A DNA stretch of 38,957 bases from a virus (IMGVR_UViG_3300045988_085954), one strand, 5' to 3'; positions 1-38,957 are shown, numbered from the stretch's first letter. Made by a program: numbers and translations. Notes: a model not told the origin generated them from the letters alone.

Positions 1-65
1 CTGTGACTAGCCCGGCTAGCCTCCCTTTGGTTACCTAAGGACGATGGCAACAACCAGACTTGCTA
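1..65. repeat. 65-bp exact direct terminal repeat (copy 1), identical to 38893-38957
   Basis: Positions 1-65 (ctgtgactagcccggctagcctccc...cttgcta) are repeated exactly at 38893-38957. The window ends inside the repeat, so it may be longer. This fits either a true direct terminal repeat of a T7-like phage or an assembly overlap of a complete genome. Confidence 0.8.
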
Positions 66-281
66 TACTAACAAGTAGTGTCAGTACTTTGTATAGCGTG
101 TCGTGCTCGTCCTCTTGCCTACCATTGATTACTATGATGTAGTAGTTAATGGTGGGCTTTTTACGTTTCATCGCCTCACATCTCTTATAATGTACTGCGC
201 AACTATACAGGCCTTTATTACCGGATTTGCGATTTTCATTTACCAGAATACGCAATAGAAGCTTTTAGCGAGTGCTAAATA

Positions 282-299
282 GTGCTTATTGGTGCTTAT
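282..299. repeat. 18-bp direct repeat gtgcttattggtgcttat (copy 1); copy 2 at 467-484
   Basis: An exact 18-mer, itself a tandem of gtgcttat, occurs twice about 185 bp apart. The two copies flank a GC-rich hairpin in a 225-bp non-coding stretch. Confidence 0.7.
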
Positions 300-319
300 C
301 CACGCAGATAATGAGCAAA

Positions 320-386
320 ACGAGGCAATAATGAAAAGGCCCCGAAAAGGCGGCAACGCTTGTCGTTGCTGACTTCCGGGGCCTTT
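320..386 (-). terminator. Candidate intrinsic terminator (GC-rich hairpin plus T-run) downstream of the right-end HTH gene
   Basis: A 10-bp stem aaaggccccg (335-344) pairs with cggggccttt (377-386) around a structured loop. On the minus strand it is followed by TTTTCATTATT. Confidence 0.45.
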
Positions 387-466
387 GAGTTCCTATGGTT
401 ATTCTTGAAAATACTGCATGGAAATATTTTTCATACCTCTATATATAAGGATTTATAAGCTGTTCG

Positions 467-484
467 GTGCTTATTGGTGCTTAT
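467..484. repeat. 18-bp direct repeat gtgcttattggtgcttat (copy 2)
   Basis: Exact copy of 282-299. Confidence 0.7.
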
Positions 485-735
485 ATTACACATACACACT
501 CGTGATTCTCGATGAATCTATACAGAGACAAACGAGTGACTCTGTAGTGTCTACCTACCTTGAAGGTCTTTAGTTTACCCTCTCTCATGTACCTTGTAAC
601 GGAGGACAGAGGTAGGTTTAGCATGATTGCTACATCTTTAGCACTAAAGGCTATTGCCTTATCCCATTGACCAGACTTACTACTATATAACTTGTTCATT
701 TCATCTTCTATCATTATATAATATACCTCATACAT
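481..735 (-). CDS. Small HTH DNA-binding protein (Xis/MerR-like HTH_17 type)
   Basis: The motif FSAKDVAIMLNLPLSSVTRYMREGKLKTFKVGRHYRVTRLSLYRFIE has the helix-turn-helix plus wing pattern of excisionase/MerR-family binders. It is the last gene after the large terminase (positional analogue of T7 gene 19.5). The true start may be an internal Met. Confidence 0.5.
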   Translation of the reverse strand: MYEVYYIMIEDEMNKLYSSKSGQWDKAIAFSAKDVAIMLNLPLSSVTRYMREGKLKTFKVGRHYRVTRLSLYRFIENHECVCVI

Positions 736-1052
736 CTTACCTCTTTATCTGTTTATGGTCTATTACCTTTATTATTCATTCTGTTTATTTATATAAATAA
801 TAGAGGTAGCAATCTTTATATAGACTGTCTCTCACCATGACTAACCTAGTACATCATTTAGATAACTTTGTCACGTCACCTTTAGGTTAGCCTTTAGGAG
901 CTTATACAAAATATCTTACCTACTACACCACTCATAGACACATACTCCGTCTGTGGACATGAGACACCTAGTAGGTACTATATATAACCTTTTCTCTCTC
1001 TTCTTCACCTTATGTCCCACCTAGGACTTCGTATTGGGTTTATTGACTTTTA

Positions 1053-1075
1053 AGTAACTTGTGTCTCACCTATAT
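1053..1075 (-). promoter_or_regulatory. Phage-RNAP promoter copy (right-end, phiOR-like)
   Basis: Plus strand reads aacttgtgtctcacctata, which matches the core cttgtgtctcacc found upstream of the capsid, SSB, dUTPase and RNAP genes. It lies in the AT-rich non-coding region 736-1122. Confidence 0.45.
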
Positions 1076-1122
1076 GAGAGGAAAATCAATAAAAAGTGCG
1101 ATTTGTCCTCTCTAGGTGAACT

Positions 1123-2811
1123 TTATCGACCTCTGAGTTCCTTGATGTTCCTAAGGCACTTATTGGTTGGCTCTGCTCTCTTTAGGAGACCTTCGTTTAT
1201 CCAGTCCTCCAGTTCCATCTCAGAGACCTCTGGGAGCCTATCGGAATCCACATCCATGTTATCAAGCCAATAGGATGTAGCCATCGTCACGGCATCCAGA
1301 CGGTCATCATGAGCAATGGCGTTCTTATCACGACACATCCTCGTCATCTGATAAATCAACGAGTATGCCTGATTGGTCTCATAGCGTCTGTAGTCGTTCT
1401 CGATGACGCTACGGTTGACAATGAGCTTATGTCGCATGAGCACTGGTTCAAGGGTGTCGATGATGCGAAGCTCTTTCTGCTTCGTGTTCTTGACCTCTGT
1501 GATGACGCATGGATGAATCTTCGAGAAGATAGGTGTCATGACCTTCGTGAACATACCGTCACCGAAGTTTGCCTCTACGACAACCTCGTTTACCTCCCAA
1601 AACTTTGCAAGCTGTGCCATCTTCGTCAGTGTGAGGTCGCTGTAGCCTTCCTCAAATCCCCCGACATCCATGAGGAACAAGTAGCCATTCAGAGACTTCA
1701 TAATCGCGTAGGAACTCTCATCCTTGCCTCTGCCTGAGGGGTCGATAGCCATAACGGTACCCGTATACGGCATGGTCTCTGGGGAACGACTCAGAGGCGC
1801 ATAGTACATGTCCCCCTTCATGGCGACGCATGGGATGTCCTGTAGTCTCTGTTGAATACCATTTGCCCATGACCACTTCGTTGATGTCTCGTGCATGTCC
1901 AGTTCCTCTACAATGAGGTCAGCGACCTTTAGAGGGTACTTCTCATAGTCAGAGAGGTTCGTGTTCAGCATGAACTGAAGGGCGAACCCCGCACGACCAT
2001 AGGACAGCTTGCGCTTCGCAATCTCGATGTCATCGAAACGCTCTGGGTCTGTTGGTTTCCCTGCCCACTTCTCCGGGTCGCTATCGTACCTCTGGGCGAT
2101 GAAGGGTGCCAGATTGTCACCATAAGACTCCCGCTCTACCTGAGACTCCGGATAGAGGACAGGCCAGATTCTCGTGATGTAGCCACGCTGTTGCAGGGTG
2201 TTGTAAAGACTTGCCTCATTCTGGGGCGTACCAAGGTAGATAATCTGACCATTCGGCTTCAGGATAGCGTCGTACTCCTTGACAGCCTCAGCCAGCTTGT
2301 CGCGCTGTAGCTGTGTACCAGAGTTCTTCGGAACCTCTACGTCATCGGAGATAAGTAGGTCTGCACGAGTACCTGTAATCTGCCCCGTGATACCTACGGA
2401 CTTTACGGAAGGGGAAATGTCGGCCTGCGCTCCACCCACGCTGAAAAGGTTCTGGGTGTCTAGCTGTGTCTTGTCGGCCTTCATGTCCTCAAGGAAAGGA
2501 ATGGTATGGATAATGCTCTTGATGAAGCGAGCATTTGCGTCAGCACGGTCTCCTGAGGCTGAAATAATCAAGACCTTTAGGTCTCTATCAGACCACAGTC
2601 TCCATACCGCATAGGCGCATGTCAGGAAGCTCTTTGCCACGCCACGGAACCCTTGAATAATCACACGGTCAGAGGGAGGGTTCTGTAGAAACTGCGCAAT
2701 GTCTACCTGAATCGGGGTTGGCTTCGGGAGACCAATGGACTTCCATACGATGTATACGAAAGCCCAAAAGTTCTCTCTTGCCTTGTCAATATCCTTCTGA
2801 GACCAATTCAC
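1123..2811 (-). CDS. Terminase large subunit (T7 gp19-like DNA maturase B)
   Basis: 562 aa, the last large gene of the late block, with an ATPase N-terminal half and a nuclease C-terminal half as in T7 gp19. It follows the small terminase. Confidence 0.85.
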   Translation of the reverse strand: MNWSQKDIDKARENFWAFVYIVWKSIGLPKPTPIQVDIAQFLQNPPSDRVIIQGFRGVAKSFLTCAYAVWRLWSDRDLKVLIISASGDRADANARFIKSIIHTIPFLEDMKADKTQLDTQNLFSVGGAQADISPSVKSVGITGQITGTRADLLISDDVEVPKNSGTQLQRDKLAEAVKEYDAILKPNGQIIYLGTPQNEASLYNTLQQRGYITRIWPVLYPESQVERESYGDNLAPFIAQRYDSDPEKWAGKPTDPERFDDIEIAKRKLSYGRAGFALQFMLNTNLSDYEKYPLKVADLIVEELDMHETSTKWSWANGIQQRLQDIPCVAMKGDMYYAPLSRSPETMPYTGTVMAIDPSGRGKDESSYAIMKSLNGYLFLMDVGGFEEGYSDLTLTKMAQLAKFWEVNEVVVEANFGDGMFTKVMTPIFSKIHPCVITEVKNTKQKELRIIDTLEPVLMRHKLIVNRSVIENDYRRYETNQAYSLIYQMTRMCRDKNAIAHDDRLDAVTMATSYWLDNMDVDSDRLPEVSEMELEDWINEGLLKRAEPTNKCLRNIKELRGR

Positions 2812-3047
2812 TGGATGGTCTCATCTCCCACAAGGTCTGGGATGTTGTTAATGTCGCGAATCAGACGCTCCACGCCCTCTGTCTCTGTGGTGGTCACGAT
2901 GTCGTTATCCTTTAGGAACTGTCGTACCTTCGCGAGGAAAGCAGGGTTCCTAGAAAGCTCTGGGTCACTCAGACCATCAAGCAGAGCATCTACTTCCATC
3001 TTTGCAATCTTGTCTACGATTGCCTGTGTCATCTTTACGGTTGCCAC
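2808..3047 (-). CDS. Terminase small subunit (gp18-like); start re-assigned to GTG at 3047
   Basis: A GGAGG site (3056-3060) sits 8 nt upstream of a GTG codon. The product is about 79 aa (T7 gp18 is 89 aa) and the gene overlaps the large-terminase start by 4 nt. Confidence 0.5.
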   Translation of the reverse strand: MATVKMTQAIVDKIAKMEVDALLDGLSDPELSRNPAFLAKVRQFLKDNDIVTTTETEGVERLIRDINNIPDLVGDETIQ

Positions 3048-3063
3048 GTTATCTACCTCCTTT

Positions 3064-3684
3064 TTAGAAGTGTATCTTCCATTGCACCTCTCCACCATTG
3101 ACCTGTTGGTCTTTCAGTCCATAATGGGCTTCGAGCATGATGGAGTGGTTCCTATCATAGTTCCTCTGGACACTCAAAGGAATATAGGGGTTATCGTTCT
3201 GGACACCAATACCCGTGCCGACTTCCCAATTCTTGTAGGTGTTAATCTTATAGATACCTACGGGAATCTCAGGGTTGTCCTTCTGCTCCACGACAACCGT
3301 CCTATCGGTTTTCTCCAAGGCTTCAGGAGGGAGCGTAGAATCGCCTGTAGCGAGCTTTTCCTCAATGACCTTAACAGGACTATCCCCGTAGCTCACAACC
3401 TCCTTGTAGACCATCTCAGGCTGTCTCAGGCCATGCTGTGCTTCGATGATTCGCTTCTGCAATGTCTCTGCATTCTGCTTATTCAAGTTCAACTGGTTCC
3501 TGAGAGAGTTGAGGTCTTCTGCGTGTTTCTCATCCATAACCTTGACCTGTTGTGTCTTGTTGTCTACAGTCCTTTCAAGGGTGTTGACCCTCCATAAGAG
3601 GACACCCATGATAAAGATAGACAACAAAATAAGAAGCTCCTTCCAATGAGACAGGAAGAAGCTCTTAATCTGTTGCAATGCCAT
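3064..3684 (-). CDS. Membrane-anchored coiled-coil protein in the lysis cassette (possible spanin-like or lysis accessory protein)
   Basis: N-terminal transmembrane helix (LLILLSIFIMGVLLW), then a heptad-rich coiled coil, then a beta-rich C-terminal domain. It lies directly downstream of the endolysin. Confidence 0.3.
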   Translation of the reverse strand: MALQQIKSFFLSHWKELLILLSIFIMGVLLWRVNTLERTVDNKTQQVKVMDEKHAEDLNSLRNQLNLNKQNAETLQKRIIEAQHGLRQPEMVYKEVVSYGDSPVKVIEEKLATGDSTLPPEALEKTDRTVVVEQKDNPEIPVGIYKINTYKNWEVGTGIGVQNDNPYIPLSVQRNYDRNHSIMLEAHYGLKDQQVNGGEVQWKIHF

Positions 3685-3696
3685 ATTCTATTCTCC

Positions 3697-4185
3697 TTAC
3701 TGATTAGCGTACCAATTCGCCTTGCCAATGATGGTCGGAATCTCATGGTAGAGGTTGTCACCGGGACAATCCGTAGACATGAGGTCACGATGCCCAACGA
3801 TGTGCTCACCATCCATCGGGAGGCCATAGTCCGTGCAAAGGTTTGCCAGAAGCATCGCCGTGGATTCAATCTGTGCGTCCGTAGGCTCCGCTTCGCTGAA
3901 GTCACCACTCAGATGAATCCCCAACGTGTGCCAGTTCTCACCATAAGCGTGTGCGCCGATTTTCCAATGAGGACGCCCCTTCTCAATCGTGCCATCTTTG
4001 CGAATGACGTAATGATAACCAATGCCAGCCCATCCATTGTTCTTATGCCATCGATCGATTTCCTCTGCACTTGCATCAATATCAGCACCACCCGTATGAT
4101 GCAAGACAATCATGTCCGTCACCTCGCGATCACTCAAGGTACCATTGAATTGTAGATGGGTGTCCTTGATATTAACTCTTTCCAC
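3697..4185 (-). CDS. Endolysin, N-acetylmuramoyl-L-alanine amidase (Amidase_2 / T7-lysozyme fold)
   Basis: Zn ligands and catalytic residues of the Amidase_2/PGRP family are all present: VLHHTGG, GYHYVIRKDG, GAHAYGENWHTLGIHLSG, HIVGHRDLMSTDCPG. Confidence 0.85.
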   Translation of the reverse strand: MERVNIKDTHLQFNGTLSDREVTDMIVLHHTGGADIDASAEEIDRWHKNNGWAGIGYHYVIRKDGTIEKGRPHWKIGAHAYGENWHTLGIHLSGDFSEAEPTDAQIESTAMLLANLCTDYGLPMDGEHIVGHRDLMSTDCPGDNLYHEIPTIIGKANWYANQ

Positions 4186-4570
4186 TCTTATCCTCCTCCT
4201 TTTTTACTGTTACTTTCTCATCTGCCATCTGCTTCAGGCGAACCCGAAGAAACTCAGGGATGTATGCTCCATATCCCATGCGGTCTACGTTCTCTACAAG
4301 GCTCATTGCTTCAATGATAGCAAAGGCCGAGATGACCATTCCTCTGAAGATGTTCATGGACATCGCCATATCCAGAAGACACGCAATGATGATACAGAGG
4401 AAAATGCCTCCCTTCTTCATGAGACCTTTGGCACCTACGCGAGAACTGAGGGCACCTGTGCGATACCCTGCCGCTACCCCTGTGATGAAGTCCATGCACA
4501 TGAGGATAGCCAAGGCTTTGATGGGTGTGTCGATTCCCCCAAGGCAGAAGTCAAGGAATGCCCAAAGCAT
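4172..4570 (-). CDS. Holin (TcdE/holin_tox_secr-like)
   Basis: 132 aa with three hydrophobic segments and a charged C-terminus. The motif DFITGVAAGYRTGALSSRVGAKGLMKKGGIF resembles the toxin-secretion/phage-lysis holin family. It overlaps the endolysin start. Confidence 0.55.
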   Translation of the reverse strand: MLWAFLDFCLGGIDTPIKALAILMCMDFITGVAAGYRTGALSSRVGAKGLMKKGGIFLCIIIACLLDMAMSMNIFRGMVISAFAIIEAMSLVENVDRMGYGAYIPEFLRVRLKQMADEKVTVKKEEDKSGKS

Positions 4571-4631
4571 CCCTGCGATAGCTCCGACACAAAGCTCTGT
4601 CTGTGTCCAGAAATGATTGAATGTGATAGTA

Positions 4632-5204
4632 TCAACCTCCTTCGTCTGTTGTGTTGTTGTTGAAGAATGGAATATCGTTGAAGGACTGAATGTCTTTCAA
4701 TGGGTAGCGGTCACTGTCCAAGACGATTGCCTGTACCTTCCCCATGTCGTACATATTCAGGTAGCCTACCAAAGTGTTGAGCTTCTGAAGGATGTAGGCA
4801 TGGATGGTTCCCCCGATACCATAAGGTATCTGGAAGGTGCCTACTTTATCCTCTTGCTTGTAGAGGAAATAGAGGTCTAGCTTGCGGATGTCAAGACCGT
4901 CATGTGGTCGATAGAGGGTATATGGCTCTATCTTCCTGATGTCAAGGCCATCATGAGGTCGATAGGTGACAAATGCTTCTGTGGTACCATCGATAGCAAC
5001 ATCGCTACCTTCCCACAAATTAATTTTATCGTCCTGCTTGTAGGTGAAGTAGACCTCTAGTTTACGGATGTCGAGACCTTTATGCTCGTTGTAGGTTGCA
5101 TAGGCATGTGTGATACCTCCTGCACCCTCAGGTAATGTGTTGTCAAGTGCTACGCCTTGTTTCACATAGACAGCATATCCATCTGTCTTACCTACAAGAG
5201 CCAT
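4632..5204 (-). CDS. Tail-fiber-associated protein with a triplicated internal repeat
   Basis: Three tandem copies of (R)PHDGLDIRK(L/I)(E/D)xY(F/T)xYK. The corresponding DNA repeats lie at about 4826-5084. Confidence 0.4.
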   Translation of the reverse strand: MALVGKTDGYAVYVKQGVALDNTLPEGAGGITHAYATYNEHKGLDIRKLEVYFTYKQDDKINLWEGSDVAIDGTTEAFVTYRPHDGLDIRKIEPYTLYRPHDGLDIRKLDLYFLYKQEDKVGTFQIPYGIGGTIHAYILQKLNTLVGYLNMYDMGKVQAIVLDSDRYPLKDIQSFNDIPFFNNNTTDEGG

Positions 5205-5206
5205 AA

Positions 5207-6109
5207 TTAACTAGCTCCATTCACTTTGAAACTCAGAGTCTTCCCTTCGATGTCATCTCGTGTCCACGGTTTCCCTGTCAGGCTATTGGTCTCCGCATGA
5301 GCAATCTCATAAGCCTTACCAGAGGAATCCGAGACATCAATGGTGCCTACATCAGCCCCTTCGAGACTGAAGGTACCCGTTGAGATATTTGCGTCACGAG
5401 AGGTTGCCTGAAGTACCGCACATACCGAAGTGATGTCTGAGAACTCCGTGGCATCCGAGAGTCCGCTGAGTTTATAGGTTGTCGTGGAGCCCTGAGGCAT
5501 ATTCTGCTCTGTGTCTGGGTCAATGGTAAGTTTCTTGAACTTCTCCAAACCGATACGGCGAGTGTCCTGAAGGATGAAATGGGCAAAGCATAATTCAGCC
5601 CCTTGATAGGATACGCCACCACGAATCTCAACCATATTTATGGTGCCGTTGAATGCAGAAGGTGAACGATAGGATGTATTCAGTTTTGTATCCTTCCATA
5701 TATCAATTCTACCATTCTCTCCTGTCTTGATATGGATTTCAAGATTTTTATTTGTGTTGAACCAAGGGTTAACATTAGTTTTATTGTAGAGCACCTGATC
5801 ATCGGACGAGCAAATCTTAACGGAACCACTCTTATCTATGTGAATGTACGGAAGAGTGTTATCAGAAAACTTCACAGTAAATTCTGCCCCTAGGTCCTCG
5901 CGGTCAGTCTGCGTCATATCAAAAGAAAACCACAATTCTGTGCAGTTTTCGGGTAACCCTGTCATTCTTACATAAGAGGCACTTATGCTATTTAATCCCA
6001 CACAATAAGTGGTTTGTAGTATCTTCGACGGTGCATCATTCGCACCTTTTTGTGAGGCTCTATCATAAGCATCAAATGCACATAGTATTCCCGGATTTAT
6101 ACGCTTCAA
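5207..6109 (-). CDS. Tail fiber distal / receptor-binding protein
   Basis: 300 aa, beta-rich and Ser/Thr/Asn-rich, placed directly after the gp17-like N-terminal adaptor gene. Confidence 0.45.
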   Translation of the reverse strand: MKRINPGILCAFDAYDRASQKGANDAPSKILQTTYCVGLNSISASYVRMTGLPENCTELWFSFDMTQTDREDLGAEFTVKFSDNTLPYIHIDKSGSVKICSSDDQVLYNKTNVNPWFNTNKNLEIHIKTGENGRIDIWKDTKLNTSYRSPSAFNGTINMVEIRGGVSYQGAELCFAHFILQDTRRIGLEKFKKLTIDPDTEQNMPQGSTTTYKLSGLSDATEFSDITSVCAVLQATSRDANISTGTFSLEGADVGTIDVSDSSGKAYEIAHAETNSLTGKPWTRDDIEGKTLSFKVNGAS

Positions 6110-6129
6110 AATATCTCCTCCAATCTCTA

Positions 6130-6825
6130 TTAAGCTAACTGAATCGCAAGGCTATCTGGGTGGAATTGCATAACATCACCTTCGATATAACCTACTACTT
6201 TCACATAGGAACCCGCAGTATTCGGAGGTGACGTTTGGTAAACGCCATCTTCCCCTACGTACACGGTACTGCCATCAGGAGCATCTGTCACTGCATACTG
6301 CCCCTGTTCCAATACTTTGACCTTCCCATTATGTGAGTCAGCTAAGGCAATCACGACATCTGCAAGTGTTGTATAGTCACTCATGGTAGCCTTTACGAAC
6401 CCTCCTGCCTTATAGCCAAGCAGGGTGCCACGGGTGCAAGACACACCCTCCGCAAGGTTCACGGTACGCTCTACCTGAAGCTGTCTTACGTCCTGCTGAA
6501 GCTCTGTAATCGTGAAGCTACCTTTTTCCTCGATGACATGAAGAAGCTGAAGCTGAAGCATCGTCAGGTCAGCTTCACGCAAGACTGAACCATCATGGAA
6601 TTTCACCAGACGGTCGGTCGTGGTCTGGCGATAAATCTTGATGGTATCTGTAGCCTGTGTGTCGCGGTACAATGTGAGGGTGCTACCATCCACCTCGTAC
6701 TCCACGTTGATGGTCAACTCTTTGTCATTGAGTTTGCACTTCACAAATGCTTTTTCCAAGTATGGGAAGGGAATAGAATATTCATGTCTACCACCATCGT
6801 AGGTGGCATCTATCACAATCGACAT
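6130..6825 (-). CDS. Tail fiber N-terminal (tail-attachment) domain protein, gp17-like
   Basis: The N-terminus DGGRHEYSIPFPYLEKAFVKCKLNDKELTINVEYE parallels the T7 gp17 N-terminus LDGSNRDFNIPFEYLARKFVVVTL...LTINTDY. Confidence 0.7.
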   Translation of the reverse strand: MSIVIDATYDGGRHEYSIPFPYLEKAFVKCKLNDKELTINVEYEVDGSTLTLYRDTQATDTIKIYRQTTTDRLVKFHDGSVLREADLTMLQLQLLHVIEEKGSFTITELQQDVRQLQVERTVNLAEGVSCTRGTLLGYKAGGFVKATMSDYTTLADVVIALADSHNGKVKVLEQGQYAVTDAPDGSTVYVGEDGVYQTSPPNTAGSYVKVVGYIEGDVMQFHPDSLAIQLA

Positions 6826-6834
6826 ATAACCTCC

Positions 6835-9800
6835 TTATCTCTTCTTCTCTGGGTAGCCCGACTGATTCACTAGGTACTGCTGAATAACCGTGAGCGGAAT
6901 GAAGTTCGGAATCGGCAGGAGCTTCAAGGCGTTCTTGAAGTCCTTCTGGGTTGTCTTATCATTCGTTGCATGACTAAAGGCATGGTAGACCTGAAGCAGA
7001 GGTTCGACACCTGCACTTAGGGCAGGAATCTGACTGATAAGGTCACCGCCAATATCACTCATGGTTCTCTCTTTGGTATTCTTATAGGTCTTTGCGTCCC
7101 GCTCTACGGTCGTGCGAATCGTCGGAGCCCCCGTGGCAATCTCGTACCAATCATTCGCGAAGGACAATGGAGAACCAAGGATAGTCGAGCGGAATGCAAT
7201 GGCACGCTCAAGATTTCCTTTGCTGAACATGTAGTCCTTGTATTCCTCTGCTTTCTGGTCGAGACCTGCGGCTTTATAGGCCGCATAGGTAGCACCTGCA
7301 CGAGCCGCATAGACCGCCGTGTTCGTGACAATAGAGGCCATTGTTGCAAAGGCATCATCAAGGTCATGGGCTTTCAAGGCACGCATGGTCTGGGCATTGA
7401 TGGAACGCAAGGTGTAGTCCTTGAACTGGAACAGGAGTTGTGTCAGGCTGTTGCGACTCTTGAGCAGGTTCTTGTTACCCTGTCTGTTGGCAGGTACAAT
7501 GGCACGCTCTGCCTGAAGCTGAATCAGGTTGTACCACTTCAGGAAACTATTCATATCCTCGTTCTGCCATTCCTTGACATCAAAGGACGTAATGTTACCA
7601 TCGGCATCCATCTTCGTATACTGACGAATACGAGCCTGAATGTCCTGCCAGTCCTTATCTGAGACATGAGCCGCCCGAAGTTTCTTTGTGCTGAAGGGGT
7701 TACGGAGCCACGGTGTCTTTCCCTGTGTTGCTACACGAATGGAATCCATCATGGTCGAGATACGCATGCCACGCATCATGCTGTCGGTCATCTTCGGGAG
7801 CATGTTGATAGCTGAAGTCACCTTACCGAGGTTGGCTGTGATGTCACCTGCCTTAATGAGCACCTTGTTTGCAAGGTCATGTTGGTCGGTGAGCGCCTCC
7901 CTGATGACCTTATCACCATAGTTGACCGAGAAAATCTGGGATTCCATCTGTGCGCCGAACATATAATCTTCTGCGTCACGGATGAGTTGTGCACTCTGCC
8001 TGCCATACTTGACATCTTCCATTAATTTACCGATTGGAGAGAAGATTCGGAACAGCTGAGACACACCACCATAGGCCATCGCTCCACCAAGTTCACCGAA
8101 CTGGTTGAAACCCATGTTGGCACCATTCTTTGCATAGGAGAAGTTCCTTAGGATATGTGCGAGTGCTCCAAGTTTCCCAATGGCTGATTCATCCTCAGGA
8201 CGGACGCCACGGAACTCTGCAATAGATTTCTTCATATCCAACAGTTCCCTCTGCACCTGTTTGTCTGAGACACCATGTCCAATGGCAGAAGTCAATTCCT
8301 TCTCAGCCTTTTTGAAGAAATCATTAAGACCCTTCTGGCTCCCAAAGACATTCATAAGACTTGCTTCACCTGCGAAGCGATTGATTGCCTTGCCAACCAT
8401 CGAGTCCATATCATAGGTGCGGAGGTTGTTGTCAAAGGAGAACTCTTTACCATTAGGTAACTTCAAGATACCCGTGGTGTCAATCGGAACACGCGCCTTG
8501 AAGAAAGAGAGGTTGCCAAGGTTGCCGAGATTCTTTGCGTCGGCAGGGTCGAAGACACCATTGAGAATGAAGTCGACTGCCTTTGGGACAGCTTTATCAA
8601 TCCAGTCCTCTACCTCCTGAGGCGTTGCAACCTCTGGAATTAATTCTTTTGGTTTCCACTTACTCTTGTCAGAGACACGAGATTGCATCACTTCATTTGC
8701 GACCTTGATTCTCTCATTTTCCATTTTCTTCTCACGAATGATTTTTTCTTCGATAATATCTTTTTTGACAAAGGTACGATAGTATTGGTCGAAGAACTCA
8801 CGCGCTTGTTCGACTGCTGTCTTTTGGTGTGTGTCGATGAAGTTGCCAATGATGAAGTCCATCTTACGCTGATTATCCATCTGTCTCCAAAGTTCTTCAT
8901 CAACCTCATACCACTCTTTGTCGATCATGTTGCGCGCCGTAGAACCTACATCACTCGCGGAGCGTTTCCCAAGGCTAATCATGAGTTGCCTCAGTTTATG
9001 CATGTGCTCTACGGCTTCTGTTACTTCAGGTGGAATGTCTGGGATAATGTTTGCGATGTTCTTTGCATACTTTGCGTTATAGGCATTGACCACCATCATA
9101 TCAAAGGCTTCATTCGCGGCTTGACCGGGGATATGGCGATTAGAGACACACCACCGCTGTCGCGCATTGGCATAATCAAGGTAGGGTCTCGTCATTAGTT
9201 GTACAAGTCTGTTCTTGTTGGTCTCAGCAGAAATAGTTTTGACATTGCCAAGGCCGCGTCCTTGTGGATCATCCCAAATAAGCGGGGTGTACTTTCGGAG
9301 CGTATTGGAAACCGAGTTGACTCCTTCGCCAACGATTCCCTGCTCTAGGTGCTTCGCCACCCAACGGAGCGGACGGGTCATGACACCTGCTTTTAGGTCA
9401 ACCTGAGTCTCCCGTGTCACCTGCTGTTCCAGATGATAGAAGTTCGCCATTGTCGCGGGGTTCGTGAGGTTGCTCTCCGAATACTGAAGACCTGCGAATG
9501 CCGTGGAACCGTCAGGATTCGTATGGAATACCTCAGGGTTCCGCTTTTCCTGCACCTGTTGCCTCATAATCTCCTTGACCTGTGTCATAGAGAAATGTGT
9601 GTCATATCCTTCCTTGTTGAGCCTTTTGTGGAAGGATCCTTTCACACGAGACCACATAGAATCAGGGAGTGTGTTATCTTCGACCATCTGGGCAAAGATT
9701 TCCTCTGGGTCGTAGCTACCTGCTTTGGCACGGGCTTCAAAGAAAGCTGTTCCTTCTTTCTCCGCCTGTTTTGCCACATAGTTCATGAGACCATCATAGG

Positions 9801-11796
9801 CTTTATCACCAAGGGTTTTCCTGAGGCCTGCGTGGACACCAAATTCATGGCTCAAAAGTTTGTCAACCTCTTTGGGCTGAACCTTATCCGTCAAGAGGAA
9901 CGTATAGTCCTCATTGGGCACATAGACTGCCTTTGCTGTCTCCGGCAACTTAATACCGCTTGCTTCTTCAATCAGTTTTCTGGCGTTCTCGTAGGTTGTC
10001 GCTACGACCCTCTGGTTCACCTCAAGTGCCTCGTATGCCTTACTATTCACTTTCTCACGGAACGTGGGGTCATGGAGCTTCAAGGCTTTCTCGATGGTCT
10101 CAGAGGAGGCTTTGGAGACATCTACATCTGCGGCATGCAAGAGGGCTTTTGTCTCTACATTATCTGCCGTATTTACAATGCGTCTCGCCATGGAAGCAGG
10201 CCGAGTCTTAGCAAATCCTCCAAGGGCACCAAAGACACTACCGCCAAGGAAGGACATTGCGGCATCCATGCCGTAATCTTGCTTTTCACCATTGAATTGT
10301 TCCTTCAGATAATCATCTGCGGTAACGACTGCCGCTGTCTTTGCTCCCATCTCTGCGGAATAGAGGGCAACCTGCTTCGCCTTGTTCAGGTTCATAATGG
10401 CTTTACCCACACGACCTGCCATCTGTAAGGCTTTGATTTCTCCCCCTACAGGCATGAGCATCATGGGGTCAAGCATAGCACCTGTGGCACCTGCGACATA
10501 GGTCAGCGCCTTTTGGAGCCCCATTTCATTCGAGGCACGCCATTGCTCTACTTCTGCTCTGCGCTTCTTGTCCACGAGTTTCTGATTGACGAGCCATTTG
10601 ATTTCCTCAGAGTCACGACCATTCATCAAGACGAACCTCTGGGCATCCTTATCATTCGGCAAGGCATTCTTGACATAATCAATGTCATCTTGTGTCACGG
10701 GTTGCATTTTCCAGAAGGAACTATTGGAGTGCATAAGGCCACCCCAAAGCCACTGTGCGAATGAGGCGGTACCCGTGGATGTGACACTATCAAGGAAGTT
10801 GCTCGTCAGAGCATCCCAAAAGGAAACGCTCTTCGGTGCCTCATGGTCGAAGTCTTCCCACATGGGGTCTCGCTGTTTCTCGTAGACATGATTGGTGATT
10901 CCTTCCCCCATCAGGCCTACCAGATAGGCAAAGCCATTCCCCGTGAAGCCCTTAGGAGCCGTATCACTCTGTTTGTCTCGTGAATCCTGACCAGAAAAAT
11001 CAATATCCCAATGGTTATCCTCAAAGTTGACTGACCAACCATTCTGGTGACAAAAGTCAATAAAGCTCTGTCCGGTCTCGTTGTTCGGGGTCATATTATG
11101 GACATCAATATCGGCTTTCCAACCATTCTCATGCGAGTAGGTTCCAGAAGCATGATAGCCTGACTCCGTTCCTCCTGTAATCACAAGAGGCACACCATAG
11201 GTGTTATACATGTAGTCAGCAATCTTATTCAGTCCATGGATTGCCTGAGGCTGAAACCCTGTGAGCCTCGTCCGCTCCGGGTCTTCAGGATGATTGGAGG
11301 TGATATGAGACATATCAAGGTCTGTATAGGAATACCCATCATCCTCAGACTGTTGTGTCTCTGGCTGACTATCTCCACTAAACAAAGAGAGGTAGCGGTT
11401 CGCCTCGTCGATACGATTGGTGTCCATTGCTTCACCTTCTGATGGTCTCTCGCAGAACTTGCGGAAAGCATAGGTGTATCCTTCAACGGATTGGTCGGGG
11501 TAGTTCAAGAATTTCTCGAACTGAGCACTTTCATACGGGTCATTCTCTACCTCGTCCCAAAAGAACGCTAACTGTGCGTCGAGGTCACCGCCATCACCTG
11601 TGGCATTAAACAGGGCTTCTTTGCGTGCCCCGAGCCACTGAAAGATACCATAGGCACCCGTAGAAGGTGCCTCACTATCTATCTCGAATCCAGATTCTTG
11701 TGAGCCATTGCCTAAGATACCTGCCGCTTGCGCAGGGGAGAGTCCGTGACCAATCAATGAATCCCATACGGCACGGGCATTTGCGTCGTTACTCAC
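6835..11796 (-). CDS. Internal virion protein gp16-like (ejectosome core) with N-terminal peptidoglycan-hydrolase-like domain
   Basis: 1653 aa, in gp16 position and of gp16 size. The N-terminus LSPAQAAGILGNGSQESGFEIDS...GAYGIFQW is a lysozyme-like motif and the C-terminal tail resembles T7 gp16. Confidence 0.75.
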   Translation of the reverse strand: MSNDANARAVWDSLIGHGLSPAQAAGILGNGSQESGFEIDSEAPSTGAYGIFQWLGARKEALFNATGDGGDLDAQLAFFWDEVENDPYESAQFEKFLNYPDQSVEGYTYAFRKFCERPSEGEAMDTNRIDEANRYLSLFSGDSQPETQQSEDDGYSYTDLDMSHITSNHPEDPERTRLTGFQPQAIHGLNKIADYMYNTYGVPLVITGGTESGYHASGTYSHENGWKADIDVHNMTPNNETGQSFIDFCHQNGWSVNFEDNHWDIDFSGQDSRDKQSDTAPKGFTGNGFAYLVGLMGEGITNHVYEKQRDPMWEDFDHEAPKSVSFWDALTSNFLDSVTSTGTASFAQWLWGGLMHSNSSFWKMQPVTQDDIDYVKNALPNDKDAQRFVLMNGRDSEEIKWLVNQKLVDKKRRAEVEQWRASNEMGLQKALTYVAGATGAMLDPMMLMPVGGEIKALQMAGRVGKAIMNLNKAKQVALYSAEMGAKTAAVVTADDYLKEQFNGEKQDYGMDAAMSFLGGSVFGALGGFAKTRPASMARRIVNTADNVETKALLHAADVDVSKASSETIEKALKLHDPTFREKVNSKAYEALEVNQRVVATTYENARKLIEEASGIKLPETAKAVYVPNEDYTFLLTDKVQPKEVDKLLSHEFGVHAGLRKTLGDKAYDGLMNYVAKQAEKEGTAFFEARAKAGSYDPEEIFAQMVEDNTLPDSMWSRVKGSFHKRLNKEGYDTHFSMTQVKEIMRQQVQEKRNPEVFHTNPDGSTAFAGLQYSESNLTNPATMANFYHLEQQVTRETQVDLKAGVMTRPLRWVAKHLEQGIVGEGVNSVSNTLRKYTPLIWDDPQGRGLGNVKTISAETNKNRLVQLMTRPYLDYANARQRWCVSNRHIPGQAANEAFDMMVVNAYNAKYAKNIANIIPDIPPEVTEAVEHMHKLRQLMISLGKRSASDVGSTARNMIDKEWYEVDEELWRQMDNQRKMDFIIGNFIDTHQKTAVEQAREFFDQYYRTFVKKDIIEEKIIREKKMENERIKVANEVMQSRVSDKSKWKPKELIPEVATPQEVEDWIDKAVPKAVDFILNGVFDPADAKNLGNLGNLSFFKARVPIDTTGILKLPNGKEFSFDNNLRTYDMDSMVGKAINRFAGEASLMNVFGSQKGLNDFFKKAEKELTSAIGHGVSDKQVQRELLDMKKSIAEFRGVRPEDESAIGKLGALAHILRNFSYAKNGANMGFNQFGELGGAMAYGGVSQLFRIFSPIGKLMEDVKYGRQSAQLIRDAEDYMFGAQMESQIFSVNYGDKVIREALTDQHDLANKVLIKAGDITANLGKVTSAINMLPKMTDSMMRGMRISTMMDSIRVATQGKTPWLRNPFSTKKLRAAHVSDKDWQDIQARIRQYTKMDADGNITSFDVKEWQNEDMNSFLKWYNLIQLQAERAIVPANRQGNKNLLKSRNSLTQLLFQFKDYTLRSINAQTMRALKAHDLDDAFATMASIVTNTAVYAARAGATYAAYKAAGLDQKAEEYKDYMFSKGNLERAIAFRSTILGSPLSFANDWYEIATGAPTIRTTVERDAKTYKNTKERTMSDIGGDLISQIPALSAGVEPLLQVYHAFSHATNDKTTQKDFKNALKLLPIPNFIPLTVIQQYLVNQSGYPEKKR

Positions 11797-11820
11797 CTAA
11801 TACCTCCTATTCTTTACTCA

Positions 11821-14139
11821 TCACGTTATCGCTCTCAAATTGATTGGGGAATCACTTTCTAATTCATAAGGTGATACATCACTAGCCGCAGAACGTGCTT
11901 CATTGATACTATCCATATCAGCATCATAGTTGCTGTCATCACTTCCACTATCAGAAGAAGCAGGGTGTTCTGCCAGATAATTCACAGCATCATCATAGTC
12001 CTGCTTCGCAATCTGCCTTGCCTCAGACAGAGACATCTCAGCATGACCTCCGTCATTGCTCCAATCCACAGCATAGAACATTTGCGTGTAACGATTGTAG
12101 CTGATATGTACGGAGTCTGCGGGGTTGTCATCACCTGCGGCACGATAGCAGAGTTGGTCGAGTGCGTGCGTGAAATATCCTTCATCATCTGGTGTTCCAA
12201 TGTTGCTATAGACAGCTTTCGGGAATGCTCCCCAATGATACGTTTGGAAGTTGTCAACGACATCAGCCCCTGCTTTGTTCACAGCATCTGAAGGTGTGTA
12301 GCCACATGTCGTATAGGCTGTGGCAAGGTCGATAATCTCATCCCTGAGGTCAGAGTTCATATTGCTGTCAAAGCGTACTGTATCGTAGGTGCCATCGCTA
12401 TAGACACTATCAAGGTGTCTCACGCCTTCTATGGTGTAGCCATTCATCTGTGCTTCTACCAATTCTTTATTCTCTGACACAACATCTGGGTCAGCATTAT
12501 TGTAATTGGCAAACATACGGAGGCCTGTATCGAAGTCACCTGAGACATCTATCAGAGACTTTAGGAAACGTGCTTGTTTCGCTACGTCTGCACCAAAACT
12601 GTGCTCTACATTGTTTGGGTTGGTCGTAATCATCTTTACAAGACCCATCATAGCTTCATCGCCACCAATATTGACACCACCATCATCGGATGGTTTGATA
12701 GATGCAAGTTTTGACGCAAGGTCAGCACCAAAGGAACCCTTGATGTCTGCAAGTTGCTTCATGTCCATCAAGCGGAAAAAGGCATCGGAATTTTCATTTT
12801 CTGCATAGTACATCAACTCATTCCACGCCACAGGGTACATGGCATCTTTATTGAGCGTGTAGGAATTGATAGCAACCCCATCATACACAGTGTTTCCAGA
12901 AGCCCATGCACCTATGATACCTTTGATTTTCTCAGCATCCTTCAGTCCACCATTACTACCACCTGTGGAAGAACCACCTCCACCACCTCTGCCCCCACGG
13001 AGACCTAACGCTTGACGCATTGCCATTTTCTTCTCCGCTGTGTCATGGTCAATCTTTGAACGCAGTTCAGGGAGAAGGGAATTATATTCTAAGGCCTTCT
13101 CTGGGTCTGTCGTGCGAAGATTTGTGACTTCAGCAATGGCTTTCTTGTAGCCAGACTCTCCCATCTTGCGGAACTTTTCGACCCAATCATATTTTTCTTG
13201 TGTGATGAACTGCCTATTGTACTGGGAGGCCATTGTCTTGACAGACTGCATGTCTAAGAGGTCAGAGGCTTTGATGGTCGAGCCATCCATGCTTGTCTGA
13301 ATCGTTACTCTATCGAGCATCTGAGAGAGCCTTTTAGCAGGAATATGCCCTGTCTTGATAATCTCCTGCGTGAAGTCTTCTAGGAGCTTCTGGCGATACT
13401 GAGGAGGAAGCCCCATCAATCGACCTTCATTGAAGATTGCCTGTACACGGTCTGTCATGGCTCCATTTGCCCGCAAGAGGTCTACTGAATTGTTGATGAC
13501 ATCACCAAGCTCACTCTGCATGTTTGCCATCGTGACAACAACATCTTCCTCATTCTTCTTCTTGTTCCATGCGGTTGCAAGGTTCCCCATGTTGACCATA
13601 GAGTTCTCATAGAACCCACGGTCAAAAGCAAGTTGATTCTGAGGAGCAGAGCTTTTGAGGTGTGCGTCACGCCATTCATTCATGAAGTTGGCATAACGCT
13701 TCATTTCCTCTTCGGCACTTTTCGCAGGTTCCATTGCGTACTTTGCATCATAGTCCTGCTTCATGCGTGCCCCGAGGAAGTTGCCTCTGAGCTTTTCGGC
13801 ATAGGCCGTGAAATAGGGGTTAGCGGCAGAGTCCGCATAACCTTCAAGCTGTGCCGCATCAATGGCATTCAGTTTCTCAATGGCACCTGCGGACATGCCG
13901 TTAATCATATCGGTTGCTTCAATCTCGCCTTTGGCATTCAGGTATTTCTCGTGGTTCACTGTGTAACCCTGAAGGGCATCACTGAGCTTTGCCAGGTTAT
14001 CAGCAACATCCACAACCTTAGGTTGCACGGAGGAACCCTGAGACACCCCAAGCCCCTGATAACGTCCCTGATAGACACCATCAGGCTGTGGGATAAACTG
14101 CCTTGCTGTTCCTATGGCATTTGATATTTCTGTTGGCAT
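11821..14139 (-). CDS. Internal virion protein gp15-like
   Basis: 772 aa between the gp14-like and gp16-like genes, with a Gly-rich linker GGRGGGGGSSTGGSNGG. An AAAGGAG site sits 5-6 nt upstream of the ATG. Confidence 0.65.
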   Translation of the reverse strand: MPTEISNAIGTARQFIPQPDGVYQGRYQGLGVSQGSSVQPKVVDVADNLAKLSDALQGYTVNHEKYLNAKGEIEATDMINGMSAGAIEKLNAIDAAQLEGYADSAANPYFTAYAEKLRGNFLGARMKQDYDAKYAMEPAKSAEEEMKRYANFMNEWRDAHLKSSAPQNQLAFDRGFYENSMVNMGNLATAWNKKKNEEDVVVTMANMQSELGDVINNSVDLLRANGAMTDRVQAIFNEGRLMGLPPQYRQKLLEDFTQEIIKTGHIPAKRLSQMLDRVTIQTSMDGSTIKASDLLDMQSVKTMASQYNRQFITQEKYDWVEKFRKMGESGYKKAIAEVTNLRTTDPEKALEYNSLLPELRSKIDHDTAEKKMAMRQALGLRGGRGGGGGSSTGGSNGGLKDAEKIKGIIGAWASGNTVYDGVAINSYTLNKDAMYPVAWNELMYYAENENSDAFFRLMDMKQLADIKGSFGADLASKLASIKPSDDGGVNIGGDEAMMGLVKMITTNPNNVEHSFGADVAKQARFLKSLIDVSGDFDTGLRMFANYNNADPDVVSENKELVEAQMNGYTIEGVRHLDSVYSDGTYDTVRFDSNMNSDLRDEIIDLATAYTTCGYTPSDAVNKAGADVVDNFQTYHWGAFPKAVYSNIGTPDDEGYFTHALDQLCYRAAGDDNPADSVHISYNRYTQMFYAVDWSNDGGHAEMSLSEARQIAKQDYDDAVNYLAEHPASSDSGSDDSNYDADMDSINEARSAASDVSPYELESDSPINLRAIT

Positions 14140-14150
14140 ACTGTCTCCTT

Positions 14151-14170
14151 TCTATCTTGTGTCTTGCTTA
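14151..14170 (-). promoter_or_regulatory. Variant phage-RNAP promoter upstream of the gp15-like gene
   Basis: Plus strand tctatcttgtgtcttgctta; sense strand TAAGCAAGACACAAGATAGA runs directly into the ribosome-binding site, as at the DNAP-module promoter. Confidence 0.45.
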
Positions 14171-14911
14171 GAAGAAGTTGATTGTCTGATTCTTTTCCGT
14201 ATATGGATTGATATACTCAAACTTAAAGGACGTATTCTTCCAATCAATATTGGTATGGAAGAGACTGCTGTAATCTGGAGCATCATCATATATGGTCTTG
14301 AATGATGAGGATGATGTATCCCAATAGAGCTTATTGGAAACTCCAGAGGAACTATGGGAACTGCCCGTGCTCATGGCGGAGTCCTTGACACCTCCCTGAG
14401 CACGGATACCCTGTATAGCATCTTCCGTCTGCTCTGCCCTATAGTATGCCGTGCCTAGCTTCAGCAGGGTAGACCACAATGAGGGTTTCTCTACTTGTGC
14501 TATGCTGTTGAGTCTCCCCTTTGCCTCCATCGCCTGTGACTCCTTATTGAGGTCAATCTCATTGGACTTGCGCCGATAGTTATCTCTGGTACTAGACAAG
14601 GCTCGATTGGTATCAGCCTGTGCGGAACGTTTCAGGAGGTTGGCTGTCCTCCCACCACCTGCAAGACCTTCGTTGACTGCCGCCCCCACCTGTGAGGTCA
14701 AACGGCCTCCCTGAAGACGAATCTTCTGGAGGTCAGCCACAGTTGCATCAAAGGCATCGGCGCGCTCCTGCTCTAGGTTCTGGAAACCATAGTTCATGGA
14801 GGTTATGATATTTTTTGCCGTCTGGACATTGGCTCTTGCCTGTGCCTCTAGCGACTTATTCTGTGCATAGACATCAACGAGAGCGGAGCCTACGGCAACC
14901 ACAGCACCCAT
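14168..14911 (-). CDS. Internal virion protein (gp14-like)
   Basis: 247 aa, Ala/Gln/Ser-rich, sitting between tail tubular B and gp15 as T7 gp14 does. Confidence 0.45.
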   Translation of the reverse strand: MGAVVAVGSALVDVYAQNKSLEAQARANVQTAKNIITSMNYGFQNLEQERADAFDATVADLQKIRLQGGRLTSQVGAAVNEGLAGGGRTANLLKRSAQADTNRALSSTRDNYRRKSNEIDLNKESQAMEAKGRLNSIAQVEKPSLWSTLLKLGTAYYRAEQTEDAIQGIRAQGGVKDSAMSTGSSHSSSGVSNKLYWDTSSSSFKTIYDDAPDYSSLFHTNIDWKNTSFKFEYINPYTEKNQTINFF

Positions 14912-14915
14912 GCAA

Positions 14916-17255
14916 TCACACTCCTTTCGACCTTGCTACAAAGCTACCTTCCCACATGAAGCCAACCAAGGATAATGGCAGGGGAAGTGCGGAATCTATA
15001 TCAATATTCACGTTCGTGTTGAGAGCCTGAATTGGAAACTTGAAGATACCTGTGTCATCTGGGGTTCTCCCTAAGGTAGCTGTGTCAAGACCAATGTTAC
15101 GGGCAGTCATTACATACTTACATTCACGACCCCCATGATAGTGAACCTTTACCGTAAAGCCACCTGTATTGACATAGTTCAGATGTACATAGCGTATCTG
15201 AAGTCTGCCTGTGAGAACAGTGCTTGTACTCGTCTGTGTCGCTGTGTGCAGATAAAGTGGACTCAGACGAATATGGAAACGATATGGGATCCCAATGATG
15301 ACATCTTCGTGATGGTGTTCACCCACGAGAGTTAAGAGACCATCTTTAATCTCACTCTCGATATATTTCCCTTCGTGTGTAACGACACCAACCACCTTAT
15401 ACGCCTCTGTATCCTTTGCACCATATTCATTCATAAGGTTGAACGTGGTCGTATTAGTGTTACTGTCGTATTTTGCCGTGGAAGCAACTTTTTTACTATC
15501 CAGATAGACACGATAGGGTTCACGTCCTGCGATGTCTTCTGTCATGTAGGTTGTAAAGTTCATCTTCTCTAAGCAATGATTACCACCACGGTTAATGAGG
15601 ATGTACAAGGTACTACCTGCGAAAAAGGCACCAAAAACGCGACCACCCATCTCCCAACGACTCCAAGAGGACTGAACACGATTCTCATTCAGGAAGAGAT
15701 ACTTATAGACATAAATGCCTGTTTTGTCTCCCGTCGTAAGAACGAGCATGATGTTCTCAGAGGTATTCGCGGTCATCTCATAGACACCATTGGGAATGTA
15801 GTCAGGAATATGGGAAGTGATGTCCTGTGCATTCTTCTCGTCAGAGACCTGTTGTACCGAGTAGTATTCCTTGATGGAAGAGTATTCGGAGCGTTCTGCC
15901 GAGAAGTAAAGGTTGCGTCCCGCTCTGGTTGGTCTACAAGCAGGGTTCGACTCAAAGGTCGTGACTTCCACAAGGGCGGTATTCTTTGGAGATAAGACAC
16001 CATCTGCCCTGAGGACGAACTGGCTCTTATCAGAGAAGCAATAAAGCTCCCCGTTATATGGCACGGCATAGTTCAGAATGTTGACACGCTCTGTTGTTGT
16101 CGCAACATCAATGGGGTCTGTGTCAACCACATCGTTCGCCGTGGTCATCCAGAAGTTGAAGTAAGAAGCACTTTCGGAGCAGATGACATTTTCACCTGCC
16201 AAGAAGACAAGACGGTTGCGATGAAAGGCAATGTCGTTGATTGCCTGGTTGATGAAGGACGGGAGCGGATTGCTGTCATCATCGCCGACATTGCGTTTAT
16301 CCCATGTACACCTCTGGAACACAAAGGTGTCATTTGCCTGTCTCACAAGCTCATGGGGCATCGTGCGTGCCTCAAAGCTGATTGCGATGTCAGGCTTGAC
16401 ACATTCCTTCCAGACGTTGCCTTCACCATCATAGGTGATGTAGTAGTTTCCCGAGTTGTCTCCTTTAGGGTCTCCCGCAATCTCTAAGGTATACCCGTCA
16501 GGTGCTGAAGCAGGTAAGAGGTTGAATCTTTGCGCTTTGGTCGTGAAACCCATCATCGAGTTATTGTTGAAGCCATCAGCCGTCTTCACGCTTTTGACAC
16601 CACGGATGCGAAGCCACGAACTTCCTGTGTCTACGGTGTAACCTTTGGCACGCACCTGCTCTGCCAACTTCCCTACAATGAACCCTACGTCAATCTGTTT
16701 CGTATGGCTCTTATCGGAGCCATCGGGTGTCTCATGGGAGGCAACCTGTACCCCGTCTACCCAAATGGCGTAGGTGCGACCATACTGTCCCTGCTTGACA
16801 TTGATGAGTGCACCCTGCGTTGCATAGTCGTTCGGCGAGTGCTCATTGCTCATGCGTGTCACAATCTCACGATTTGCAATGAAGGTATGGTCTGCAATGG
16901 TAACAACCCTCAGAGACTTCTGGGGTGTTTTTGTCTCGATGTAAGCAGGGTCTTCCTTGTAGATGACAGGATACCTCTTGCCGTTGATGTCATAGACGTA
17001 GACAAGATTCTTGTAGAAATAGACAAAATATTTCAGGTTCTCGTCACGGTCTACGAAGTGAAGCAGAGGTGCCTCATCATTCTCAAGGGAAGACGAGAGT
17101 GCCTTGATGAATACCGTAGGTGGCCTTTTGGTTAAGCCATTGGCCTCTGTAGAGAGACCATTCTCCTGCTCTTCCAGTTGTTCGGGAAGACGGAGGATAG
17201 GTGCCTGTTGTGAGATACCAGACACAATGTTCTTGATATTCTGCGATATGAGCAT
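14916..17255 (-). CDS. Tail tubular protein B (gp12-like)
   Basis: The N-terminus MLISQNIKNIVSGISQQAPILRLPEQ...KRPPTVFIKAL matches the T7 gp12 start MALISQSIKNLKGGISQQPDILRYPDQ...KRPPLVFL. Confidence 0.85.
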   Translation of the reverse strand: MLISQNIKNIVSGISQQAPILRLPEQLEEQENGLSTEANGLTKRPPTVFIKALSSSLENDEAPLLHFVDRDENLKYFVYFYKNLVYVYDINGKRYPVIYKEDPAYIETKTPQKSLRVVTIADHTFIANREIVTRMSNEHSPNDYATQGALINVKQGQYGRTYAIWVDGVQVASHETPDGSDKSHTKQIDVGFIVGKLAEQVRAKGYTVDTGSSWLRIRGVKSVKTADGFNNNSMMGFTTKAQRFNLLPASAPDGYTLEIAGDPKGDNSGNYYITYDGEGNVWKECVKPDIAISFEARTMPHELVRQANDTFVFQRCTWDKRNVGDDDSNPLPSFINQAINDIAFHRNRLVFLAGENVICSESASYFNFWMTTANDVVDTDPIDVATTTERVNILNYAVPYNGELYCFSDKSQFVLRADGVLSPKNTALVEVTTFESNPACRPTRAGRNLYFSAERSEYSSIKEYYSVQQVSDEKNAQDITSHIPDYIPNGVYEMTANTSENIMLVLTTGDKTGIYVYKYLFLNENRVQSSWSRWEMGGRVFGAFFAGSTLYILINRGGNHCLEKMNFTTYMTEDIAGREPYRVYLDSKKVASTAKYDSNTNTTTFNLMNEYGAKDTEAYKVVGVVTHEGKYIESEIKDGLLTLVGEHHHEDVIIGIPYRFHIRLSPLYLHTATQTSTSTVLTGRLQIRYVHLNYVNTGGFTVKVHYHGGRECKYVMTARNIGLDTATLGRTPDDTGIFKFPIQALNTNVNIDIDSALPLPLSLVGFMWEGSFVARSKGV

Positions 17256-17257
17256 GA

Positions 17258-17824
17258 TTATGTCCTCTGCAATACTTCAGACACACCTGCGAGATTCAAG
17301 ATGTTTGCATCCTGCATATCCATGTCGTACTGCACGATGTCCTGATGGGCAATCTGAAGCGCATACTGCAAGTCCTGAGATACCGAAGCGTCACTAAAGT
17401 ATCTGGCCTGAAAGTCGATAGCCGCCTTTGCTGTGACATACTCTTTGAAGCAATCGGGAAGGTCATCGAATTCGACACCATAGATTACCTCTACTTCTAC
17501 AGGCTCTTTGAAACTGTAGGTGTCCTCTGTCATGTTGAAGAGATAGTTGCCACGCTTGACATACACGTTGTTGTCTTTTGACTTCAATGTGATGATAGTG
17601 TCATCCCATGCAATGCGATGAGTATTGACATCTGGTGTGTAGGTTCTTGTGGTCTTGTTGAAATCCCACCCCTGACGCTGAACATGTCTACTGACTTCCT
17701 TCAGGAGCCTACGGGCATTGATGACATCAATGTCTGTGCTGTCTTCCAGAATGGTTACAGGGTCACTGCCAATCGCTGAAAGCATCTGATTGATAGCGTC
17801 TAGTTCTGTCTGTGTTGTAAGCAT
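17258..17824 (-). CDS. Tail tubular protein A (gp11-like)
   Basis: 188 aa. SAIGSDPVTILEDSTDIDVINARRLLKEVSRHVQRQGWDFN aligns with T7 gp11 [41 protein letters not shown]. Confidence 0.85.
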   Translation of the reverse strand: MLTTQTELDAINQMLSAIGSDPVTILEDSTDIDVINARRLLKEVSRHVQRQGWDFNKTTRTYTPDVNTHRIAWDDTIITLKSKDNNVYVKRGNYLFNMTEDTYSFKEPVEVEVIYGVEFDDLPDCFKEYVTAKAAIDFQARYFSDASVSQDLQYALQIAHQDIVQYDMDMQDANILNLAGVSEVLQRT

Positions 17825-17836
17825 TGTTCTCCTTTC

Positions 17837-17872
17837 TAATAAAAAGGGAGAGAAGACACAAAGTCCTCTCCC
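17837..17872 (-). terminator. Hairpin terminator after the capsid gene (Tphi analogue)
   Basis: Stem gggagag (17845-17851) pairs with ctctccc (17865-17871) around a 13-nt loop. On the minus strand it is followed by TTTTTATT, exactly between the capsid gene and the gp11 gene. Confidence 0.55.
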
Positions 17873-17904
17873 CCTTCCTATTCAAGTTGGTTGTCTCAGT
17901 TTAA

Positions 17905-18906
17905 TCAGGCACCTGCGTTCTCGATGACACCAAGGAATGCCGCCTCAGGACGGAGTCCACCCATGCCAACTGCCATCTTCGCGATCATCTGGTCTGCCTG
18001 ATACTCGATGCGGCGTCCCGTCTCCATCGAGAGGTTCTTCAGACGCAGAACACCTGCCGCCGTCTTGTGGCAGATGATAATCGGATGCTTGTCTGCGTAC
18101 TCAGCTGGGAACACATGACCCTCACCCTGAATGACATTGATATTGTCATCGCCACCACGGACGATGTGCGGGCACTCAAGGATGTCAAAACCTGCAAGGC
18201 GAATGACATTGCCCTCAAGAATCGTACCAGAAGCACCATAGTCACGGTTCAGGAATTCTACTGCCGACGCGAGTGCCGAATGGTACTCAGGGTCGAGATA
18301 TGCATAGCGTTCCGTCGCGGGGACGTAGTTCTTAGACATCTCTGCCTTTGCCTTCAGGAGCGTCTGGTAGATAGCGAGACCCGTCTGCTTGTTGATACCA
18401 ACAACACCGGCATCGAGCTTCGTCGTAAGGACACCGCCCTTACCATTGCCCTCAACGTTCTCCTTCGTGTTCAGAGCCTCCTTCGCAAGCTCTGCGAGAA
18501 CCGAGGCATCATGCGAGATAGCAAGGGCATTGCCAAGCTCTGCCGCATACGGGGAACGGAAATCGTAGTGTGCAATGAACTCATCGAGGTCGAAGATGAG
18601 CGTATCTGCCGTCAGGAGGCCGTCGAGCTTGATGACTCGCTCATTCTGCTTGATGTTCTCGCGGAGGTCATCAAGGTTCTGACCTGCCTTGAGATAGTGT
18701 GCCTTCGTGCGGCCGAACACCGGGAACTGCGCGGACTTACCGGACGCAATCGTGCGTTCCATGACGCGCCCCGTGGTTACGGACGTTCGCTGAAAGGCCG
18801 TAAGCGTCTCACCGCTGAATACCTTCAGGGCAAGGGCAAGTTTGTCGGCATCGGTCTCTGCCTGACCATTGATAGACATCGGGTTTGCAATCGTTACATT
18901 TGCCAT
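17905..18906 (-). CDS. Major capsid protein (gp10A-like)
   Basis: Strong similarity to T7 gp10A: DKLALALKVFSGETLTAFQRTSVTTGR..., SGKSAQFPVFGRT..., GGLRPEAA.... An AAAGGAG ribosome-binding site is present. Confidence 0.95.
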   Translation of the reverse strand: MANVTIANPMSINGQAETDADKLALALKVFSGETLTAFQRTSVTTGRVMERTIASGKSAQFPVFGRTKAHYLKAGQNLDDLRENIKQNERVIKLDGLLTADTLIFDLDEFIAHYDFRSPYAAELGNALAISHDASVLAELAKEALNTKENVEGNGKGGVLTTKLDAGVVGINKQTGLAIYQTLLKAKAEMSKNYVPATERYAYLDPEYHSALASAVEFLNRDYGASGTILEGNVIRLAGFDILECPHIVRGGDDNINVIQGEGHVFPAEYADKHPIIICHKTAAGVLRLKNLSMETGRRIEYQADQMIAKMAVGMGGLRPEAAFLGVIENAGA

Positions 18907-18948
18907 TATACTTTTCTCCTTTGGTCTTCAGACCATCATTTTGTTTCT

Positions 18949-18970
18949 TCTCTGTCTTGTGTCTCACCTT
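18949..18970 (-). promoter_or_regulatory. Phage-RNAP promoter upstream of the capsid gene (phi10 analogue)
   Basis: Plus strand ctctgtcttgtgtctcacctta; sense strand TAAGGTGAGACACAAGACAGAG lies 43 nt upstream of the capsid ATG and overlaps the scaffold stop. Confidence 0.6.
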
Positions 18971-19721
18971 AGAAAATCGTTGCATTGCGGATTTTCTGGT
19001 AGACTTCACGGGTAAACTTCGGGTCAACCTGATAGCGCGAATCGGACATGTCTTTCGTCATCTGCTCCATAGAGGTGTACCCTTCGGCGTTAGCATGAAC
19101 ACTTCCATTTCCCATTACTGTGGGGTTTGCCGTGCCGTATGCCTTTGTCATTTTGGAAGTGAGGCCATCAATCGTGAGACGAATCTGACCAAGGTCACCC
19201 GTCTGGATGGTCTTATTGTAAGCATCGACAACCTCTTTCGGCTGTGTCTTCAGAAATTCTACGAGCTTATCATAACCTTCCTCACCACCTGCATAACCCT
19301 TTACCATACTGGTGAAGCGATCGCTGAGTGCCTGAAGGCCATTCAGGTAAGCGTTGACCACGGACTCTGGATAACCTGCTTTCTTCAGGGATTCCATGCT
19401 CTTTTCTGACAGGGAGCCATTGTTACTGTACTCATCGGCGAGCGCATCAAAATCGACTCCCTTATCCTTCAGGTCAACCTTCAGTTCCTCTTCGGCTTTC
19501 TTCTGGTTGTTCATGTCATCCTCAAGGGTTGACTGTTCAGCCTTCGGGGTCTCCTCCTGCTTCTTATCTTCACCCGTGAAACCTTCAGGATCCTTCGGGT
19601 CAGCCAGAGAATCTACGGTTTCTACCGAGGCCGTAGTTGTCGTACCATTCGTTGTTACACTGACTTCAGGGGTAGCTTTCTGCTCTTCGCCCTGAGTCTC
19701 TTCTACTTTTTCGTTTTCCAC
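18969..19721 (-). CDS. Scaffolding protein (gp9-like)
   Basis: 250 aa, highly acidic and helical, lying between the portal and capsid genes. Confidence 0.7.
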   Translation of the reverse strand: MENEKVEETQGEEQKATPEVSVTTNGTTTTASVETVDSLADPKDPEGFTGEDKKQEETPKAEQSTLEDDMNNQKKAEEELKVDLKDKGVDFDALADEYSNNGSLSEKSMESLKKAGYPESVVNAYLNGLQALSDRFTSMVKGYAGGEEGYDKLVEFLKTQPKEVVDAYNKTIQTGDLGQIRLTIDGLTSKMTKAYGTANPTVMGNGSVHANAEGYTSMEQMTKDMSDSRYQVDPKFTREVYQKIRNATIF

Positions 19722-19732
19722 TTGTAACCTCC

Positions 19733-21259
19733 TTACATGGCACCTTTAGCCACCTGTGGGATAGCCTGTTGTGCCATCTGCATCTGCATCTGTTGCTGTT
19801 GTTCCTGCTGAACCTCTTCATCTGTCTTGACCACAGAACTGGAATCAATGCCGAGTGCTGTTGCAATCTGACGAAGAATCTCACCCTGCTTGACGCTCGT
19901 CTGAAATGCCTCAGGGAATACCTGTGCGTAGCGGATGAAGGTGTCGAGCTTCGTGAGGTCATGACCACGACCCAATGCTTCGATGCCCGTGACAATCAAA
20001 GGTTCTACACCCTTCGAGCCCTGCGGCAGGTCTGGAATAGCACCCTCTCTGGTCATCTGAATCATGAAGCGTTTTACCAAGGGAAGCTGAAATTCCTGAG
20101 ACAAAATCGAGTAGATGGAACCTACGGTATCTTCAAGCTCATTCGCGACATAGCGAATCTCTTCTGCCGTGACTCGTTCTGCATTGCGCTGAACTGCTGA
20201 GTTGAGCAAGAAAGCATAGCTGAGTCTCCCTTCGATGGACTGGATAGCATTCTCAGTAATCTGAAGGTCGGATGTCTTGTTCACCTGAAGAATCTGGATG
20301 TCTTCAATCTTGCCGCGAATAAAGTCACCCGACTTCGCTTTTGATAACTCTGAGATTCTTGTGATAGCATTCGGGTTGACAAGGTACAAGATGTTACTCG
20401 CAACTGCCGCTACCTGTGCCACACTCTTCGAGAGTGCTTCGAGAACCTTGAGGTCACCCAAGTATTCATCAACAAAGGAACGACCATAGGATTCTCCATC
20501 CATCTTCTTGAGTCTCAGGGGAATCCAAGGGCTTTTGTCTTTCGGATATTCCTGTTCCGAACCACTGATGATTGCACCTTCAATCTCCTGATAGGATTTG
20601 TAGACATCCCCTTCAAGGTAGGTGTGTGTGTAGACATCATAGGCACGGTCGGCATCTACGGCACCGGATTCACCAAGGGCACTCTGGGCTTCGGGCGGCA
20701 ATGCTCCATAAGCCACGGACTCTTTGGCAATGATTTCAAGGACATTGCCAATGCCGTCACGAGACACCACATAGGAATTCAGTCTGTAGATACGCATACC
20801 ACCTTCAGCAGGTGGAAGGAAGACACACACGTTACCTGCAATGACAAGCTGAAGCAGTGCCTCGCTTGCAGTTGTACGGATTTGATGTGTCTCCATATAG
20901 GACGTAATCTTGCGCTCCAACTTTGACAAGGCTTCTTCCCACTGCTGTTTAGTCGCGGAATCATCACCGAGGGCATTCTCGATGTCATCTCCAAGTGCCA
21001 AGCGGAAGAAGGGAGCGTTCGGAGGGAACAAAGCAAGCATGAGCTTACTCGTCAAGTTGTTGACACCACGGGCACCAATGGACTGATAAGGTGTCTCATA
21101 GTTGGTACTGGCAGAATCTGTAGCCTTAGGGAAGGCCATTGGAATAGTATACTTCGCACACTTTTCGGCTCTATCTGTGTACGGTCTTCTATCGCCTTCC
21201 AGTTTGGCGTATCTACTCTTTGCGGTCTCAACATTATGGTCGAATACTTTCACACTCAC
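19733..21259 (-). CDS. Portal (head-to-tail connector) protein, gp8-like
   Basis: SRYAKLEGDRRPYTDRAEKCAKYTIPMAFP corresponds to T7 gp8 SVYERLKNDRAPYETRAQNCAQYTIPSLFP. The GTG start overlaps the upstream stop as GTGA. Confidence 0.9.
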   Translation of the reverse strand: MSVKVFDHNVETAKSRYAKLEGDRRPYTDRAEKCAKYTIPMAFPKATDSASTNYETPYQSIGARGVNNLTSKLMLALFPPNAPFFRLALGDDIENALGDDSATKQQWEEALSKLERKITSYMETHQIRTTASEALLQLVIAGNVCVFLPPAEGGMRIYRLNSYVVSRDGIGNVLEIIAKESVAYGALPPEAQSALGESGAVDADRAYDVYTHTYLEGDVYKSYQEIEGAIISGSEQEYPKDKSPWIPLRLKKMDGESYGRSFVDEYLGDLKVLEALSKSVAQVAAVASNILYLVNPNAITRISELSKAKSGDFIRGKIEDIQILQVNKTSDLQITENAIQSIEGRLSYAFLLNSAVQRNAERVTAEEIRYVANELEDTVGSIYSILSQEFQLPLVKRFMIQMTREGAIPDLPQGSKGVEPLIVTGIEALGRGHDLTKLDTFIRYAQVFPEAFQTSVKQGEILRQIATALGIDSSSVVKTDEEVQQEQQQQMQMQMAQQAIPQVAKGAM

Positions 21260-21447
21260 AGGTTAATACCCGTTCCGCCCGAGCCAATGGCGTTATTCGT
21301 AGAATCGACCATGAGAGCGGCTTTCCCCTGCTTCTTCTTGCGCGAGGAATCTTCCTCCGGCTTCTTAGTTGCCTCTTCTCCTACGGGGGCAGGTGCCGCC
21401 GCAGGTGTAGGATCTTTGTAGTCTGGTTTCTTAAAAAGTTTACCCAC
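21256..21447 (-). CDS. Small Pro/Ala/Lys-rich protein (start re-assigned to GTG at 21447)
   Basis: An AAGGGAGGTG site precedes a GTG codon placed right after the upstream stop. The product is low-complexity. Confidence 0.3.
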   Translation of the reverse strand: MGKLFKKPDYKDPTPAAAPAPVGEEATKKPEEDSSRKKKQGKAALMVDSTNNAIGSGGTGINL

Positions 21448-21448
21448 G

Positions 21449-21643
21449 TTATACACCTCCCTTGTAGATGTTTTCACTCTGGACGAGCAGAGAACTCAAT
21501 CCTTTTTTCTTCTGGTTCACGCCATCGGTTCCCATCTGTGGACTATCCGGCTCTTCGCTTGATGTGGAAGATACCAATTCGCGTCCTGTAATGGTTGGTG
21601 TCGATGGGATATTTGGTTTGAAAATCTTCTTAAAGAACCCCAT
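21449..21643 (-). CDS. Small hypothetical protein (start re-assigned to ATG at 21643)
   Basis: An AGGAGGAAG site sits 4 nt upstream of the ATG (MGFFKKIFKPN...). Confidence 0.3.
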   Translation of the reverse strand: MGFFKKIFKPNIPSTPTITGRELVSSTSSEEPDSPQMGTDGVNQKKKGLSSLLVQSENIYKGGV

Positions 21644-21842
21644 TATCTTCCTCCTGCTGTGCCTGAATTGCTTCGAGGCGTTCGATGATGGTGTTGATAC
21701 CATACATAATCCCCATTGCAATATCAGCGTTTTTCACATTGACGGATTGATGGAGTACCATTGGCAACGTATAGGTCTCCCGAAGATACTGGCAGAGTTC
21801 CTTCGAGACATACGGGATTTTCATCTCTTCATTGATTGTCAT
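21630..21842 (-). CDS. Hypothetical protein
   Basis: 70-aa ORF lying in the gene string between the exonuclease and the portal gene. Confidence 0.3.
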   Translation of the reverse strand: MTINEEMKIPYVSKELCQYLRETYTLPMVLHQSVNVKNADIAMGIMYGINTIIERLEAIQAQQEEDNGVL

Positions 21843-22293
21843 GATTTACCACCTTTGCATACGTTGGGTAAGTATCGACATACCCGAATTTCTTATAGCA
21901 ATTTGATACCATTCGAGGATGTCTCTGAAAGAAACACCCTGAGGCAATGAGGGATGCATGATATTCCTTTGCCAACTGATCAAGCATCTTACAGGCTTCG
22001 CGCTGAAGACCATGAATTCCAAGGCAAGCTAATACCGCCACTTCCGACAGGATGACTTTAGGTGTCCACCATCCTCTGTCTACGTCGAAAATCAGGACAC
22101 CACAAAATTTATCACCCTGATAGAACTTCACGACCTTCTCCATCTTGCTAAACTGTATTGCATTCTGAGTTATCCAAGGTACGTCGAGAAATTCTGAGAT
22201 AGCCTTGCTCCCTCTTGTCTCTGCATGATACTTCAAGGATTCTTGTAGTGCCCTCACCTCGGTGGATGTCAATGGGCTTCTGTAGGTTTCCAA
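21829..22293 (-). CDS. Hypothetical protein
   Basis: 154-aa ORF that overlaps the exonuclease stop. No confident family assignment could be made. Confidence 0.35.
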   Translation of the reverse strand: METYRSPLTSTEVRALQESLKYHAETRGSKAISEFLDVPWITQNAIQFSKMEKVVKFYQGDKFCGVLIFDVDRGWWTPKVILSEVAVLACLGIHGLQREACKMLDQLAKEYHASLIASGCFFQRHPRMVSNCYKKFGYVDTYPTYAKVVNHDNQ

Positions 22294-23027
22294 AGTTTCA
22301 CCTGTCCTTCTGCATCAATGTCATCAGCCGTCAGAATCTTTGCGACTCTGGCCTGAGTGATTGCAACATTTTCGGACAGACCTGCTTTTTCGTAGGCTTC
22401 TTTGACAGCATTCCATGAGCAGTCTTTGTCAAGGATGCGCTGTGCGGTAACTTTGCCTACCTTAGGACACCCGGAGTACCCATCGGTTGCATCCCCCATG
22501 AGTGTCTGCATGTAGAAGTGCCGTAAGGAATCCTCCTCACTACTATGCCCATACTCTTTACGGAGGAAGTCATAGTGATAACCCGAAATGCACAGGAGGT
22601 CTTTGTCACCACTAATGATGATGCATTTATCACGATACATTGGTTTGGTAGCAAAGATACCCATACAGTCATCGGCTTCAAGTGTGTCTTTGGTAATGGT
22701 GTCATATTCAGATTTCACCCAAGACACAAGGGCTTTGTACCCTACGGGCTTTCTCTTACCCGCACGGTTTGCCTTGTATGTCGGGAGGATGGAACGTCTG
22801 AAATTGACCGTATCAGAGAAGCAGTATTTGACCTCAAAGGCTCCATGGTATTCGTGGGCATCAAGGGCATCCCTGAGAATCATCTCCATGAGAGATTCAA
22901 AGCGTTCTTTGGCTTCATTGAGATTGACATGGAGTGTCCAGATGTCGTTTCCCCAATCAATTTCCTTCTCCACGGAGGAGCAAGCACGGAAACATACCAT
23001 GTCTCCATCAATCAGAAGGTAAAGCAT
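22269..23027 (-). CDS. 5'-3' exonuclease (gp6-like, FEN family)
   Basis: LPTYKANRAGKRKPVGY matches T7 gp6 DPNYKANRKAVKKPVGY, and GDATDGYSG matches GDITDGYSG. Confidence 0.85.
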   Translation of the reverse strand: MLYLLIDGDMVCFRACSSVEKEIDWGNDIWTLHVNLNEAKERFESLMEMILRDALDAHEYHGAFEVKYCFSDTVNFRRSILPTYKANRAGKRKPVGYKALVSWVKSEYDTITKDTLEADDCMGIFATKPMYRDKCIIISGDKDLLCISGYHYDFLRKEYGHSSEEDSLRHFYMQTLMGDATDGYSGCPKVGKVTAQRILDKDCSWNAVKEAYEKAGLSENVAITQARVAKILTADDIDAEGQVKLWKPTEAH

Positions 23028-23190
23028 CTGTCTTCTCCTTTAACCAATCAATAGCATAGCGACCAAGATAAGCAATACTACGCCCACAATCTTCACAGCG
23101 AAGCTCATATACATCACCATCCAAAGGTACGCAAAGATGGAATGCTGTGCATCCACACTCACATTCCAATTTGAATTCAGGTTTTGACAT
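23008..23190 (-). CDS. Small Zn-ribbon / rubredoxin-like protein (start re-assigned to ATG at 23190)
   Basis: A GAGGAGG site sits 8 nt upstream of the ATG. The 60-aa product carries CECGC...CEDCGR cysteine pairs. Confidence 0.45.
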   Translation of the reverse strand: MSKPEFKLECECGCTAFHLCVPLDGDVYELRCEDCGRSIAYLGRYAIDWLKEKTDALPSD

Positions 23191-23203
23191 ATCTATTCCC
23201 TCC

Positions 23204-23443
23204 TCATGGCCGCACATAGAGACCACAGCGACACGCTTTCATCTCGCGCATATAGCGGCACGGGCAGATGGTGTCTTCTGTATGCGTGGGGAGGCACGGG
23301 CAATATGGAGCACCATACTGCACCTGATTGTTGCCAAGTTTCTCCAAGACACTTGCCACATTGTAGGTCTTAGGATTGACTTTCATACCATACTTGTTGG
23401 CATTCTTCTCCGGCTCATAGGTTTCGTTATAGTCTGGATGCAT
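23204..23443 (-). CDS. Ferredoxin-thioredoxin-reductase catalytic-subunit-like (FtrC-like) 4Fe-4S protein
   Basis: YCPC...ICPCRYMREMKACRCGLY matches the FtrC signature CPC...CPCVPMRERKECHCMLF: six Cys with the CPC / CPC / CxC arrangement, identical 8-residue spacing and conserved MRE..K. The start is taken at ATG 23443; the track's GTG at 23464 is less likely. Confidence 0.55.
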   Translation of the reverse strand: MHPDYNETYEPEKNANKYGMKVNPKTYNVASVLEKLGNNQVQYGAPYCPCLPTHTEDTICPCRYMREMKACRCGLYVRP

Positions 23444-23448
23444 ATAGT

Positions 23449-24030
23449 TCACTCGTAGGAACACCTCTTCTCTTTACATGACTTACAGTTTGGCTTGACA
23501 TTCCCAAAGACCTGAGGACATGCCGCAACAAGTGCCTGATAAATCTGCTGTGCAAGTTCCTGATGTTCTTTACTAGCACGCTTACAAAGACGCTTCGGCA
23601 GGTACTCAAACCATGCGCGGAAATTGCCCGTGATGACGAGTTTGTACTCTGCCGCTTTGGGGAGCATATAGGCGATGTCTTCTTTCTTGCAGACACCTTC
23701 AGCTACCTTAAGGTGATAGACCTGCATGATGTATTTTGTCATGTAGTCAATCATGTCATCACCTGTCTCATAGACTCCATGCAGTTCACTTCCGCGACTG
23801 GACTGAACCGTAGGACTGAAATGACGATGACGGGTAAGCTGTAGTAACGTCGTGATACTACAAGTAATCTCGAAGGTTGCATAGCAATGCTCCAAGACAC
23901 TCAAGTGACCTGCTTCAATGATGTGTTGAATCACAGCATCAGAGGCCTGTTTCTGGTAGCATTGCCCTGCCGCTCTCTTTAAGAGATTCATTGCATCGGG
24001 TGTCATGCTAATCAGTTTTGCTACACTCAT
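23449..24030 (-). CDS. thyX: Flavin-dependent thymidylate synthase ThyX
   Basis: The ThyX signature RHRxxSxxxxSxR is present as TRHRHFSPTVQSSR. Confidence 0.75.
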   Translation of the reverse strand: MSVAKLISMTPDAMNLLKRAAGQCYQKQASDAVIQHIIEAGHLSVLEHCYATFEITCSITTLLQLTRHRHFSPTVQSSRGSELHGVYETGDDMIDYMTKYIMQVYHLKVAEGVCKKEDIAYMLPKAAEYKLVITGNFRAWFEYLPKRLCKRASKEHQELAQQIYQALVAACPQVFGNVKPNCKSCKEKRCSYE

Positions 24031-24245
24031 AAGAAAAGTGTCAACCCCCTGTCTTTCAGATGTCCTTTGATTTTCCCTTTGGGATTGTAGATGGTTGCTG
24101 AAGCATCTGGAAATTGCTTCAGGAACTTCAGCATAGAACCAAAGCTACTGAAGATGACCACATGACACTCATTGTCTTTCTCTGTGGCATCCATCATTAC
24201 AAAGAATCTTGCTCTGTGTCTGAGAGTACGGTAATCAGCGACCAC
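24027..24245 (-). CDS. Hypothetical protein (GTG start in track; true start uncertain)
   Basis: ORF in the gene string with no recognisable motif. Confidence 0.25.
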   Translation of the reverse strand: MVADYRTLRHRARFFVMMDATEKDNECHVVIFSSFGSMLKFLKQFPDASATIYNPKGKIKGHLKDRGLTLFL

Positions 24246-24380
24246 GCTTCTTATCCCTCTCTTCCATGTGCTTCAAGTCAATCGTATATCCGCATTTGCA
24301 ACGGACGGATGTCACAGCTGTGGAATAGGAGCGAAGCAATACCTTGTCGCACCGTGGGCATTTCACCTGTTCTTTAATCA
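24235..24380 (-). CDS. Small Zn-ribbon protein (48 aa, not in the ORF track)
   Basis: RC translation gives MIKEQVKCPRCDKVLLRSYSTAVTSVRCKCGYTIDLKHMEERDKKRGR. An AAAGGA site sits 8 nt upstream of the ATG. Confidence 0.35.
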
Positions 24381-24402
24381 TGTAGCTCATCCTTTCATTT
24401 AC

Positions 24403-25067
24403 TTATTTATTATCTACTGTTCCTGTCCATTGGTCTGCCATAGCTTCAGCAATACCAGGAAAGGTCTTACTACGCCATTTAGCTGTTTCAGGGTCATTCC
24501 AAGCATACTGTTTCCCATTGAAAATAGCTTTCCATATATTTGTTGTCCGTTTCTCCGGAGGACATATATCCGTAGGTTGGAGGTTTGGCAATCCTTTCAA
24601 CCACAAACAGGTTTTTTTTTTACACTCTGTTGAACCAAATTGGTAAGGGTTTATGATCTGATTAGGTTTTCTATATTTTGTACTCATAATGCCTACAGGA
24701 TTCTCAATAGCAATTTTTTTTTTTTTCACAATCAGCATTTACAAACTTCATAAAGAAATCAATAGCTTCTACCTGTAAACTACGAGGTTTCTTTCCTTCC
24801 GTAAACCATCGCTGACCTGCACAGCATAAATGCGTACATGGAGGAAAAGCAATAATCATATCCCACTTAGTGTTAATTTCATGCTCTGTACCATCTGTAG
24901 TCTTAAAGGTGCAATATCCATTCAGTAATGGTAAAACATCCTCCATTATATGCCATTCCTGATGGCCCCCACTACAATCTTGAATATCGCAAGAGTAAGC
25001 CTCATGTCCTCTCTCTCAGAGCAATAGTGACTCTCTGGGATTCTTCACAAGCTACTAGAACACGCAT
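24403..25067 (-). pseudogene. SAM-MTase-like (C5-cytosine-MTase-like) gene split into three reading frames at two simple-sequence repeats
   Basis: Three consecutive minus-strand fragments: MRVLVACEESQRVTIALRERT* (25067-25002), ERGHEAYSCDIQ...IAFPPCTHLCCAG...ADCEKKK (through 24704), and KKIAIENPVG...FPGIAEAMADQW (24738-24403). The frame breaks coincide with G(AG)4 at 25009-25017 and A13 at 24714-24726. Removing one A from the A13 tract fuses the second and third frames exactly, and adding one GA unit fuses the first and second. Confidence 0.5.
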
Positions 25068-25106
25068 TAAAACCCCCTTCTAAAAATAGACAAAAAAAAG
25101 ACTGCC

Positions 25107-27008
25107 TCAGTGACAATCGCACCAATTCTTACCAATGATTCCTTCAGTGTCCAACTGCATACGGAATCCAAAGAACTCCTGCGCGTCACGCATAGCCGCC
25201 TGTGCCTCAGAGACAACAATCTCAGCAATCTCTTTGGTACGACATGCTACCTGAATTTCATCGTGAATCCATGCCATGTAGGCAAAGTCACCATCCCATC
25301 CATGTTTCAGACCACGCTGAATCAGCCGTTCTTCTGTCCTGACAATCCACTTCTTGCACACGAGGGCACCTGCGGATTGCAGGAGCAGATTCAGTGCCGA
25401 ATGTGGACTGCGTACATGCAAAAGTCTCCCATCGAGACCTTTAAGATAATGCCGTTTCCAACGAACGACCTTACCACGGTCAGTTTCAACAATAGCATTC
25501 TGAACGGCATCCCGGAGATTCTTGATAGCAGGTGTCGCTTTCAGGAATTTGCGCTTAATGCGCTTTCCGTCAGTTGCGTCACCACCAATGATTTTGCCAA
25601 TCTTTGCATCTCCTGCACCATATAAGAAGGCGTATATGAAGGTCTTCGCCTGATTTCTTTCAGGCAATCCTGCCGCCTTCTGATTCATGGTGTGGATGTC
25701 TCCATTCAGGATGGTGTGTGCATACTTTCCCTTATCGTATGGTGACATGTAGTGAGCGAGACACCTCAGTTCAAGGCCACAAGCATCAATACCTGCTTGC
25801 CACCAATCCCCTGCACTCCACAAGGCGCGACACTCAGCACCATAAGGTGAGCCTACGTGTGGCACCTGAGCCACGTTAGGAGAACTATGGGTAGCTCTGC
25901 CACTCACAGCACCATTGGGAACCACGCGACCATGAATGCATCCATCATCGGGGTCATAGGCAGAGAGCCACGCATTACTGCCATTGGCAATCTGACCAAG
26001 ACGCTTCTTCAACATCAAGGACTCCTGTATCAGCCCTGTGATTTCTCGTAGTTCCTCAGGGCACGCTGTATCTTCCTTGATGTATTGCATGATGATGTCA
26101 TCCATCTTCAGGCGATAATCAGCCAAGTTTGGATTCTCATCCATGTCTGGGATATCATAGAGGTCTGGGTTGTCTGGGTTGTAGTTGTACATGGTACGAA
26201 AGACATATTCAATCTGCTGTCTGCTGTTAGGATTGAATGTCTTGTACTTCTGAATTGGAACTCCTGCTTTATAGCCAAGACGCTTGTTGTCTCGCTTTGG
26301 CACGAATACCTTATCTGGAATCTCAGGTATCTTTTGGAGGAGCGTGGTCGTAATGATAGCCTGACGTTCCTTCAGTTCCTCAGAGAGCTTCAAGGCTCCC
26401 TCATAGTCGAATTTGAAACCATTGCGTTCCTGCTTCGCCATGAGCCATGCTACCTGATGTTCCAGTTCAATCGCTCTTGAAGAATAAGGCTTTGCGGTCA
26501 GCTTCTCATAGAGTGCTTTCGTGACCCACACATCCTGCTCGTTATAATCAAGCATCTCCGGATTGTAGACCGCCCATGCGTCTTCCTGTTCACCATAGGT
26601 TCCCTTGAGGACACCCAAGCGATACCCCCACGCCATGAGTTTGTGGGATTTATACAGGGTTTTGGGGAGCTTTCCAGACTTCATGAGGCCGAGGTCTATC
26701 GTGTCAATGTTTGAATAAATGAGACGAGCGAGGACAAGCGTGTCCACAACCTGCTCCTGTTGATCATACGAGATGCGAAAAAGATGTGGATAGAGCTTCT
26801 CAAGGGCGGGGATGTCATAGTCAATCACATTATGACCACACAGTTTGCCGCCCTGCGTGATTGTATCTTGAAGCATCTTGACTCCCTCCTCTACATTGGT
26901 GGGGTCAAAGCGATACATCTTTTTCGTCTCTGTATCATAGACACACATGCAATGAAGGACGCTTACTTCCTTCAGAAGACCATTTGTCTCAATATCAAAC
27001 ATCAACAT
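25107..27008 (-). CDS. DNA polymerase, family A (T7 gp5-like)
   Basis: 3'-5' exonuclease motif MLMFDIETNG, polymerase motif A DACGLELR, motif B RNQAKTFIYAFLYG, motif C HDEIQV. GGAGG ribosome-binding site. Confidence 0.95.
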   Translation of the reverse strand: MLMFDIETNGLLKEVSVLHCMCVYDTETKKMYRFDPTNVEEGVKMLQDTITQGGKLCGHNVIDYDIPALEKLYPHLFRISYDQQEQVVDTLVLARLIYSNIDTIDLGLMKSGKLPKTLYKSHKLMAWGYRLGVLKGTYGEQEDAWAVYNPEMLDYNEQDVWVTKALYEKLTAKPYSSRAIELEHQVAWLMAKQERNGFKFDYEGALKLSEELKERQAIITTTLLQKIPEIPDKVFVPKRDNKRLGYKAGVPIQKYKTFNPNSRQQIEYVFRTMYNYNPDNPDLYDIPDMDENPNLADYRLKMDDIIMQYIKEDTACPEELREITGLIQESLMLKKRLGQIANGSNAWLSAYDPDDGCIHGRVVPNGAVSGRATHSSPNVAQVPHVGSPYGAECRALWSAGDWWQAGIDACGLELRCLAHYMSPYDKGKYAHTILNGDIHTMNQKAAGLPERNQAKTFIYAFLYGAGDAKIGKIIGGDATDGKRIKRKFLKATPAIKNLRDAVQNAIVETDRGKVVRWKRHYLKGLDGRLLHVRSPHSALNLLLQSAGALVCKKWIVRTEERLIQRGLKHGWDGDFAYMAWIHDEIQVACRTKEIAEIVVSEAQAAMRDAQEFFGFRMQLDTEGIIGKNWCDCH

Positions 27009-27021
27009 GATATGTTACCTC

Positions 27022-27264
27022 CTATTTCTTGTAGGTTTCCAACTCCTCCTCAAGGGCATCTACCTGTTCCTGAAGGTCTTCCTGCTGACGCTTGCGCGCC
27101 ATCTCTGCCTCTTTGAGAAGACCAATCTCCTTACGGAGCATTTTGGCTTTCTCAAGGAGTGCAAGGAACTTCTGTTCTTTCAGGTAGTCATAGAAGTCGA
27201 GAAGATTTTCCTGAATCTTTTCAACCTTATCCATCGAGAAATCAAGGATTTCAATTCTTGTCAT
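27022..27264 (-). CDS. Small coiled-coil protein (start re-assigned to ATG at 27264)
   Basis: A GGAGG site sits 8 nt upstream of ATG (MTRIEILDF...). The product is heptad- and charge-rich and the gene lies immediately downstream of a phage promoter. Confidence 0.4.
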   Translation of the reverse strand: MTRIEILDFSMDKVEKIQENLLDFYDYLKEQKFLALLEKAKMLRKEIGLLKEAEMARKRQQEDLQEQVDALEEELETYKK

Positions 27265-27275
27265 ATTTATCATCC

Positions 27276-27297
27276 TCCCTGTCTTGTGTCTCACTTA
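27276..27297 (-). promoter_or_regulatory. Phage-RNAP promoter upstream of the small coiled-coil gene and the DNAP gene
   Basis: Plus strand tccctgtcttgtgtctcacttaa; the sense strand runs directly into the GGAGG ribosome-binding site. Confidence 0.55.
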
Positions 27298-29105
27298 ATA
27301 TCCGGCTTTGCGTAGTAACGCTTTGCGGCCTCTTTCTGCCGAGCGTCTGAGAAGTTCGTGATACGCTTCAGATAGCCTATGACACGTGTGCCATAGTCTA
27401 CATTCTCGCTACCACATTTCTTGCATGCTTTGCGCGTCACGGGGTCAATCGTTCCACAATCATTGCAGATGGTACAAAGGACATTGGTTGTCCAGTACGG
27501 TACGCCATTCTTGCTACAGAGCTTGAAGAGCGTTTTTGCCTGTTCGTAGGACGGAAGCTGTTCAAGGTTCAGATGAAGTGCTGAACCACCGTCAAGGGAA
27601 TCCGTGACCTCATGTGCATACATCTCAATCTTGTCAAGAACGGAAAGGTTGGTGTCTTCTACCCGATAGAAGTAAGAGTTATAGCAATCACGCTTGACAC
27701 CTGAAAAGCCATCTTCCTTATCCCACTTCGCATTTTTGACACCGAGATTTTCAGCGGGTACAAGTTCCGTGTTGAAGCGACAACCATAACGCTGAAGAGC
27801 TTTCTTGTTCTCATCCTTGAAGATACCAAGGACATTAGACACCCATTTCTTGTAGGTGTCATTGTTACTAATCTCGTAGCCATATCTTTCAGCCGCCTCT
27901 ACGAGACCATTCACGCCAATGGTAAGGAACTGCTTGTCGATGTCCATGAACCCGGCAGTATAGGCAGGGAGAAGCCCTGCTTTGATGTATTCTTTATAGA
28001 CGGCTTTAGAAGCCATCAGGTATTTATGGACATCTTGAATCTGCTCACGGAGTGTGTTTTCAAAGTCATCATGTCCACTGATTGCGAGGCGTGCCAGACG
28101 GTTCATGTTGATGGTAATGACCTGCGCTGAACCTGTCACGACACCACCTGCCCCGAGGCTGTAGCTGAAGGTGTTGTCTGCAAGCTCGTTACGGAGGCGA
28201 CAACACGAAGCAAGGGAATCTACGGAATCCGACATGTAGACAAAGAAGCTGTGTCCTTTGCTCATCTGCTCTGCACAGAAGTCTACGAACTGTGGGTCGA
28301 TGAATCCACCTTTACCGTCCGTCAGGATACTTGCGGTAAGCACTGGATACGTCAACAGTTCTTTGTGTCGCTCCTTGCGGAACCACTCCATGAAGAACTT
28401 CTGGAGTTCCATAAGGCTATCCATGTCAGGCTGAGTACCATCTGGATAGTAGAAGTTGCCAAACATCTCCTGCATGTACGGGCGGTCGAAGACCGAGATG
28501 TTCCAGAAGACACTCTGGTCACCCCGAGCAGAAGCAGGCTGATTCAAGCCGTAGACAACACCCTGAAGTTCCTGCTTGATTTCCTTTGCGTTGGTCTTCA
28601 GGTAGTCTTTGCCATACTGCTTGCGTGCGAAGTAGTCGAAGTAGTGAAGGAATTCCACGGTTGCTACTGCACCTGCGAAGTTGGAGGCCACCTGATAAAC
28701 AAGGTTGACAAAGGAACCACAGAAGGACTGAAGGTTCGTCGGGGCTTTCGAGACACCTCCCATGCATTTTGTACCTTCGAGCAGAAAGGGGTATAGCGTG
28801 ATAGAAGCACAGTACGGCTTCAGGGATGTCTCATCATGCACGTAAATAAAGTGTTCAGCGAGGTCGAGGAGGTAGTTGTTCCCTACCTCCCACCCGAACA
28901 TTTCTCGCACCTTATCCCGCACCATCGCCCGATTGAGTGTGATGGTATACGGTTTGTACATCTCTGCTTCCAGAGTTGCCAATGTCTTGCGCGTGACATT
29001 GGCATTGGCATCCACTTCGGAACCACTGGAAGCATTACTTGCCTCTGTATAAGAGCGGATGAAGTCGAGGCGGTCATTCATCTGACTAGTTGATAATGCT
29101 TTCAT
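27291..29105 (-). CDS. nrdD: Anaerobic ribonucleoside-triphosphate reductase NrdD (class III RNR)
   Basis: C-terminal Zn-ribbon CxxC...CxxC followed by the glycyl-radical motif RVIGYL. The ATG start at 29105 overlaps the nrdG stop as ATGA. Confidence 0.9.
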   Translation of the reverse strand: MKALSTSQMNDRLDFIRSYTEASNASSGSEVDANANVTRKTLATLEAEMYKPYTITLNRAMVRDKVREMFGWEVGNNYLLDLAEHFIYVHDETSLKPYCASITLYPFLLEGTKCMGGVSKAPTNLQSFCGSFVNLVYQVASNFAGAVATVEFLHYFDYFARKQYGKDYLKTNAKEIKQELQGVVYGLNQPASARGDQSVFWNISVFDRPYMQEMFGNFYYPDGTQPDMDSLMELQKFFMEWFRKERHKELLTYPVLTASILTDGKGGFIDPQFVDFCAEQMSKGHSFFVYMSDSVDSLASCCRLRNELADNTFSYSLGAGGVVTGSAQVITINMNRLARLAISGHDDFENTLREQIQDVHKYLMASKAVYKEYIKAGLLPAYTAGFMDIDKQFLTIGVNGLVEAAERYGYEISNNDTYKKWVSNVLGIFKDENKKALQRYGCRFNTELVPAENLGVKNAKWDKEDGFSGVKRDCYNSYFYRVEDTNLSVLDKIEMYAHEVTDSLDGGSALHLNLEQLPSYEQAKTLFKLCSKNGVPYWTTNVLCTICNDCGTIDPVTRKACKKCGSENVDYGTRVIGYLKRITNFSDARQKEAAKRYYAKPDIK

Positions 29106-29623
29106 GTTTGAAACAAATGCGTGCAATCTACGAAACGATTTTTCATCCTAACCAATTGGTATTTGTCGTAGATTACATCTGTCTCCTTCCTGTAAAATCT
29201 TTGGTTTGTTGTCGGGGAGGAAAGACCCCCAAGCTCTGCTTTGTAGCTCCCTGTCTTCAGCCATGTGATACCAGAGTGTTCTGCTATGTATGTGTTTGTC
29301 TCTTCATCATCAAGGCCACTATAGAGACACGTCGGGGCAATCTCTGAGAGATCGTCGAGTAATTTCAGCAAGTCTGGTGTGCTCATCTTGTTGCATGTGC
29401 CTCCCATCAGGACGATAGCATTCGCCCCGGACTCTATGGCATTCTCTGCCCCTCTCAAGACATCCTCAAGACTCGTAGGAGATTCCACTTCTTCCCATAG
29501 CTCTTTGCTGTGACAGCCTTTGCACCTCTGGGTACATGAGCCAAGCTCGATGAAATAAGCAATCTTGTCTGGTACCTCATTCAAGGTAATACCTGTGGAA
29601 ACAACAGGAACTAGAACTGACAA
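29102..29623 (-). CDS. nrdG: Anaerobic RNR activating protein NrdG (radical SAM); TTG start
   Basis: Radical-SAM motif CTQRCKGC. A GGAGG site sits 7 nt upstream of the TTG at 29623, inside the primase-helicase 3' end. The ATG-extended ORF to 29737 would overlap the primase gene by 127 nt, and 173 aa is the typical NrdG size. Confidence 0.8.
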   Translation of the reverse strand: MSVLVPVVSTGITLNEVPDKIAYFIELGSCTQRCKGCHSKELWEEVESPTSLEDVLRGAENAIESGANAIVLMGGTCNKMSTPDLLKLLDDLSEIAPTCLYSGLDDEETNTYIAEHSGITWLKTGSYKAELGGLSSPTTNQRFYRKETDVIYDKYQLVRMKNRFVDCTHLFQT

Positions 29624-31260
29624 TTTGAGTCCTCCTTTTCTGTCTTGATTTCTAAGGGGTCTACGTCCTCTATGGTGTTGGTCGATTTGTTGAACCTCAG
29701 GTACCCTGCGAGACCCGTGTTGCCTGTGAAGCGACATTTGAGTACCCTAAGTTTCAAGGTGTTCTTCATGTCTTCATCGTCGGCCTGTTGGTTTCTCTCA
29801 AGTGCCAAAATGGTGTCGGGTATCTGCTTGAGTGTACCTGAGCCACGGAGGTCATCAAGGGAAATCGTGCCCCCCTGTTCAAATGGAACTGTCTTTGTGT
29901 CCCCCTTGCGGAGGTGAGACACCACGACAATCCCTGCTCCTGTCTCTTCTACGAGTGCACGGAGCTTTGTCATGAGCATGTCAATGGCTTTGCGCTCATT
30001 GACGCTTGATTCATCGAGACCACTGACCGCTATGGATACGTGATCAAAGATGACAAAATCACAGCCTTCACCCGTGATAAGAAAGCGTATCTTCTCAAGG
30101 AGATTGTTTCCTTCAATCGACCCAAAGTGGTCATAAAGACAAAAGCCCCCATCACCAAATACGGCATCATAGACAGGCTTTAGTTCCTCTTTGTCTATGG
30201 TGTTCCATAAGAGGTGAAGGGGTTTTGCTACAGCAATGGACAGGAGGTCTCGAAGTGTCTTGTTCTTGTTCTCTTCGAGCATGACCATGCCCACTTTCAT
30301 ATTATCTTGCATCTCCAGTTTGAAAGCGATTTCTCGTGCCATCGTGGATTTGCCAATACCTGTACCTGCTGTGAGCAGAAGCATTTCGCCTTTGCGGATT
30401 CCCATTGTCATCTTTGTCAGGTCTTCTGCCCACGGGAAAGAATAAGAAGGAATCTCTGCCTCCTGTGAGAAGAACTCTTCCTTCAGGTCTTTGGCATTGA
30501 TGATACCATCTGGACGATATTCCCTAGCTTGCCAGATTGCACGGATGACCTCATCGGCCTTGCCATTCAAAAGGCACTCATTTGGGTCTTTCATTGGCAG
30601 GGTAGCAATCTTCAGCTTGTGGAGTGGCAGGATACCAGAGACAGACTTCACGGCCTCCTGACCCGCTTCATCCATGTCGAACATGACGATGACTTCATCA
30701 AACCCTGAGAGCCAATCGGCTTGAGCTTTGAAGACATCTTTTGCACTACGACAACCAAAAGGGATGGATACCACAGGGTATTTGTTGTCTTGCAACTGCG
30801 ATACCGTGAGACAATCAATCTCACCTTCTGTGATAATCAGTTTCTTGCCTGTCGAAAACAAATGCTGACCAAAGAAGATGTTGTCTTTCTTGCCACGAAC
30901 AATGAAGTTCTTCTCGCGATCTCGCGTCTTCTGAAAGATGACACGACCATCCTTGCGATAATCAGCGACTTGAATGGGTTGCCCGAAGTCGTTCTTTGAC
31001 AAGTGATAACCATACTTACGACAGGTGTCAGAGGTTATGCCTCTAGCCTTTAGTGGTCGAATCTCCATTTCAGATTCTGGAATGACAGGTAAATGCTTAG
31101 AGGACACAGACCTCCCTCCTTCTTCTTCTTTTTCATCTAGCCATGTAAACTTCTCGCAGACAAAACAAAATTTGTGGTCAGTATAGATGGTCGCTCCATC
31201 ACTACTGCCACAAAACTCACACGGTACATGGGCTTTGACAATCTCTGACACATAAATCAC
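29611..31260 (-). CDS. DNA primase-helicase (gp4-like)
   Basis: N-terminal Zn-finger CEFCGSS...CFVCEKF, TOPRIM region, and DnaB-type helicase with Walker A GTGIGKST. Confidence 0.9.
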   Translation of the reverse strand: MIYVSEIVKAHVPCEFCGSSDGATIYTDHKFCFVCEKFTWLDEKEEEGGRSVSSKHLPVIPESEMEIRPLKARGITSDTCRKYGYHLSKNDFGQPIQVADYRKDGRVIFQKTRDREKNFIVRGKKDNIFFGQHLFSTGKKLIITEGEIDCLTVSQLQDNKYPVVSIPFGCRSAKDVFKAQADWLSGFDEVIVMFDMDEAGQEAVKSVSGILPLHKLKIATLPMKDPNECLLNGKADEVIRAIWQAREYRPDGIINAKDLKEEFFSQEAEIPSYSFPWAEDLTKMTMGIRKGEMLLLTAGTGIGKSTMAREIAFKLEMQDNMKVGMVMLEENKNKTLRDLLSIAVAKPLHLLWNTIDKEELKPVYDAVFGDGGFCLYDHFGSIEGNNLLEKIRFLITGEGCDFVIFDHVSIAVSGLDESSVNERKAIDMLMTKLRALVEETGAGIVVVSHLRKGDTKTVPFEQGGTISLDDLRGSGTLKQIPDTILALERNQQADDEDMKNTLKLRVLKCRFTGNTGLAGYLRFNKSTNTIEDVDPLEIKTEKEDSNCQF

Positions 31261-31595
31261 CCTCTATGTACAAGAGGAAGGTTCAGTTCTTTCGAGAGCT
31301 CGAATAATACTTCATCTTGTATGTGGTTTACTGTATCTTTCCTATGCCCCATGACCAACACGCAGATATGGTCATCCCATCCATAGAGTGATGGGTCACA
31401 TACCTGATTCTGGGGCATTCCTGCTTCAAGGGTTCCGTCTGCGTGCAAGAGGTAGTTATATCCAATGCTGAACCACCCCTTCCGCATGACGTAACGTGCA
31501 TATTCTTTCATTGGCATATCATCTTCCGTGTAGTAGAGGACGATACCTTTGGTGCTTTCACGCTCCTTGAATTTCAAATTTGGTAACTGTTTCAT
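31257..31595 (-). CDS. T7-lysozyme (gp3.5) homologue lacking Zn ligands (probable RNAP-binding regulator, amidase-dead)
   Basis: FKERESTKGIVLYYT aligns with T7 FKQRESTDAIFVHCS, and GWFSIGYNYLLHADGTLEAG with GWLDVGYHFIIKRDGTVEAG. The T7 His17 Zn ligand is replaced by Tyr, and the C-terminal segment carrying the His/Cys ligands is absent (112 aa versus 151 aa). It occupies the gp3.5 position between endonuclease I and the primase-helicase. Confidence 0.65.
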   Translation of the reverse strand: MKQLPNLKFKERESTKGIVLYYTEDDMPMKEYARYVMRKGWFSIGYNYLLHADGTLEAGMPQNQVCDPSLYGWDDHICVLVMGHRKDTVNHIQDEVLFELSKELNLPLVHRG

Positions 31596-32035
31596 TTCTT
31601 TTTCTCCTTTTTCTCAAGGAGACCACTCGTAGGTTTTGGTTCCTCATGGAACCATGAAGCAGGTATCAGTTTCGTCGCGTACTGATAGCCATACTTTTGA
31701 CACCAATCGGCATAGGTTGTCTTCGACCCTTTGTACAAGGTGTTCTTAGGGTTTTGAAAGACAAACCTGATGTCGAGGTGCGGATATTGCTCTTTGATGA
31801 GCAGGTGCTTTTTCCGGTCGGCTGTCTCAAAGAGACCTTTGGCCTCAATGATAATGCCGTTCGGGAGGATGAAATCAGGAGTGTATGTATGGACACTCTC
31901 AGGAATCGTGTAGCGCAGATAGCGACATTCATAGACCTCTTTGCATTTCATGCTCTTAATCTGTGCCGCAATCTTGTCTTCGAGTCCTGAACGATGACCT
32001 AGGGAAGGCTTATAGCTCCATTTTCCTCCACGCAA
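31592..32035 (-). CDS. Endonuclease I (gp3-like Holliday-junction resolvase)
   Basis: YTPDFILPNGIIIEAKG matches the T7 gp3 catalytic segment YTPDFLLPNGIFVETKG. Confidence 0.85.
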   Translation of the reverse strand: MRGGKWSYKPSLGHRSGLEDKIAAQIKSMKCKEVYECRYLRYTIPESVHTYTPDFILPNGIIIEAKGLFETADRKKHLLIKEQYPHLDIRFVFQNPKNTLYKGSKTTYADWCQKYGYQYATKLIPASWFHEEPKPTSGLLEKKEKKK

Positions 32036-32043
32036 CAGACTTC

Positions 32044-32646
32044 TCAGAAGTCTTCTCCTTCCTCAGTCTCAAAAGGAACTTCGATGTTGTTGTCTTCCTC
32101 CGACTTGACGAATCCCTCTTCCTGACCAAAGCCAAGAGAGGACGCAGAAGCACTTCCCTCTTCCACAAGGTCAAGAATCTGAATGCCCGTCATACGCAAA
32201 GCAACGCCATAGTTCTTGTCATTGACATAGAACGGAGCAAGCTCGTAGGCAACCTTGCCTTTCGACCCATTGCCAATGCCTGTGACTTCATTCGAGATTT
32301 CATTGCAATGCGCATCAAAGATGGGAACATGACGCTCCCAATCACGACCATTGTTGCAATGGATGATATGGGTCATCTTGAACTTGAAGTATTCGTCTTC
32401 TTTGTATTCCTTGAGACCGTTTGCGTATTCATACTTGTATTTGTGGCGGCGTCCTTCCTCCGACTCCACAAACTTCTGCCACTCAGCTTCAATCTCCGCG
32501 AGGAGCTTCTTTTTGGCCTTCTCAGCCAGGCGAAGCATGAGCGTGAATTTGTTCGTTGACTGCCCCTTGAACTCTTCGGGTTTCAGGATGTGAGCAAAGA
32601 TGATTTCTCCTACTGCTGTGGTTCCTTTTTTCAGTTTGTTAGCCAT
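32044..32646 (-). CDS. ssDNA-binding protein (gp2.5-like)
   Basis: 200 aa with an acidic C-terminus ending in Phe (FETEEGEDF), the hallmark of T7 gp2.5. A phage promoter lies upstream. Confidence 0.75.
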   Translation of the reverse strand: MANKLKKGTTAVGEIIFAHILKPEEFKGQSTNKFTLMLRLAEKAKKKLLAEIEAEWQKFVESEEGRRHKYKYEYANGLKEYKEDEYFKFKMTHIIHCNNGRDWERHVPIFDAHCNEISNEVTGIGNGSKGKVAYELAPFYVNDKNYGVALRMTGIQILDLVEEGSASASSLGFGQEEGFVKSEEDNNIEVPFETEEGEDF

Positions 32647-32697
32647 TGTGTATACATTCCTTTCAAATTTGAAATTGACGAGAAGTCTGACTGGTTC

Positions 32698-32722
32698 TTC
32701 TCTGTCTTGTGTCCCACCTGTG
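32698..32722 (-). promoter_or_regulatory. Phage-RNAP promoter upstream of the SSB gene
   Basis: Plus strand cttctctgtcttgtgtcccacctg, with a one-base variant (cccac) in the core. Confidence 0.5.
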
Positions 32723-32729
32723 CCAGAGG

Positions 32730-33164
32730 TTATTCTCTGGGGTTGACTTTCTCACCTTTAGCGACCTTATCGAGCCATTCGGCGTACCTCAGAATCTTTG
32801 TGGTTTCCTTCGCGACATCATCTTTCTTGCCAAGACGGCAAGCATATTTGATGATATTGCCTCGCAAGAATCCCATGAAGGCTTCCGCAGACATTGCGGA
32901 CTGCATCAACTCAATCGGTTGTACGTCACCCTGATAGTGGGCATCATAATGCTCTGACATCGTCGCTTGCATCAATTCGCCTCCCGACAAAACCAGAATT
33001 AAAGGCATGTCTGAATCAGGGTCATCGAATGCCACCCGGTATTTCCAATTCATGCTCTCCGGGTCAAAGGTACGCACTCGAATAACGCCAAGACGCTTCT
33101 CTGTGCCATCGTGATACTGGATGGTATCACCCACCTTGAATCTTGCTTCTCCCATTACAATCAC
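32730..33164 (-). CDS. Conserved phage protein (DUF3310-like C-terminal motif?)
   Basis: HYQGDVQPIELMQ...FLRGNIIKYACRLGKKDD...KILRYAEWL resembles the HY..IEPI...GNIIKY..R..KG motif. The ATGA overlap couples it to the dUTPase gene. Confidence 0.35.
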   Translation of the reverse strand: MIVMGEARFKVGDTIQYHDGTEKRLGVIRVRTFDPESMNWKYRVAFDDPDSDMPLILVLSGGELMQATMSEHYDAHYQGDVQPIELMQSAMSAEAFMGFLRGNIIKYACRLGKKDDVAKETTKILRYAEWLDKVAKGEKVNPRE

Positions 33165-33652
33165 TCCTTACCTGTGGAACCAAGGCCACCTTCGCCTCTT
33201 TTGGTCTTGCTAAGTTCCTTTACCTCACTAAAGGATGTCGGAACATTCTTTTCAATCATCACTTGTGCAATGCGAACACCTGCCTTGATACTGACAGGCT
33301 CACGCGCAGGATTTTCGACCAAGAGTTTCAGTTCACCCCGATAATCGGAATCAATGATTGCTACCTGATTCGCCAACCGCAGGTGACTATTGAGACCCAC
33401 AGAAGACCTCAGAAACACTTTCATGTGGTATCCTTCAGGAATCTCAAAGGCTAATCCCGTGGGAACGACGGTTGCCTTGTCGCTTGCGTTTAAGGTATGC
33501 AGATAGATGTCCTCAAGGGTACGGATGTCGAAACAGGCGGCACCATCGGTCTTGCGTTCTGGAAGACAAGCACGCTCATCCAGACGCTTAACTTTCACGA
33601 CAACATCAGCCGTAGTGCTATGGGTTATTTTAGGTTTTCTTGTAGTTGCCAC
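33161..33652 (-). CDS. dut: dUTP diphosphatase
   Basis: dUTPase motifs are present: AIIDSDYRGEL, GVRIAQ and a C-terminal RGEGGLGSTG. Confidence 0.85.
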   Translation of the reverse strand: MATTRKPKITHSTTADVVVKVKRLDERACLPERKTDGAACFDIRTLEDIYLHTLNASDKATVVPTGLAFEIPEGYHMKVFLRSSVGLNSHLRLANQVAIIDSDYRGELKLLVENPAREPVSIKAGVRIAQVMIEKNVPTSFSEVKELSKTKRGEGGLGSTGKE

Positions 33653-33697
33653 TCACAACTACCTCCTTTCATTTTCCAAGACACAAAAAGTTATGAA

Positions 33698-33722
33698 CTT
33701 CCTCTCTGTCTTGTGTCTCACT
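33698..33722 (-). promoter_or_regulatory. Phage-RNAP promoter (origin-proximal B, reads into dut)
   Basis: Plus strand cttcctctctgtcttgtgtctcactttagc. Confidence 0.55.
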
Positions 33723-33897
33723 TTAGCTAACTAAAGGATTTTGTAGTATCCTTTAGTTAATTAAAGCAACTTATAGTTTACCTTTAGGTTATTTACCTTA
33801 TGGTTATTATTTATAAAGCAATAGAGGTAGTGACCTAAGGATAAACCTATTGGTAGAAGAGGTTCCTTTTGTTACCTTATGGTATCTATTACTCTCC
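33723..33897. other. AT-rich non-coding region with iteron-like repeats between two tandem phage promoters (candidate primary replication origin)
   Basis: There is no ATG on the sense strand. Sense-strand repeats are CCATAAGGTAA (x2), CCTAAAGGTAA, CCTTAGGTCA and ACTAAAGGATA, together with the small palindromes ctttagctaactaaag and ctttagttaattaaag. The layout RNAP gene - promoter - AT-rich - promoter mirrors the T7 primary origin. Confidence 0.5.
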
Positions 33898-33922
33898 TCC
33901 TGTCTTGTGTCTCACCTACATC
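33893..33922 (-). promoter_or_regulatory. Phage-RNAP promoter (origin-proximal A)
   Basis: Plus strand ctcctcctgtcttgtgtctcacctacatc, immediately after the RNAP-gene terminator. Confidence 0.55.
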
Positions 33923-33944
33923 TTGTGGTTATTTTTATAGCAAG

Positions 33945-33985
33945 ACACAAGAAAAGAGGCTGTACATGACAACCTCTTTTTCTAA
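33945..33985 (-). terminator. Intrinsic terminator directly after the RNAP gene (early-transcript terminator), potentially bidirectional
   Basis: Stem aaagagg (33953-33959) pairs with cctcttt (33973-33979) around a 13-nt loop. On the minus strand it is followed by TTTTCTTGTG, and on the plus strand by TTTTTCT. Confidence 0.5.
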
Positions 33986-33991
33986 AACTAT

Positions 33992-36634
33992 TTATGCAAA
34001 ACAGAAATCTGATTTTGCCACTAAATCAAGGTCGAGAGTGCCAAACTTTGGTAACTCTGGTACTTCATCGAGATCATCAATAAGATAGCTCACGGACTCT
34101 AGGAATCCTGCGAGGTGATTCTGGTCTTTATAAAGACCAATAAATTCATCTCTGATAGTCTTGTAGAGACTCCCGGCATGGGCGGCATCTGTTCCGAAAC
34201 TGTCATGTATCATCATAAAGTTTCGATTGCCCTTCAGGTGCTCCGAGACCACTACCCTCTGTAGATGGCTTGCATCCATGCTATGAATGAAGTTGGGCGC
34301 TATGCCGTTCTGCTGTCTCCTATTGTCAATCTCATCGGTCTCCTCTTGATTGTAGAAGCGTACCTGAGAGCCATCAAAGCGCAACTTTATGCACTCTTGT
34401 CGCATCTTCATGTAGTTCTGCTGAACTAAGAAGCCGTTCGGCGTTGTCCATGAAACTACCTCTCCAGATTGGCAGATAAGTCTTGCAACCTTCTGCAACC
34501 ATTCCATACCTTCAACAGCCTTGACAACAGTTGTCGCTACAGCTTCCCATATCAATTTAGCCATGTAGACAGCGGCCTGATTAGTATTCAAGAATGGACT
34601 GTTGTCTGGATGGTCAAGGACATACGGGTGGATGATGTCGGTCAGCAAATTTTCCTTGAATCCATACTGCTTTGACCCATACGCCAAGGTCATTACTGAC
34701 CGCTTGCAGACCTTGCGGGTAATGCCATCCTTGCCAAACTTGATACGATTGAAGGCTACCCAATTCTGTGCGAGTGTCTTCGTTCCATACTTGTAGGAAT
34801 CGGAACCTTCTTTTTTCTCGTCCTCTGTCCCCGTCTGGACATCCTTGAGGAGCTGAACATTTACCTTATCAGCTACGATTGAATAGATGTCTTGCACCTT
34901 GTCCGAGGGTACGAGGTTTACGGCAAAACCACCTACCTCATCCCGGAGGAGGGCTGAGAAGTGTTGCAGGCCGGAGCATGTACCATCAAACGCCAAGGGC
35001 AGATTCGACATAAATCCCTTGACAGAACCACTGTTTTCTGCCTTGTAGTCATTTAGGCGTTTCCATTCGTGACAGAAGGACAAAAATTCCATCGGGTAAT
35101 CACCTTTAGACACCTCATACCACCATGTGTAACCTAGAGGGTCTTCTGCACTTGCGATAATATCGACTGTATGCTCCTTGACCCATGCTACACGGTCGGC
35201 AAATGCTATCTTGTCGTTACCTGCAAGGTTTGCGCCGTGGATAGCCATCCACTTGTCATCCCCTTCAGCCAATGGCGAAGGATTTGCGAACAGGAGCAGG
35301 GATTTCTGGATGTCATCCCCTTGCGGACTCAGCGCGGTCGGGATAGGATAGCAACGACCACGATAATCTACGTTCCACGGAAAGTAAATTTTGTCATACT
35401 CGCTGAACTTTTCGGCCACCTTGAGTGCCAAAAGGCATCTAAGGGCTTTGCTCTTGCGTGCTTCTTCCTGCTTGTAGAGGCCTACGGCTTTCTTTTTGTG
35501 CTCCTTCACTTGCTCTTCAGGCGCATCCTCTGGGAGGCGTGGGAGTGTCTGATACGGTTCCGTCCTAGGAACGCCACCGAGTTCACCACCAGACGCATAG
35601 ATTTCCTTGAGTGTCTGCAAGATAAATGGATTGATGATAAAAGGCGTATCCTGCATGGCATTGAGAGCGTCATAAACTACTCCAAGGTCAATCGCTGACA
35701 GTTTCTTATTGTAGGCTTTCAGAAACTTTGTTTTTGTCTGTACCTTCAGCCGGATGAGCTGAGTGCCTAGCACGGACTCGCCATAATAGCCTCCATCATG
35801 TGGGTCAGTCCAATGGCGCGGCGGAATAATAGTTGGCATGTAGCGGACTGCATTCGCAATCATGTGGGACTCGTTGCTTTCCCATGTAGCCTTAAACCAA
35901 TCCGTAGCATCCACAGCTTTGATATGCTTTGTCCCCCGGCCTGTGCTTACCTCCCTTTCACGAATGACATAGTAATCGGAGCCTGCAATGAGCATTTCAA
36001 GCACCTTTGCGCCTAGGACTTCTACCTGCTGATTTGACCAAGCGAGACCTACATATCCTTCCTTGTTCATGCGGTTTGTTGCATAGGCCACACGATAAGA
36101 CGAACGTACACGCTGTTCTATGCCTTTGTCCATTGACTTTTTCAGCCATTTGACATCTGTATCCTTGTTGACCTCTTCCCATTGATAGAAGCGTTCAATA
36201 TCCGCTTCTCGCTTGATTTGCATCCCAATCAGCATAGCCACATTGGATAGGGTGGTCTGTGTTGTATCATGCGACATCAACACGGCATCCATCGCCTTGC
36301 TGTGTCCGGCGAGGACTAGGAGGTCTTCCAAAGCCTCCTCTTTTTCCCGATAGATGACTAAAAGTTCTTTCATTGGCAGGAGCCAAGCGCCTTGCGTGGT
36401 CTTCTTAGGGTGCTTTGCGTCCTCTAGGAGAGCGTGGATATTCTTGCGGCATGTCTCCCATGAGTGCTTCATGAGCTTGCCTGCTAGGTGCCCTTCGCCG
36501 CCTTCTCCCTCGCGCTTTGCCTTGTCAAGAGCTTCCTTCAGGTGCTCCTCTGCTTCCTGCTTTGCCTCCGCTTCTAGGAGGAGCTCCTGTGTGTAGAGCC
36601 CTCCGTATAGCTTTTCATATTCTTCAAATTTCAT
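33992..36634 (-). CDS. Single-subunit DNA-directed RNA polymerase (T7 gp1-like)
   Basis: 880 aa. Motif A DGTCSGLQHFSA, motif C IHDSFGT and a C-terminal ...DFCFA match T7 RNAP. A TGGAGG ribosome-binding site is present. Confidence 0.95.
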   Translation of the reverse strand: MKFEEYEKLYGGLYTQELLLEAEAKQEAEEHLKEALDKAKREGEGGEGHLAGKLMKHSWETCRKNIHALLEDAKHPKKTTQGAWLLPMKELLVIYREKEEALEDLLVLAGHSKAMDAVLMSHDTTQTTLSNVAMLIGMQIKREADIERFYQWEEVNKDTDVKWLKKSMDKGIEQRVRSSYRVAYATNRMNKEGYVGLAWSNQQVEVLGAKVLEMLIAGSDYYVIREREVSTGRGTKHIKAVDATDWFKATWESNESHMIANAVRYMPTIIPPRHWTDPHDGGYYGESVLGTQLIRLKVQTKTKFLKAYNKKLSAIDLGVVYDALNAMQDTPFIINPFILQTLKEIYASGGELGGVPRTEPYQTLPRLPEDAPEEQVKEHKKKAVGLYKQEEARKSKALRCLLALKVAEKFSEYDKIYFPWNVDYRGRCYPIPTALSPQGDDIQKSLLLFANPSPLAEGDDKWMAIHGANLAGNDKIAFADRVAWVKEHTVDIIASAEDPLGYTWWYEVSKGDYPMEFLSFCHEWKRLNDYKAENSGSVKGFMSNLPLAFDGTCSGLQHFSALLRDEVGGFAVNLVPSDKVQDIYSIVADKVNVQLLKDVQTGTEDEKKEGSDSYKYGTKTLAQNWVAFNRIKFGKDGITRKVCKRSVMTLAYGSKQYGFKENLLTDIIHPYVLDHPDNSPFLNTNQAAVYMAKLIWEAVATTVVKAVEGMEWLQKVARLICQSGEVVSWTTPNGFLVQQNYMKMRQECIKLRFDGSQVRFYNQEETDEIDNRRQQNGIAPNFIHSMDASHLQRVVVSEHLKGNRNFMMIHDSFGTDAAHAGSLYKTIRDEFIGLYKDQNHLAGFLESVSYLIDDLDEVPELPKFGTLDLDLVAKSDFCFA

Positions 36635-36654
36635 ATACTTGTGCCTCCATCTGG

Positions 36655-36687
36655 TTTTTCTCTATCTTGTGTCTCACCTAAATTTGT
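36655..36687 (-). promoter_or_regulatory. Phage-RNAP promoter immediately upstream of the RNAP gene (autoregulatory), with an inverted core copy facing the plus-strand gene
   Basis: Plus strand ttttctctatcttgtgtctcacctaaatttg. Its inverted copy gtagacacaagg lies at 36695-36706, so cttgtgtct and agacacaag form a 9-bp inverted repeat with a 22-nt spacer. Confidence 0.55.
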
Positions 36688-36751
36688 ATTACATGTAGAC
36701 ACAAGGCTAACTATACAATTTGTAAAACATGTGGTAGCATGTTATAGGGTG

Positions 36752-37372
36752 ATGAAAATGGATTTTGATGAAAAAGATGAAGCTATCCGCTTTCGCCTTT
36801 CAACTAGCATGAAGAGGAAACTTCAACTCATTGCAATGCGTCGCGGTCTCAATATGTCCCAATTCATCCGCAATTACATTGAGACAATCATTAATGAGGA
36901 TGAGAATCAAGACATGCTTGCCGCGCGTGATGCTAGGTATCTAGTGAATCCAAAAGATGAGGATGAAAATCCTTATGGTTCTATTGTTTCCACGAGGGTG
37001 CCAACAGAATTGAAAACCTTGTATAATGCCTGCTGTTCCTCTAATAGCTTGAAAGCTAGCGAGCTTATACGGAACTTCATGCGCGACTATACGGAATTTA
37101 GATTGCAGATGTACCCCGGTCACCTAAGGTCTCTATCAGGGTATCTAAGCTATTTCCTGCTGTTCCTAAGGATGGCAGAGTACCACAAAGGGAAGGCTTT
37201 CAAGTCTTGCCGTATGGTACACGCAAAGAACAAGATCATACCAGATACACCTATCATAGAAAAAGTTACTGCCTGTACTTATCGCGTAAATGACATATTA
37301 GCGGACTGCTATTACATCATTGAATTTGAAGATATAACTAATGTGAATGTCTCTTTTTCTCCCTTTGACTGA
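36752..37372 (+). CDS. Tandem ribbon-helix-helix (RHH) DNA-binding protein, the only plus-strand gene
   Basis: Two RHH units: IRFRLSTSMKRKLQLIAMRRGLNMSQFIRNYIETII and IVSTRVPTELKTLYNACCSSNSLKASELIRNFMRDY, each with a beta-strand with alternating polar residues followed by two helices, then a C-terminal domain of about 90 aa. The start is ATG 36752 or 36758, after an AGGGTGA site. The gene is convergent with the early genes. Confidence 0.6.
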   Translation: MKMDFDEKDEAIRFRLSTSMKRKLQLIAMRRGLNMSQFIRNYIETIINEDENQDMLAARDARYLVNPKDEDENPYGSIVSTRVPTELKTLYNACCSSNSLKASELIRNFMRDYTEFRLQMYPGHLRSLSGYLSYFLLFLRMAEYHKGKAFKSCRMVHAKNKIIPDTPIIEKVTACTYRVNDILADCYYIIEFEDITNVNVSFSPFD

Positions 37373-37382
37373 TACCTACACA

Positions 37383-37415
37383 CGAGACACAAGCAACTTT
37401 TTACCTTGTGTCTCG
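37383..37415. other. Perfect 11-bp-stem hairpin between convergent genes, built from the phage-promoter core
   Basis: cgagacacaag (37383-37393), loop caactttttac, cttgtgtctcg (37405-37415). It sits between the RHH-gene stop (37372) and the SprT-like gene stop (37432). Confidence 0.6.
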
Positions 37416-37431
37416 CCTTGCAGGAGCTGTT

Positions 37432-37959
37432 TTATTCACCTTTCATCAATGAAAAGTGCTGATGACCACATTTACATTTCCAGTTAGTTGCATGATGGTC
37501 AGCTACGGCCTTGATAAACTTTGTCCGGCGCATGAATCGCCATGTAGCCCCACAATTATCACACTTGACCACATACCTATAGGCGATTTCATAAGCCTTA
37601 ATTGAGTGCGGAGATTTATATGTGATTTTAATGCCATAGATACTTCCGACCTTCTTTGCAAGTCCCTGCCATTCCTCATCATGCCCGGAGTCATAGGAGG
37701 CCATTGCATGGCACAGCTCGTGCAGAATAGTTTCCTTGACGGCCTCCCATCCATCTACTACACGATATGCAGAGATCCCGAGGATAAACGTAGGAGAATC
37801 ACGATATAATCTGCAATAACCATGATGATTAAAACGAGCGTTGAAGTCGATTTTCTCTAACTTCCTGATGGAAAACCCCTGCTCTTTTAGCTCCTTGATA
37901 TACTGCATGGTCATCGCCTGCACGCGCTTTTTAGCCTCCGGCGTCCATTTTGCTTTCAT
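37432..37959 (-). CDS. SprT-like Zn metalloprotease with C-terminal Zn-ribbon
   Basis: HExxH motif ILHELCHAMASYD in a SprT-like context, plus C-terminal CDNCG...CKCGH. Confidence 0.65.
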   Translation of the reverse strand: MKAKWTPEAKKRVQAMTMQYIKELKEQGFSIRKLEKIDFNARFNHHGYCRLYRDSPTFILGISAYRVVDGWEAVKETILHELCHAMASYDSGHDEEWQGLAKKVGSIYGIKITYKSPHSIKAYEIAYRYVVKCDNCGATWRFMRRTKFIKAVADHHATNWKCKCGHQHFSLMKGE

Positions 37960-38069
37960 CTGTCATCATTCCTTTCAGACATAAGTAGTAACTCCGGAAA
38001 CCTGATGGCTTCCATGAGTGCCTTATGGTTGCCCATAAGACACCTAGCAAACCACAGATTACTTAATTT

Positions 38070-38429
38070 TTATTCTTCCTCCTTCGCCAACTTCAGCACG
38101 ATACGGCTTGCCTGATACAAAGCGCGTGCCTGCACCTTCAGCCATGATTCCCGGCTGTTCGGTGGGAGGATTCCACCTTTTGTGCGCCGGATCTCCCATG
38201 GTGCGCTGAGGCGCTTGCAAATCTCCTCGTCTGTGATGAGGGAACAGCTGCCCTCGCTGTATTCTTTCCAATCCCTTGCGCCGTTCAGCAGGCGCGACTC
38301 CGTTACTTTCCCGTCATCCTTGATATTGTCTAGGAGCTCATCGGCGTACAGGAGCACTCCGCGGCTCCATGCAGAGCGCGCCTTGCGATACCGGGCCTCT
38401 AACTCAATGCTGATACTTTTTGCGTTCAT
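38070..38429 (-). CDS. Early hypothetical protein on a GC-rich segment
   Basis: 119-aa ORF. Local GC is about 55-57% against about 44% for the genome. No recognisable motif. Confidence 0.4.
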   Translation of the reverse strand: MNAKSISIELEARYRKARSAWSRGVLLYADELLDNIKDDGKVTESRLLNGARDWKEYSEGSCSLITDEEICKRLSAPWEIRRTKGGILPPNSRESWLKVQARALYQASRIVLKLAKEEE

Positions 38430-38522
38430 GATATTTCCTCCTTTTGTGTGACATGTGGTAATTTAGGAGTCCTATAGCCTCCGTGGGATGTCCCAGAGAT
38501 TACCCTGAGACATCCTCGCAAA

Positions 38523-38741
38523 CTAGTCGTAAAGATGCATCATATCTGCAAGTTCATACCGAATGAAATCATGCAACTGAACTTCGCCGGGTACGTCTTC
38601 GGCGAAATGTGCTGCCATAGTGATCATAGCTTCCTCTTCCCTACCCTGCTTTTCGATTTCTTCGAGCACCGGCACAGCGCCCGCCCACTCATTCTCCTTG
38701 ATGTCCTCCCAGTTCATGGCCCTTTCTACACAGATATACAT
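38523..38741 (-). CDS. First early gene, small acidic protein
   Basis: An AAGGGAG site sits 8 nt upstream of the ATG. The 72-aa product is rich in Glu/Asp. It is the first gene after the left terminal repeat, in the T7 gene 0.3 position. Confidence 0.4.
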   Translation of the reverse strand: MYICVERAMNWEDIKENEWAGAVPVLEEIEKQGREEEAMITMAAHFAEDVPGEVQLHDFIRYELADMMHLYD

Positions 38742-38892
38742 CTTTATGTCTCCCTTCTATTACCAGACATGCATTAGCGGCTCACCAATACAACCAGGAT
38801 TAAAAATTGAATAATCAGCAGAATGAAGTTATACATTTCTTCCCTCTTTTCTCATCTTGTGATATAATTTAGGTAATCGGGAGGTTGCCTGC

Positions 38893-38957
38893 CTGTGACT
38901 AGCCCGGCTAGCCTCCCTTTGGTTACCTAAGGACGATGGCAACAACCAGACTTGCTA
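38893..38957. repeat. 65-bp exact direct terminal repeat (copy 2)
   Basis: Identical to 1-65. Confidence 0.8.

Follow-up and report, generated by a model that had tools for sequence, protein, structure and literature searches.

The RNA polymerase locus of an uncultured gut phage

The DNA analysed here (38,957 nucleotides, hereafter called the window) carries a sequence of ~65 bp that is common to both of its ends (positions 1-65 and 38893-38957), and this overlap indicates a circularly closed assembly with a complete genome of ~38.9 kb. The long open reading frames (ORFs) all lie on the minus strand. They include the gene for a T7-type single-subunit RNA polymerase (RNAP) of 880 aa (33992-36634, minus strand), which was recognized by its match to the Pfam model RNA_pol (1.9e-98) together with RPOL_N. 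The protein is ~40% identical to the RNAPs of cultured T7-like phages, and a DNA search with positions 33500-38000 gave no match to cultured phages. Upstream of the RNAP gene are a phage-type promoter, a divergent gene for a ribbon-helix-helix (RHH) protein, and a stem-loop that follows a SprT-like gene. Downstream are a terminator-like hairpin, a non-coding region between two promoters, and the leader of a dUTPase operon. A σ70-type scan revealed no convincing host promoter for the RNAP gene, and Rfam and tRNA scans of the window returned no matches.

The relatives used for comparison come from human-gut metagenomes (382 RNAP homologues were listed, of which 12 were looked up). Many of them carry an extra Rha/ANT-type (antirepressor-like) gene, not present in the window, between the RNAP stop codon and the terminator. 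This gene is found downstream of the RNAP gene in L001 (6640-7430) and in L007, L033, L077, L079, L080, L082, L083 and L087. In L086 (70% RNAP identity), whose promoter core GAGACACTATA is nearer to that of SP6, a tyrosine-integrase gene occupies positions 1-447, ~2 kb upstream of the RNAP gene, and the phage group to which this relative belongs may in part be temperate. A comparison of L072 and L073 with L004 and L005 shows 90-92% identity of the major capsid protein in genomes whose RNAPs are only 66-69% identical to that of the window, which points to mosaic exchange between early and late modules.

Phage-type promoters and inverted copies of their core

The phage promoter, on the minus strand, reads tTAGGTGAGACACAAG directly followed by ACAGAGA (22-23 nt), and the core singled out in the first-pass annotation, GAGACACAAG, lies within it. 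By analogy with SP6, whose promoter is ATTTAGGTGACACTATAGAAGAG, we take the last G of the promoter to be position +1. As is typical of promoters for SP6/T7-type RNAPs, the forward sites span 23 bp, are SP6-like, and stand in front of gene blocks. A weight matrix (PWM) assigns 30-41 bits to seven strong promoters and 20-21 bits to a weaker site at 14156. The promoter before the RNAP gene (36661-36683, minus strand, covering -17 to +6 with +1 = G at 36666) scores 39-41 bits. The first promoter 3' of the RNAP gene (33899-33921, minus strand, +1 at 33904) scores 32-33 bits, and the second promoter of the non-coding, origin-like region (33705-33727, minus strand, +1 at 33710) scores 39-40 bits. Single forward cores are present at 1058, 18956, 27283 and 33710, and copies with one mismatch at 14156 and 32706. 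A search of the literature turned up nothing relevant on this promoter sequence or on inverted copies of promoters in T7-like phages.

Two variants of the core, GAGACACAAG and GGCACACAAG, occur among these phages, the latter in L007 and L076. L075 carries GGCACACAAG before its RNAP gene (~1290) and GAGACACAAG after it (~4074); positions -8/-7 may not discriminate between polymerases, or this segment of L075 may be recombinant. The last promoter of the window (+1 at 1058) is located within a different hairpin (1060-1140, minus strand), in which an upstream gttCACCTAgagagga pairs with tcctctcatATAGGTGag and the upstream half of the promoter constitutes the paired part.

The first-pass annotation claimed that the core recurs as inverted repeats at three points, and all three are indeed present in numbers beyond chance. 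At the RNAP promoter, CTTGTGTCT (36666-36674) and AGACACAAG (36697-36705) are separated by a 22-nt spacer. After the terminator, the same two sequences (33904-33912 and 33943-33951) are separated by 30 nt when the exact 9-mers are considered, or by 24 nt when the arms are extended by G·T pairs. Between the convergent genes, CGAGACACAAG (37383-37393) and CTTGTGTCTCG (37405-37415) form a perfect 11-bp stem with an 11-nt loop. Read on the coding (minus) strand, the inverted copies conform to the consensus (C)TTGTGTCT(C/T), which we term the anti-promoter element or Y, and the promoter cores that face two of these copies (36675-36666 and 33913-33904, minus strand) are termed Z.

With up to one mismatch, the 10-mer core occurs 19 times in the window, compared with 3.85 ± 2.1 times in shuffled sequences. 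The inverted 9-mer is observed four times (0.14 expected), and three inverted 9-mers are situated at most 60 nt from a forward core (0.002-0.004 expected); none of 2000 random sequences had at least three inverted 9-mers near a forward core. When the entire collection was scanned for CTTGTGTCT-N(8-38)-AGACACAAG, only unrelated single palindromes in other phages were detected outside the relatives. A sixth copy, found in the capsid-gene terminator loop (17854-17861), was rejected as a chance occurrence because relatives carry TTTTATGTCT or ATATTGTCT there. The heptamer TGTGTCT occurs 14 times on the sense strand of the whole window (~4 expected under a third-order model); several of these copies are intragenic, and one is at 936-942, in the non-coding stretch after the last promoter. 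Two elements that had escaped the first-pass annotation, a copy of Y in an operon leader (Y') and a near-copy of the core (R), are described in the sections below.

Inverted copies lack promoter determinants

One function proposed for the inverted copies is that of divergent promoters. They would then be weak phage promoters sending transcripts antisense into the RNAP 3' end, or into the RHH or SprT-like genes, and each does match the -8 to +1 core exactly. The copy in L003 matches the promoter from -11 to +8 and reaches 18 bits, near the 20-21 bits of the weak forward site at 14156, a site that also has AGCAAGACACAAGA in common with the copy at 33951 of the window. However, the extended match of the L003 type is not conserved, and the copies in the window, unlike promoters for SP6/T7-type RNAPs, carry only positions -8 to +1 and fail the promoter model. 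Their scores are -18, -16 and -1 bits (or +4, -9.5 and -8 bits with another pseudocount), which places them between -18 and +4 bits as opposed to 30-41 bits for real promoters.

Two determinants are missing. The TAGGT block at -13 to -10 is absent, though it is as conserved as the core in forward promoters, and the upstream region as a whole (-17 to -9, tTAGGTG) yields -2 to -14 bits in inverted copies as opposed to +6 to +12 bits in real promoters. The initial transcribed region ACAGAGA (+2 to +8) is also missing from the window copies; inverted copies score -7 to -20 bits over this segment, and only the L003 copy matches it (+4.9 bits). Moreover, the RHH gene appears from its upstream sequence to have a conserved host-type promoter of its own, and in relatives without this gene the inverted copy points into the SprT-like gene in antisense orientation. 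We therefore regard divergent promoter activity as very improbable.

A conserved stem-loop after the SprT-like gene

The stem-loop that follows the SprT-like gene is composed of a 5' arm, X (GAGACACAAG, 37405-37415, minus strand), and a 3' arm, Y1 (CTTGTGTCTC, 37383-37393, minus strand), the latter being the exact complement of promoter positions -9 to +1. X is core-like but is not a promoter, since it scores only 0-5 bits with the PWM. The hairpin is retained in 17 of the 17 relatives that cover the site, and among them the Y arm (CTTGTGTCTC) is invariant while X takes the forms GAGACACAAG, GAGACGCAAG, GGGGCACAAG, GGGACACAAG, GAGGCACAAG and GAGACACAAT. Three positions of X vary, exclusively between A and G, and each lies opposite a U, such that G·U pairs are formed in minus-strand RNA. 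The same changes would create C·A oppositions on the opposite strand and within a DNA palindrome. The closing (eleventh) pair of the stem covaries among C-G, U-A and A-U.

In the corresponding alignment, 97.3% of the cells are paired, and the observed score is reached by 3 of 500 shuffled alignments, a count that (like the other shuffle controls reported here) is not a probability because the sample comprises 10-13 related sequences. Predicted folding energies are likewise strand-dependent. The window sequence gives -27.5 kcal/mol for the sense RNA versus -19.1 kcal/mol for the antisense RNA, and further sense/antisense values for X-Y are -20.3/-16.1, -19.4/-13.7, -19.6/-9.6 and -16.4/-6.9 kcal/mol, with the gap reaching up to 10 kcal/mol in L003 and L031. 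When 37383-37415 was considered as an intrinsic terminator, no U-run was found after the hairpin on either strand, and the hairpin is absent from the terminator scan.

R, one of the two additional elements, is a near-copy of the core (GAGGCACAAG, 36638-36647, minus strand) in the ribosome-binding region of the RNAP gene. This region (GGAGGCACAAGtatATG) is complementary to Y, with one G·U pair. X and R vary in parallel, as GAGACACAAG/GAGGCACAAG in the window, GAGACGCAAG/GAGGCGCAAG in L002, and GGGGCACAAG/GGGGCACAAG in L003; gene conversion or a translational switch could account for this pattern. A more distant relative, L031 (62% RNAP identity), has an isolated GGAGGGGCACAAGtcCTTGTGTCTC hairpin (GGGGCACAAG..CTTGTGTCTC) after its upstream gene (2833-2854) that is missing from its sister contig L032. 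The core of the promoter in L031 is GGTACACAAG, and the 5' arm of its hairpin is identical to the ribosome-binding region of the L003 RNAP gene.

An accessory RHH gene beside the repeats

The divergent gene (36752-37372, plus strand) encodes a tandem RHH protein of 206 aa that matches a phage repressor family over both RHH units (phrog_876, 1.9e-9, residues 3-113; the match to Pfam RHH is weak). L076, L079, L083 and L085 have homologues (28-61% identity) in the same divergent position. The gene is absent in L003, L074, L075, L077 and L080, and is internally deleted in L087. Its candidate promoter, judged by sequence, is the host-type extended -10 element TGTGGTAGCAT (36730-36740, plus strand), and TGTGnTAnnAT is found ~20-25 nt before the start codon in all five RHH homologues.

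A second proposal is that the inverted repeats are palindromic DNA operators through which a dimeric regulator (the tandem RHH protein or another) would control the RNAP and origin promoters. Two observations favour such a function: the repressor-like gene diverges from the RNAP promoter region, and at the RNAP promoter the starts of the two copies are 30 bp apart in the window and 40 bp apart in L003, a difference of one helical turn. However, L076, L079, L083 and L085 carry RHH homologues but have no inverted core beside their RNAP promoters, whereas the RHH-less relatives L003, L074, L075, L077 and L080, as well as the RHH-deleted L087, retain both the X-Y hairpin and the copy of Y after the terminator (Y3). 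The gap between Y and the core at the RNAP promoter ranges from 19 to ~95 nt, and the three start-to-start spacings in the window (21, 30 and 38 bp) are not in helical phase. In addition, the drift of X to GGGGCACAAG breaks the DNA palindrome but spares the RNA helix. An operator function for these repeats thus seems no less improbable than promoter activity.

Repeats that are specific to each genome and surround the RHH promoter make better operator candidates. The window has direct repeats of TTTGTAWWACATGT at 36683-36696 and 36719-36732 (plus strand), the second overlapping the candidate RHH promoter and the first located immediately upstream of the phage promoter that serves the RNAP gene. 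In relatives, inverted repeats particular to each genome take their place. Repeats of this kind are likelier RHH operators than are the promoter-core palindromes, and because the first TTTGTAWWACATGT copy adjoins the RNAP promoter, the RHH protein might still control that promoter through a different site. The locus thus resembles repressor-operator modules of the Arc/CopG type in that a divergent tandem-RHH gene lies by the RNAP promoter and short repeats overlap its candidate promoter. It differs in that the presence of promoter-core palindromes does not track that of the RHH gene among relatives. The RHH gene is an accessory gene that stands outside the repeat system. Of the broader claim that this phage reuses its promoter core as a regulatory palindrome, one part stands, namely that inverted reuse occurs at conserved points around the RNAP gene and is not due to chance, but neither of the mechanisms put forward for it is upheld.

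History of the repeat at the RNAP promoter

The inverted copy nearest the RNAP gene, Y2 (CCTTGTGTCTA, 36696-36706, minus strand), is located 20 nt upstream of the RNAP promoter, whose core Z is its pairing partner. This repeat (36664-36706) is limited to the window, L001, L002, L087 and L088. According to the first-pass annotation, its interpretation would be refuted by related phages that keep the forward promoters without the inverted copies, and this is the case for the 36664-36706 repeat but not for the other two.

Comparison with L074 and L087, from which the borders of the RHH cassette were set, reveals how the focal repeat relates to the hairpin farther upstream. Direct repeats, CTTGTGTCTCgtgt and CTTGTGTCTAcatgt, flank the cassette in the window, and L074 (95% RNAP identity) reads CTTGTGTCTCgtgtaatacaaatttaggtGAGACACAAG instead, which corresponds to an exact deletion between Y1 and Y2 with removal of the RHH gene. 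In L003, L077 and L080, a single Y serves as both the 3' arm of the X-Y hairpin and the inverted partner of the RNAP promoter. Because Y1 and Y2 are direct repeats that flank the RHH cassette, the hairpin at 37383-37415 and the repeat at 36664-36706 are probably one ancestral X-Y...Z unit that was split in two. The gap between Y and the RNAP-promoter core is 19, 20, 30, ~65 or ~95 nt among relatives, and in L003 and L077 the stem formed by Y and Z is 19 bp long. Trimmed Y-Z segments from the window fold with sense/antisense energies of -17.8/-12.6 and -17.6/-14.8 kcal/mol. More distant relatives whose promoter cores differ likewise carry strong hairpins in front of the RNAP promoter, built from unrelated sequence; in L005, for example, such a hairpin (z = -6.1) lies between this promoter and the last early gene.

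This history raises the alternative that the repeats are by-products of recombination whose pairing has no function, with promoter-core-like 9-10-mers acting as repeats at which cassettes come and go, the copies being the scars left behind, and Y being kept for an unrelated reason or simply through youth. The direct Y repeats around the RHH cassette and the exact deletion in L074 are as expected from such events, as is the confinement of the focal Y2-Z repeat to one sublineage. The hairpin loop of L002 is the reverse complement of that in the window, which indicates that the palindrome flips, and the isolated GGGGCACAAG..CTTGTGTCTC element of L031, lacking in its sister L032, also fits mobility of this sort. 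However, Y and Y' are invariant at 80-99% RNAP identity while loops and flanks diverge freely, the changes in X are all wobble-compatible on one strand, the closing pair covaries, and Y3 covaries with the promoter start region. On balance, a purely recombinational origin is unlikely, though it deserves more weight than either mechanism considered above.

Elements downstream of the RNAP gene

The hairpin that follows the RNAP gene (33952-33980, minus strand) has a G+C-rich stem and a U-run, as intrinsic terminators do, and its stem covaries between relatives (GAGG/CCTC versus GGGG/CCCC). The T-rich tail of this hairpin is Y3 (CTTGTGTCTTG, 33941-33951, minus strand), which abuts the terminator stem and lies ~30 nt upstream of the core of the promoter at 33904. 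The sequence TTGTGTCTTG within Y3 is invariant in 11 distinct relatives (at least 83% RNAP identity) that keep this arrangement, and L081 (86% RNAP identity) is without Y3.

Two pairing registers between Y3 and Z can be compared. The register corresponding to the originally described repeat (-8 to +1) is 93% paired but shows no covariation, and 178 of 500 shuffles reach its score. A 7-bp register, in which UGUCUUG pairs with CAAGAYA at promoter positions -3 to +4, is 96.7% paired, and 2 of 500 shuffles match it, again as a control rather than a probability. One pair in this register is G-C in four sequences, G·U in seven and A-U in one. L086, in which the promoter is changed to GAGACACTATACAG, has a post-terminator UUGUAUAG that pairs with CUAUACAG (z = -7.1). 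L007 and L076 have the promoter core GGCACACAAG with unchanged copies of Y, and one pair is lost.

The remaining element, Y' (TTGTGTCTTG, 33677-33686, minus strand, with TTGTGTCT at 33679-33686), is in the 5' leader of the dUTPase operon, 24 nt after the start at 33710, and can likewise pair with promoter positions -3 to +4. TGTGTCT of Y' is invariant in 11 distinct relatives and the sequence in between varies; the alignment of this leader reveals conservation only and is uninformative on pairing. Between the two promoters lies ~190 bp of non-coding DNA (33720-33900) with many repeats of the CCTTTAG/CTAAAGG and TAAGGT types and an AT-rich centre (ctttataaataataacc). This region is conserved in relatives and duplicated in L075, and its position corresponds to that of the T7 primary origin.

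These features bear on another explanation, in which Y is a sequence-specific signal in single-stranded form, a copy of the promoter template strand present in nascent RNA or in non-template or displaced DNA. It might serve as an RNAP pause or termination signal, or a displaced-strand hairpin might rebuild a double-stranded promoter and prime leftward DNA synthesis at the origin. Consistent with this, Y shows no variation even at positions where a helix would tolerate drift, Y3 is positioned exactly in the RNAP terminator tail, and Y stayed the same in L007 and L076 although their promoters changed. Furthermore, Y3 and Y' bracket the non-coding AT-rich region with its two promoters, positioned like the T7 primary origin. 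However, no precedent is known for such recognition by T7-type RNAPs, the X-Y hairpin and Y2 are not at an origin, and the hairpin would rebuild only promoter positions -11 to +1, with G·T pairs. A single-strand signal of either type therefore appears improbable. Still more doubtful is the specific version in which the phage RNAP itself recognizes (C)TTGTGTCT as a single-stranded copy of its promoter template strand, either to pause or terminate or, through a Y3-promoter hairpin at the origin, to prime DNA synthesis in the opposite direction.

Known signals of phages like T7 were also considered as identities for Y. The T7-type primase site is GTGTC and the class II pause signal is ATCTGTT. 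GTGTC is common on both strands of the window (73 and 77 copies), and the ATCTGTT motif does not match Y; we know of no sequence relationship between the class II signal and Y. Both candidates were rejected.

Proposed stem-loops in read-through RNA and their parallels in T7

The explanation that we favour, tentatively and from sequence comparisons, is that the inverted copies form sense-strand stem-loops in read-through mRNA. One anti-promoter element would be reused at several places, probably as a signal for RNA processing or stability around the RNAP gene. T7-type transcription continues through internal promoters, and longer transcripts for this reason contain promoter sequences. Anti-promoter elements on the coding (minus) strand would thus act in RNA rather than as DNA sites, and in read-through RNA each would pair with a nearby promoter-core-like sequence: X with Y1 after the last early gene, Y2 with Z in front of the RNAP gene, Y3 with Z in a stem stacked on the RNAP terminator hairpin, and Z with Y' in the leader of the next operon. 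Since transcripts initiated at the promoters contain neither Y2 nor Y3, these hairpins would form only in read-through RNA. Cleavage at these stems, or their action as protective hairpins, would uncouple the RNAP message from its neighbours and set mRNA ends near the promoter start. We infer that these folds arise in vivo and are acted upon by a nuclease or by the decay machinery.

The sense RNA is predicted to fold more stably than the antisense RNA at all sites and in all relatives tested. In read-through RNA, the predicted probability that the core is paired is 1.00 for the promoter at 33904 and 0.95 for that at 36666; the promoter at 33710 is intermediate (0.62), and the other five promoters have values of 0.15-0.44. 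The invariance of Y, where a plain helix could drift, suggests an additional sequence-specific constraint on this arm.

The stem-loops share several properties with the RNase III sites of T7. They are conserved as RNA on the sense strand through G·U pairs and compensatory changes, and they are intergenic and in part promoter-adjacent, since they flank the RNAP gene and overlap two promoters. Such a site typically comprises approximately two helical turns of double-stranded RNA, and the cut usually lies at an internal loop. The window stems are short (9-13 bp, with loops of 11-22 nt; 11-13 bp plus 3-4 bp beyond a bulge in the predicted folds) and extend to 19 bp in L003 and L077, whereas classical Escherichia coli RNase III substrates are longer.

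It had been suggested that T7 does nothing comparable. This is correct insofar as a search of T7 for exact inverted promoter cores found none, and the matches with one mismatch reflect partial self-complementarity of the promoter. It does not hold for imperfect copies. Upstream of the T7 φ13 promoter, UCUCCCUGUGGUGG pairs with the promoter sequence CUCACUAUAGGGAGA to form a 14-bp stem that includes G·U pairs, and we take this fold to be the location of the R13 RNase III site. The R13 cut was reportedly mapped by Dunn and Studier in 1983 and linked to this fold. In both phages, an upstream reverse complement (imperfect in T7) is predicted to pair in read-through RNA with the core and start region of the promoter, such that one of the stem-loops described here would embed a promoter in its stem as in φ13/R13. 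The phage analysed here differs by having an exact complement of 9-10 nt, and by reusing the same short element at four places. The exactness of the complement over 9-10 nt makes it visible as a DNA inverted repeat. In T7, an RNase cleavage site adjoining a promoter has been described as a common arrangement (PMC6938266).

The placement of the stem-loops offers a second parallel. They would bracket the RNAP gene: one separates it from the last early gene, and another follows it closely, amid the two promoters of the origin region. Gene 1 of T7 is similarly bracketed by the RNase III sites R1 and R1.1. However, the T7 sites are longer, irregular hairpins whose sequence is unrelated to the promoter, whereas here a terminator-like hairpin also precedes the downstream site, and the RNAP gene has a phage-type promoter of its own.

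Implications for T7-like phages

The feature extends a known arrangement and does not point to a new kind of regulation. The lineage has a new SP6-like promoter, tTAGGTGAGACACAAGACAGAGA, which is a candidate for use with its RNAP as an orthogonal expression pair. For annotating these phages it is also relevant that the repeats mark the breakpoints at which the neighbouring RHH regulator gene is gained and lost. If the stem-loop interpretation is correct, it would reveal a compact design rule for a T7-like phage, in which a short sequence complementary to the promoter core marks each place where read-through RNA has to be folded or cut, and 10-20 nt encode both the promoter and the processing signal. 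The pairing of promoters with RNase III sites known from T7 would then extend to a human-gut lineage that has not been cultured and shares only ~40% RNAP identity with cultured phages.
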